Part shown: positions 1 to 64,000 of the stretch, one piece after another
Numbering within the stretch: position 1 is the stretch's first letter
Layout of the letters: each line of letters starts with the position of its first letter
DNA from: Octopus sinensis
Taxonomy: Eukaryota
Assembly: GCF_006345805.1 (NCBI RefSeq)
Contig: NC_043019.1
Location: 31,123,360 to 31,187,359 of the forward strand
Length of the DNA stretch: 64,000 nt
Reading direction: 5' to 3'
The notes under the pieces: model-generated
The model's input: only the letters and a program-made list of their open reading frames with translations
Database searches by the model: none
What the model was told of the DNA's origin: nothing
Position numbers and translations under genes: made by a program

Positions 1-275
1 ATAGATGGAAACTGAACAGAAGCCCATCATATATATGGATATATATATATATATATATATGTGTGTGTATATGTTTATGTGTCTGTGTTTGTCTCCCCAA
101 CATCGCTTGACAACCGATGCTGATGTGTTTACATCCCCGTAACTTAGTAGTTCGGCAAAAAAGACTGATAGAATTAGTACTAGGCTTACAAAGAATAAGC
201 ACTGGGGTCGATTTGTTCGACTAAAGGCGGTGTTCCAGCATGGCCACAGTCACATGACTGAAACAAGTAAAAGAG
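1..275 (+). mobile_element. SINE family A (tRNA-related head, internal TA/TG microsatellite, AGTAAAAG tail), 3' part
   Basis: Matches the many full copies in the window (e.g. 21093-21485, 27505-27925): GGAAACTGAA...TGTTTGTCCCCC...GGGGTCGATTTG...GACTGAAACAAGTAAAAGAG. Confidence 0.85.
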
Positions 276-344
276 TATATAATACAATATTACTTAAGCA
301 TTTTATAAGCATTTTATAATGTTTCTTTCTTTTCTGGAAACTCA

Positions 345-415
345 CCATTTACCGGTAGCTGACAGTTCACGGACCGGCACCAGTCCACGGACCACTACTT
401 TTAGTAGCCCTGATA
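345..415. mobile_element. hAT/Charlie-like terminal remnant
   Basis: GTCCACGGACCACTACTTTTAGTAGCCCTG resembles the GGTCCGCGGACCACACTTTGAGTAGCACTG terminus typical of hAT MITEs; recognised by eye only. Confidence 0.35.
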
Positions 416-1100
416 TAGAGCATTGAAATAATACACACACTTAAATGAGCAAGATAACATTTTGAGGTTAATCTGACATTTATTTTGTTCCATAACAACA
501 TGAGATAACATTATCAACTGGTAATTATTTATTTACCAAATTCATGAACCCAACCACAGTGTGGTTCGTTATCCTAATATATCAACATCTAAGCATTCAC
601 TCCACTTATCTTTTGTATTCACATTGTTTTACCTTCTTGGCTTGCTCCTTCTTTCATTGTTTTAATGCTTAGGAATCTTTTATTTGTTTTGGTCATTGGA
701 CTGTGGCCATGCTGGGGCAAAGTCCTTGAGAAATTGTAGTTGAACAAATCTACCCTGGGACATGCTTTTTTAAGCCAGTTACTTATTGCTGAAGTGCCAG
801 GCTACGGGAACGTAAACACACCAACACCAGTTGTCACGCACACACACACACATATAGGCCAACAAACTATAAGGAAAGGCAAAGATCTCAAGTCTTGCCA
901 TGCCTTAATGATTGTTATCCTCTTTAAACAATTATATATCAACTATATCTGAACTCTGCAATGGCTCCATAACTACTATCTCAGCTATAACCTTGGAACA
1001 CTAGTAATCTGTTACAGCACTTAAGCTAGCGTACCTAATCAGTTAGATCACCTGTGAATTAAACCCCCATATTTTATACATACATATATATGTATATATA

Positions 1101-1812
1101 TCATCATCATCATCATCATTGTTTAACGACTGCTTTCCATGCTAGCATGGGTTGGACGATTTGACTGAAAACTGGTGAACCAGATGGTTGCACCAGGCTC
1201 AATCTGATCTGGCAGATTTTCTACAGCTGGATGCCCTTCCTAATGCCAACCATTCCAAGAGTATAGTGGGTGCTTTTACAAGCTCCCAGGCATGAAGGCC
1301 AGTTAGGCAGTACTGGCAACAGTGACGCTCAAATGCTGTTTTTTGTGTGCCACTGGCACAGGAGCCAGTCCAGTGGTACTGGCAACAACCTCACTCGAAT
1401 GTCTTTTCACGTGCCACTGGCACAAGTGTCAGTAAGGCGATGCTGGTAATGATCACGCTCGAATGGTGATCTTTACATGCCACCAGCATTGAAGCCAGTT
1501 TGCTGCTCTGGCAACGATCACACTTGGATGGTGCTCTGAGCGTTCCAGTAGCTCGGATGCCAGTCATCAAATTTGGTTTCAATTTCACTTGACTCAACAG
1601 GTCTTTGCAAGCAGAGTTTAGTGTCCAATGAAGGAAAGGTATGCTTAAGTGGGCTGGTTAAATCCCTGACATAGGCTACGAGATTATGGTCTCACTTGGC
1701 TTGCCGGGTCTTCTCAAGCACAGCATATTTCCAAAGCTCCCGGTCACTAGTCATTGCCTCGGTGAGGCCTAATGTTCGAATGTTCAACACCTCATCCCAG
1801 GTCATGCTGGGT
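1101..1812 (-). mobile_element. RTE-X LINE 3' end (C-terminal ORF remnant, 3' UTR, (GAT)n tail)
   Basis: The minus strand reads TWDEVLNIRTLGLTEAMTSDRELWKYAVLEKTRQAK*, homologous to the 61869-62270 ORF end. The UTR and (CAT)n tail match 61259-61868. Confidence 0.85.
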
Positions 1813-1882
1813 CTCTCTCTCTATATATATATATGGAATATTTACTATGAAGCATTGTGTAGAGAGTATTGTATAAAGGATC

Positions 1883-2023
1883 GTGGGTAAGGCCAAAACA
1901 ATGAGAAGTAAATGCAAGGCAAATCACAAGAAAACAAATATGTGAATTAATGTAGACTTACTTTTTATTCAAAATTTCGGGGTTATGACCCCATTGTCTT
2001 TGCATTGTTTTGGCCTTACCCAC
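1883..2023. repeat. 21-bp perfect inverted repeat with about 100-bp spacer, in TA-rich flanks
   Basis: GTGGGTAAGGCCAAAACAATG (1883-1903) is the reverse complement of CATTGTTTTGGCCTTACCCAC (2003-2023). Confidence 0.8.
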
Positions 2024-2036
2024 AATATATATATAT

Positions 2037-2283
2037 ATCACTGTGATCACCATGACCGACTAGGTTATCAGATGTTGCTACACATCGCTGGTCACAATGC
2101 GCTTCGCATTGTTTTAGCTACCCCACTGGCTAAGGGAGCAGGCCAACAGAAGAAAGCGTGAGAAAAAGTTGTGGCGAAGGAGTACAGCAGGGATCGCCAC
2201 CACCCCCTGCCGGAACCTCATGGAGCTTTAGGTGTTTTCGCTCAATATACACTCACAACGCCCGGTCTGGGAATCGAAATTGC
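2037..2283 (-). mobile_element. tRNA-derived SINE family C (V-domain-like), partial
   Basis: The reverse complement resembles 23838-24155 (B-box GATTCCCAGACC, AAACACCTAAAGCTCCATG body). Confidence 0.6.
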
Positions 2284-2322
<39 letters not shown>

Positions 2323-2402
2323 TGTAATGGCAATATTAAAAATAAGGATTGCTCTGAAGTAGCAATAGCATTATCTTTAATTCAATAATTATATATCGAC
2401 TT

Positions 2403-2468
2403 TTAAGACAAACACATGTTGCAATTGCAACCCTTCTATAAAACAGTGCAGTTTCTTCAGAGTCTTAA
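2403..2468 (-). ncRNA. Degenerate minimal type I hammerhead ribozyme downstream of the PLE ORF
   Basis: Minus strand: TTAAGACT CTGAAGA [AACTGCAC...GTTGCAATT] GCAAC ATGT GTT TGTCTTAA. The CUGAAGA core is intact and TTAAGAC/GTCTTAA forms a 7-bp stem I, but GAAA is changed to GCAA and the cleavage triplet is altered. Confidence 0.45.
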
Positions 2469-2614
2469 TTTGATATCCCTCGATATGGCCATTTAATGAT
2501 TTTCTTTTATAAACTCTGCGTTGCACAATTCAGAACTGTCCATTAAGTCAGACACGAACAATCTCAATTTCAAGTTCTTATTGGATAATCATTTTCAGTC
2601 CATTGTTTCAGAAA

Positions 2615-3012
2615 CTTACTCTTTTACTCTTTTATTCTTTTACTTGTTTTAGTCATTTGACTGTGGCCATGCTGGAGCACCACCTTTAGTTGAGCAAATC
2701 GAACCCAGGACTTATTCTTTGTAAGCCTAGTACTTATTCTATCAGTCTCTTTTGCCAAACCGCTAAGTTATGGGGACGTAAACACACCAGCATCGGTTGT
2801 CAAGCGATGTTGGGGGGGACAAACACATAGAAAAGCATACACACACATATGTATAAGACGGGCTTCTTTCAGTTTCCGTCTATCAAATCCACTCGCAAAG
2901 CTTTGGTTAGCCTGAGGATATAGTAGAAGACATTTAGCCAAGGTGTCATGCAGTGGGACTGAACTCAGAACCATGTGGTTGGTAAGCAAGCTACTTACCA
3001 CACAGCCACTCT
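2615..3012 (-). mobile_element. SINE family A, full length
   Basis: Reverse-complement copy, from the (CTTTTACT)n tail to the head ACCACACAGCCACTC. Confidence 0.9.
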
Positions 3013-3044
3013 TACACCTGCATAATTTAAATGATAATTGTTCA

Positions 3045-4850
3045 TTTATACTTCACAAACGTGAATTTCCTCATGTGCAAGCATTTCAATGCTTGCTCCT
3101 GTCTAGAATTTATTATATTACCCTTGGATGTGAAAATCCTGTAAAATTCTTCTAAACATAGGTCACATCTATTGATTCCATGTCTGCATGGTTTTGCACT
3201 GCAAATTAATTTCTATTTAATCATATAGTCCTTGTTACTGTCCTTAAAGGACCAGATTAATTTTCTAAAACTCGTTTGGAAACTTTTATTTTTGTCTTTA
3301 AATAACTCAAATGATTTGCCCATCTCCTCTTGAAAATTAATGATGTCCCACCAATGTATAAGAATTTCTTACCCTCAGATATCACTATACATTTACATAT
3401 TACCTTTTCAGTTTTAAACTTATTTCCCACATAACAGGATTACCTATTTCTTTACTACCCCCAAGGGGCTAAACACAGAGAGGACAAACAAGGGCAGACA
3501 AACAGATTAAGTCAATTATATCGACCCCAGTGCATAACTGGTACTTATTTAATCGACCCCGAAAGGATGAAAGGCAAAGTCGACCTTGGCGGAATTTCAA
3601 CTAAGAACGTAACGACAGGCGAAATACATATTTCTTTACTACCCACAAGGGGCTAAATACAGAGAGGATAAACAAGGACAGACAAATGGATGAAGTCGAT
3701 CATATCGACCCCAGTGCATAACTGGTACTTATTTAATCGACCCCAAAAGGATGAAAGGCAAAATCAACCTTGGCGGAATTTGAACTCAGAACGTAGCGAC
3801 AGACCAAATACCTATTTCTTTACTACCCACAAGGGGCTAAACACAGGGAGGACAAACAAGGACAGACAAATGGATGAAGTCGATTATATCGACCCCAGTG
3901 CATAACTGGTTCTTATTTAATCGACCCCGAAAGGATGAAAGGCAAAGTCGACCTTGGCGGAATTTGAACTCAGAACGTAGCGACAGATGAAATACTGCTA
4001 AGCATTTCGCCCAGCGTGCTAACGATTCTGCCAGCTCGCCACCTTATCATAACAGGATTCCCACATAACAGGATTACCATTAAAAACAATTGCAAAGACA
4101 GCCTTTTATATTTCCCTCAGATTTAGTTTCAATTTGATCATTCATTGTAGAATTAAATTCATTCCCACCAAGTTCTTTATTACTATTTGCTCCTTATGAT
4201 ACCATTATTTTTCTTCTTTTCCTAGCTGAATTTTTATTTGATTTTATGTTATTATTAATGTTAAATTGAGTTGTTTCCCTTTCCACGACATTTAATTTCT
4301 TAGCGTTCCCTTCTATTTGGGTTTCTTTATTCCGTTTGATGTCATTATGTTTTGAATTTATTATGCCATTCTGATTGTAATCACATTTTTGAAATTTAGA
4401 TATTATTTTAACATCATGTGCTGCTATAATTTGTGCAATATCATGGCTGAGACATTAACCCGATATAATCTCATGTCAATTAAAAATGTAATATTTGTGG
4501 TTTCTTGGAAAATATTTTTTAAATTACCATATTAAAAACAATTTGGAAAAATTGTAATTGACCTGTAACCACATGGAACGATTAACCATAAAGTATACTT
4601 CGAGTTAAGATCATAATTTTGATGTTTATACCCATTTTTCAAAGGAGTAAGTTTTACTCTGATTTTGATCCATTTTAAAGTTAGCATTTATTTTACTTTT
4701 ATTTTCATCTTTAAATCTTTTAGCTGATTTTATATAAAAAGAATCTGAGATTTTATTAGAGAATACTACATCCTCATTTGCATTAGCAGTAAGACAATTT
4801 TTAACCCTGTTATCAACAATCTCACAATTTTTCCTTTTGTTATAAATATA
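3045..4850 (-). pseudogene. Penelope-like retroelement ORF remnant (post-RT linker and GIY-YIG endonuclease), interrupted by a SINE
   Basis: Manual minus-strand translation across stops and frameshifts gives FKKYFPRNHKYYIFN...HDIAQIIAAHDVKII...CLCNC...SCYVGNKFKTEKVICKCIVISEGKKFLYIGGTSLIFKRRWANHLSY / KDKNKSFQTSFRKLIWSFKD...RCDLCLEE...KCLHMRKFTF. This is the motif order of PLE GIY-YIG domains. Confidence 0.8.
3445..4047 (-). mobile_element. SINE family B (CORE-like), one head plus three tandem bodies, with 21-bp flanking duplication
   Basis: Three units of about 190 bp with GACCCCGAAAGGATGAAAGGCAAAGTCGACC; TTCCCACATAACAGGATTACC occurs at 3424-3444 and 4058-4078. Confidence 0.85.
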
Positions 4851-4872
4851 TATATAAATATATATATATATA

Positions 4873-5048
4873 TCGTTAGCCACTACACACATTTTTTCTC
4901 TCCTTGTTTTTTCTGTGCCCCTTTCTGTAGAAGAGCGTAGGCTTGAAACTTAAAAGACTTTTTCTCTCCTGAGAGTTATACTTAAACATCTGTTTGCTTT
5001 GTACGCCGCCGGTCTTTGTCTTTTGTTTTTTTCGTAAACTCTCCCTAT
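4873..5048 (+). mobile_element. About 175-bp TA-flanked element carrying a hammerhead-like motif (4921-4956)
   Basis: CTTT CTGTAGAA GAGC GTAG GCTT GAAAC TTA AAAG; a homologous copy lies at 13820-13995 on the minus strand. Confidence 0.6.
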
Positions 5049-5164
5049 ATATAGTTGATGAAATAAGTACCAGTTAGTCACTGGGGTTGATGTAACTGAC
5101 TTACCCCCTCCCCCAAAATTACTAGCTTTGTGCCAAAATTTAAAATCATCATTAAAAAGGAAAG

Positions 5165-5385
5165 TGAGGTGGTGAGCTGGCAGAATTGTTAGCATGGTGG
5201 ACAGAATGCTTAGCAGTATTTCGCCTGTTACTATGTTCTGAGTTCAAATTCCACTGAGGTCAACTTTACCTTGCATCCTTTCAGGGTTGATGAATTAAGT
5301 ACCAGTTATGTACTGGAGTCGATGTAATTGACTCATCCCCCTCCCCTGAATTTCAGGCCTTGTGCCTATACTAGAAAGGATTATT
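5165..5385 (+). mobile_element. SINE family B
   Basis: Head GGTGGTGAGCTGGCAGAATTGTTAGC, B-box GAGTTCAAATTCC, CORE-like GCATCCTTTCAGGGTTGATGAATTAAGTACCAG. Confidence 0.85.
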
Positions 5386-5989
5386 AGTAATAGCAGTAGT
5401 CGTAGAAATAGTGGTGGTAGTAGCTGCAGTAGTAGGAGATGTAGCAACAGCAGCAGCAGCTATAGTAGTATAATAGTAGTAGCAGCAGTAGTAGTAGTAG
5501 TAACAGTAGCAGCAATAATAAACTACAGGGTTAGTAGTCTGATGTCCATCTACTACCCACATCAGCTTTGTATGTTCAATCAGTTCATTCATTCATTCAT
5601 TCATTCAACAAATTCTGTTTCGGAAAATATCAATGAAACACCAGCATCGATATACAAACAACAAGAGCTCTGAGCCAACTAGAATGTGCAAAGCAGGAAG
5701 ACAGAAAGACATCAACATATGATGGTTATATTACAGCAGAGTAAAAGCAAATACTTTGAAGTTGTGGTTTATGACAAGCAGGCTGTTGAATGTCACGTTA
5801 GGGAACTGTTAACTGCAGAAGCTTTCTTATGGAAAGTCTATGATCTGCTTTAAGCCGTGTTGGGTAGTGGAGGAAGATTAAAGGGAAATACATTTTAGCC
5901 ATGAATGAACAGTTGTGTTAAGCAAGGTTATGCACTGTTTCGATGCTCATTGGGATGTTTATGGTGTTTATGTTGCAATGCTTGTTTGA

Positions 5990-6128
5990 ACAATCGATAA
6001 ATGATGGATAAACATTGTTCTTTCTCCCACTAAAACATACATGTACAAAACAGACACGTGCAGACCTACACACATGTATGAATGTATGTATATATAAATA
6101 TACATACATACATACATACATACATACG

Positions 6129-6217
<89 letters not shown>

Positions 6218-6284
6218 TTGTGTAAATGTATATATGTTGGTAGATTAATATATATGTGCATACATATGAGTATATGTATATTTA

Positions 6285-6317
<33 letters not shown>

Positions 6318-6439
6318 GCATGTGTATAGTATGTTTATATTAAATATCAATTTATGTATATGAATGTAAATGTATGTATATATGGATGCATATATATATA
6401 TTATATATATATATATATATACATACATACATACATACA

Positions 6440-6510
<71 letters not shown>
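5990..6510. repeat. Compound (TA)n/(TACA)n microsatellite
   Basis: Directly visible; source of the YI/HT-rich spurious ORFs. Confidence 0.95.
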
Positions 6511-6513
<3 letters not shown>

Positions 6514-6779
6514 AAAGTCTAAGAGGAATACTTAATATAGATTTTGAAGTGTAAAGGTGATTTTTTTTAAAATAATTAAAAAGAAAAAATGTTATGAAAT
6601 CTCTTATGAGGATTCTTTAGAAGAATTTTTTTTTCTAGTGTGTGAGTACTTTTGTTAAACTTTTTTCAAACACACATGCTCTTTAAGAGGATGTTGTTAC
6701 TTTTGTGATAGTGGTAGTATTATTTTCAAACTTATGGTTTTACTATTGTCTATTATATGGAATGTAGGCTGTTTGGGCT

Positions 6780-7775
6780 TTAATTTCAGATTTAAAATTC
6801 TTATAAATTATCTTTCTTTTGTCTATCATAATTGTATGTTTTCACTGGCTATTTTGTAAAATGGTAATATTTTAAATTTTCCATTTGTATAGATATCTAT
6901 GAGTTCACTTCATGCGACATTCTGAAGACATGAATCCCAAATTTGTTGTTTATGTATATTCACACAGCTAGTCAGTTTCCTTCCTGTCTCCCCAATGTAG
7001 TTTCCATTACATTCTGGGCATGTGACTCAGTAGATGAGGTTTTTGTTTTGCAATTCATGCATGCATTCACTTTTAATTCCTTCCCATTCTCGAATCTTTC
7101 GGTTGTCCCTTGCTCAATCAATTCACATGCCCCACAATGGGGGTCTCCACAGCTGGTTACTTGCATCATTTCTTTTGTTCAAATGTGAATTTCACTTTTG
7201 TTAGGAGTCTCTTGAAGTTAGGTGGTTGTCTTCAACTGCTGATAATTTGTGATTTTTAATTATTCTTTGGAGATTTGGGGATTGATGTAGATTTGGAAGG
7301 TATCATTTGACTGAGTGCAGGATGTTGTGGTTTCTAGGACTGTGGGTTACTACAAATGGAATATTTGTATTTGTATTTTTATTTTCACACCTAGCCTGAG
7401 TGTTTTATTATAAGGTAGAAATCGGGATTTCTTTTAGCATTGTTATGGAATGTTGGAATATTTTTGTTGGGATATTTTTATTTCTTAAGGAATATATTAA
7501 GTTCTGCCAGTTATTTCTCTCATCTAACAGTATCTGTGACTATTGAGCATATGCACCTTGCCATATTAAATGGTATGTTCCTTTTTGTATGGGAAAGGTG
7601 GCAAGATCTAAAATCTAAATATTGGTGTGTGTCTGTGTTCTTGTAGCAGCGATCAGTTGTAACTGTCTCATTTTCTTTAATTATAGGGATGACCAGAAAG
7701 GGGAGTTCCTTTTCACTCATTTCCATAGTGAACTGGATTGAAACATGAATGATATTTATTAATTTAAGAAAATTT
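6780..7775 (-). pseudogene. Second Penelope-like ORF remnant (RT C-terminus, linker, GIY-YIG)
   Basis: IQFTMEMSEKELPFL...TTDRCYKNTDTHQYLDFRSCHLSHTKRNIPFNMAR (ORF 7520-7726), then CGDPHCGACELI...MNCKTK (ORF 6972-7169), then after a frameshift NLIY*VTCPECNGNYIGETGRKL...NIHKQQI. Confidence 0.85.
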
Positions 7776-7994
7776 GCAAGGTCCTCCTTACTTCAGTTCC
7801 AAAATATGTGTTTGTATGCATGTATATATACATATATACATATCACTGTGTGTGTGTATATATATATATATAGTTATTGATGTGTGCAACAAACTACCAT
7901 TCAAAAAGCTGGGCTCAGTATTTGACTACAAACTCTCCCCACACCAGTGTAATACAGTCAGTGATGCCTCAATATTGATTAAGGCAATAATGTG

Positions 7995-8205
7995 GCATGC
8001 TGGCAGAAACATCAGCATGCCGGGCGAAATGCTCAGTGGTATTTTGTCTGTCTTTACATTCTGAGTTCAAATTCCGCCAAGGTCAACTTTGCCTTTTATC
8101 CTTTCAGGGACGATAAATTAAGTGCCACTTGCATACTGGGGTTGATCTAATTGACTGGCCACCTACCCAAAAATTTCAGGCCTTGTGCCTAGAGTGGAAA
8201 AGAAT
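7995..8205 (+). mobile_element. SINE family B
   Basis: GCTGGCAGAAACATCAGCATGCCGGGCGAAATGC...GAGTTCAAATTCCGCC...GGCCTTGTGCCTAGAGTGGAAAAGAATATT. Confidence 0.85.
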
Positions 8206-8496
8206 ATTGATTAGGGCAATAAGAGCTGTTGTGTAGGGACAAGAGCCACAAGTAGTTTAAGAGGACAGATAAAAGAAACCAGATAATTAGATATAGTCAT
8301 GTGATGATGTGATCAGTAATCTATTTAATTATTGATTTTTTATTGTTGAAATCTGTGTAATCAATCATCAGAAATATCAAAGATTTGTTTCATGTTTTTC
8401 TTCTTATACACTCACACACACACACACACAAATAAATGTCTGTGTGTGTGTGAGTTTGCATGTGTTTATTTGTGTGTTTCTGTGTATATTTATGTG

Positions 8497-8537
<41 letters not shown>

Positions 8538-8593
8538 GTGTGTGTGTGTATATGTGTGTGTGTTTATTTGTGTGTTTCTGTGTATATTTCTGT

Positions 8594-8639
<46 letters not shown>

Positions 8640-8725
8640 ATATATATGTGTGTGTGTGTTTATTTGTGTGTTTCCGTGTATATTATGCGTATATGTATAT
8701 ATGTATATATATTTATGTGTGTGTG

Positions 8726-8756
<31 letters not shown>

Positions 8757-8894
8757 AAGTGTGTGTGTGTTTATGTGTGTGTGTGTGTGTGTGTGAATGG
8801 ATTGAGCAAGTGCTTTTACTACATCAGTTTACAATTGTTTCATCTGAATTTACTCTCATCCATCTTGCAATATTATGCCATCATATTTAAGGAG

Positions 8895-9105
8895 GGAAGC
8901 TAGCAGAATCATCAGCATACCAGCTGAAATATTTAGCAGCATTTTCTCAGTCATTACGTTTTGAGTTCAAATTCCACCAAAGTCAACTTTGCCTTTCATC
9001 TTTTGGAGGGTCAATAAAGTAAGTACCAGTTAACTACTGAGATCCATGTAACTGACTAATCCTCTGCCCTGAAATTACTGGCCTTGTGCCAAAATTTGAA
9101 ATCAA
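8895..9105 (+). mobile_element. SINE family B
   Basis: Same head, B-box and CORE-like block. Confidence 0.8.
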
Positions 9106-9453
9106 TATTATACAATCATACATTCAGCCATTGATTACTCTCCGAGTGCCTTGAAGTGACACATGTTAAATGAGATTCATCAGAATTACATATAGAAAGA
9201 ATTTGAAAATTATTGTCATTATATAATCGCTGTGGATATTTGTGGATTTTCATACATTTCATAAAATTACCACTCTCCAGATTACTGTCTTGTCTGATAG
9301 CCAGTACCCATGGATGAGCTTAATAGGGTAAACGCCAGGGTTAATGCTGATATGAAATTATTATATATGTGTAGGTGCATATAAATTCATATATATATAT
9401 ATATATATACATACATATACAGACACATATATAATTATATATATATGCATATG

Positions 9454-9525
<72 letters not shown>

Positions 9526-9664
9526 CACATACACACACATACACATATATCACTTTTGCATTTCATTTGCAAGATAAATGAACAGGAATAAGTAAAAATA
9601 TGAGGCAACAAGAATAAGTTTTAACAAAGCTATTGGTTTAATGCTTGAAGGGGAAAAGAAAATG

Positions 9665-9701
9665 TCTTAACATTTTGGACATTAGTCCCCTCATCAGAAA
9701 A
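9665..9701 (-). ncRNA. Degenerate minimal hammerhead motif
   Basis: Minus strand: TTTT CTGATGA GG GGAC TAAT GTCC AAAAT GTTAAGAC. The CUGAUGA core and GGAC/GTCC stem II are present; GAAAC is mutated to AAAAT. Confidence 0.45.
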
Positions 9702-9900
9702 GCGAAAAAGAGGAAAGGTATTAGGAAGGTTGAACGAGTATATACAGTATGTATACATATGTCTGTCTGCATGTGTGTTTGTGCATGTGTATATATATAT
9801 ATATATATACATACATACATATATGTATATATAAAAATGGTAAGACAACAAAAAAATGAAAGAAACCTTGATATTATGTAAATAGATGAATTTATAAGAC

Positions 9901-9941
<41 letters not shown>

Positions 9942-10379
9942 TTTATTAACTTTAATGGTAATGCTTATTCTGTTTCAGATTCCAATTCTATTGTGAATTC
10001 TCATGAAATAATTCCACTTTAATAAAACATGATCTGGTTTTGGTGATATTGCAAACGTCTAACTTGATAATTTTGATCAATGTAAAAAAGTTCATTGTGT
10101 GACAACTAAGAAGTTTTTGATAATCTGTTTTCTTATTTTTCAGTTAATTTGATAAATTCTTGAAAAATAGCTAATTTTCAAATTTCTTACTCTTTTTTTC
10201 TTTTTAGATTTATATATATTTTTTCTGTACTGGCTTTAGTTTATTATTTGAATTTTGCATTCTAGAAAAATATGCGTTATTTTTGGAAATTTTTTTGTTT
10301 TGTTTTATGAAATTATTTTTGGATTTATATATTATCTGTCTGTTTTTTGGTTGGACATCAAGAAAGAGAATAACAGCAA

Positions 10380-10402
10380 CAATGATGATGATTGATGATG
10401 AC

Positions 10403-10450
<48 letters not shown>

Positions 10451-10555
10451 AATGATGATGATGATGGTGATGATGACAGTGATGGTGCTGCTGCTCATGA
10501 TGGTGATGGCGACAGTAGTGGTGGTGGTGATGACGATGATTATGATGATACTAAT
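10380..10555. repeat. (GAT)n trinucleotide microsatellite
   Basis: Directly visible; explains the poly-D, poly-M and poly-I ORFs. Confidence 0.95.
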
Positions 10556-10799
10556 GTTGGTGAATACAGAATATTTATCTTTTTCTAAACAGTTTGAGGA
10601 AGAACTTAAAATAAAAGTGAAAATAATTTCACAGCCAAGCAACAAATGGCAATTTGGCCTTGGAACAAGGAGATATCTACGTGGCATTTCAATCTATTAG
10701 AATTAATTCTAATAGAGTGATGTCTAATGACTCAAAGAATATATTTTATTCTCATTACCTTTCTTACCCAATGTATATCATTATATGTACACACATATG

Positions 10800-10832
<33 letters not shown>

Positions 10833-11415
10833 ATATGTGTGTGTGTGTGAAGGGGCATGGCTTCAGCAACTCAGCACTGAATCTGTCTGAAATGTAAACG
10901 GAAAATAGATCAGTTTTAAAACATTGATGTCAGGGTCACAAAAGCAAAGTTTGAAGGGAATAGTAGTCATTTCCTTTGATTCCTAGACAGAAGAAAATAG
11001 GAAATACCACTTACTAAGTAAAAAAAATTTAAAAAAAGGGGGGAAAACCCAAAAAACAAAAACAAAATTTTGTTTCACAGTTATATCAATGTCACATTGT
11101 TTATGTTTTGTTTATACACTTATTAGATGTGGGATAGTGCTCTATGAAATGCCTCTTCATGATGCTGAGTTAAGTAAAAAAAAGATGAATATCTCAGACC
11201 AGGAGGAACAACTCATCCTATAGATGAACAAGAATGGGGGATATCAATGTTTTACTGTCTTTCAGCTCATCAGTATTATACACTCGAATCACCCCCAAAA
11301 TGGACCAAACTTGCTGTTCTGATGTTTATATGCAAACAGTGTAAAGTTTATTTGGTGATGCGCTGTAGCATAGCACAAGTAAACCAAAACTATATATGTA
11401 TACATATATATATAT

Positions 11416-11475
<60 letters not shown>

Positions 11476-11481
11476 GTACAT

Positions 11482-11524
<43 letters not shown>

Positions 11525-11543
11525 TATATGTGTGTGTGTGTAC

Positions 11544-11578
<35 letters not shown>

Positions 11579-11779
11579 CATATAAATATCTATATATATA
11601 TATTTACACATACATATATACATATATATATACTTATATATATATATATATATATGTATACACACACATACATTTGATTAATGAGAGAGACGTTCTTTAC
11701 TGGTAAGCTAGCAGGTGTATACCATACAATATATCATCCAATAGCTATTCTTATCTATCCTAGTTTTAGGATGTATGGT

Positions 11780-12170
11780 TATGACAAGCAAAGGAATGCT
11801 TGATTCAATTTTTATTGTCAAAGCTGTCACAGAAGAATTACAAAGAGAATGAGTTGCTTCTTGGATTTGTTAATCTGTAGAAGGCTTTTGATAGTTTTCC
11901 CCATCAAAGTTAGCAAGTTTAGAAGGGAAAAATGAGTTAGAGTAGTTATGCTGATGTATGATGGAGCTGAGGTTGGAAAGGCTGTTGAATTAGATCATGG
12001 AATCGGTGTGAAGTTAGAAAACCTGTAAAGTTGTGTATGATATGGTTTATGGGTGTGATACCTGGGTAATGAATGCTGAGTTGTATAGAAGGCTGGGATA
12101 TGCAGAAATAAGAATGGTTTGGTTGTGAGCAGAGTATCACTGGATGAGAAGAAAAGAAAATGAATTATGG
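11780..12170 (+). mobile_element. Highly decayed, internally deleted RTE-X fragment
   Basis: KGMLDSIFIV...LGFVNL*KAFD (RT motif) followed by a YGCDTW-like segment. Confidence 0.5.
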
Positions 12171-13294
12171 AGACTGCCACATAAAAAGCGCCCATACTGG
12201 TGCCATGTAAAAAATATTGGTGCTGTGCCACAGACAAAGCACCCATGCTGGTGCCACATATAATGTACCTGTGCTGGTGCCACATACAGAGCATCTGTGC
12301 TGGCTCTATGTAAGAAGTACTTGTGTGTGTGTGTATGTGTGTGTGTGTGTGAGTTTATCTCCCACTGCCTTAATTCTATGTTTGACTTTCACCACTACCA
12401 CTACCACCATCACCACCACCACCACCAACACCACCATCACCACTTGACAACTGGTATTGGTGTGTTCATGTCCTGTAACTGAGCAGTTCAGCAAAAGAGA
12501 CTGATAGAACAAGTGCCAGGCTTAAACAAAATTAATATAAATATTAGGGTCGATTCATTTGACTAAAATTTGTGAAGGTGGTGCCCCAGCATGACCGCAG
12601 TCTAATGACTGAAGCATATCAAAAGACACTAGAAAAAAAGCATAAAAACAAGGATACATTATTTCCTTCATTGCTTAAATTCATCAATCTCTTGATATAT
12701 TTATTCATTCTTGTCAATCACAGAAATCTTTCTCAAGCTTACATCTTTCATTAAACTGTTCTCAGATCATAAACATATTCAAAATTATTTGTTAGACTGT
12801 TAGGAATATTTTTTTATCGAAAAGCAAACAGATTCTGTTGAATTATGTATCAATAGAACATATATTTAGACATTAATTAAATCTATATCTACACTATATA
12901 GAACCAATGCATGGTTTAGTATCTCTATTTACACATATAATTGTATAAATATAACTATATATTGAATATACTACTTATACAAATCATTAACTTACAGCTG
13001 TCAGCTATAGTTTTCTTTTTCTTTTAAATGGGAGAATTTTCTATGTTTATTCCTAAGTGCATTCATATATTATAAGTCAATATCGTGTTATGTTAAAAGA
13101 CATTTTTCTTAGTTCTGCATTAAAGCCATAAGTCTAAAAGTATGTCTCTATTACCAAATGTATATATTTCTTAAGTATTAAAATTCTTAAACAAAATGCA
13201 GACAAACTAAAAGATATGAAATAAGTGCTTCAGAGGAAAAATAAAAAAAGACATGGTCACCATTGTAGGTTGAATGCATTAACTATTAACTTAC

Positions 13295-13335
13295 AAGAAA
13301 AATGTTATAAATATATAAACACTTCATCAGACTTT
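13295..13335 (-). CDS. Candidate 41-nt internal exon of an unidentified host gene (xSLMKCLYIYNIFL)
   Basis: Strong acceptor TTGCATTTTTCCCCATTCAG and donor CTT/GTAAGT; one open frame; unique sequence. No homology recognised. Confidence 0.3.
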
Positions 13336-13650
13336 CTGAATGGGGAAAAATGCAAAGTTTTTCATTTGTCTTCGATTTGTATCTTCTAGACATGTGCATG
13401 CATGTATATGTGTATGTGAATGTGTGTGTATGTGCGTGTGTGTATATGTGTGTATGTGTGTGTATGTGTGTGTATGTGTGTGAGTGTGTGCATGTCTTTG
13501 TACGTATGTGTATGTCTGTGGGTGCATGTATCTACCACATACAAAGCTTATCTTCTCTGATTTATATATGTGTGTGAGTGTATTTTACACATGCAGGCAC
13601 ACACAGACGCACACACACACATAGGCATAAGCACACACACACATATTAAT

Positions 13651-13740
13651 TAATATTTAGCAGAAATAACAGAGTCACTCAAGGCATGAGAGTTTAATGT
13701 GTTGGCACTTATCGAACTTTGTTACTTCTGCTAAATATTA
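13651..13740. mobile_element. 90-bp MITE-like element with 21-bp terminal inverted repeats
   Basis: TAATATTTAGCAGAAATAACA versus the reverse complement of TGTTACTTCTGCTAAATATTA (one mismatch). Confidence 0.6.
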
Positions 13741-13819
13741 ATAAAAATATATAATTACTCATATTTTGGATCCTATTTTTCCTGTTTGCACCAACACACA
13801 CACCTATATATATATATAT

Positions 13820-13995
13820 AGGGAGAATTCCCAAAAAAAACAAAAGACGAAGACAGGTGGTGTAAGCAACAAACAGATGTATTAGTATAACGTTCAGGAA
13901 GTGTAAAAGTCCTTAGCGTTTCGAGCATACGCTCTTCCACAGAAAGAAACAAGGAAAGAAAATAAAGAATGTGTAGTGACTAGTGATCTATCATG
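13820..13995 (-). mobile_element. TA-flanked element with hammerhead-like motif (13911-13946), same family as 4873-5048
   Basis: Minus strand: CTTT CTGTGGAA GAGC GTAT GCTC GAAAC GCTAAGG. Confidence 0.6.
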
Positions 13996-14309
13996 ATATA
14001 TATATATATATATATATATATATCGTCTGTCTTTACATTCTGAGTTCAAATTCTGCTGAGGTTCACTTTGCCTTTCATCGTTTCGGGGGTCGATAGATTA
14101 AGTACCAGTTGCGTACTGGGTTCGATCTAATTGACTGGGCTCCTCCCCCAAATTTCAGCCCTTGTACCTAGAGCAGAAAAGATATATATATATATATATA
14201 TATATATAGTATCAATGAAATCATGAAAACATCTTTTAAACAAACAACACTAATGGGGATTTCTTATTTTCTTATTGTCTTATTTTTTACTTCTTATTTT
14301 CCAGATGGC

Positions 14310-14520
14310 TGGTCGCTTGACTGCAGTGAAGTGTGGAATTCCATTGTTTTGTTTCAGAGATGGTGGCGTGCATGGAAAGGTAAGCATGCAACACTTTGTC
14401 TGGACACAATAAAAAGTTGTCATGCAAAACAGATGACCATGGGCTCTGTGAATGATGCAAGAAGAAGTGGCCATCCAACCACATCCTGAGCAATGGAGAA
14501 TGTGGTAACAGTGCAGGAAA
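14310..14520 (+). mobile_element. Tc1/mariner transposase N-terminal HTH remnant
   Basis: ORF 14223-14489 ends ...FQRWWR...TIKSCHAKQMTMGSVNDARRSGHPTTS, resembling the TGSV.D..RSGRP motif. Confidence 0.55.
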
Positions 14521-14789
14521 TTCCTTACATACCTTCTTACAACAATATAAACTTCATTTAATCAAGACACTCTTGTCCTGAAGAGTAGCCTGTGATATAC
14601 ACCTCGCTTGGACATTTACCACTGCCAGGGTTCTGCTCACTATGAAATATATGTACCCCAGATCTTATCCACTCCATTTCTTAACTCTCATGATGGCTGT
14701 CCATTCGTGACTGAGGAAGACCATTGCTGACCTTCAGGAACATTGTGCACTCTTGGATATAGGGGAAGAAAAAAAACAGCACATATCGA

Positions 14790-16130
14790 GCAGAGGTCAG
14801 CAATGCCTATGCAGAATTTCAGGTCCAATAAGGCTTGTACGACACCTCATAAACCTTCTTTACTCTATTGACATTATCAAGAGATAAACCAAAGTATCAT
14901 GAATTCATGAATATTTTACATATTTTGACGGCTTCTTTGACAGCTTGTCATTGTAATTTTTTAATTTGGCATGTGTTTATCTAGTTTTCTGAAGCTGAGC
15001 TTCCCAAATATGGTACTGAAGATGTTAGTCATGTAGCCTAGTGTTCTGACAAGTACTGGTAGAGATCTAAAATTTAGTTTGGATGGAATAATTACAAATT
15101 TCTCATCAATTCAGTATGAATGTTTTCTTTTTCAATAATCTTTAACATCATGTTGACATCTGTTGCACAACAGATTTCAACCACTCTGCATAATTTCTTT
15201 ACTCTCTTTCATATAACTACGTCTGCTATGTCGTGCTTGCATTTTACTCAAGTCTTGACAAGGACATTCCAACAGCCTTCTTTCAAATTATGTGTGGTTA
15301 TGTTCTCACATCATTGCAGCTTCTTAGGATTATCCTTTCTGCAGATTCCATTATGTTGTGTTCTAACCATAACATGTTTCCTAAGCAGATAATACTACGA
15401 GGACGTTTTCAAGGAGCTACTTAAGATGTGGATAACAATCTCATTACTAATTCCACAAAGCCTGTATTGGTTTTCATTTTCATGTGGTTTATCTGCATCT
15501 CAATCTCTTTCATGCATAAGATATTTTGTAGCTATTTCCTGTTTCTGGATTGCAAAAGAATATCTCTCAAAGTGAAAGCCAATATCATGGCTATTATTTC
15601 AGGATAGACTACATTGGTTGTCAATTTTACTGTCACTTTGAAACCTGGAAATATAGCCATATGGGACATTTTCGCCGGTATGTATTCAACCTTTCCTTCA
15701 GTAACCTGTTGCAGTACAGTTGTGCAACTTCTCTGGGTGTATGTCCTAGATCGTCAGTCCGGGAATATGTTGCAAAAAGCTCCATTCCAATTCTCAAGAT
15801 GTTGCCATCGTCATTTATGCATATTTGATCCATGATGGGACTTTGATATTTGGTGGTTTGTAGATGCTAATGAAGGGGCTTTTGAAGGCTGTTTGAATCA
15901 AAGTTAAGCCTCTACCAACAAGTTTTTATCTTAAGTTTACATCGCAGTCACTGAGGAAATTCATGGATATTTCTAGCTTGACTCAATAGTTTTTGTGTTT
16001 CAGCATCAATAGCCTGGATCTTATTTAGCATCCCCAGTGAGCAGCCCAAATGTTGACATGAATTCTGATATAGCAAACACATTGTAGGGTTTCAGTTTAT
16101 AGCATGACAGTTCTGAGGATGATCATAAGA
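14790..16130 (-). mobile_element. Decayed MULE/Mutator-like transposase with possible SWIM-finger remnant
   Basis: Across frameshifts: GLTLIQTAF...ICINDDG / GAFCNIFPD...VLQQV (resembles MTDD..AE.NA...FP....LC.FHVLQA), a later HNIMES motif, and YEV...WT / FCIGIADLCSICA. By-eye alignment only. Confidence 0.45.
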
Positions 16131-16134
16131 TATT

Positions 16135-16297
16135 TTCAGCTGTGTGGTAAGTAGCTTGCTTACGAACCACATGGTTCCGGGTTAAGTCCCACTGCATGGC
16201 ACCCTGGGCAAGTGTCTTCTACTATAGCCTCGGGCCAACCAAAGCCTTGCGAGTGGATTTGGTAGAGGGAAACTGAAAGAAGCCCATCATATATATG

Positions 16298-16328
<31 letters not shown>

Positions 16329-16545
16329 ATATGTTTGTGTGTCATGTTTGTCCCTGCAATATTGCTTGACAGTCGATGCTGGTGCGTTTACATCCCTGTA
16401 ATTTAGCGGTTCGACAAAAGAGGCCAATAGAATAAGTACTGGGCTTACAAAGAATAAGTCCTGGGGTCGATTTGCTCAACTAAAGGTGGTGCTCCAGCAT
16501 GGCCTCAGTCAAATGACTGAAACAAGTAAAAGAGTAAAAGAGTAT
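16135..16545 (+). mobile_element. SINE family A
   Basis: Head through AGTAAAAGAGTAAAAGAG tail. Confidence 0.9.
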
Positions 16546-16643
16546 CCATTCTTTTGTATGTGAACATTTTCCATCAGATATTTGAGCTGAAGGTCACCGA
16601 TAGTAATATTACTACATAGGTTTGTAGTTCTTCAATATTTAAC

Positions 16644-16675
<32 letters not shown>

Positions 16676-16688
16676 CCATCACAATCAC

Positions 16689-16699
<11 letters not shown>

Positions 16700-16721
<22 letters not shown>

Positions 16722-16915
16722 TTAAAGTTCCTATTCCATGCTGGCATGGTTTGGACGGTTTTACAGGAGCTGACAAGATCAGAGAACTACATGAGGCTCT
16801 GTTACCTTCTTTATCATGGTTTCTATGGCTGGATGCCCTTCCTAATGACAACCACTTTACAGAGCATAATGTGTGCTTTTTACATGGCACCAGCATTGGT
16901 AGGGTCACCCATTTT
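16700..16915 (-). mobile_element. RTE-X 3' UTR fragment with (GAT)n tail
   Basis: CATCATCATTTAAAGTTCCTATTCCATGCTGGCATGG...GGATGCCCTTCCTAATG, homologous to 61259-61430. Confidence 0.7.
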
Positions 16916-16994
16916 ATTCTCAACTACTCTTTTCTGATTATGGAGATTCTTGCTGATTGTTTTCTGCTCCTATCTGAGAATAAGTAGTCTGATT

Positions 16995-17350
16995 ACAGTT
17001 TAAAAAGGGTGAAGAACCCCTTCAGTCATGAATAACCATGGAGCTGCACCTAGAAAGTTCCTGTTTGAGGCATAGGTCCGGGCAAGGATGTTTATGGAAA
17101 ACCAGCAGTCATCCATGCATACCAGCCTCTCTTCTCTCTCCATGCCACCGATGTTATCCATGGGAAAGGCAAAGGGGCGATACAGCTTGGCACTAGAGAT
17201 GTCACAACTCATTTCTACAGATGAGTGAACTGGAGCAATGTAAAATAACATGTCTTACTCAAGAACACAACACAGTCCACTCTGGGAATCGAACTCATTA
17301 CCTCATGATTGTGAGCCTAACACTCTAACCACTGAGCCATGTGCCTTCAC
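16995..17350 (-). mobile_element. tRNA-derived SINE family D
   Basis: Minus strand begins GAAGGCACATGGCTCAGTGGTTAGAG (A-box)...GAGTTCGATTCCC (B-box); a related head occurs at 38335-38632. Confidence 0.65.
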
Positions 17351-17749
17351 AAGCTTTTCCCTATTTACTTTTCCCAAGCATTTTTTAGATTATATTTTAC
17401 ATTCTTTGTTGGTTGGGAGTTGATTTATCTAAGCAACATGACATAACTGATAGTTCCCAGCAGAGTGATTATCCTTTTTACCATTTTCAAAACCCATGTT
17501 AACACTCTTTTTATTGTTTTGCCTTTTATCAAATGCTTGTGTATCACCAAGGCGGTGTTTTGCAGTCATTGAAAGAGCACATAAACTAGCATTAATTCGC
17601 GATAATAAGGCGAGTATTACGTTGTTGTAAATATTCTCCACCAAACTGTGGAATATTATTTTATTGCCAGTGTTGTTGCTAGATTCATTGACAGCTTGTT
17701 GGCAATCAGCTTAGGTACATGTCGGCATAAATTGCTCATATATATATAG

Positions 17750-17814
<65 letters not shown>

Positions 17815-17957
17815 GCATATGATATGTGTGTGTGTATATTAATATATATATATATATATGAGTGTGTATCTATCTATATATATGTATCGTTTTTTCCATC
17901 CTTGTTTTTGTATGCATTTGTATGTGTTTTGTGTGTGTGTGGTGTATATATATATGT

Positions 17958-18032
<75 letters not shown>

Positions 18033-18149
18033 TATATATATATGTATATGATATGTGTGTGTGTATATTAATATATATATATATATATATATCTATGAGT
18101 GTGTATCTATCTATATATATATCGTTTTTTCCATCCTTGTTTTTGTATG

Positions 18150-18400
18150 CGTTCGATTCTTTCTTCCAAGGAATCTAATGCTCTTAACTTACTTTTTCCT
18201 TGGGGCTGGCCAGATTGGAGAAATCTCAAGAATAAGCAGTCGAAATTGCAAGGATAATCTGGTTCTTGACTGAAGATAGAAAACTTCGAATGATCCGTCA
18301 TTGTTTTCTTTGTATCATCTATCTGGATGTTTTGTTATCCCTTTTTGTATCACCTAGTTGTCCGAATGTTTTGTGTTCTTGTCCCATTTTGTCTAACTTA
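18150..18400 (+). mobile_element. PLE-like terminal-repeat fragment (family shared with 60543-61240)
   Basis: AATCTAATGC...CCTTGGGGCTGGCC...CAGYCGAAATT...TGACTGAAGA is shared with 61030-61160. Confidence 0.55.
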
Positions 18401-18982
18401 ATAGCATAACTTAGTTATTGTCTTTTTAAATTGATATTCGCTAGTTATTCCCATTGATAATTATATTTATAGTATTTATTGTATTTATTCGATATTATAT
18501 AACTACGAATTGATTATTTCTATAAGTATTTTAAATAAGATTTCTGAAAGTTCGTTTAAGTTTGTTTGTTTGTATTTTTGAAATTAGCTATTTCATCTTT
18601 AAATATGAAAAATTAATTTCTTAGGTCTTTATTATATGTGCATATACATTTATTTATAGAGATTATTTTAGATCTTAATTATAATATTTATATACATTTA
18701 TATATTTTCAATGATAATTTATATATAAGAGTCATTTTTTTTTTTTTAAATATTTATGTAATTAGATATAGACTATTACCGATATTAGATTATTGGTGGG
18801 TTTCTTACCTTATAAATTAAAATTAATATTTCACATTATAATCGATTTTGATATAATAATAATTGTTAAGTTTTAAGTTTCTAGTTTGATAATAGAGTTT
18901 ATTATAAGTAAAATTATTATATTATTTATATCTTAAAAATATTGTTTAAATATTTCTGTTTATTTATAAAATATTTCAATTA

Positions 18983-19073
18983 ACCTGAAGATTGACTGTA
19001 ACCATAACTCGAATTATTAATTGAATTTAAATTATTGCTATTCGAATTGGTACAGCCATGAAACGATCGTAGT
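18983..19073 (+). ncRNA. Minimal type I hammerhead ribozyme with long stem II and palindromic stem III
   Basis: AC CTGAAGA (18985-18991), an imperfect hairpin TGACTGTAACCATAACTCGAAT / ATTCGAATTGGTACAGCCA, GAAAC (19060-19064), GATC, GTA (predicted cleavage after 19071), GT. All invariant core bases are present. Confidence 0.65.
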
Positions 19074-19424
19074 GTTTTACTCTTTATCTTTTATTAAACT
19101 TTTAATACTTTTGATATTTAAAAAAAAATAATAAATAAATTAATTAATTAATTAATAAAATAATATATAAATATAAAAATATACATACATGTATATATAT
19201 ATTTGTATATATATATATAAAATTTATAAGTTTAATTATTTAAATAATTTTTTATTTTTACTTTTATATTTTTAAATTAATTTTATGTATTGGCTTATGA
19301 TTTTCACTGTTTGATTTGCCTAATAGTGGTTTTATCTCTAATTTAATATAATATAATATATGTATATATATATATATAAATATACACATACATACATATT
19401 TATATATATGAGAGAGAGAGAGTT

Positions 19425-19461
19425 TGATAGATAGATAAATAAATAAATAGATGGATAGATG

Positions 19462-19492
<31 letters not shown>

Positions 19493-19551
19493 GGATGGAT
19501 AAATGGATAGATAGATAGATACATAGATAGATAGGGAGATAGATAGATACG

Positions 19552-19582
<31 letters not shown>

Positions 19583-19690
19583 TATATATGAGAAAAAGAG
19601 AGATTGATAGGTAGATAGATAAATAGATAGATAGATAAACAGATAGATGCGTAGGTAGGTAGGTAGTTATGTAGGTAGATTGATAGATAT
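19425..19690. repeat. (TAGA)n/(TGGA)n tetranucleotide arrays, duplicated block
   Basis: Directly visible. Confidence 0.9.
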
Positions 19691-21004
19691 ACACATATAC
19701 ATACATACAGATACATACATATACATACATATGCATATACATATATAACTATATATCTGTGTGTGTGTTTGTGTGTGTGTGTGTAAGAGAGAGTGTTTGT
19801 GTGTGTGTGTGTGTAAACCATAAAAAATATTATCCACTCATATATTAGATATCTTAAAATTAATCTTCCTAGGAAAATCGCAAATGAGGCTGATAACAGA
19901 TTAGGAATAATAATTAAGATTTGATATCATTATACATGTATAACAAAGATATTTGCATCTATTAATTGCATATAAGCAGATAAATATATTGATTGCCATA
20001 ATGAATTCTAGTTAACATAATATCTTCGGGCCAAAACTGTAATTAAATCTGATTAATGATATTTCATTTATCAGTTTAGTATATTCTTCATTGTAACCAA
20101 AGTTGGCTAAATTTGGTAGATTATCATTAAAGTATCAGAGCATACAATTTGAAGACAAATTCTATTATTATATATTGATTTGCACAAAATCCTAAGCACT
20201 GTTTAGCAATATATATTTGAATTTTAGGTACAGAATTCTTCCAAGGCCAGTCTCGTCTTCCATCTATTGGTTTTGGTGATGGCACCATTCTGCTTTGAAC
20301 CACATTACATATAAATGCTTATGTGTGATAAATGATACAAACGTATAAATTTACATGAGGTGTATGTAAATCTGAATGACAAGGAGTGGCATCTCATTAA
20401 GCACCAAGCTCTGTTATCATACATGGTATATGAAATAGGTATTAAGTATTGTTACTTATACACAGAGGAATGACAAAAAAAAATAATGGTTTCGAGGTCT
20501 GGCATAAAGCTAGCAGTTTCATAGAAGTAAGGGAAGCTGATTGCATCAACCTCAGTGGTCAACTGGTAATTATTTTATCAACCTCGAAGGGATGAAAGGC
20601 AAAGTTGACCTAGGCGGAATTTGAACTCAGAACTTGAAGACGGATGAAATGCCGCTATGAATTCTGCCCAGTGTGTGAACGATTCTGCCAGCTTGCTACC
20701 TTAATAATGATAATAATAATGATAATAATAAAAGTCCTTTCTACTATAGGCGCAAGGCCCGAAATTTTTGGGGAGGGGACTAGTTGATTACATCGACCCC
20801 AATACATAACTGGTACTTAATTTATCGACCTCAAAAAGGATGAAAGGCAAATTAGCATTTGAACTCAGAACAAGAAAACAGACAAAATACCTCAAAGCAT
20901 TTTGCCCAGTGTGATAACAACTCTGACAGTTCACCGCCTAATAATAACAATAACAACAACAACAACAACAACAATAATAATAATAATAACAACAACGTTA
21001 ATAA

Positions 21005-21765
21005 TAAAGAACATGTATGATAATCGACATAGCATGCCCTGGTGACAATAGGATTGATGTGAAAGAAGAAAAAATAAACAACTATGACAACTATAGGCGC
21101 AGGAGTGGCTGTGTGGTAAGTAGTTTGTCTACCAACCACATGGTTCAGTCCCACTGCGAGGCACCTTGGGTAAGTGTCTTCTACTATAGCCTCGGGCCGA
21201 CCAAAGCCTTGTGAGTGGATTTGGTAGACGGAAACTGAAAGAAGCCCGTCGTATATATGTATATATATATGCGTGTGTTTGTGTGTCTGTGTTTGTCCCC
21301 TAGCATTGCTTGACAACCGATGCTGGTGTGTTTATGTCCCCATCACTTAGCGGTTCGGCAAAAGAGACCGATAGAATAAGTACTGGGCTTACAAAAGAAT
21401 AAGTTCCGCGGTCGAGTTGCTCGATTAAAGGCGGTGCTCCAGCATGGCCGCAGTCAAATGACTGAAACAAGTAAAAGAGAAAGAGAAAGAAAATGACAAT
21501 TTGAAATGGGAAATAAGAAGGCTGTTGTCAAGGAAGAGAGTAAACATGATACCAATAGTAAATGGTGCACTAAACTACCAACATGGCTGAAAAAGATCAG
21601 TGAAAGTAGAACACATACAAAAATCAACATTGCTTGGAACTGCAAGAATTCTTCACAGGGTTCATGAAGCATGACCAGTAAACAAATGTCACCTTAGTCT
21701 GCTAGCTGTGGACAGCTGACACCTTTCCATTATACTCAGCAAAATAAGCTGTGAGTTTTCATATA
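21005..21765 (+). mobile_element. R4/Dong-clade LINE 3' fragment split by a SINE, ending in (AAT)n
   Basis: CMIIDIACPGDNRIDVKEEKINNYDN [SINE] NLKWEIRRL...MIPIVNGAL...IQKSTLLGTARILHRV; homologous to ORF 32927-33475. Confidence 0.75.
21093..21485 (+). mobile_element. SINE family A, full length, with ATGACAAYT target-site duplication
   Basis: Full head-to-tail copy flanked by ATGACAACT and ATGACAATT. Confidence 0.9.
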
Positions 21766-21786
21766 ATAATAATAATGATGATGATG

Positions 21787-21843
<57 letters not shown>

Positions 21844-21861
21844 TAATAATAATAATTATTA

Positions 21862-22420
21862 TTTGCAGTACCAGGCAGTGGCACTCATGGCTTCTGATCT
21901 TAACTGATTGGAAGTGTTATCATGTACATTGTTTTGTCTTGGTATAAGAGATGGGCTACAGCAAATATTCTGCTCAATACCACAGATTTGCTTGTCAGTT
22001 GTTGACCTTAACCAGTTGAGCATGTCCCTTAGTGGCTGACGATATGTGCATCTCTGATCACGAGCAGAAGTAGTGGGGGAGCATCATAGCCATGTGTTGA
22101 GAGGGATTCTTTGGGGTTTGAATAATTCACCTCTGGAAACATGGGTGTTTCGTTCAATATCCTTAAACAACCCTTATTCAGGGACCTTTTGAGCAGGATG
22201 GGCTACTCGACTAGAAGAAAATTCTAACTGGGCCCCACCTGCAAGGTCATGTGCTGTTTATCTTTATATGAGATCACCATGTCGCGCACATATGGTTGTG
22301 ATGCATGTGCCTAGTGTACCCTTATCAGCTGGGTAGTCATGATGGGTATTCTGGGTTTCGTATATTTTACCCCAGTGTCACTTTGATGGCATGCACTGCT
22401 CTCTCACACAATAATAATAA
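21862..22420 (+). mobile_element. About 560-bp non-coding element embedded in (AAT)n; a 5'-truncated copy lies at 49861-50068
   Basis: The 3' 210 bp are nearly identical to 49861-50068, and both copies are flanked by (AAT)n on both sides. Confidence 0.75.
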
Positions 22421-22459
22421 CAATAATAATAATAATAATAATAATAATAAGAATAATAA

Positions 22460-22855
22460 TAATTCTTTTACTCTTTTACTTGTTTCAGTCATTTGACTGC
22501 GGCCATGCTGGAGCACCGCCTTTAATCGAGCAACTCGACCCCGGTACTTATTCTTTGTAAGCCCAGTACTTATTCTCTCGGTCTCTTTTTTGCCGAACCG
22601 CTAAGTGACGGGGACGTAAGCACACCAGCATCGTTTGTCAAGCAATGCTAGTGGGACAAACACAAACACATACACATATATATATATACATATATACGAC
22701 GGGCTTCTTTCAGTTTCCGTCTACCAAATCCACTCACAAGGCATTGGTCGGCCCGGGGCTATAGCAGAAGACACTTGCCCAAGATGCCATGCAGTGGGAC
22801 TGAACCCGGAACCATGTGGCTGGTTAGCAAGCTACTTACCACACAGCCACTCCTG
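22460..22855 (-). mobile_element. SINE family A, full length
   Basis: Reverse-complement head-to-tail copy. Confidence 0.9.
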
Positions 22856-22887
22856 TTATAATAATAATAAAAATAATGATAATTATG

Positions 22888-22943
<56 letters not shown>

Positions 22944-23265
22944 TTTATAATGTGATTACCGTATGTCACTTTTGTATCCTACACTAAAACTGTGGGATAT
23001 ACGATAATACAAAACGAGGAAGACACAAACTGTTTCCAATTGATGTATTCCCAAATACTCTGCCAACAACTGTGACCAATCCCAAACAACTCTCAACGAA
23101 CTACAACAACTTCTCCACAATTTCTTGCAACTCCACGAACTCACAAATGACACCTTTTGACTTCCTGTGATTTCTCATCTCTTGCTCTCAGTCAAATACA
23201 TTGCTACTTATACGAGCTCGGCTAGTCCATTCTCTCAAGGGGTGTCATGACTGTAACCATAACAG

Positions 23266-23322
<57 letters not shown>

Positions 23323-23837
23323 GACCTTTCTACTATAGGCACAAGGCCTGAAATTTGTGGGGAAGGAATAAGTCAATCACATCAACCCCCAGTACTTGAC
23401 TGGTACTTGATTTATCGAGCCTAAAATGATGAAAGGCAAAGTTGATCTTGGTGGAATTTGAGCTCAGAACTTGAAGATGGACAATGTCAACCACTTTACA
23501 GAGTGTACTGGGTGCTTTTCACATAGCACCAGCACAAGTACTTTTTTATGTGGTACCAGCACCAGCAGGGCTACCAAATAATTTGCAAGACAAAGACCGT
23601 TTAGTGGGAGAAGGAATGAAACTGAGGGAAGTGACTGTGGGCCAGGTGAGAGGTTAGAGTATGACAGAGGGACAGAGGTGTATGTATAGACATAAACATA
23701 ATGTTTTTAGGACCTCAGTTTTGATGTGACAGGTAATTCTTCTTGAGAACCATAATTGCTAATTAATTCAGTCTCAGTATTCTGAGGTTAGCTTTTACTA
23801 CTTCATCTTACACCTTCCTGGATCTCCCGCTTTCAGT

Positions 23838-24155
23838 AGAGGCACATGGCCTAGTGGTTAGAGCAGCAGACTCGCAGTTGAGGGATCGCAAAGTTCAAAT
23901 CTCAGACTGGGCAATGTGTATGTTTATGAGTGAAACACCTAAGCTCCATGCGGCTCTGGCAGAAGGTAATAGCAAACTTCTGCTGACTCTTTTGCCACAA
24001 CTTTCTCTCACTCTTTACTCCTGCATCTTGCAGCTCACCTGTGATTGACTGGCATCCTGTTCAGGTGGGGAACCTATACACCAAGAAAACCAAGAAACCC
24101 GCTCTTATGAGCCATGCATGGCTCGAGTAGGAACAAAACAACAAACAACTCCCTC
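23838..24155 (+). mobile_element. tRNA-derived SINE family C (V-SINE-like)
   Basis: A-box GGCCTAGTGGTTAGAG, B-box GTTCAAATC, V-domain-like GATTGACTGGCATCCTGTTCAGG...GCTCTTATGAGCC. Confidence 0.65.
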
Positions 24156-24189
24156 TTTCACAGATTCCAGTTACATTTAGTGAATGGCA

Positions 24190-24600
24190 TTTCTTTGTGT
24201 AGCTGTCTGCATCTATACACATCGCATGACCACATCAGTGTAATCTTCTCCCTTACACACCCTGTCTAATTCCTCTTTATGTCCAATTTCAACATATTTT
24301 TTACTTTGTACATGCACATTGGCATTGCACATCCAACATAGCTTGCTAGTTTCATTTCCTTCTCATCATTATATGTCTTCTACATTCAAGGCCCATGACT
24401 CACTTTCATGTAATATTGCTGTTCATGCACAAATATCAATCTGCTTTTGGCTTTGGGAAAAAGGCCTTTTGTTACCAACGGCATTAATAGCTCTCTGAAT
24501 TTGCTCCAGCTTCTTTTTATTCTAACAACTATACTTTTAGAACATCCTCCTCTACTGCTAATTAGAGCATTTTGGTAACAGAAACTAAGGATTCTCTGGG
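24190..24600 (-). mobile_element. Decayed RTE-X fragment
   Basis: ORF 24386-24694 contains GGCSKSIVVRIKRSWSKFRELLMPLVTKG, the RTE-X thumb region also seen at 62300-62420. Confidence 0.7.
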
Positions 24601-25039
24601 GCATTTCAGAAAATCTATTTCCTTTGTCAGCGCCATGAAATGGGAGAAAACATGAGGCATTTTTCACATTTTCTAACTGGGAAAACAGTTTCATAAAAAG
24701 TGAAAGTTTAATACTGTATATTCATACACATAGTTTTAAATGTAAAAAGTGCAGTGCTGAATTAACCATTAAGCAAAATAAGCACATACTTGGGACATCA
24801 AGGGAAGGAGGGGACACCACAGAAATGGTAAATGGTAAATGGTTAACAGCACTCCTAAGTTTGCTTTCTCTGTTAACATTCCTGTGATTCTACCCCACAC
24901 TGCATATATGTGTCCATTGCTTTCCCTGGGTACATCACAGGAAATTCCTAACTATTCCTGTCTACCCATAAAAAAGTGGCCATTTTCAAGGTGGAGAAAA
25001 TAGTTAGTTAGTTAATTAATTTTTTGGCTCAAAAAGCAA

Positions 25040-25352
25040 AAAGCAAGGCCATGTAGAGGGACATGGAGTTACGTACAGGGTGGTGTTCATGTAAAGAGTT
25101 CAGGCCACTTGAGGTCAAGGGAGACCTTGGACCGAGCAGTCGTCGGCATCTTCACCATCTTGTCTGGCAGCTTATTCCACGGATCTGCAACCCGGACAGA
25201 GAAAGTCCGTCTCCTTCGATTGAGATGAAATCGTTGCAGACAGAGCTTTTCGGAATGACCCCGCAGCCGACGCTCTGGAGCAGGAGTGAAGAACAGCTCT
25301 TTCGAGAGGTTACACTTCCTGCTTATGATGTTGTGAGCATACTTGAATACCA
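25040..25352 (-). mobile_element. CR1-clade LINE 3' end
   Basis: LRGHSEKLCLQRFHLNRRRRTFSVRVADPWNKLP is the CR1 C-terminal RGH..KL...F..RV...WN.LP motif. Confidence 0.8.
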
Positions 25353-25914
25353 AAGGTAGAGTAAAATATTAAGTTGATTCAAACAGAAAAGCTACACAAA
25401 CTGCTACACAGGGTTTCACGTAGTTAAACATCAGACAGAAGTGAACGTTTGGAACAATACAATGGTTTATAAATGTTTAAAAATTGGTGCTGAGATAACA
25501 ATTTGGTAAATCATCAAAAAGACATATAAAGCTAATTGGACATGGGTTATGACATTTGAAATCTAATGGAATCTTTTGTACAAAAGATTGATTGTTGCTG
25601 AAAAATTATATGAACGTAAAGAAACCAATAATAGCTGAATAAAATTTAATAATATAACTCACATATATAATGTGATAATAATTGTAATAACTACAATAAA
25701 GAGGGGCAAAGGGGAAAGAGTTATTTTAGAAATTAAGAATCTAAGAAAAATATAGTAAAAAGTAAAAACAAGGGTGAATGAGTTTCACAAGAACAAATAA
25801 ATAAATGGATAAGTTTGGTATAGTTGAAAGAGAGGGTTAGTCTGTGTGAGGGTAAAGGAAAGAGGGGAAGAGAAGGAATAATAATGGAGATGAAAGTTAT
25901 ATATACTTAAAAGG

Positions 25915-26365
25915 GTAGGAGTGGCTGTGTGGTAAGTAGCTTGCTTACCAACCACATGGTTCTGGGTTTAGTCCCACTGAGTGGCACCTTTGGCAAGTGC
26001 CTTCTACTATAGCCTCGGGCCGACCGAAGCCTTGTGAGTGGATTTGGTAGATAGAAACTGAAAGAAGCCTGTCGTATATATGTATATATACATATATATG
26101 TATATATAGATATGTATGTGTGTGTGTATATGTATGTGTGTGTATATATGTTTGTGTGTCTGTGTTTGTCCCCCCAACATCGCTTCACAACCGATGCTGG
26201 TGTGTTTACGTCCCCGTAACTTAGTGGTACGGCAAAAGAGATCAATAGAATAAGTACTAGGCTTACAAAGAATAAGTCCTGGGGTCGATTTGCTCGACTA
26301 AAGGCGGTGCTCCAGCATGGCCACAGTCAAATGACTGAAACAAGTAAAAGAGTAAAAGAGTATAT
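25915..26365 (+). mobile_element. SINE family A, full length
   Basis: Head-to-tail copy. Confidence 0.9.
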
Positions 26366-26387
26366 CTGTATTTGAATAGGTTCTTGG

Positions 26388-26610
26388 TATGAGGGGGTGC
26401 TGGTAAGTTTCTGGCTTTAAGGGTATCATGAAAGGCCTGGTTGGAGGCCCAGCTTTCCATGTTCTTTTACAGGGCTTAGAAAAACTGAAGGACTGCTGCA
26501 ATAAGTGCGTGAATCAGAGGGGGATATGTTCAATAAAATCATAATTAAGTAATCCTCCTGTATTTTCTTTTACCCAAAGACAAGAACTTTCCAGCATCTT
26601 CTTGTATATA
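26388..26610 (+). mobile_element. Mariner-derived MITE (about 225 bp); second copy at 59052-59278
   Basis: Degenerate TIRs (TATGAGGGGGTGCTG...CAGCATCTTCTTGTA); the interior encodes a mariner C-terminus GLEKLKDCCNKCVNQRG. Confidence 0.7.
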
Positions 26611-26665
26611 ACATTTTGTGTGACTGTTGTTAACATTAGTGGAAAACTTTTCTGAAAGCACTTAC

Positions 26666-26685
26666 CATATAAAGCTCACGTACTT
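26666..26685 (-). CDS. Candidate 20-nt micro-exon (EVRELYM)
   Basis: Pyrimidine-rich upstream sequence, AAACAG acceptor and ATG/GTAAGT donor. Confidence 0.2.
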
Positions 26686-27329
26686 CTGTTTAGATAACCA
26701 GCATGTATAAGAAACATTACAACAATGAGAAAATTTGAGAATGGAAATGTTTGGTATCTGAAATTCTATTTTTGTTCCAGATTCATAGAATATGTTTTGT
26801 GTTTTTCCCTGTAGCCATATTATTTTGTAACTGTTTACAAGATTTGTTTCCTTACAATTGTTTGACGTCATTAATTTTCTCCATGTATTACAAGAAAAAA
26901 ATTTTCAAACTTTGATTAGAGAATGGTACTAAATAAGGTTCTATAATGAATATTATATGAATACAAAAGGACTTGTATTGTGAAACGTATCAACAATTCT
27001 TGTTAAACAAAAGGAAGAGGCAACATCTTGCACTTAAACAAAATTTGCAATAATTCAGTGTAAAAGAAGATAATCTAAAAAACATAAGCAATTAGAAAAA
27101 ATGTAGTCATTTTTGAGGCACCAGAAAACATTTGTTTTTGGGGATGCTCAAACAGTTTGAGAAGCATCAGATTTTGTTTTGCACTATCTATGATCAAGTG
27201 TAAGTACCCCTTAATTTTGAATATTCCAATTTTTCTCTTTTGTTCCTTAATTTTCTTTGTTTCCAGTATTCTTTCATTTTATGATCAGAAAATGAACATG
27301 AGTTAAAAATAAGATGAATGAGATGATTG

Positions 27330-27500
27330 GAAAGTTGGACAAACAGTTTCTTTGAGAGCCAGTGGTCTGAAATATGAACGACGTGACCGGTCAGGCAAAG
27401 CTGTAACTGCATCAGGATGGTGTAGATGCTAGACAGACTAGTACAGGGGAGTATCTCTTTGTCTAGGATTCTATCAAGAAGTTTATAGTAGTAATAAACC
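27330..27500 (-). mobile_element. RTE-clade LINE C-terminal fragment
   Basis: SIYTILMQLQLCLTGHVVHISDHWLSKKLF resembles SI.T.LMQ.QLRWAGHV.RMPD.RLPKKLF. Confidence 0.65.
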
Positions 27501-27504
27501 TAAC

Positions 27505-27925
27505 AGGTGCAGGAGTGGCTGTGTGGTAAGTAGCTTGCTTACCAACCACATGGTTCCGGGTTCAGTCCCACTGCATGGCATCTTGGGCAAGTGTCTTCTG
27601 CTATAGCCTCGGGTCGACCAATGCCTTGTGAGTGGATTTGGTAGACGGAAACTGAAAGAAGCCTGTTGTATATATGTATATATATATATCTATGTGTGTG
27701 TATATGTTTGTGTGTCTGTGTTTGTCCCCCCAACATCGCTTGACAACCGATGCTGGTGTGTTTACGTCCCCGTCACTTAGCGGTTTGGCAAAAGAGACCG
27801 ATAGAATAAGTACTGGGCTTACAAAGAATAAGTCCCGGGGTCGATTTGCTCGACTAAAGGTGGTGCTCCAGCATGGCCGCAGTCAAATGACTGAAACAAG
27901 TAAAAGAGTAAAGAGTAAAGAGTAA
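27505..27925 (+). mobile_element. SINE family A, full length
   Basis: Head-to-tail copy with a triple AGTAAAAG tail. Confidence 0.9.
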
Positions 27926-28580
27926 CATGGAACTTTGAGTGAAGAATCCAAAGACCGACTTAGCCATTGCAAATTATTGGGGTGGGAGGGCATTTCCTTT
28001 TTCTTTCTCAATTAGGATTCATCATTAATCTAATGATTCTTAATGAGTTTTTCTCCTCACCACAATTGTAAATTTAATTAAAATTTCTTGGCTCATTATC
28101 TTAACAACCATCATTATCATTTGCTTTTCAAGCACAGCATGTCACAAGGCATTTTCATCTGGTTCTGATATCCTTACCGGAAACTATTTTCTACTCTGTC
28201 TTTGATTGTGTTCCAGGTTTTACTGGATTTCATCATTTACAGGAACTTCTTTTATTACATGTGTGATTGAGTAATTATCATGTAAATGGACAAATTAATT
28301 GACCAATTAATAATCTATCTCATTACAGAGAGTTTAACACATTAATAAAATTAATCCCTTTTTACAATTATTTTCCGTTTCATGACAAAGCCCTTGAAAT
28401 CTGGTGCAGTGATTGGTTGTAGCTCAGAATTTAAGCATTAAAGCTTTTACTCCAACACCTGTTATAAAAGTTGTATTGAGCCTCACATTTACTATTGCTT
28501 ATCACAAGATTAACCATGATTGAGCTGACTTATGATTGAAGACATTGCAGCTTAATCGATCCATTTTTATCAAATCAATA

Positions 28581-29035
28581 TCTATAAAACTGAAATGCGA
28601 AAACGTTGCTTGATTTGTTAGTTATTTGTCTCATTTTGTGATGGGAATGGTTTAAGGGGCGGTAAATGGGGTCAAATTGGTGCCAAAATTTACACTGGGG
28701 GGGTAAAATGGAATGGTGGGAGGAGGGTTGCAAGTCGCTCGGGGCTACCGTTTGGTTGCCATGGTGAGGAATATGGGAAAAATTGAGTTTTATGGGATAG
28801 ACTGGTTGCACTGTTTGAATAATGGTGGCTTTTTGTGTTGCTGCAGGGGCTAGAGGCAGTTATCTTTAATTGAGGGTGTAAAAATTTGGGGGATTTTGGA
28901 AAGTGGGGTAAAGAAGAGGGCAATAAAAAGAACCAAGCAAAGAAGACGAACAAACGAAGAAAGGGAAAAGGAGACAACACACACAAAACAACACCACCAC
29001 CAAAACCCGAGCGAAGCATGGGTCAAAATAGCTAG
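28581..29035 (+). mobile_element. Non-autonomous Helitron-like element
   Basis: A/TCTATAAAACTG 5' end; 3' hairpin CCCGAGCGAAGCATGGG followed by AATAGCTAG/T; A-T insertion site and no TSD. Confidence 0.55.
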
Positions 29036-30350
29036 TCTTTTCTACTAAAGACACAAGGGGGAGAGATGCACACAAGGGGGAAATTGGGGAGGGGGAGAGA
29101 TGCACTAAGCTGTTCATGCAGCATGCTAATGATTAATAATCTTTTTATCAAATATGATACTATATCTTTCAATATATCTTATTTTAAAAGACAATATGCT
29201 GTGATTTCAAGGTGATTTTGTTGATATTTTTAGCAGGTCAAGTGATTGATTTGAACAATGGTTCTCAAAGTTTTTGACAATGTAACACATGGAGAACCAA
29301 GGAAAAATTTACTGGTAGACTATGTATGAGAAGTTAATAATTGGTAGTACCCTACGAATGGCAAGTTAAGGGAAGTTATGGTTTAAAGTTTAAAATTTAG
29401 AAAAAAATATATACAATTATTTAATTGATCATGCTCAATGAATTTTCTGGCAAATAAGTTGGCACAGGTGTGGCTGTGTGGTAAGTAGCTTGCTTACCAA
29501 CTACATGGTTCCAGGTTCAGTCCCACTGCCTGGCACCTTGGGCAAGTGTCTTCTACTATAGCCTTGGGCCGGCCAAAGCCTTGTGAGTGGATTTGGTAGA
29601 CGGAAACTGAAAGAATCCCGTCGTCAACCAAGGTTGGGTTCAAAATTCCACCAGGACACCTGATGAAGGCTGGAGAATAAATCATGCAAAACATAGTAAG
29701 AACAAACAAGATGAGAACACATATCCATCCAATGTAAATAATGTAAATAATGTAAATAATGGACACTATGTATTTAAAATAAAACTCTAATGAAATAACA
29801 TATATTCAAGACATTCAAGCATGAGAATGGCCTTACATTATATCTAAAGCATTTATATTGTGGAAGAATCATAAAAACACATAAAAACTGTTAAATTCTC
29901 TTTTCGTTTATTTCATGAGATGTGAAAATTTTTATTGCACAACAGTTATGCGGTCAATGAAACAGTTATAATGTCATACCAAAATATTCAATGAAAGTCA
30001 GTTTACTATATTTTCCAGCAGACAAGCTGACAGAGTGTATAGTGTAAACCATTCAAGCATTGTCACTTTCTTTCCAAATCCTTCTGTATTTCATGAGGAA
30101 CTTTCGTTCTTCCAAAGTTGTCTTGGTGTATAAGTCAACCTATCTTTTTCAGCTGTAAATTTTGGCTGGGTAAACTTGACTTTTATAAGGAAAAATACAA
30201 TAAGTTTTGTGCTTATTTTAAGTGATTCAAATGGTTCTTCTGCAATGTGATTGCTTCAGTCTCAACTGATGGTTTCAGATTAAGTTACTTGCTAGACTCA
30301 AAAGTAATTTTTAAAAATCCATAAGAACCCAAAATCCTTTTGTGACATAC

Positions 30351-30369
30351 CATTCTGGAACAACAGGTC
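30351..30369 (-). CDS. Candidate 19-nt micro-exon (DLLFQN)
   Basis: CTAAT branch-like motif, CTTCAG acceptor, AATG/GTATGT donor. Confidence 0.2.
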
Positions 30370-30417
30370 CTGAAGCACTGGTATTAGCTACTTACTATTA
30401 TGTGTTTAACATAATAG

Positions 30418-30555
30418 TAGCTACTACTACTTCTACTGCTGCTGCTGTTGCTACTACTACTACTACTGCTGCTGCTTTTGCTACTACTACTACTGCTGGT
30501 GCTGCTGCTGCTATTGCTGCTGTTGATATTACTGCTGCTGCTGCTACTACTCCTA
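30418..30555. repeat. (CTA)n/(CTG)n trinucleotide array; similar arrays at 31425-31590 and 32560-32710
   Basis: Directly visible; explains the poly-S, poly-L and poly-T ORFs. Confidence 0.95.
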
Positions 30556-31747
30556 CTTATATGAGATTTTCTTAAGCATTTCATACAAATTATATGAGAT
30601 TTTCTTAACCATTTCATACAACGGCGGTGCATCAGCATGGCCACAGCTCTGAGCTGAAACTACAGCAAAAAAAAAAAAAATCAAGTGCTATATGTAGTCC
30701 GTTGCTCAGTTTGGTGCCACTCTTAGGTGATTTAGTGGACTTCTCAGAAGGTATCCAAGAACCAGAAGGAGATGTTAAAAGTGAGGGATGGATTAAATCT
30801 ATCACTCAAGAACAGGAATGTTTCCCACCCTTGCAGGCTTCAACACAGTTTTTGTTTACAAAACTTCCTTTTAATTATTCCCAACCAAGACTTCCCTCCC
30901 CTTTTCTCACTCTCTTTATGTTCAACCCACAACCCTTTTTTATACACTAATTCAAAAATAAATAAATAAAATATTTTTTTTTTAAATAAATAAATTATTA
31001 AAGGTCATTCTTGAGCCACAAGCTCATAAGGTCAGTTTTGCAGATATTCTGGCATATATATTCCACTCTTGGACAGGATGCTGGTCTATTACAAAATTAC
31101 TCATTTTTGCCAGTCAAGTTTTGCTTGGCGTTTAGTTAAAATTTTTTGTTGAATAAAATTTATTGAAAAAAGTCGCAATAATTATGCCCCAACCTAATAT
31201 ATATCGTCAGTTCATCATGAATCCAAAAGAGAAGTGCAATCGAAGTTAAAGAGCAGTAGAGTATTTAAAGATAGTTATGGCTGGTTTGTAAGGTTACTCA
31301 GAGTTTTGCATCCATAAAATCCTGACCTACAAGCTGACTGGGTGGACTTTGGATAGCGGTCTAGAGGAGACAACCCCTTGTGCTTAACCATTCTCCGTTA
31401 ACTGTGTATTCAACAATAATACTATTGCTGCTGCTGCTGCTACTACTACTACTGCTGCTGCTACTACTACTACTACTACTACTAATTCTACTTCTTCTGC
31501 TGCTACTACTGCTGTTACTACTACTACTACTATTACTACTACTGCCGCTGCTGCTGCTGCTGCTACTACTACTACTACTACTACTACTACTTAAGAACAT
31601 GAAATTTGTATCATAAAACCAAAGGAGGTCTTGGTGGGTTGGTACAAAAAGGGTTAAATTTTGGTAGAGAATGGTCGAGCATTTGTTTAGTTCTTCACAA
31701 ACCTAACTTCTCACAAAAGCATGTTGTCAATATTTCAATTCACTTAC

Positions 31748-31813
31748 ATTACTAATGAACTCGAGAGATAGGCTTAAGTCACACAGTCTCTGTTCTGCTG
31801 TGAATTTAACATG
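31748..31813 (-). CDS. Candidate 66-nt internal exon (HVKFTAEQRLCDLSLSLEFISN)
   Basis: Acceptor TTTTATTGATTTCACACATTCAG, donor AAT/GTAAGT, phase 0-0, only one frame open, unique sequence. Confidence 0.3.
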
Positions 31814-32072
31814 CTGAATGTGTGAAATCAATAAAATTATATTACGAAGAATTTCCATGAAAGAACTTCAGGTATTTGCCATTATCTTTGATGTATGTCT
31901 ATGATACAGTACAAAAGAAAAAGTCAAGGAAAGATTTAAAATGACTTGGAGCAAATAAAATGCAAAAAGAAAAGAAAAAAAACAAAAAAAAAATTACTAG
32001 ATTTTTAAATCAAGACAAAATTTTAAGATAAAAATAATAATAGGAGAAATAATGATGATGATGATGATGATG

Positions 32073-32119
<47 letters not shown>

Positions 32120-32120
<1 letters not shown>

Positions 32121-32520
32121 GTTTCAAATTTTGCCACAAGGGCAGCAATTTGCAGGAAGGGATGAGTCGATAACATTGACCCCAGTACGCAACTGGTACT
32201 TATTTTATCGACTCCGAAAGGATGAAAGGCAAAGTCGACCTCGGCAGAATTTGAACTCAGATTGTAGTGCCAGGCAAAATACTGCTAAGTATTTCGTCTG
32301 GTATGCTAACAATTCTGCCAGCTTGCCCGGGCAAAATGCCTAGCGGTATATCATCTGCCGTTACGTTCTGAGTTCAAATTTCACTGATGTCGACTTTGCC
32401 TTCCATCCTTTCAGGGTCGATTAAATAAGTACCAGTTAATCACTGGGGACGATATAATCGACTTACTCTCTTTGTCCTTGTTTGTCCCCTCTATGTTTAG
32501 CCCCTGTGCACGTAAAGAAA
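32120..32520. mobile_element. Two SINE family B copies head-to-head (32120-32330 minus, 32335-32520 plus)
   Basis: CORE-like blocks in opposite orientations. Confidence 0.8.
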
Positions 32521-32879
32521 TAAAATAATGAGGATAAAGATGAGGATGACGATAGTGATATTACTACTACTACTACTACTACTACTACTAGTACTACTAC
32601 TACTACTACTACTACTACTACAACTAATACTATTGCTACTGCTACTGCTGTTGCTGCTGATGATGATGATGATACTACGGCTGCTGCTGCTACTATTGCT
32701 ATTACTACAATTGCAATTTTGGCAGAGGAGGCTAGTTGATTATAGTACCGGTACTTCTTTAATGGCCCCATAATGATGAAGGGCAAAGTCAAACTCAGTG
32801 GTGTTTGAACTCAGAATGTAAAACCAGACATTTTGTCTAACAGATCTGCCAGTTTGCCGCCTGAATAATAATAATAATA

Positions 32880-32914
<35 letters not shown>

Positions 32915-32915
<1 letters not shown>

Positions 32916-33655
32916 TCTGCAACGACATGATTGAAACAGTGGACCACCTAATCTCTGGATGTAAAGTCTTAGCACCAGTGGAGTATAAATTAAGACATGA
33001 CAGAGTTGGCCAATATCTCCACTGGCTAATAAGTCGGCATTACAATATCAAAACTGCCGACAAGTGGTATAATCACCACCCTGAGGCTGTAACTGAAGGA
33101 GAAAATGTAACCATTCTGTGGGACTTTCCAGTACATACAGACCGAACCATCAAGGCCAATAAACCAGATATTGTAGTGAAAGACCAAAACAATAAAGTTT
33201 GCTTATTGATCGACATGAGCATCCCCTCTGATCATAATATCTCAGCGAAAGAGTTTGACAAGCTCAGAAAATATAAAGACCTACTCATTGAAATTGAGAA
33301 AATGTGGCATCTCAAGGCGGTTACAATACCAGTGATCGTAGGAGCACTAGGAATGATCAAGAAGGGAACCGAAAATTATATGAGAATGATCCCTGGCTTA
33401 CCATCCCTGCAAGAAGTGCAAAAGATTGTCTTAACTGGTACATCACACGTATTGAGAAGAGCATTGTCGATGTGAGAACTGTTGCTGCTCATGTATTTTA
33501 ATTTAACTTTAAAAAAATAAAAAAAAATGTAAAAAATGAACGAACTACTGAGTTTGGTTTAATGGCCTACCAATATACACTATGAGTTTCTTTGCCCTAG
33601 GAGTCGGGAAGACACTCGGCAAGAAATGGAAGAAAATTTGAAAGAAGAAAAAAAA
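32915..33655 (+). mobile_element. 5'-truncated R4/Dong-clade non-LTR retrotransposon inserted in an (AAT)n array
   Basis: An uninterrupted ORF end plus about 180 bp of 3' UTR, flanked on both sides by long (AAT)n. Confidence 0.9.
32927..33475 (+). CDS. C-terminus of R4/Dong ORF: CCHC knuckle remnant and PD-(D/E)xK restriction-like endonuclease
   Basis: FCNDMIETVDHLISGC...YKLRHDRV...ILWDFPVHTD...NKPDIVV...LLIDMSIP...KLRKYKDL...PVIVGALG; no internal stops. Confidence 0.9.
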   Translation: MIETVDHLISGCKVLAPVEYKLRHDRVGQYLHWLISRHYNIKTADKWYNHHPEAVTEGENVTILWDFPVHTDRTIKANKPDIVVKDQNNKVCLLIDMSIPSDHNISAKEFDKLRKYKDLLIEIEKMWHLKAVTIPVIVGALGMIKKGTENYMRMIPGLPSLQEVQKIVLTGTSHVLRRALSM

Positions 33656-33685
33656 AAGTAATAATAATAATAATAATAATAACAA

Positions 33686-33760
<75 letters not shown>

Positions 33761-34414
33761 CGATAATAATAATAATAATAATACCGATAATAATAATAAT
33801 GATAATGATAATAATAATGATAATGATAATAATAATAATGATGATGATGATGGTTTCAAATTTTGGTGCAAGGCCAGCAATTTTGTGGGTGGAGTAAGTC
33901 GATTACATCGACCCAATAATAATAATGATAATAATGGTGCACTAGCTTGGTCACAGCCTTTGAGCTGAAATGCATAAAAGAATAAAAGAATAATGATGAT
34001 GATGATGACGACGACGACGATGATGGTAATGATGACGACAATAATAAAAATGATAACGATAATAATAATGATGATGCTGATGATGGTATGTTGTAAAAAT
34101 ATAACAGGAAACTCTTAGGGATAAGCAATTTCTTTGAAGATTAAAAGAATAGGAAGAGGAAAAAGCATTTAAAATTGAAAAGAAAAATCATTATGCCAGT
34201 TCTATGAGCAGCAAAGTTTTCGTAGAAACACTTTAAAATCTTGTCTTGAAAGAAGTACAGTACATAAAAATGAAGTAACATTTTATTTAAGATTAAATCA
34301 AGGGAATCAATGGAATATTTATTGAGAATATTTTATATAAATTCTGAAATAAGTTTGATTTGAACGAGAATGTAAAGAGGTGGATTGGTAGAGGTCTTAG
34401 TGGTTTGGTACTTA

Positions 34415-35135
34415 ACAATATGCCATTAGGTACAGGCTTGGCTGCGTGGTAAGTAGTTTGTTTCCCAACCACATGGTTCTTGGTTCAGTCTTGCTGCAAG
34501 GCACCTTGGGCAAGTGTCCTCTACTACAACCTCGAATTGAGCAAGGCCTTGTGAGTAAGCGCAGGAATGGCTGTGTGGTAAGTAGCTTGCTTACCAACCA
34601 CATGATTCTGGGTTCAGAGGCATGTGTCCTCTACTACAGCCCCGAATAGAGCAAAACATTGTGAGTAGATTTGTTAGACAGAAACTGTGTGCAAGCCCTA
34701 GGCGGCGAGCTGGCAGAAACGTTAGCACGCCGGGCAAAATGCTTAGCGGTATTTCGTCTGCTATTATGTTCTGAGTTCAAATTCTGCCAAGGTCGACTTT
34801 GCCTTTCATCCTTTCGGGGTCGATAAATTAAGTACCAGTTAGGTACGGGGATTGATATAATCAACTTAATCCCCTTAACTGTCCTTGTTTGTCCCCTCTA
34901 TGTTTAGCCCCTTGTGGGTAATAAATGAATAAGAAACTGTGTGCAAGCCCATCATATATGATATATATATACATAGCTGCAGGTGTGGCTGTGTGGTAAG
35001 GAGCTGGCTTACCAACCACATAGTTCCAGGTTCAGTCCCACTGCATGGCACTTTGGGCAAGTGTCTTCTGCTATAGTTTCCTGCCAATCAAAGCCTTGTG
35101 AGTGGATTTGGTAGATGGAAACTGAAAGAAACCTC
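34415..35135 (+). mobile_element. Cluster of three family A head fragments and one family B copy (34700-34935)
   Basis: Repeated GGCTGYGTGGTAAG heads at about 34440, 34570 and 34988. Confidence 0.8.
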
Positions 35136-35449
35136 GAGTAAAGATTATTTGTCAACATAACATGGCAGTCCTGGTTAAAGACAAATGTAGCTGTAATTTA
35201 ACTTCAGGAGACATCATCTCCAACTGGCCATATGGCACAATTTGTATTGATCATGAATACAAACAGTTGAAATGAGGTTCCTCTAAAGAATCTCTAGAGC
35301 GATGTTTCTTGACAGAGTATGCAGCTCAGAGAACAAGGAAGTCTCTCCAGGTTGAGCTACTACTCTCCTACATTGAGAGCTCACAGATCTGGTAATATCA
35401 TCATCATCATCGTAAACATCCGCTTTCGGTGATTGGAATATTACAGGCA

Positions 35450-35640
35450 AAACTTGCAAGATGAGTTCATCAAACCAAGCCAGCCTAGGAATGGACCAAG
35501 AATGACATGGTTGGATAACCTCCATAGTTTTAGTTGGTCATGCCTGGGAATCAAACCAGAAAGTGTAGCGATGGTTGCTTCTAATAGGATCTAATGGAGG
35601 AGGCAGCTGAGCATTCTGCCCCAACAACCAGGAATAGGGG
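35450..35640 (+). mobile_element. Decayed RTE-type LINE 3' end
   Basis: PRNGPRMTWLDNL...LGIKPESVAMVASNRI*WR resembles the RTE C-terminal GRP..TW.D....LG.......A.NR..WR motif. Confidence 0.5.
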
Positions 35641-36529
35641 GTGGGGAAGATGGATGGTGGGTGAATGGATGCATATGTATTACATAGTATTCATATAAAA
35701 AGATGATCTTGCAGAATCGTTACTGCGCTGGGCCTTTCGTCCATCTGTCTGGACGTTCAGAGTTCAAACTCTGTCAAGATTCACTTTGCCTTTCATCTTT
35801 TCAGAGTTCATAAAATAAGTCCCAGGTAAGCACTAGGGTCCACATAATCGAATTAGCCCCTTCCTCCTTCCTGGCTTTGTGCCAAAATTTAGAGCCAAAT
35901 TTTGGCACAAACCCAATAAATAAATGCTATAGGGCTCAGTGAATTGCTTTTTCTAGGGGCTTTAAGGTCTAAGGGCCCAATTCTGATCTATGTATGCTGT
36001 GGCTTAATATCAACAAATAAATACCATAGTGGCCAGGGCATTGATTGCCAAGGGGCCTATAACGTATCTAAAATTAGCATTAATTACCGTTTGTTGAAAT
36101 TGATATAAAATTAGTCTAGCATTGTGAAATATATTATTTCACATAAATTGCTAATTTAATTAAGAAAATCATTAACAGAACAGACTTTCTTTTTTATCTT
36201 CCTTGAAAATCCAAGTTCTTATGCCTGCTGAGACAGTCTGTATGTGTTAAATTACAAACTTATATACACTCAACTTGTATTTTGTGGAGATTATAAAACA
36301 CAATTTTAATTTTAATTTAAAGAAATTCTGTCAATTCAATATAAAATTCCTTTGATCTGTTTCATAATTTTATTCTGTATTTATCAACCATATTATTTTC
36401 ATTATTTTTGTCATTTTAATTTTGTGTGTATGTTTTGTCTGTGTAAAACATGATAAGATAAAATAAACTTCCGACTACCAAATTTAAAAACAAGATCTCC
36501 CACAAACCTCATGAATTAAACTGATTTTA

Positions 36530-36901
36530 CTGTTACTCTTTTGCTCTCTTTATTTACTCTTTCACTAGTTTCAGTCATTTGACTGTGGCCATGCTGGAGC
36601 ACTGCCTTTAGTCGAGCAAATCGAACCCAGGACTTATTCTTTGTAAGCCTAGTACTTATTCTATCGGTCTCTTTTTGCCGAACCGCTAAGTTACAGGGAT
36701 GTAAACACACCAGCATCGGTTGTCAAGCGATGTTGGGGGAACAAACACAGACACACAAACATATACACACACACATACATATATACATTATATATATATA
36801 TATAGTGGCGAATTTAATTTTATTTAATTTATATAAAATTTTTTATGTATTGGATTAAGTCTTTCTTTGTTTGATTTGCATAATAGTGGTTTTGTCTCTA
36901 A

Positions 36902-36946
<45 letters not shown>

Positions 36947-37092
36947 TACGATGGACTTCTTTCAGTTTCTGTATACCAAATCCACTCACAAGGCTTTGGT
37001 CGGCCCCAGGCTATAATAGAAGACACTTGCCCAAGGTGCCACACAGTGGGACTGAACCCAGAACCATGTGGTTCGTAAGCAAGCTACTTACC
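36530..37092 (-). mobile_element. SINE family A split at its internal microsatellite by a roughly 100-bp PLE-terminal-like fragment (36800-36905)
   Basis: The SINE halves lie at 36530-36780 and 36945-37092; the insert matches 19264-19345 and 53044-53119. Confidence 0.75.
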
Positions 37093-37492
37093 ACACAGCC
37101 ACTCCTACACCTATCTATTATTTCAGATAAAATAATATATCGTTTTTCAATCATCATCATCATCGTTATCATCACCATCATGATTGTTGCCATCATTGTT
37201 TTCATCATCATCATCATCATCATTGCTGTCGACGCTTGCATAGGTCAGATGCAGTTTTTAGAGATTGATTTTATATATGACCAAATGCCCTTCTCGTTAT
37301 GGACCCTTACCTGTTTCCAAGTAAGGTAATATTTTCCCATGGCCAGACATAATTTTGCAGGAAATTGGAAATGAATGACACTGCTTCTCATATGATAATG
37401 ATACTCATTTGCAATTATGGTATGGCAAAGCAATGAGAGACACAAACGCATACTTATACACACATTCTCACATATACACACATACATACATA

Positions 37493-37526
<34 letters not shown>

Positions 37527-37676
37527 GTCTTCCTTCTGTTAAATCTACTCACAATATTCTAATTGGCCCAGGTCTACTATAGTAAAAGACACTTGTAGTG
37601 AGATTGAACCTGAAACCATGAGGTTGTGAAACAAACTTCTTCATCACAGCCACACCTGATCCTACCAAAAAATATC

Positions 37677-37990
37677 ATCATCATCGTTTAACATCTGTTT
37701 TCTATGCTAGCATGGGTCGGGCGGTTTGATCGGGGTTTGGGAAGCCAGGAGGCTGCACCAGGCTCCAGTCTGATCTGGCAGTGATTCTACAGCTGGATGC
37801 CCTTCCTAACGCCAACCACTCCATGAGTGTAGTGGGTGCTTTTAAAACGTGCCACTGGCACAGGGGCCAGAGAAGGCTGGCAATGGCCATGATCAGTTGG
37901 TGCTTTTTACGTGCCACTGGCACGGATGCCAGTCAAGGTGGCACTGGCATCAGCCATGTTCAGATGGTGCTTTTAACGTGCCACTGGCAC
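37677..37990 (-). mobile_element. RTE-X 3' UTR fragment
   Basis: (CAT)n GTTTAACATCTGTTTTCTATGCTAGCATGG...GTGCCACTGGCAC repeats, as in 61259-61560. Confidence 0.8.
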
Positions 37991-38334
37991 GTGTGTTTGT
38001 GTTTGTCCCCCACAACATCGCTTGACAACCAATGTGGGTGTGTTTACATCCCCGTAACTTAGCAGTTTGGCAAAAGGGTCCCATAGTATAAGTACTAGGC
38101 TTACAAAGAATAAGTCCTTGAGTCGATTTGCTCAACTAAAGGCAGTGCTCCAGCATGGCCACGGTCAAATGACTAAAAGAAGTAAAAGAGTAACATACAC
38201 TGAAATATTCCCAAACATGAAAACTACAGCTACTTGACCTGATAAAAATACCAGCCAAGTCTCCTTCAAATTGGCGAGAAATACACATCATTGTGTGTAA
38301 AATACCTGGCACTCCATTGGTTGTGAAGAGGAGG

Positions 38335-38632
38335 GTTCCAGTTGATCCGATCATCAGAACAGCCTGCTCGTGAAATTAATTTACAAGTGGTTGAGTACTC
38401 CACAGACATGCATAGCCTTAACATAGTTCTCAGGGAGATTCAGCATGGCACCAGATGTGAGTGACAAGGCTGGCCGTTTGAATTATAGATACAACTTATT
38501 TCTGTCAGTTGTGTAGACTGGAGTAATGTGAAATAAAATGTGGACAAGGATACCACATGATGCTGGGAATCGAACTCACAACTTTATGGTTGTGAGACAA
38601 GTACCTTAACCACTAACCCATACATCTTCACT
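38335..38632 (-). mobile_element. tRNA-derived SINE, family D-related
   Basis: Minus-strand A-box GGTTAGTGGTTAAGG and B-box GAGTTCGATTCCC. Confidence 0.55.
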
Positions 38633-38704
38633 ATGAGGGAAATGGAACCTTGATTGAGAAAGAACATTGTTCAGCAAAAAGTCATTTACGTGAATGTAAA
38701 TATT

Positions 38705-39135
38705 CTTTTCCACTCTAGGCACAAGGCCTGAAATTTTGGGGGAGGATACCAGTCAATTAGATCAACTCCAGTATGCAACTGGTACTTAATTTATTGACCT
38801 CAAAAAGATGAAATGCAAAGTTGACCTCCGCAGAATTTGAACTCAGAACGTAAAGGCAGATGAAATACCACTAAGCTTTTCACCCAGCATGCTAATGTTT
38901 CTTATTTCTTTACTGCCCACTAGGGGCTACATACAGAGGGGACAAACAAGGACAAACAAACGGATTAAGTCGATTACATTGACCCCAGTGCATACCTGGT
39001 ACTTATTTAATCGACCCCGAAAGGATGAAAGGTAAAGTCAACCTCTGCGGAATTTGAACTCAGAATGTAGCGGCAGATGAAATACCGCTAAGCATTTCGC
39101 CTAGCATGCCAATGTTTCTGCCAGCTCACCACCTC
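38705..39135 (-). mobile_element. Two tandem SINE family B copies
   Basis: Two CORE-like blocks with different tail variants. Confidence 0.8.
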
Positions 39136-39794
39136 ATATGAATGCAAATATTGTACAATGTATATATTGAGTTCACAAAATATGAAGTGTAATATCTTTA
39201 AAATGAATGTTTTTAATTAAACAATATTAAAAGATTATTTATTAAACCTTCACAGAGAAAACAAAGTAAATGTCAATAGTTTACCCAATTAACAAGCACC
39301 AAATAAAAATCTATATTTCTGAAAATGAAAATAAAAATTTGGTTAATAATTTTCTAATTCTTAAATACAAAGACTCTTTGTATTTAAACAGGAAATTGTT
39401 TATATTAAAGTATCTTTTTACACGAACAAATTAATTTAAAACATTTTATTTGTCTCACCATCAGTAAAATGATGGTTATCATATTATTAAACAAAGCAAG
39501 TAATATTGTTCGGTTTTGTTTTTTTTTTCCTAATTTTCAATCTTTAAAGTAGATTTAAAAAAAAAAATTACCCCATAACTTAGCGGTTTGGTAAAAGAGA
39601 CCAATAGGATTGGTACCAGGCATTAAAAGAAAAACAAAAAAAAGAAAACAAATGGTAAAAAACTTGCTTCCTGACCACATGGTTCTAGGTTCAGTCCCAC
39701 TGTGTGACACCTTGGGCATGTGTCCTCTACTACAGACCCGAATAGAACAAAACCTTGTGAGTAGATTTTGTAGACAGAAACTGTACAAGCCCAA

Positions 39795-40025
39795 GGCAGC
39801 GAGCTGGCAGAAACATTAGTACGCCGGTTAAAATGCTTAGCACTATTTCGTCTGTCTTTACGTTCTGAGTTCAAATTCCGCCGAGGTCGACTTTGCCTTT
39901 CATCCTTTCGAGGTCGATAAATTAAGTACCAGTTATGTACTGGGGTCAATGTAATCGACTTAATCCCTTTGTCTGTCTTTGTTTGTCCTCTCTACGTTTA
40001 GCTCCTTGTGGGCAATAAAGAAATA
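39795..40025 (+). mobile_element. SINE family B, well conserved, directly after a family A head
   Basis: GGCAGCGAGCTGGCAGAAACATTAG...CTTGTGGGCAATAAAGAAATA. Confidence 0.9.
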
Positions 40026-41027
40026 AGAAGGATAGTTGTACAGGGGGTGTAACCCCCAAGTGCATGAAGGACTGAAACGGTAGATGAGGCTGATGAGCAC
40101 AATATGGCCAGTGGCTCAGAAGACATGGCAAGAAAGATGTGCGGTATATTAAGGACACACTCTTGATGGAATACAGATTTGTGCCCAGTATTTATGGAAA
40201 AGATTGAGAACCCCACCATGCACATATTTGCACCTGAATCTTGCAGATGATACCTGTATCTGGAATTTCTCAATGACTGCTTCCTGTAAGGAATAGAATG
40301 AACATATTCTATGTCAGTCAGGCATATTGGAGCCGGTGAGAATTAAATGTATCATTGAAAAGGAACAGCTACAACAATAACAACAACAACAGTAAGGATA
40401 GCAACCACAACAACAACGACAAGAGCAGCAACAGCAACAACAGCAACAACTCAGTGGCTGTTGTAATAAGATATAAACTCAGCAACTCAACATCACAGAC
40501 ATTGTTCTTCTGTGTGACTGTATGACCCAAAGGATGGGAATCGATTTATAATCCTGAAACGTATCTGAAAAACGATTGGAAATCGGACTAACTGAAACAC
40601 CGTAGAAGTCGAACTAACTGAAACATGTAAATATCAAAGATGTAGTTAATGGCCTGCAAAATTTAAATAGTCTTTGATCTTTGCCGATTCTGTTTCTGCT
40701 TTGCTGATGCATTTCTCCTGGAATGGAAATAAACATTCAATTATCAATCATAAATCTGCTAAACGTATTGATTTAAGTAATGCAAGATTAGAAGAGACAT
40801 TATTTCTTTTTTTTTTTTTTATTGTTTAGTACTAGACCAGCTCTGATCAAGCTGACCTGTGATAAAAAAAACAAAAACAGAAAGAGCATTTTAGCCATGA
40901 CCAAATAGTTTTCCTTAGTTTTTTAAACAATATGTTTAAATAACTATTTAACTACACATACACACTCAGACACACATCATCATCATCATCGTTTAACGTC
41001 CGCTTTCCATGCTAGCATGGGTTGGAC

Positions 41028-41036
41028 AAAAAAAAA
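41028..41036 (-). terminator. RNA polymerase III oligo-T terminator (T9)
   Basis: A9 on the plus strand, 7 nt downstream of the tRNA-Lys 3' end. Confidence 0.7.
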
Positions 41037-41043
41037 CTGCCTT

Positions 41044-41116
41044 CGCCCACAGGGGGACTCGAACCCACAACCCTCAGATTAAAAGTCTGATGCTCTACCA
41101 ACTGAGCTATGCGGGC
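41044..41116 (-). tRNA. tRNA-Lys (anticodon TTT)
   Basis: GCCCGCATAGCTCAGTTGGTAGAGCATCAGACTTTTAATCTGAGGGTTGTGGGTTCGAGTCCCCCTGTGGGCG, 73 nt. The cloverleaf folds with one G-U pair in the acceptor stem and one T-stem mismatch; A and B boxes are intact. Confidence 0.9.
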
Positions 41117-41689
41117 GCAGCTATATATGTATATATAAGGTGCAGGTGTGGCTGTGTCATAAAAAGCTTGCTTCCCAATCACATGGTTCTGGGTTCAGTT
41201 ACACTGTGTGGCACCTTGAGTAAGTGTCTTCTACTATAGCCTCAGGTCAACCAAAGTCTTGTGAGCAGATTTGGTAGATGGAAACTGAAAGGAGCCTGTC
41301 GTACATTGCTTGTGTTTGATTTTGTTGACTACATAGTATAGTAGGATCAGTTGGGCACTGCCTGTGAGAAAAACAGCACCCTGACATAATTTACTCTGCC
41401 AGAAATTTGGAAACAATATAGAACTGTAATATGCTGTATTGTTTGGCATTCGTGTTGGAAGCTCCAATTTGTGCTAAAATTTGGTTTCAAATTTTGGCAC
41501 AAAGCCAGCAAGTTTGAGGAAGGAGCTAAGTCGATTATATGGACCCTAGTGCTTACCTGGGACTTATTTTATGAACTCTGAAAGGATGAAAGGCAAAGTG
41601 AATCTTGACAGAGTTTGAACTCTGAACATCCAGACAGATGGACAAAAGGCCCAGCACAGTAATGATTCTGCCAAATCAGCTCCATTTCA

Positions 41690-41935
41690 GAGTGTTTGGG
41701 TGTCAATCTGAGGACAGTGTAGAGGATTTGGAAAGAATTGGATGAGTCTTATGGTGATTACAAAGGTACAGCAGCTTGGAAAACTCACTCTGATTGTTCT
41801 GGTGAGAAAAGAACACCTGAATTTGCTGGTAAGATCCAGGCCATCATTGACAACAATCTCTCCAAGTCAATCAGGCCCATCGCCAGGAATATGGGTGTGT
41901 CTCAGTTTCTATAAGGCAGGTAGTATTGTGATGAA
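41690..41935 (+). mobile_element. Tc1/mariner-superfamily transposase N-terminal remnant
   Basis: LGVNLRTV*RIWKEL...KRTPEFAGKIQAIIDNNLSKSIRPIARNMGVS: paired HTH pattern. Confidence 0.6.
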
Positions 41936-42294
41936 TATCTTTACCTTTCAATTGTGGTGATGCCTAGACATTGTCTTGAGAGGATTTTAGTCAAACAAAT
42001 TGATTCCAGTAAAGTCTGGTACCTATTCTGTTGGTTTCTTTTATCAAATCCCTGAGTTACAGGGGCATAAACAAAGCGACACAGGTTACCAAGCAGTGGG
42101 AAGACAGAGACAAATGCAAAGACACAGACACACATACATACATTTTCTATGGCTGGATGCTCTTCCTGTTGCAAACCCTTAATATTACCTTAAGCAAGGT
42201 ACTATTTCTTCAAGGGCAGATATATTTCTACAGCATATTGGAAATATATGACATTTATCTACAACATCACAAAATGTCAAAATAAGGCCACACA

Positions 42295-42461
42295 TAGGCA
42301 CAGGAGTGGCTGTGTGGTAAGTAGCTTGTTTACCAACCACATGGTTCTGAGTTCAGTCCCACTGCATGGCACCTTGGGCAAGTGTCTTCTACTATAGCCT
42401 CGGGCCAACCAAAGCCTTAAGAGTGGATTTGGTAGGTGGAAACTGAAAGAAGTCCGTCGTA

Positions 42462-42522
<61 letters not shown>

Positions 42523-42750
42523 TGTGTGTGTGTGTGTGCATATATGTTTGTGTGTCTGTGTTTGTCCCCCTAGCATTGCTTGACAACTGATGCTGGTGTG
42601 TTTATGTCCCCATCACTTAGCGGTTCGGCAAAAGAGACCGATAGAATAAGTACTGAGCTTACAAAGAATAAGTCCCGGGGTCGAGTTGCTTGATTAAAGG
42701 CGGTGCTCCAGCATGGCCGCAGTCAAATGACTGAAACAAATAAAAGAGTA
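42295..42750 (+). mobile_element. SINE family A, full length
   Basis: Head-to-tail copy. Confidence 0.9.
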
Positions 42751-43884
42751 TACATGCACACATGACAGGCTTCTGTCTACCAAATCCACTCACAAGAATT
42801 TCAGTTAACCTGAAGATATAGTAGAAAACATTTGCCCAAGGTTCCACACAGTAGGACTGCACCTGAAACCATGTGGTCGGGAAGCAGACTTCTTACCACA
42901 GAGCTATTCCTGAAACTACAAATAATATTATGAAAGATCAAAAGTTATGGAGTGACTGAACAATAGAACATCGCAATATATGGAAATATCTATTATGTAA
43001 CTGATGTAATTTATGCTTACACAAAATTATCGATAGATGATGATACTAAGCGAAAACATAAATGGAATTTTAGAATTAGTTATAAGGTTTGTATTATAGA
43101 ATATCACAATATTGGAGATATCTGGAGAAAAGTTATATCAGATAAAATAATGCAACAAGGTAATTTGGAAAGTGTAAGGTTATGCCTGTTCATATAAAAC
43201 CTAATTTTGATTTTTTTTTTTCTTCTTTTTTTATGCAAGTAAATACCAATGTCTTCAGGCAACATTAAAATTTTTTTTTTTTTTTTTTTGTTTTTTCCAA
43301 TATTTCTTTTGGCAATAATGTGACAATGATTCTTAGTTCTTTATTGTTATTTTGATTATTTTGTTATGACAATTCAAACACGTCAGCTCATTTGATACGA
43401 AAATGTTTTGAGACAAGATAAGAATTTCGGGGAAATGGAATCGTGAGTAATAATATTGAAACTACTGTTATTTCTTCTTTAATTTATTTATTTTTTAGTT
43501 TTGTTTTGACTATTAAAGAAAGAATTATGCCCATGAAACACAATTACCAAGTATTCTCTTAAGTGCCAAAACATAATAAAATCTTAATCTTCAAAACATA
43601 ACAGCAACACAGTATTTTACAGACAAATACACAGAGACCAAACTTATTTAAAATAGAATTATGGGGGTCACATGCACCCATGTCAACACTATTTTCTTTA
43701 GCTTCCCCAATATTTCTTTAATGTGTGATAACATTCAAACTGAAATTTAAACTGTGACAAAGAAAATCTAAAACAGTTTTATGTTTGTTAGTCACATGAC
43801 ATGTCTTTGGCTCCATCAGTTTTGTCAGCATTGTTGTTGTTGATATTGTAATAGTTGTATTAGTTTCTCTAACCAGTCTATCCA

Positions 43885-43921
<37 letters not shown>

Positions 43922-44102
43922 ACTCTCTCTCTCTCTCTCTCTCTCCCCATTTCCCCTCTCTCTTTTTAGCAATGTATTCTGTTGTCATATATTTCTCTTT
44001 CTCATAACTTAATTGTTACTCTCTTTGTCCTACTATTTCTATACTCTCCCTATATCTCCTGTCCCCCACTCTCTCTCTATTTAAAAGGAAACCAAAAAAG
44101 CT

Positions 44103-44915
44103 ATCAGGTCATCCCATAAGTTCTGTCAGAATTTTGAATAAAGAAAACAAGTGATCAAATGTTCTATTTAATTGAAATTTAATCAACAATGTACTTTCCC
44201 TCATTATCTATGACTTTCTTCCATCTATTTACAAGCTTTTTAATCCCATCAATGTAAAACTCTTTTGGTTTCAAAGTGAAGAACTCTGAAATGTCAGTTT
44301 TGACCTCCTCCTGGCTTGCAAAAGTTACGTTCCCCAAATGATTCTGTAAACTATGAAACAAATGGTAGTCTGAAGGAACAAGGTCAGGAGAATAAGGTGG
44401 ATGAGGAATTTTTCCCCAACCAAGCTCTTCGATCTTCTGTGATGTGATCTTTGCATTGTCTTGCATTATGATCTTTGTATTGTCTTGATGAAACATCACT
44501 CCTTTTCGATTAAATAAAGCGGGTCTTTTTTACTTCACAGCTTGGTTCAAACGCTTTAAATGCTGACAGTAGACTTGAACATTGATTGTTGCATTAGATG
44601 GTAACAATTCAAAGTGAATTACTCCTTTGCAATCCCACCAGATAGAGAGAAGAACCTTTTTCCCATGAAGTTCCCTTCTCGGTTGTGGTTGAGCTTTTCC
44701 CCTTTTACCAAGCCACTGTTTACAACGTTTAACATATTGATAGAAGATCCATTTTTTGTCACCAGTCACAAGTCTATCCAAAAAGGGAACTCTAACCCTA
44801 ACCCTCACATTCATCAGGCAATATTTAAAGGAGAGGGATATAATGGCTTGTTGATGTGGCGAATCTCTACTATGTCTTGCAGCCAGGTGTTCATGACTGA
44901 ACATGTGCACAACTA
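44103..44915 (-). pseudogene. Mariner (D,D34D-type) transposase catalytic domain with 3' terminal repeat
   Basis: FLDRLVTGDKKW...LHGKKVLLSIWWD...VK*KRPAL...FHQDN...PHPPYSPDLVPSDYHLF...RWKKVIDNEGKY. The two listed ORFs are in frame across one stop; TATCAGGTCATCCCATAAG at 44103 is TIR-like. Confidence 0.9.
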
Positions 44916-45624
44916 GCCCGCAACTATTAAGTGGGTGTATATCTTTGTCATAAGGGAGAAAGCTACATCTTACTTATTTGGAATTATGTAACTTTTACTG
45001 AAAGAAAGCAATACTTAAAGTACCTATTATCTAGAAAATTCTTAAAAATTCCAATTCAAATTATATATTTTTATCAAAATGTGGTTTTCAAATTTCTTTT
45101 TAACTAAGTGATGAACTGTAATTCACCACAAGCGTTTTTAAAATGTTAAACCATGAGATAACATTTTTTAATATCTTACTATTTCCAATATTTCCATTGC
45201 TAAAACATCCACTTTTCATGTTATCCTATTTTATATGATGAACAGAAATAAAAAAAATATGTCATTTCCTGTCTCCGTACATCTGTTGATATATGTTTAT
45301 ATAAGGTTATTGATATTAAAATATACAAATATATTTTATTCACAGAAGAAAATTAAGTTATGCAAACACATGTTAAAACCAGCTATAAGTTTCTTAACAT
45401 GATTTTTTTCCAATACATCCCCAAACATTTTTATAATGCCTTTGAATAAAAAAAAACAAACTTTGAACATCAGAGATTCTGAGTCTGCAAGTTTTAAATA
45501 AAAACTCTTATTTAAATAACAAATTAACAATTGCAATACATGCCATACAAAACGAAATATATTACTATATGTATGTTTTAAATGTAAACAAAATATATTT
45601 ATTTACAAAACCTATTCATACACA

Positions 45625-46680
45625 ATTCTTTTATCTTTTATCTTTTACTTGTTTCGATCATTTGACTGTGGCCATGCTGTGGCAACACCTTCTAGAATTT
45701 TTAGTCAAATGAGTTGTCTCAGTAACTTTTTTAAAGCCTAGTACTTATTCTATCATCTCCTTTGCTGAACTGAACCGCTAAGTTACAGGAATGTAAACAC
45801 AGACACAAAGACAGACAGACTCACATACACACACACATACATATATATATATATGGTGGGTTTCTTTCAGTTTCCGTCTACCAAACATGCTCACAAGGTT
45901 TTAGTCAGCCCAAGTCTATAGTAGAAGACACATGCCCGAGGTGCCAAACGGTAGGACTGAACCCTGAACCATATGATTGGCAATCAAGCTATTTACCCCA
46001 TGTTGTAGTGGATACCCCCAAGTGAGAAGTGGACTGTTCCACTACTGTTAAACAGTGGACAGACACAACAAGCAGGGTCAGTCAGTGAGGTTCACCATAT
46101 GGGCCAGTCATGCAGACAATGAAGGTACATTGTCATAAGACAGGACATATCAGTGGAGACGAGGAGTCAAGCTACACATAGTGGCAGATAAGACTAACAC
46201 AGAACTGAACCACACACAGGGAAAAATATATAAATTCTATTGAAAAAAGATTCTGAAGAAAAATATGTCTGATAAAACTGGAACTCCAACACAGAACTGA
46301 ACTACACATAGTGAGATATAATATAAATCCATTTGAAAGATTTAAGTCAGGTCACTATGTGTTAGTAAGCGCTTCCAGTAAACAATGTAGACTGGTACTA
46401 CCTGTGGCATTCTGAAAAGAAATTAATTCTGTGTGTGGAAGAATAAGAAATGGAAAAAAAAGTAATAATGCTGTGTGAAAGGAGAAAAAAAATCTCAAAG
46501 GGGGAGGTGTTGTGGTGGACAACCCCAAGTGAGAAGTGGGCTGTTCTACTGTTAGATAACGAGCAAACACAACAAGCAGGGTCAGTTATTGAGGTATGCC
46601 ATATGGACCTGTCAGGCAGACAATGAAGTTACATTGTCATAATGCAGGATGTATCACACCACAGCTGTGCCTTACCTGTA
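45625..46680 (-). mobile_element. SINE family A whose head is interrupted by the miniature LTR element
   Basis: The SINE body runs 45625-46000 and the head remainder CACCACAGCTGTGCCT resumes at 46657. Confidence 0.7.
46001..46656 (+). mobile_element. TRIM-like miniature LTR retrotransposon (5' LTR 46001-46152, PBS 46154-46165, PPT 46497-46507, 3' LTR 46508-46656)
   Basis: Both LTRs start TGTTGT and end TATCA. TGGAGACGAGGA follows LTR1, AAAGGGGGAGG precedes LTR2, and the flanks are CCCCA/CACCA. Confidence 0.8.
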
Positions 46681-46709
46681 TGTATGCATACACACACATA
46701 TATGTGCAC

Positions 46710-46930
46710 ATATGGCAGAAACGTTAGCACGCTGGGTGAAATGCTTAGCAGTATTTCGTCTGCCATTGCGTTTTGAGTTCAAATTCCACAGAGGTCAACT
46801 TTGCCTTTCATCCTTTCGGGGTCAATTAAATAAGTACCAGTTACGTACTGGAGTTAATGTAATCGACTTAATCCTTTTGTCTGTTCCTGTTTGTCCCCTC
46901 TATGTTTAGCCCCCTGTGGGCAATAAAGAA
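46710..46930 (+). mobile_element. SINE family B
   Basis: Head through CCTGTGGGCAATAAAGAAATA tail. Confidence 0.85.
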
Positions 46931-47658
46931 ATATATATACATATATACATATATATACATATATATATATATATTCATTTATATAGAAATACACACATAC
47001 GTATATGGTGGGTTTCTTTCACTTTTTGTTTACTCAAATCACTCACAAGGCTTTGGCTGGCCTATGGTTATAGTAGAAGACACTTGCCCAAGCCGCTGCA
47101 CAATGGGATAGAACCTGAGACCACATGATTGTAATGGAAACTTCTCAACCTCATACCCACACCTAAGCCTATCTACTCTTCACACCCTGTTCAGAATGGC
47201 ACTGTCCAAAGTGTCTTTTTTTCTCTTTTTGGTAAGAGATTAAGATATAATGTATGATATGAAGGACACACAGTCAATATTTCTAGCACAGCCAGCTACT
47301 CCATATTATTTTCTCTCATTGTCTGACCATTACAACTGTCGAGACAAATGTCAATCAACCAAGTCAAGTGGACATTTATGTATGCGGTTCTCTGATACAC
47401 AGTATTATAAAATAAAAATTTCATGTATTTCAGACTCTAGTGCAGTTTTCTAGCTTGTTACTATTTTTGGCTTATACAAGAATTATTTTTAGATTATGCA
47501 CAGCATAGCTGTTTGGTAAGAAGTTTGCTTCCAAAACAGATGGTTTCTGGTTCAGTCCCCCTGTGTGGTCCCTTGGGCAAATGTTTTCTATTTCAACTCA
47601 GGTTGACCAAAGCCTTGCAAGAGGATTTGGTGCATGGAAACAGAAAGAAACCCAAGTG

Positions 47659-47730
47659 GCTGGGATTGTCTAGTGGTTAGAACTCCACGTTGTGGCCGTG
47701 GTAACCCAGGTTCGAATCTTGGTCATGGCA
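47659..47730 (+). pseudogene. tRNA-His (GTG), probably a pseudogene
   Basis: GCTGGGATTGTCTAGTGGTTAGAACTCCACGTTGTGGCCGTGGTAACCCAGGTTCGAATCTTGGTCATGGCA, 72 nt. The anticodon arm is perfect, but the acceptor stem has two G-U pairs and one G-A mismatch, and there is no T4+ run immediately downstream. Confidence 0.75.
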
Positions 47731-47780
47731 GTCCCATTTAAACAATGGCAGTGCATCAGCACTTAGCTGAAACTACAGAA

Positions 47781-47822
<42 letters not shown>

Positions 47823-47849
47823 AGAGAAAACAAGAGAGCCACAGACAGA

Positions 47850-47890
47850 CTGAAAAAAGGAATAATTTACAAAGCCTGAAACCGGTACTA
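47850..47890 (+). ncRNA. Degenerate hammerhead motif with palindromic ACCGGT stem III
   Basis: CTGAAAA A AGG ... CCT GAAAC CG GTA; G8 is changed to A and stem I is poor. Confidence 0.35.
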
Positions 47891-47992
47891 AAATGTTCTT
47901 CATGATAAAATTATTTTAGCATTTTCTACCTTGTTTTATTTTCCTTATATATATATATGTATATCAATATATATATATATATACGAATATAT

Positions 47993-48053
<61 letters not shown>

Positions 48054-48060
48054 GTATATA

Positions 48061-48293
48061 TATTCTGTTGTGTCTGGGGAGAGTCATTTTCTTTTTGTGC
48101 CTTATTATGTAACACACTCACCGGTAAAATTTCCACTTTTTTCTTATTTTTGCAAAACTATTGAAAAGGTTGCAAGATGCAGCAAAAATTTTAGGATAAT
48201 AAAAATAAGGTGAAAAAGAGGAAATTTTACCGGTGAGTGTGTTACATTATAAGGCACAAAAAGAAAATGACTCTCCCCAGACATAACAGAATA
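48061..48293. repeat. 74-bp inverted repeat (2 mismatches) with 85-bp spacer, between (TA)n arrays
   Basis: 48061-48134 versus the reverse complement of 48220-48293. Confidence 0.9.
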
Positions 48294-48356
48294 TGCTTCA
48301 ACACACGAACTCATATAAAGGATCTTGCAAACCAAATCCAAAAACGAAATATGTAC

Positions 48357-48389
<33 letters not shown>

Positions 48390-48947
48390 ATATATATGAA
48401 ATAAGTTAAAAATAATAGATATTACATATAATTCTTTTATTAGCACAAATTTGGCTTACACCTGTTTTCAGTTGTCTTTATAGGTGCATTATTTATAGGC
48501 TCACTCAATTGGTTTATAAAGAACGAGAAAAAAATGGAAAACAGGACAAGTTAACAGAGAGAAAAGACTCTTCATCAGTTGTTGGCTGTCTATCTACTCC
48601 TCATTTTGAGCATTCAATGACAATATGAGTCTTCAAAGACAGTTGCTCACATAAATTCTAAAATAAAACTTAGGATTTATGGAGGGTCAAAGCTGAGAAC
48701 CAAAAAAAATGACAGTGGAGACATACAAGGAAACTGAACAAAAACAAACACAGAGGGTTGTTAGACCAGAACGAGAGGAAAGCAGTGAATGCTGGGAGAA
48801 ACATTTTTGTTTTTTGAAAAGAGAAAAGATAGATGAGAGAGAGAAAAACATGTCTGCTCATTGAAACGTTCGTGCAGGAAAAGGAAGATGATCATGTGAG
48901 GAAACGAAAGATGGACGATGGTCATGTGGGAGCAACAAGAGAGAGAG

Positions 48948-49295
48948 AAAATTGAAATAAAAAAGATGTGGCATCTTAAAGCGAGAACTGTTCCTGTTAT
49001 TGTGGATGCCCTAGGTATAACAAAGAGATGTCAGAAACATCTAGATAATATCCCTGAGTTCAAATTCCATCGAGGTCAACTTTGCTTTTCACCCTTTCAG
49101 AGTCAATAAATTAAGTACTAGTTACGTACTGAGGTCGATCTAATCGACCTGGCCTCCTCCTTAAAAATTTTGAGTCTCATGCCTAGAGTAGAAAAGAATA
49201 GAAAAGAATATCCCAGGAGAACCATTTCTCAGAGAAATCCAAAAGTTTGTGCTGACATGTACTGCCCACATCCTTAGAAAATCCCTATCAATTTA
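48948..49295 (+). mobile_element. R4/Dong endonuclease 3' fragment split by a SINE B (49053-49205) with AATATCCC duplication
   Basis: IEIKKMWHLKARTVPVIVDALG...LDNIP [SINE] GEPFLREIQKFVLTCTAHILRKSLSI*. Confidence 0.8.
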
Positions 49296-49519
49296 AATGT
49301 ATGTGTTGTATTACATGGAGGTAATTTAACACAACTGCCCCTGCCACTTCCCCTCCCCAAGCTTTCAGTCATGCTGTAACATCTCTTATCCTTCACTGGG
49401 TGTGTCACCACAAGTGATTGTAACAAACATGCAGATTAAAAGTAAATAATAAATAATAATAATAATAATAATTAATTCTTTTTATTTTAATAATAATTAA
49501 TTCTTTACCCTAACCCTAA

Positions 49520-49799
49520 CTCAGATACCAGGAAACCCCAAAATGGCCGAAATTCAAAAGATAATGCTCATGGGAACTGCTCATATCCTACGCAAAATAC
49601 TTTCTATTTAATCTCAAATTTTAAAACAAACATAATTTTCGTATGGTTTTTTAGACATTCACTAGTACAACACTAAGTACAAAACCAAATATATGGCACC
49701 CTAGGCATAACACCAACACGAACTTCCAACTTGTTGTCTCTTGAGGTCTCTGGGTGAGACTTGGAGCCAACTTGTACAAATGTAAAGCAAAAGTCAAAC

Positions 49800-49800
<1 letters not shown>
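49520..49800 (+). mobile_element. R4/Dong extreme 3' end with a distinct 3' UTR and (AAT)n tail
   Basis: QIPGNPKMAEIQKIMLMGTAHILRKILSI* then about 195 bp of UTR and (AAT)n. Confidence 0.75.
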
Positions 49801-49860
<60 letters not shown>

Positions 49861-49861
<1 letters not shown>

Positions 49862-50066
49862 GGATGGGCTACTCGACCAGAAGAAAATTCTAACCCTGCA
49901 AGGTCATGTGCTGTTTATCTTGATATGCGATCACCATGCCGAGCACATATGGTTGTGATGCATGTGCCTAGTGTACCCTTATCAGACGGGTAGTCATGAT
50001 GGGTATACTGGGCTTCGTATATTTTACCCCAGTGTCACTTTGATGGCATGCACTGCTCTCTCACTC

Positions 50067-50068
<2 letters not shown>
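49861..50068 (+). mobile_element. 5'-truncated copy of the 21862-22420 element within (AAT)n
   Basis: Near-identical to 22195-22410. Confidence 0.8.
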
Positions 50069-50097
<29 letters not shown>

Positions 50098-50121
50098 TAA
50101 ATAATAATAATAATAATAATA

Positions 50122-50166
<45 letters not shown>

Positions 50167-50559
50167 CAATAATAATAACAACAACACAATAATAATAATG
50201 TTGGATTGCACAAGACTGTTTGTATAAACATTTGTTCGGTCTGGTGAACTTGGATTATTTAGAAACTAAATTACCCAGAGACGCCATCTGCATGGAAGAC
50301 AATAAAACAAATGTTAAGTTAGTGAGTGGCACAGTTTGAATTGGAACTATATACAAGGACTTGAGTAAATATTGTAAGATATTTAGTCTGGTGCATTATC
50401 ATTTCTTTAGACTTCAGAAAGAAGAAATCAATATCAACCAATCATGTCGTTGCATTATAATGTGTAAATAGCTCCGTTGAGTGACCAGGAGATGAAGAAG
50501 GCAGGGGCTGTATTAATTAAATGTCTATTGGATATTTCCTTTTAGGACAGCCTCACCCA

Positions 50560-51050
50560 CTTTGTCTGTCAGTCTGTCTGTCTGTCTGTCTGTCTGTCTG
50601 CCTGTTTGTTTGCCTGTCTGTCTGTCTTCCTCACTATCTCTTTCTCTCTTCTTTTCTTTGTTTTTCTCTCGTAACTTTTCTTTTCCTTGCAACTCTGCTT
50701 TTTCAGCGCATAACTTTCTGTCTCTCTGTCTCTCTGTCTCTCTGTTTCTCTCCCTCTTATGCTGCCTCTCTCTCTCTTTTTCTCTCCCCTTATACTTACC
50801 TCTCTCTTTCTTCCTCTCTCTCCCTTTCTCTCCCTCTTATACTTGCCTCTCTCTCTCACTTTCTCTCCCTCTTATACTTGCCTCTCTCTCTCACTTTCTC
50901 TCCCTCTTATACTTGCCTCTCTCTTTCTTCCTCTCTCTCCCCTCCTCTCCCCTTCTATTCCCACTTCCCCTCTCCCTCTTCCCCCTTCCGATCTCTCCAC
51001 CTCTCCCTCTCTCCATCCCTGTCCCTCCTCTCTCTCCTCCTCCATCACAT
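50560..51050. repeat. (TCTG)n plus CT-rich tract containing a roughly 35-bp minisatellite (TCTCTCCCTCTTATACTTGCCTCTCTCTCTCACTT)
   Basis: Directly visible, about five units at 50750-50940. Confidence 0.85.
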
Positions 51051-51683
51051 AAGTCAATCTACCTGCAACAAAGCCGTTTGTTGTCTCTAACAGGCCATCA
51101 TTGATCTGTTCAACAAGTCAGTGTCACAACATAAACCATGTCAATCATTCGTTTGTACATCTTGTAAGGAAGAATCACACAGAAAGGTTTACGGCTGCCT
51201 CCACTTCGACAAACACAGCCATACATTAACACACATGCGCGCGCATCTCTCTCTCTCTCTCACGCTCTGTTTCTCTCTCCTTCTTTCTCTCTCTCTCGCT
51301 ATCTATCTGTGTGATGTCTGTATATGAGGGTGTGTTTATGTGTCAGTATATTTGTATGTATGTACATGATATTTGTATGTATGTGTGTATGTATGTGTGG
51401 TATATATATATATATATATACGTTTATATATTTGTTGTGCAAGATTTTTTATATATATATATATACATATATATGTATGTATATATACATACATACATAT
51501 ATATATATATATGTATACATATATATATGTATGTATATATACATACATATATGGCTGCAAGTGAGTGTCAATATATTTGTATGTGTGCATGTATGTGTAT
51601 CTATATGTATCTTTATCTATATACATATATATATATACACAAACATACATACATACATATATACATATAAATATATATTTATA

Positions 51684-51718
<35 letters not shown>

Positions 51719-51882
51719 TTTTTTTGTGAATTCTCCCTACATATATATATATACAGGTGTATAAGGTTGAATGTGGATTCGTCCTTTAATTGGAGGTTTC
51801 CAAATAATACTTCTGATGTTGATTCTTCATACTTTGCTGGGAGTTTACAGATGTAAATTTGCGAAGATATGAAAGTAGTACT

Positions 51883-52181
51883 TGTATATAATGTATTCAG
51901 AATTAATGGAATGGAGTTCTATAAATCTCAACAATTTTGCTAAAAATGGAGGAGATAAGTTGTTAAAATTCATAAGAAGTTTAATTCTTGCAGACAATCA
52001 TTTTGTACAGAGATATGATAATAATGTAAATTCATTAAAATATTTTATTATTATATCTATGTAAAAAACAATTGTCTGCAAGAATTGAATTTCTTATGAA
52101 TTTTAACAACTTGTATCCTCTATTTTTAACAAAATTGATCAGATTAATGGAACTTCATTCTAGAAATTCATCATATATCAT

Positions 52182-52186
<5 letters not shown>
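51883..52186. mobile_element. Diverged foldback/MITE-like element with arms of about 130 bp
   Basis: The left arm aligns to the reverse complement of the right arm, e.g. AAGTTGTTAAAATTCATAAGAA...AATTCTTGCAGACAAT. Confidence 0.75.
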
Positions 52187-52228
<42 letters not shown>

Positions 52229-52481
52229 CATATATATACATATATACATATAGATAAACTGTTTGTGCCATTTATTTCATGGGCTCCTCGTGAGCTTTTG
52301 TCGAAAAGCTTGCTGTGCATTTTGTTGGAGAATTAAGTTCCTGGATTTTCCTGAAGAGAAGGCTGCAAAATGGACTCCTTATTCAATCTGTATTAGGGAC
52401 TTTGCAGCCTTCGTAACATATGTAGAAAATAATAAAAAGGAATTTTGTTAAATCTTCATTCAGCTCCATTTCTTCCTACAC

Positions 52482-52520
<39 letters not shown>

Positions 52521-52624
52521 TCATATAGGGTGGCAAGGAAAATTTGTAGAATTTATTGCCACCAGCGGCCCAGCGGGAAAAAAATTAAATAGTCATAGAC
52601 CATTTTAAGTTCAACATTAACAAT

Positions 52625-52764
52625 TAAGGAACGGCCATAATAGGCCATTCACCCACTAGAAATAACAGCCAAAGCTTCTACCGCAAATAAATTGATCTTT
52701 ATTTGCGGTAGAAGCTTTGGCTGTTATTTCTAGTGGGTGAATGGCCTATTATGGCCGTTCCTTA
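52625..52764. repeat. Perfect 67-bp-arm hairpin palindrome with 6-nt loop
   Basis: 52625-52691 is the exact reverse complement of 52698-52764. Confidence 0.95.
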
Positions 52765-52894
52765 TATATATATATATTATATATATATATATATTATATA
52801 TATATATGTGTATAATAATAATAATATTAGGGAGTATATCCAAACTTACAGAGAAAAATTAGATTTAGGATTAAATCAAATTTCACAGTATAAA

Positions 52895-52987
52895 TATAAA
52901 TTAAATTAGAGATAAAACCACTATTAGGCAACTCAAACAGTGAAAGACATAAACCAAAACATAAAAAACATAAAAACAATATATATA

Positions 52988-53035
<48 letters not shown>

Positions 53036-53119
53036 TCATTTTTTGTTTTTTATGTTTTGGTTTATGTCTTTCACTGTTTGAGTTGCCTAATAGTGGTTTT
53101 ATCTCTAATTTAATTTATA
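52895..53119. repeat. 76-bp perfect inverted repeat separated by a (TA)n-rich spacer
   Basis: 52895-52970 versus the reverse complement of 53044-53119; the same sequence family occurs at 19264-19345 and 36820-36905. Confidence 0.9.
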
Positions 53120-53160
53120 CGTATATATATATAATTTATATATATATATATGTATATATT

Positions 53161-53515
53161 GTTATATTTCAGAATGGCTATTTTGCCAGTTTAGCCAATA
53201 AAAACACACACACTATATTTTTGGTGTTACTTTGCTTCAGTGTTATTCATTTTTTACATTAATCTTAATCTTATTTCAGCCAGAGTTCTTTCGTCACACT
53301 CCTGTGACTGCTTCAGTGGTCCTTTGTTTTCTTCTTTCTTATTTGTGTCTCTCCTTACTAACTGTCAGCCATTTTGTATTTGTATTGTATGTCTTCATTT
53401 GCGCATGCTTATATCTCTATGTGCGTCTATGTTTATTTAGTGTGTGTGTGTGTGGGGGGGGATGCCTGTAACATTTATTGGCTAAACTGGCAAAATGACC
53501 ATTCCGAAATATAAC
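53161..53515. repeat. 42-bp inverted repeat enclosing a hammerhead motif
   Basis: 53161-53202 versus 53474-53515, with about three mismatches. Confidence 0.85.
53280..53319 (-). ncRNA. Minimal type I hammerhead ribozyme, one core substitution
   Basis: Minus strand: CCA CTGAAGCA GTCAC AGGAGT GTGAC GAAAG AA CTC TGG. It has a 3-bp stem I, 5-bp stem II, 2-bp stem III and a CUC triplet. Confidence 0.6.
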
Positions 53516-53711
53516 AATATCTGTTTCAACACACGACTTCACATAAAAAATCTTGCACAACAAATATATAAACGTATATATATATATCTCCATATATACA
53601 GAGAGATGGAAAGAAAGAAGAAAAAAGAAGCATAAAAGTTCATAGTTCAACTTACCAACATTATAGAAACAAGAACATAAGTCCTTAGGTGCAATACGGT
53701 GTAGATATATA

Positions 53712-53935
53712 TTGAAGATGAAAGGAAAGGTCTATAGGAGTTGCGTGAGAGCTGTAATGCTGTATGGGAGTGAGGCATGGTGTTTGAGGGAGAGAGAGAT
53801 GGTAATTTGGAGAAAGACTGAGAGAGCAATGGTGAGAGAAATGTGTGACATGAGGTTGTTTGATAAGAGAGGGACTAAGGACTTGATGGGGATGCTGGGG
53901 TTGGAGGAATCAGTGGAATGGCTGGCAAGCGCGAA
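53712..53935 (+). mobile_element. RTE-X internal fragment
   Basis: KGKVYRSCVRAVMLYGSEAW...TERAMVREMC, homologous to MLHGSETW...NEASMLRWMC. Confidence 0.8.
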
Positions 53936-54270
53936 TGTTCCAAGTTCAGTCCCACTGAGTGGCACCTTGGACAAGTGTCTTCTACTATAGCCTCGGGCCG
54001 ACCAAAGCTTTGTATGTGTATTTGGTAGATGGAAACTAAAAGAAGCTCATGTGTGTGTATATGTATGTTTGTGTGTCTATGTTTGTCCCCCCAATATCAC
54101 CTGACAACAGATGCTGGTGTGTTTACTTAGTCCCTGTAACTTAGTGGTTCAACAAAAGACACCGATAGAATAAGTACTAGGCTTACAAAGAATGAGTCCT
54201 GGGGTCGATTTCTTCGACTAAAGCCAGTGCTCCAGCATGGCCACAGTCAACTGACTGAAACAAGTAGGTA
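53936..54270 (+). mobile_element. SINE family A, 5'-truncated, fused to the RTE-X fragment
   Basis: GTTCAGTCCCACTG...GACTGAAACAAGTA. Confidence 0.85.
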
Positions 54271-54841
54271 AAGTAAGTAAGTATATATATGTACGACAGG
54301 CTCCTTTCAGTTTCCAATATCAAATCTCTCACAAGGCTTTGGTCAGCCTAAGGCCATTGTAGAAGACACTTGCACAAGATGCCACACAGTGGGACCGAAC
54401 CCAGAACTATGTGGTTGGGAAGGAAGCTTCTTACCACAAGGCCATGCTTTCACTTATATGTATATGTACACGCGTGTATACATATATATATGTGTGTGTA
54501 TGTATGTCAACTAAAAAAGCTAGTTTAGAAAAACTTCATCTCTCCCAAATGTCACACTGTTGGATTTAACTGGGGACCTCAAGATTGTAAAGTAAATTTG
54601 TTAACCACATGGCTATCCATGATCGATACATGTGCATATATGCACAGACAGAGACTGTTTTAGTGTGACAAGAAAGAGCAGCAGTAGTCGCAGTAGCAGT
54701 GACATCAACAGTCATCAAGAACAGAAATAACAATGACAACTGATAACAATAACAACAACAACAACAACAGCAACAATGATGACAACGATGATGATGATGA
54801 TGATGATGATGATTACAATAACAATAACAATATCAATAATG

Positions 54842-54885
<44 letters not shown>

Positions 54886-56281
54886 CATTGTAAATGTTCA
54901 ATAAATATATAAGTCAAATAATTCAATATTGAAGATACAAAGGAAGACTTCTAGGATTGTTACAACATGTACAGACATGCATCTCTCTCTCCTCATCAAC
55001 CTACGCTCTTTCTCTCTCTAACTCACACACTCTTCCTTGACTCCTTTCCAGCCCAAACCAATGAGAGAGCCTTTGTGTGGTCCCTCAACTTGCCAGAAAT
55101 AACAATCATGGCCAACAAGTGGCCTGTGGGACTTCTTGAATGGCAACGCTTGCCAAACAAAAAATATGACCTTGAATTAGTTTTGTAAGTGTGGCCCTCT
55201 GATAATGAACTAAGTCTCATGTGGCCCACTCCTCGAAAAGGATTGTCCATGCCTGCTCTAAAGTCTTAGAAAAAGAAATAATGGTATAATGTGGTCCTAT
55301 GTTCCTTGCTCATATAAAAACGACTGGATAGTCATGGTTGGAATGTCTTTGATCACAGCTGTGACGTGTTAAGGCTGACCTGGGACTAATTAACAACACC
55401 CTTCATCCAGACAATTTAGTCTCTCCTTCCCTCCATCTGACCCATCTTGACCTTTATTTCAATGACCCCCACCCCAGCCTCATGTCCTTGTTCACTTTAC
55501 CCTACCTTTACACCACCTCTTGCCCTCCACCCCACCCCATCCCAACAAACAGTCAGATAAAAGATATACATGGGTAAATATTGATATGTCACCATGTCAA
55601 CCAAATATGAGCTGTAAGAAACGTATGTGCATAAAAGACACAGTATCTGGCCTCTGTGTGTGTGTGTGTGTGTGTGTACATATGCATGTGTGCATGTGCG
55701 TATGTATGTGTGTATGTGTGCGTGTGTGTGTATGTGCGTGTGTGCGCATGTTTGTGTGTATGTGTGTGTGCATGTGTGTACATGTGTATGTGTGTGTGTC
55801 TATGTGCATGTGTGTGTATGTGCATGTGTGTGTGTATGTGTGTATGTCCCTGTGTGACAATAGAGCTTATTCATGCTCTCACCAAACTTTCTCAATTTCT
55901 CTACCTTTGTCTACAAGGAAAATTCCTTGCACATGGTTTAGTGGTAAGGGTATTTGGCTCTCCTCCACAGCCAATCAATTCTAGTGTGCCATGGACTTCA
56001 GTTTTGTTCTCACTGACTCTTACTCCGATACGTCAATAATCTATCTGCTGTCATGAGCAATGCCTACATCTACACAGCTGAGACTATGCTCCATTTCTTC
56101 TTCACAAAAATATCAACAACATCACCCGAATGCAATCCAGGTATCTCAAACCAAACCTGTACAGTTTCAATGAAATGCAACCTTAAAAACCTCCCTTTTT
56201 GAAGTCATGCCAATTTTGTCTCCTTTGACAAAGACACAATCTATTTTGGAAGTTTTCAGCACGCTTGAGCAGAGTTGGATT

Positions 56282-56323
56282 ACTTCCGGTAGGCTGCTGG
56301 AAGTTCCCTCATGCGCATGCGCA
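56282..56323. promoter_or_regulatory. Candidate housekeeping-type promoter: ETS motif plus NRF1 palindrome
   Basis: ACTTCCGG at 56282-56289 and TGCGCATGCGCA at 56312-56323, in non-repetitive and relatively CpG-rich sequence. Confidence 0.35.
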
Positions 56324-57139
56324 GAGAACTGCCATCAGAAAGTTTTCTCACTAGATCTGTCTTTTAGAAGCTGCAGCCAAATCGAGTGGACACAACTCAA
56401 CCTTCTCTCAAAGGAAACCCAACACGTAGAGAAGCCCCCTTCTATGTGGGAACAGGGACAGCATTTTGGCTCACAAATTTAACTATTGTGCATAGTTTTA
56501 TGGCCTTGGCTACCGGTTCGCCCTGAAGAAGATATATGTGTATATATTTTTATTCGCGAATCCTGACAAAAATAAAATATTATTTATTGCTGTTGAAGAT
56601 AGTCGAAGTTTTGGTTTTCCTTTTGACATAATTGAATGTAACAGGATAAGTCCAGCACCCCTCAAGTGTTCCAGAGACCTTCATCCTGTTACAACTACAT
56701 TTATTGTGTTCAAATTTTGGAACAAGGTCAGAAATTTTGGGGAGTGGGTTAAGCCAACTACATCGACCCCCAGGGATCAACTGGTACTTATTTTATCAAC
56801 TCCGAAAGGATGAAAGACAAAGTCAAACTTCGTGGGATTTGAACTCTATGAGAAGACAGGTAGAAGCAAACTTCTTGCCACAAAGCCATGCCTGCTTAGC
56901 AGCATTTCATCCATCTTCATGTACTGAGTTCAAATTTTGCTGAGGTTGACTTTGCTTTTCATGCTTCCAGTTTCAATAAAATAGTTGAGCCCTGGGTTCA
57001 ATGTAATCAACTTAACCCCTTCCTTGAAATGACTGACTCTGTACCAAAATGGTAAACCAATTTTTTCTACAAACCAATTGTTAGTCACGGAGTGTGGTAT
57101 TTACTATATACTGGTTATCAGTGTGTAGTGTAATATATT

Positions 57140-57575
57140 CTTTTCTTCTCTAGACACAAGGCCCAAAACTTTTTGGGAGGGTGCCAGTCGATAATATCGA
57201 CCCGATTATGCAACAGGTACTTAATTTATCAATGCTGAAAGGATGAAAGGCAAAGTCAACCTCAACAGAATTTGAACTCAGAACATAGAGACAGACGAAA
57301 TACCACTGAGCATTTCGCCCATTGTGCTAACGTTTCTTCCAGCTCACCACCTTTAATATTCTTTTCTACTCTAGGTACAAGCCTGAAATTCTTTGGGAGG
57401 GGGCCAGTTGATTAGATCGGCCCCACTATGCAATTGGTACTTAATCTATCGACTCTGAAAGAATGAAAGGCAAAGCTGGCATCAATGGAATTTGAACTCA
57501 GAATTGTAAAGACATGAAATACCACTAAGCATTTCGCCCAGCATGAGAATGTTTCTGCAAGTTCGCTGCTTTTAA
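57140..57575 (-). mobile_element. Two tandem SINE family B copies
   Basis: Two CORE-like blocks with heads at about 57350 and 57570. Confidence 0.8.
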
Positions 57576-57718
57576 TATTCTTTGTTTTGTTCTTGATGTT
57601 CTTCAGGTAAAAATGTCAAAGTGTCAGTCAGGTTGACATACGTGTATGTGTGTCTTCGCGTGAAAGTATGTGTATATGTACATGTATGTGTGAGTGTATG
57701 TGTGTGTTCGTGTGTGTG

Positions 57719-57753
<35 letters not shown>

Positions 57754-58415
57754 TTTCCTTGGTATTTTTCATTTTAGCCAAAATATAAAATACCAACAAA
57801 TTCCAACATTTCAGACAGTATATCCTCATCATAACATTAACTTATTTTATATTTTATTTTGTCAAAACGTAATCATCAAGGATTTATAAAACTGCCATCT
57901 CGTTAAAAAAACAAAACAAAAAACAAAAAAAAAAAATCAACCAAACAAAACAAACAAACAAAAATAGTTATATTATATGTGTATCAACAAAGAACAACGT
58001 TTCGGTTTATTCTTTGAATGAGATGTTCCGAGGGAAATACCATTTCTGTCATCGATTTTCTATGTCTGTTTGTTGACTTACATTTCTTGATTAAGAGAAC
58101 AACGTAGAATTTATCAAAAACTACTCTGATGTAGAATAATTTAGTCTAGGAATTAAAAGTTAACATGTGCAGAATAAATAAATTTGAATGAGAAGACATA
58201 AGATGGGAAAATAATTACTACAAGCGGTGTTTTAAAGCGTAAGAGTGGGAAAGAAGTATGTTTTTGATTAAGTAGATTAACACATTGTATTATATCTTAT
58301 GACGAGACGTCTGTTTATGTATGCCTGCCAATAAATATTATCATTTCAGATTCTAAAACCAAGGTGTCACATGAAAAGCTCTGATGCTGGCACTACATAA
58401 AAAGCCCTGACTCAG

Positions 58416-58856
58416 TTACCAGTGCTTTTTACGTCACACCAGCTCCTGTGCTTTTTACCGGACACCATTACCAGTGATTTTTACCTGACACCATTACCAG
58501 TGCATTTTATGTGGCACCATTACCAGTGCTTTTTATGTCACACCAGCTCCTGTGCTTTTTACCGGACACCATTACCAGAGATTTTTACCTGACACCATTA
58601 CCAGTGCTTTTTACATGACACCATTACCAGTGCATTTTATGTGGCACCATTACCAGTGCTTTTTATGTCACACCAGCTCCTGTGCTTTTTACATGACACC
58701 ATTACCAGTGCATTTTACATGACACCATTACCAGTGCTTTTTATGTCACACCAGCTCCTGTGCTTTTTACCGGACACCATTACCAGAGATTTTTACCTGA
58801 CACCATTACCAGTGCTTTTTACATGACACCATTACCAGTGCTTTTTACACGACACC
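58416..58856. repeat. 26-bp minisatellite (GTGCTTTTTACATGACACCATTACCA), about 17 units with recurring variants
   Basis: Directly visible; the unit resembles the GTGCTTTTTACGTGCCACCGGCAC repeat of the RTE-X 3' UTR. Confidence 0.9.
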
Positions 58857-59051
58857 ATTTTTTATTTCTTTATTGCCCACAGGGGGCTAAACATAGAGGG
58901 GAAAAACAAGGACAGACAAACAGATTAAGTCGATTACATCGGCCTCAATGCATAACTGGTACTTATTTAAGCAATCAAAAAAGCCCTGGTGCTGGCACCA
59001 TGTAAAAGCACAGACTACAATTGTTTCATTGCTGAAACAATATTGCTTACA

Positions 59052-59278
59052 TATGAAGGGTTGCTGAAAGGTTCCTGGCCTTAATGGTATTGCTAAAGGC
59101 TTGGTTTGAGGCTCAAACTTCCAAGTTCTTTTACAGGGCTTAGAAAAAAACTGAAGGACCCCTGCAATAAGTGTGTGAATCTGAGAGGGGAATATGTTGA
59201 ATAAATACATAATTTACTGATGATCCTCATGCATTTTCTTTTACCCAGAGCCAGGAACATTTCAGTACGCACTTCTAG
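59052..59278 (+). mobile_element. Mariner-derived MITE, second copy
   Basis: Homologous to 26388-26610; interior GLEKxKDPCNKCVNLRGEYVE*. Confidence 0.75.
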
Positions 59279-59364
59279 CATACATAAAACCCGCTTAGCA
59301 TATCTTCAGGTTCTATTACTTTTAGGTTATTTACATTGTTATATGAGGATGGAGAAATGATTTA

Positions 59365-60000
59365 TTCTTTTACTCTTTTACTTATTTCAGTAATTTGACT
59401 GCAGCCATGCTGGAGCACCACCTTTAGCCAAAGAAATCGACCCCAGGACTTATTCTTTGTAAGCCTAGTACTTATTCTATTGGTCTCTTTTGCCGAACTG
59501 CTAAGTTACGGGCATGTAAACACACCAGCATCAGTTGTCAGGTGATGTTGGGGGACAAACTCAGACACATAAACATATACGCACACATACATGCATATAT
59601 ATATATATGAAACGGGCTTCTTTCAGTTTCCATCTACCAAATCCACTCACAAGGCTTTGGTCAGCCCGAGGCTATAGTAGAAGGCACTTGCCCAAAGTGC
59701 CATGCAGTGGGACTGAACCCGAAACCATGTACTTGGTAAGCAAGGTACTTACCTATTTCTTTACTAAACACAGAGAGGACAAACAAGGACAGAGAAATGG
59801 ATTAAGTCGATTATATCGACCCCCGTGCATAACTGGTACTTATTTAATCAACCCTGAAAGGATGAAAGTGAAAGGCAAAGTCGACCTCAGCAGAATTTGA
59901 ACTCAGAACGTAGCGGCAGACGAAATACCTCTAAGCATTTCACCTGGTGTGCTAACGTTTCTGCCAACTCACCACTTACCATACAGCCACTCCTGTGCCT
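59365..60000 (-). mobile_element. SINE family A with a family B copy (59751-59978) nested in its head
   Basis: The head is split at CTTACC, which recurs on both sides of the insert. Confidence 0.8.
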
Positions 60001-60542
60001 ATTTATGAAATTAGTCACAGCATGAGTGGCAAGTTAAAAACAAAACACATAATCAAAATTAAATCACCAAGTAGAAGTAATAATTAGTTGGTATACCACC
60101 CTAAAAGGAAACAAAAAGAGTATGTTTATAGATGTCATAAAGTTATAGGAGAATGATGCTAGGTAGATGGGTAGAGAAGGTGGGGTATACTAAAGAGATT
60201 AGGGGGGATAAGAGATTAGGAGACTAAAGAGATTAGGTGGGGCAATAAAATTCTTTACACTTTGGCACTGGAGAGATGGTAGGAGAGGAAAAATTGATAA
60301 TAGTGTATTGAGTAAAAGTTCTCGTTAGCAAACAGATAAATTATTGGAACAATTTAACGAACGAGTAATAAGACATCCAAAGAGTAATAGATGCCACCTG
60401 TAGAATTTATGTGAGAAAAAAATGCATATACATATACACACACACACTTATATATATATATACATATACATACATACATACATACACATACATATACATA
60501 CATATATACATATACATACACAAACATACACAGTTATATATA

Positions 60543-61240
60543 TATATATAAGTTTTATTCTATATTATCGCAGCGCACGTGCACCAATCCATTTATGTTT
60601 GTCATATCTCCACTATTGCACGATGTCTTCTACTTTAAACTTCCCCTTCATCATCCACCATTGCTTCTTCCTCAAGGAATTTTGGCGCCTCTTTACCAAG
60701 CTATTTTGGCGCCCCTTCCTCTCACCCTCTTTAATTCTTTCTTTCTCTCTCTCTCTCTTGGTCATTTCTCGGCCCTCCTCAATCCCCCCTCTCTCTTTCT
60801 CTCTCACCTTCTTGCAAACCTACTACTGCTAAGCCATTCCACCGCTGGCAGCCGTTCGTACAACACGTCTTCTCTACCGAAAAGGTAACCACTTCCCACG
60901 CTGCTGATCAATTGTTTTGTCTCATTTTGTCTCAAAGTCGTATGACGCCCCCGTATCATTCCTGTTTTTATTCGTTACTGTAAATTTTATCTTCGTCTCT
61001 TGTTTTCCTGTTCGTCTCGGTTGTCACATTCTTTCCTTCTACCAAGCAAATCTAATGCCCATAGCTTAGCTTTTGCCTTGGGGCTGGCCTTTTCGGAGCA
61101 AATCTCAGAATTAAACAGCCGAAATTTGCCATGATGAATCGGTTTCTGACTGAAGAATGAAGGCTCTGAATTACTGTCCGTTTTTCCGTGTTTGTCAATT
61201 CGTGAATTTCACGTCCTTTATATATAAGTTTTATTCTATA
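60543..61240 (+). mobile_element. About 680-bp non-coding element bounded by a 22-bp direct repeat; PLE-terminal-like
   Basis: TATATATAAGTTTTATTCTATA at 60543-60564 and 61219-61240; the 3' part is homologous to 18150-18300 and includes TGACTGAAGA. Confidence 0.55.
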
Positions 61241-61258
61241 TATATATATATATATATA

Positions 61259-63293
61259 TCATCACATCATCATCATTTAGCGTCCGTTTTCCATGCTAGC
61301 ATGGGTTGGACGGTTCTACTGGGGTCTGTGAAGCCAGAAGGCTTCATCAGGCCCAGTCAAATCTGGCAGTGTTTCTACGGCTGGATGCCCTTCCTAACGC
61401 CAACCACTCCGTGAGTGTAGTGGGTGCTTTTTAATTATACGCCCCCCGCACTGGTGCCAGACAGAGCTGGCAAACAGCCACGAACGGATGGTGCTTTTAT
61501 GTGCCACCGGCACGAGGGCCAGGCGAGGCTGGCAACGGACACGAAACGGGGCGGTGCTGGCAACGGTCGCGAAACGGAAAGTTCTCTTACATGCCACCGG
61601 CACTGGTAACACATCTGCAATTTCCATTGATCGATTTCCATTGATCGATTTCGATTCTGATCCTCACTTGCCTCAATGGGTCTTCACAAGCAGAGTTTCG
61701 ACATGCCACCGGCACTGGTAGCACATCCGCAATTTCCATTGATCGATTTCGATTCTGATCCTCACTTGCCTCAACACGTCTTCACAAGTAGAGTTTTGTG
61801 TCCCAAGAAGGGAAGGTATGCATACGTAGGCTGGCTCCATCCCATGTAGAAGGCCACGGGTTGTGGACTCACTTGTCCTGCCGGGTCTTCTCGCGCACAG
61901 CACACTTCCAGAGGTCTCGGTCTCTAGTCATTTCCTCAGTGAGACCTAAAGTTCGAAGGTCGTGCTTCACCACCTCGTCCCAGGTTTTCCTGGGTCTGCC
62001 TCTTCCACAGGTTCCCTCAACCGCTAGGGTGTGGCACTTTTTCACACAACTATCTTCATCCATTCTCGCCACATGACCATACCAGCGCAAACGTCTCTCT
62101 TGCACACCACAACTGATGCTTCTTAGGTCCAGCTTTTCTCTCAAGGTACTTACACTCTGCCGAGTGTGAGTACTGGCATTACACATCCATCGGAGCATAC
62201 TGGCTTCATTTCTAGCGAGCTTATGCATATCCTCAGCAGTCACGGCCCATGTTTCACTGCCATGTAGCATGGCTGTTCATACACACGCATCATACAGTCT
62301 GCCTTTCACTCTGTGCAAGAGGCCTTTTGTCACCAGCAGAGGTAAGAGCTCTCTCTCTGAACTTTGCCCAAGCTATTCTTACTCTAGCAGTTACACTTTC
62401 AGCACACCCACCCCCGCGCTGCTGACTTGGTCACCTAGGTAACGGAAACTATCACTATTTCTAGTTTTTCTCCCTGGAAAGTGACGGAAGTTGGTCTCAG
62501 AGCATTTCAGTGTTTATTGTTCCTGAGCATCTGCCACATACAAAAACCATCTTCCTAGTTAGCCTTCCTTTGACATTGCTGCATCTCTTATGTGTCCATA
62601 GCTTACACTTGGTGCATCTTATAGAGTTTCTACCTACACCTTTTCTACAGATCGAGCAGGGCCATCTACCTGAAGGTGTTTGTGATTTGTCTACCTTCCT
62701 ACTGATTACGACTTTGGTTTTAGCTAGATTGACTCTGAGGCCCTTCGATTCTAATCCTTGTTTCCACACCTGAAACTTCTCCTCCAGTTCTGATAGCGAC
62801 TCAGCAATTAGAGCAAGGTCATCAGCATAGAGGAGCTCCCAAGGGCATCCTGTCTTGAATCCTCCGTTATGCCTGGAGGACTATGATAAATAGGAGGGGC
62901 TGAGTACTGAGCCTTGGTGGACCCCTACCTCTACCCGGAATTCTTCACTGTACTCATTTCCAACCCTCACCCTACTAGCGGCGTCCCTATACATGGCCCG
63001 CACAGCTCTCACTAACCATTCATCTATCCCTAGTTTTCTCATTGCCCACCAGATAAGGGATCGGGGGACCCTGTGAAGGCTTTCTCCATGTCAACAAAAG
63101 CCAGGTACAGGGGCTATCTTGGCTAGGTATTTCTCCTGCAGCTGCCTTACCAGGAATATAGCATCAGTAGTACTTTTCCCTGGCACAAACCCAAACTGCA
63201 TCTCATCTAAACTAACTTTCTCTCTAATTAGTTGGGCTATGACCCTCTCCGTAACCTTCATCACCTGGTCCAACAGCTTGATACCTCTGTAAT
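61259..63293 (-). mobile_element. RTE-X clade LINE, 5'-truncated (RT, Cys-rich insert, C-terminus, 3' UTR, (GAT)n tail), with several frameshifts
   Basis: YRGIKLL...QFGFVPGKSTTDAIF...FVDMEKAFDRV...GVHQGSVLSPLLF...LLYADD...CSICRKGVGRNSIRCTKCKLWTHKRC...LHGSETW...RRLRWYGHV...GRGRPRKTW. Confidence 0.95.
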
Positions 63294-63460
63294 ACATACA
63301 CACATACACAGTAACATATATACATATACATACACACACATACATATACACACACACACACACACTTATATATATATATACATACACACATACACATACA
63401 TATACATACATATATACATATACATATACACATACACATACATACACAAACATACACAGT

Positions 63461-63496
<36 letters not shown>

Positions 63497-63677
63497 ATAT
63501 ATACATATACATACACACATACACAGTAACATATATACATATACATACACACACATACCTATACACACACACACACACACTTATATATATATATATACAT
63601 ACACACATACACATACATATACATACATATATACATATACATATACACATACACATACATACACAAACATACACAGT

Positions 63678-63709
<32 letters not shown>

Positions 63710-63750
63710 CACACACACATACATATACACCTACACACACACATGTATAA
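63294..63750. repeat. Higher-order tandem duplication of a compound CA/TA microsatellite (about 200-bp unit); a related block lies at 60424-60545
   Basis: The marker CACAAACATACACAGTTATATATA recurs at about 60520, 63445 and 63662. Confidence 0.85.
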
Positions 63751-63884
63751 AGATCTGATTAAATGAAACGGATGAAAAAGATGAAAGGTGAAATATAGAA
63801 TGGTAAAACAATAAGATTAAAAAGTGAGGTATTTCTGCAAGCAACAGATAAATATTCTGTGTAAAAATACATAGTGGCTGCTTA

Positions 63885-64000
63885 CCAACCACATGGTTCC
63901 AAGTTCAGTCTCACTGCATGGCACTTTGGGCAAAGTGTCTTCTACTAGAGTCTTGGGCTGACCAAAGCCTTGTGAGTGGATTTGGTAGACGGAAACTGAA
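63885..64000 (+). mobile_element. SINE family A head, running off the window
   Basis: GCTTACCAACCACATGGTTCC...GGATTTGGTAGACGGAAACTGAA. Confidence 0.85.

What the first reader, a model, noticed from the sequence alone, without database searches (positions are those of the whole stretch)
46001..46656. TRIM-like miniature LTR retrotransposon with complete cis signals
Seen: 152-bp and 149-bp direct repeats, both TG...CA and roughly 80-85% identical by eye. TGGAGACGAGGA starts one base after LTR1, the purine tract AAAGGGGGAGG abuts LTR2, and the interior of about 350 bp has no recognisable coding and a short internal duplication (AACACAGAACTGAACYACACA). A 5-bp flank duplication has one mismatch, and the element splits a SINE head. 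Known: TGGCGACGAGG is complementary to the 3' end of tRNA-Ser(GCU), and TRIMs are well known in plants but reported in few animals. Inference: an old non-autonomous element mobilised by a Gypsy-like partner. I know of no cephalopod TRIM description but cannot search.
Basis: partly seen in the sequence, partly recalled or inferred. Interest (0 to 1): 0.7.

Follow-up and report, generated by a model that had tools for sequence, protein, structure and literature searches.

The report
Old miniature LTR retrotransposon in octopus
A 656-base gene-less retrotransposon relic with two terminal repeats sits inside a SINE in an octopus-type genome; its structure is real and textbook, but it is an ordinary dead mobile element, and whether it belongs to a multi-copy "TRIM" family could not be tested here.

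Summary
Two direct repeats (46001-46152 and 46508-46656) are 83.9% identical and both run TG...CA. They flank 355 non-coding bases. A tRNA-Ser(GCU)-type primer-binding site starts one base after the first repeat. An 11-base purine tract abuts the second repeat. The flanks carry a 5-bp duplication matching at 4 of 5 bases.

Eleven other copies of the interrupted SINE in the window run straight across the junction once the element and one duplicate are removed. This shows a single integrase-type insertion.

No frame encodes anything recognisable. The repeats carry no tRNA, 5S or hammerhead motif.

By structure this is a TRIM-type non-autonomous LTR retrotransposon. It is old (repeat divergence K2P 0.19) and inert.

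What defines a TRIM family is multiple ~650-bp copies, solo repeats and an autonomous partner. None of this could be tested, because no tool searches cephalopod genome DNA. Only 41 kb of Octopus vulgaris DNA could be fetched, and it holds no copy.

The "Gypsy partner" inference is unsupported. The 5-bp duplication, the TGTTG...TATCA ends and the short repeats fit GalEa-like Copia elements at least as well.

TRIMs are already described in bivalves, insects, cestodes, fish and nemerteans. I found no cephalopod report. Interest is low to moderate.

The parts
45996..46000 (+). Left copy of the 5-bp target-site duplication (CCCCA)
   Evidence: It matches the right copy at 4 of 5 bases.
46001..46152 (+). 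5' LTR, 152 nt, TGTTG...TATCA
   Evidence: 83.9% identical to the 3' LTR, E = 1.5e-38. No Rfam tRNA, 5S or hammerhead match.
46115..46134 (+). Hairpin GACAATG-AAGGTA-CATTGTC inside the 5' LTR. The stem is identical in the 3' LTR (46619-46638).
   Evidence: Sequence. It is predicted in the MFE folds of both LTRs. Its function is unknown.
46154..46165 (+). Primer-binding site TGGAGACGAGGA, 1 nt after the 5' LTR. It is tRNA-Ser(GCU)-type with 10 of 12 bases matching.
   Evidence: it is the only site in the window (both strands) within 2 mismatches of TGGCGACGAGGG. The tRNA sequence comes from PMC10359600.
46153..46507 (+). Internal domain, 355 nt, A-rich (42.5% A), non-coding
   Evidence: Longest ORFs are 58 and 71 aa. 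No Pfam domain in six frames. No related protein among 5.8 billion. No other copy in the window.
46196..46246 (+). Internal duplication, copy 1
   Evidence: (family D4).
46288..46338 (+). Internal duplication, copy 2 (75-82% identical to copy 1)
   Evidence: (family D4).
46497..46507 (+). Polypurine tract AAAGGGGGAGG, abutting the 3' LTR
   Evidence: There are 59 purine runs of at least 11 nt in the 64-kb plus strand, so an exact abutment is about a 1e-3 event.
46508..46656 (+). 3' LTR, 149 nt, TGTTG...TATCA
46657..46661 (+). Right copy of the target-site duplication (CACCA)
45855..46000 (-). Body and most of the tRNA-like head of the interrupted SINE copy (approximate left limit)
   Evidence: 75-83% identical to more than 15 copies in the window.
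46662..46680 (-). Remaining ~20 nt of the 5' end of the interrupted SINE (approximate right limit)
   Evidence: the copies stay alignable for about 15-20 nt past the junction and then diverge. Intact heads are called tRNA-like by relaxed ARAGORN.

Best explanation
This is one decayed copy of a non-autonomous LTR retrotransposon of miniature (TRIM-type) architecture: 5' LTR, PBS, 355-nt non-coding interior, PPT, 3' LTR.

Inferred life cycle (standard LTR-retroelement mechanism):
1. An RNA running from the 5' LTR to the 3' LTR was packaged by Gag/Pol supplied in trans by an autonomous element.
2. Minus-strand cDNA was primed by the 3' end of tRNA-Ser(GCU) annealed to the PBS.
3. Plus-strand synthesis was primed from the polypurine tract.
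4. The partner's integrase joined the TG...CA ends into the tRNA-like head of a SINE and made a 5-bp target duplication.

Since then the two LTRs have diverged by 16% (K2P 0.186). At neutral rates of 1-5e-9 per site per year this means tens of millions of years. The PBS has picked up about 2 changes, and the copy is inert.

Shown: the anatomy, the single-event insertion and the lack of coding capacity.
Inferred: trans-mobilisation, the identity of the primer tRNA in the host, the age in years, and membership of a multi-copy family (my estimate about 0.55-0.6). The partner's superfamily is open, Copia-like or Gypsy-like.
For: - LTR pair: 152/149 nt, 83.9% identical, E = 1.5e-38, TG...CA ends.
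- It is the only low-copy direct-repeat pair with TG...CA ends in the 64-kb window.
- PBS-like 12-mer one base after LTR1, 10 of 12 matching the reverse complement of tRNA-Ser-GCT. The other eight tRNA 3' ends tested match at 5-7 of 12. It is the only such site in 128 kb.
- An 11-nt purine tract abuts LTR2.
- 5-bp TSD matching at 4 of 5, and a gapless SINE alignment across the reconstructed empty site in 11 copies.
- No ORF above 71 aa, no Pfam domain in six frames, and no related protein in 5.8 billion sequences.
- The interior is 42.5% A on the sense strand.
- Length and layout meet the published TRIM definition (PMC6934838; PMC10886601).
Against: - Only one copy is seen. There is no second LTR or interior in the 64-kb window or in 41 kb of O. 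vulgaris DNA. That sampling only bounds the family below roughly 1e5 copies, so it says little either way.
- The PBS has two mismatches and was compared with a human tRNA, not an octopus one.
- The TSD is imperfect.
- The LTRs have no recognisable TATA box or AATAAA.
- No autonomous partner was identified.
Confidence: 0.85

Rival explanations
1. It is a one-off internal-deletion derivative of an autonomous LTR retrotransposon with ~150-bp LTRs. Either a full element was deleted after insertion, or a defective cDNA inserted once. There would be no family of ~650-bp copies, so it would not be a TRIM in the family sense.
For: - Only a single copy is seen in about 105 kb of octopus DNA.
- Autonomous Copia (GalEa-like) elements with 133-217-bp LTRs and near-identical termini exist in aquatic invertebrates (PMC3587641). 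GalEa and Hydra Copia occur in most cephalopods studied (PMC6238403).
- A 355-nt interior could simply be a leader joined to a 3' untranslated end.
Against: - No trace of gag, pol or integrase coding in any frame.
- A deletion would have to remove roughly 4-5 kb while sparing both the PBS and the PPT.
- The interior carries its own ancient 51-nt duplication, which is typical of non-autonomous interiors but not diagnostic.
- The sampling has no power against families of up to tens of thousands of copies.
Confidence: 0.3
2. It is not a retroelement. Either a ~507-bp inserted sequence underwent a partial tandem duplication (A-B-A), or two copies of a 150-bp repeat landed close together by chance.
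For: An A-B-A layout can arise from 1.3 copies of a tandem unit. Start-to-start spacing is 504-507 nt.
Against: - The whole A-B-A unit, not A-B, is bracketed by the 5-bp duplication, and the SINE is restored exactly when it is removed.
- TG...CA ends sit exactly at both repeat boundaries.
- A tRNA-complementary TGG motif lies 1 nt after the first repeat, and a purine tract touches the second.
- The repeat occurs nowhere else in the window.
Confidence: 0.03
3. It is a small-RNA-promoter or ribozyme-bearing miniature LTR element: a TRIMp3 type (Helenus, Ajax or Cassandra, with tRNA- or 5S-derived LTR sequence), or a retrozyme with hammerhead ribozymes in the LTRs.
For: - The first 11 nt of LTR1 (TGTTGTAGTGG) resemble a pol III A box at 10 of 11 positions. 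This is my own reading of the sequence.
- Such elements occur in molluscs (Helenus in oyster, PMC10886601).
Against: - Rfam scan of 45600-47200 at E up to 10 gives no tRNA, 5S or hammerhead match in either LTR.
- ARAGORN finds nothing there.
- The A-box-like string is degraded in LTR2, and no B box lies at a proper distance.
- Animal Helenus make 4-bp TSDs (PMC10886601), not 5-bp ones.
Confidence: 0.02

Closest known systems
TRIMs (terminal-repeat retrotransposons in miniature; Witte et al. 2001 definition as restated in PMC6934838 and PMC10886601)
   Same: Under 1000 bp; terminal direct repeats of 100-250 bp; interior starts with a tRNA-complementary PBS and ends with a PPT; no coding capacity; 5-bp TSD; TG...CA ends.
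   Different: The interior (355 nt) is at the long end of the range. Only one old copy is documented. Copy number, solo LTRs, tandem arrays and the partner are unknown. The host is a cephalopod, for which I found no TRIM report.
biv-TRIM of bivalve molluscs (PMC6934838)
   Same: Molluscan host; miniature LTR-like architecture; G-rich PPT (GGGGAGA there, AAAGGGGGAGG here).
   Different: biv-TRIM has 202-218-bp repeats, a 77-80-bp interior, no identifiable canonical PBS, and a conserved inner motif TGATCCCAAAGGAC. The best match to that motif here has 5 mismatches out of 14. There is no sign of sequence relatedness.
Helenus / Ajax / Cassandra (TRIMp3; PMC10886601)
   Same: Short non-autonomous LTR elements with a PBS and PPT; Helenus occurs in oyster.
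   Different: Those carry tRNA- or 5S-derived pol III promoter sequence in the LTRs, and animal Helenus make 4-bp TSDs. This element has no such match and a 5-bp TSD.
GalEa-like Copia retrotransposons (CoRex1/CoRex2, GalEa1; PMC3587641), a candidate partner type
   Same: LTR termini TGTTA...TATCA versus TGTTG...TATCA here; short LTRs (133-217 bp); a purine-rich PPT next to the 3' LTR. The 5-bp TSD usual for Copia is general knowledge. GalEa and Hydra Copia are present in most cephalopods studied (PMC6238403).
   Different: They are autonomous, 4.9-kb coding elements. Their PBS is TGGTAGCAGAGC (tRNA-Met), not tRNA-Ser-like. The resemblance rests on about 10 terminal bases only.
   Same: Use of a tRNA-Ser PBS; TG...CA LTR ends.
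   Different: The isoacceptor and sequence were not compared. No Gypsy sequence is in the window. Steamer-like mollusc Gypsy elements use other tRNAs (Asn in MchSLE1; PMC11046912).

Membership tests
TRIM (structural definition) | Two terminal direct repeats of about 100-250 bp, with TG...CA ends | tested here: met
   152 and 149 nt, 83.9% identical, TGTTG...TATCA.
TRIM (structural definition) | Total length below 1000 bp with a short interior | tested here: met
   656 bp in total; interior 355 nt.
TRIM (structural definition) | PBS complementary to a tRNA 3' end just downstream of the 5' repeat | tested here: met
   TGGAGACGAGGA at +1, 10 of 12 matching the complement of the human tRNA-Ser-GCT 3' end. 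It is unique in 128 kb. Caveat: the octopus tRNA was not available.
TRIM (structural definition) | Polypurine tract immediately upstream of the 3' repeat | tested here: met
   AAAGGGGGAGG at 46497-46507 abuts LTR2.
TRIM (structural definition) | No coding capacity for Gag/Pol | tested here: met
   ORFs of 71 aa or less; no Pfam hit in six frames; no homologue in 5.8 billion proteins.
TRIM (structural definition) | Target-site duplication (usually 5 bp) and a clean insertion | tested here: met
   CCCCA/CACCA. The SINE is restored in alignment with 11 copies.
TRIM (as a mobile family) | Multiple dispersed copies of the same miniature element, with solo repeats or tandem arrays | not testable with these tools
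   No DNA search over cephalopod genomes is available. There is no copy in the window or in 41 kb of O. vulgaris DNA. Metagenome and prokaryote-genome scans gave only chance hits.
TRIM (as a mobile family) | An autonomous partner sharing LTR termini, PBS or PPT | not testable with these tools
   No LTR-retrotransposon coding sequence was found among the window ORFs examined. There are only literature leads.
TRIMp3 (Helenus / Ajax / Cassandra) | tRNA- or 5S rRNA-derived sequence inside the LTRs | tested here: not met
   Rfam at E up to 10 and ARAGORN find none in 46001-46656.
Retrozyme | Hammerhead ribozyme motif in each terminal repeat | tested here: not met
   No hammerhead family match at E up to 10.
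biv-TRIM | Repeats of 202-218 bp, interior of 77-80 bp, conserved inner motif TGATCCCAAAGGAC | tested here: not met
   The dimensions differ. The best motif match has 5 mismatches out of 14.
Non-autonomous derivative of GalEa-like Copia | LTR termini TGTTA...TATCA and PBS TGGTAGCAGAGC (tRNA-Met) | tested here: inconclusive
   The termini nearly match (TGTTG...TATCA) but the PBS does not.

The most novel reading that the evidence does not exclude
This copy represents the first described TRIM family of cephalopods. It would be a tRNA-Ser(GCU)-primed miniature LTR element that spread in octopus genomes tens of millions of years ago. It would have used the enzymes of a Copia-type (GalEa/Hydra-like) partner rather than a Gypsy partner, and it would be present as many full copies and solo LTRs.
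Probability: 0.4. Interest if true: 0.4.

Novelty: new member of a known kind. Interest (0 to 1): 0.25.

Why it matters
If a family exists, TRIMs would extend to a third molluscan context, after biv-TRIM of bivalves and Helenus of oyster. Octopus repeat annotation would gain a curated non-autonomous LTR family with a defined PBS, PPT and termini. Those features also give a handle for finding its autonomous partner.

It would not change any concept. TRIMs are already known from plants, fungi, insects, cestodes, bivalves, fish and nemerteans. As it stands, the locus is a well-preserved example of an ordinary dead insertion. Its practical value is for repeat masking and for dating: the nested order is SINE first, then the LTR element.

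Tried and rejected
1. Six-frame translation of the element searched against 5.8 billion proteins, hoping to catch spurious ORFs called on other copies. No hits, and even the window's own ORFs are not in that collection.
2. Exact 20- to 23-mers from the conserved LTR blocks scanned against JGI metagenome contigs and prokaryote genomes. The only results were a 25-nt chance match in a 56% GC bacterial-type contig and a chance match of the palindromic hairpin in Pedobacter.
3. Sampling octopus DNA through proteins related to the window's RTE-type LINE. Only two O. vulgaris proteins were usable, giving 41 kb with no copy.
4. Looking up a window ORF in the gene-position index to identify the source record. 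It is not on record.
5. Supplementary PBS table of PMC13524379. It is not held as text.
6. Rejected readings: tRNA/5S-bearing TRIMp3 and retrozyme, relatedness to biv-TRIM, and tandem duplication or two independent insertions.

Full report
**What is there**

Reading 45601-47100 and running the repeat finder confirm two direct repeats, 46001-46152 and 46508-46656. A gapped alignment gives 125 identities in 149 aligned positions (83.9%). There is one 3-nt gap, with 17 transitions and 7 transversions. BLAST E is 1.5e-38. Both repeats begin TGTTG and end TATCA.

One base after the first repeat comes TGGAGACGAGGA (46154-46165). The purine run AAAGGGGGAGG (46497-46507) touches the second repeat. The 355-nt interior is A-rich (42.5% A). 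It contains an old 51-nt duplication, 46196-46246 versus 46288-46338. The five bases on either side are CCCCA and CACCA.

**Is it a single insertion?**

The flanks belong to an abundant SINE family. One third of the window is repeated within the window. I joined the flanks and aligned them with 11 other copies from the window. The copies run through the junction without a gap once the element and one 5-bp copy are removed. They stay alignable for a further 15-20 nt, to the 5' end of the SINE, which lies on the minus strand.

Relaxed ARAGORN calls intact heads of this SINE family tRNA-like. This empty-site test rules out two independent insertions and a simple tandem duplication. The whole repeat-interior-repeat unit entered at one point and made a 5-bp duplication, which has since picked up one difference.

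**Are the cis signals more than chance?**

The 3' end of human tRNA-Ser-GCT-1-1 is ...CCCTCGTCGCCA (PMC10359600). Its complement is TGGCGACGAGGG. The element matches 10 of 12 positions. The mismatches are the base opposite the discriminator and position 12.

The eight other tRNA 3' ends printed in that paper and tested here match at only 5-7 of 12. In the whole window, both strands, this is the only site within two mismatches of that 12-mer, and it lies exactly one base after the 5' repeat.

The plus strand has 59 purine runs of at least 11 nt in 64 kb. One ending exactly at the repeat boundary is therefore roughly a 1-in-1000 event. A self-comparison of the window finds only two low-copy direct-repeat pairs of LTR-like spacing, and only this one has TG...CA ends.

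**Coding capacity**

The longest ORFs overlapping the element are 58 and 71 aa. Six-frame translations give no Pfam domain even at E = 10, apart from one meaningless 9-bit hit. A combined six-frame query finds nothing among 5.8 billion proteins.

The element is therefore non-autonomous as it stands. Short, degenerate remnants of poorly conserved coding ends cannot be strictly excluded.

**Special TRIM types**

An Rfam scan of 45600-47200 at E up to 10 shows no tRNA, 5S rRNA or hammerhead match in the repeats. ARAGORN finds nothing there either. So this is not a Helenus-, Ajax- or Cassandra-type element and not a retrozyme.

The conserved inner motif of bivalve biv-TRIM is absent; the best match has 5 mismatches out of 14. 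The dimensions also differ (PMC6934838).

One 7-bp-stem hairpin (GACAATG...CATTGTC) is kept in both repeats. Its role is unknown.

**Mechanism**

The anatomy is that of an LTR retroelement that depends on enzymes supplied in trans:
- tRNA-Ser-primed minus-strand synthesis from the PBS;
- PPT-primed plus-strand synthesis;
- integrase joining of the TG...CA ends, with a 5-bp staggered cut.

These steps are inferred from the established LTR-retroelement cycle, not shown here.

The divergence between the repeats (K2P 0.186) makes the copy old. At 1-5e-9 substitutions per site per year it would be about 19-93 million years old, but the rate for octopus is my assumption. The element is younger than the SINE copy it interrupts.

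**Host**

An RTE-type LINE remnant in the window is 75-85% identical to 'hypothetical predicted proteins' of Octopus vulgaris. The window's SINEs recur in two O. vulgaris chromosome loci. The window therefore comes from an Octopus or a close relative.

This could not be answered. No tool searches cephalopod genome DNA.
- The element has no second copy in the 64-kb window.
- Only two O. vulgaris loci (41 kb) could be fetched through related proteins, and they hold no copy.
- Exact-word scans of JGI metagenomes and prokaryote genomes gave only chance hits.

Zero extra copies in about 105 kb bounds the family only below roughly 1e5 copies, so it carries no weight. I estimate a multi-copy non-autonomous family at about 0.55-0.6 and a one-off deletion derivative at about 0.3. 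The main reason is that a clean PBS-to-PPT miniature with no coding trace is what replicating TRIM families look like. A post-insertion deletion would have to spare both priming sites.

**Partner**

- tRNA-Ser PBSs occur in insect Ty3/Gypsy errantiviruses (PMC13524379).
- Against that, the 5-bp duplication, the ~150-bp repeats and the termini TGTTG...TATCA are strikingly close to GalEa-like Copia elements. Those have termini TGTTA...TATCA and LTRs of 133-217 bp (PMC3587641).
- GalEa and Hydra Copia clades are found in about two thirds of the cephalopods studied (PMC6238403).
- However, GalEa uses a tRNA-Met PBS.

The superfamily of the partner stays open.

**Comparison with what is known, and novelty**

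TRIMs are defined structurally: under 1000 bp, terminal repeats of 100-250 bp, PBS, PPT, no genes. They are reported from plants, fungi, hymenopteran insects, taeniid cestodes, bivalves, fish, coelacanth and nemerteans (PMC10886601; PMC6934838).

My searches of the held literature found no cephalopod TRIM. That does not cover Repbase or Dfam.

The element meets every structural criterion. The family-level criteria are untested. At best it is a new member of a known kind in a new host class.

**Verdict**

This is an ordinary, well-preserved relic of a miniature LTR retrotransposon, of low to moderate interest.

Noticed in passing
window 41044-41116 (-): tRNA-Lys(UUU)-like gene scoring 70.5 bits with the Rfam tRNA model, followed by a run of nine T. 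It looks like a genuine or very young tRNA gene, although the T stem has one mismatch.
   Followed up: partly
window 47659-47730 (+): Diverged tRNA-His(GUG)-like sequence (42.5 bits), 1 kb downstream of the element. It is probably a pseudogene or a SINE head.
   Followed up: partly
window ~61800-63500 (-): Frameshifted RTE-type LINE remnant with reverse transcriptase (RVT_1) and a PHD finger. It is 75% identical to an O. vulgaris RT-domain protein (P0052).
   Followed up: partly
window 44530-44910 (-) and adjacent ORF: Mariner-type transposase remnant (Pfam Transposase_1, E = 3e-23).
   Followed up: partly
window 3445-4033; L002 16597-17921: The ~183-bp unit of the second SINE family (the one right of the element, 46713-46933) occurs as head-to-tail arrays. 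There are three units in the window and about seven in an O. vulgaris chromosome locus. This suggests a SINE-derived satellite.
   Followed up: no
window 36930-37125 and 27495-27690 (intact copies of the target SINE): With a relaxed threshold ARAGORN labels the SINE heads tRNA-Ser(gct)-like. That is the same isoacceptor the element's PBS points to. It is probably coincidence.
   Followed up: no
protein P0051: A protein labelled 'MAG: Herbaspirillum sp.' is 68% identical to this octopus-type LINE reverse transcriptase. This is likely animal DNA binned into a bacterial metagenome-assembled genome.
   Followed up: no
window 48264-48373 and 53492-53598: The only other low-copy direct-repeat pair in the window: 110 nt, 74.5% identical, 5.1 kb apart. 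It has no TG...CA ends and is unexplained.
   Followed up: no
window 32927-33475 (+): A 182-aa ORF with no Pfam match and no exact record in the gene index. By eye it resembles the C-terminal region of a LINE ORF2.
   Followed up: partly
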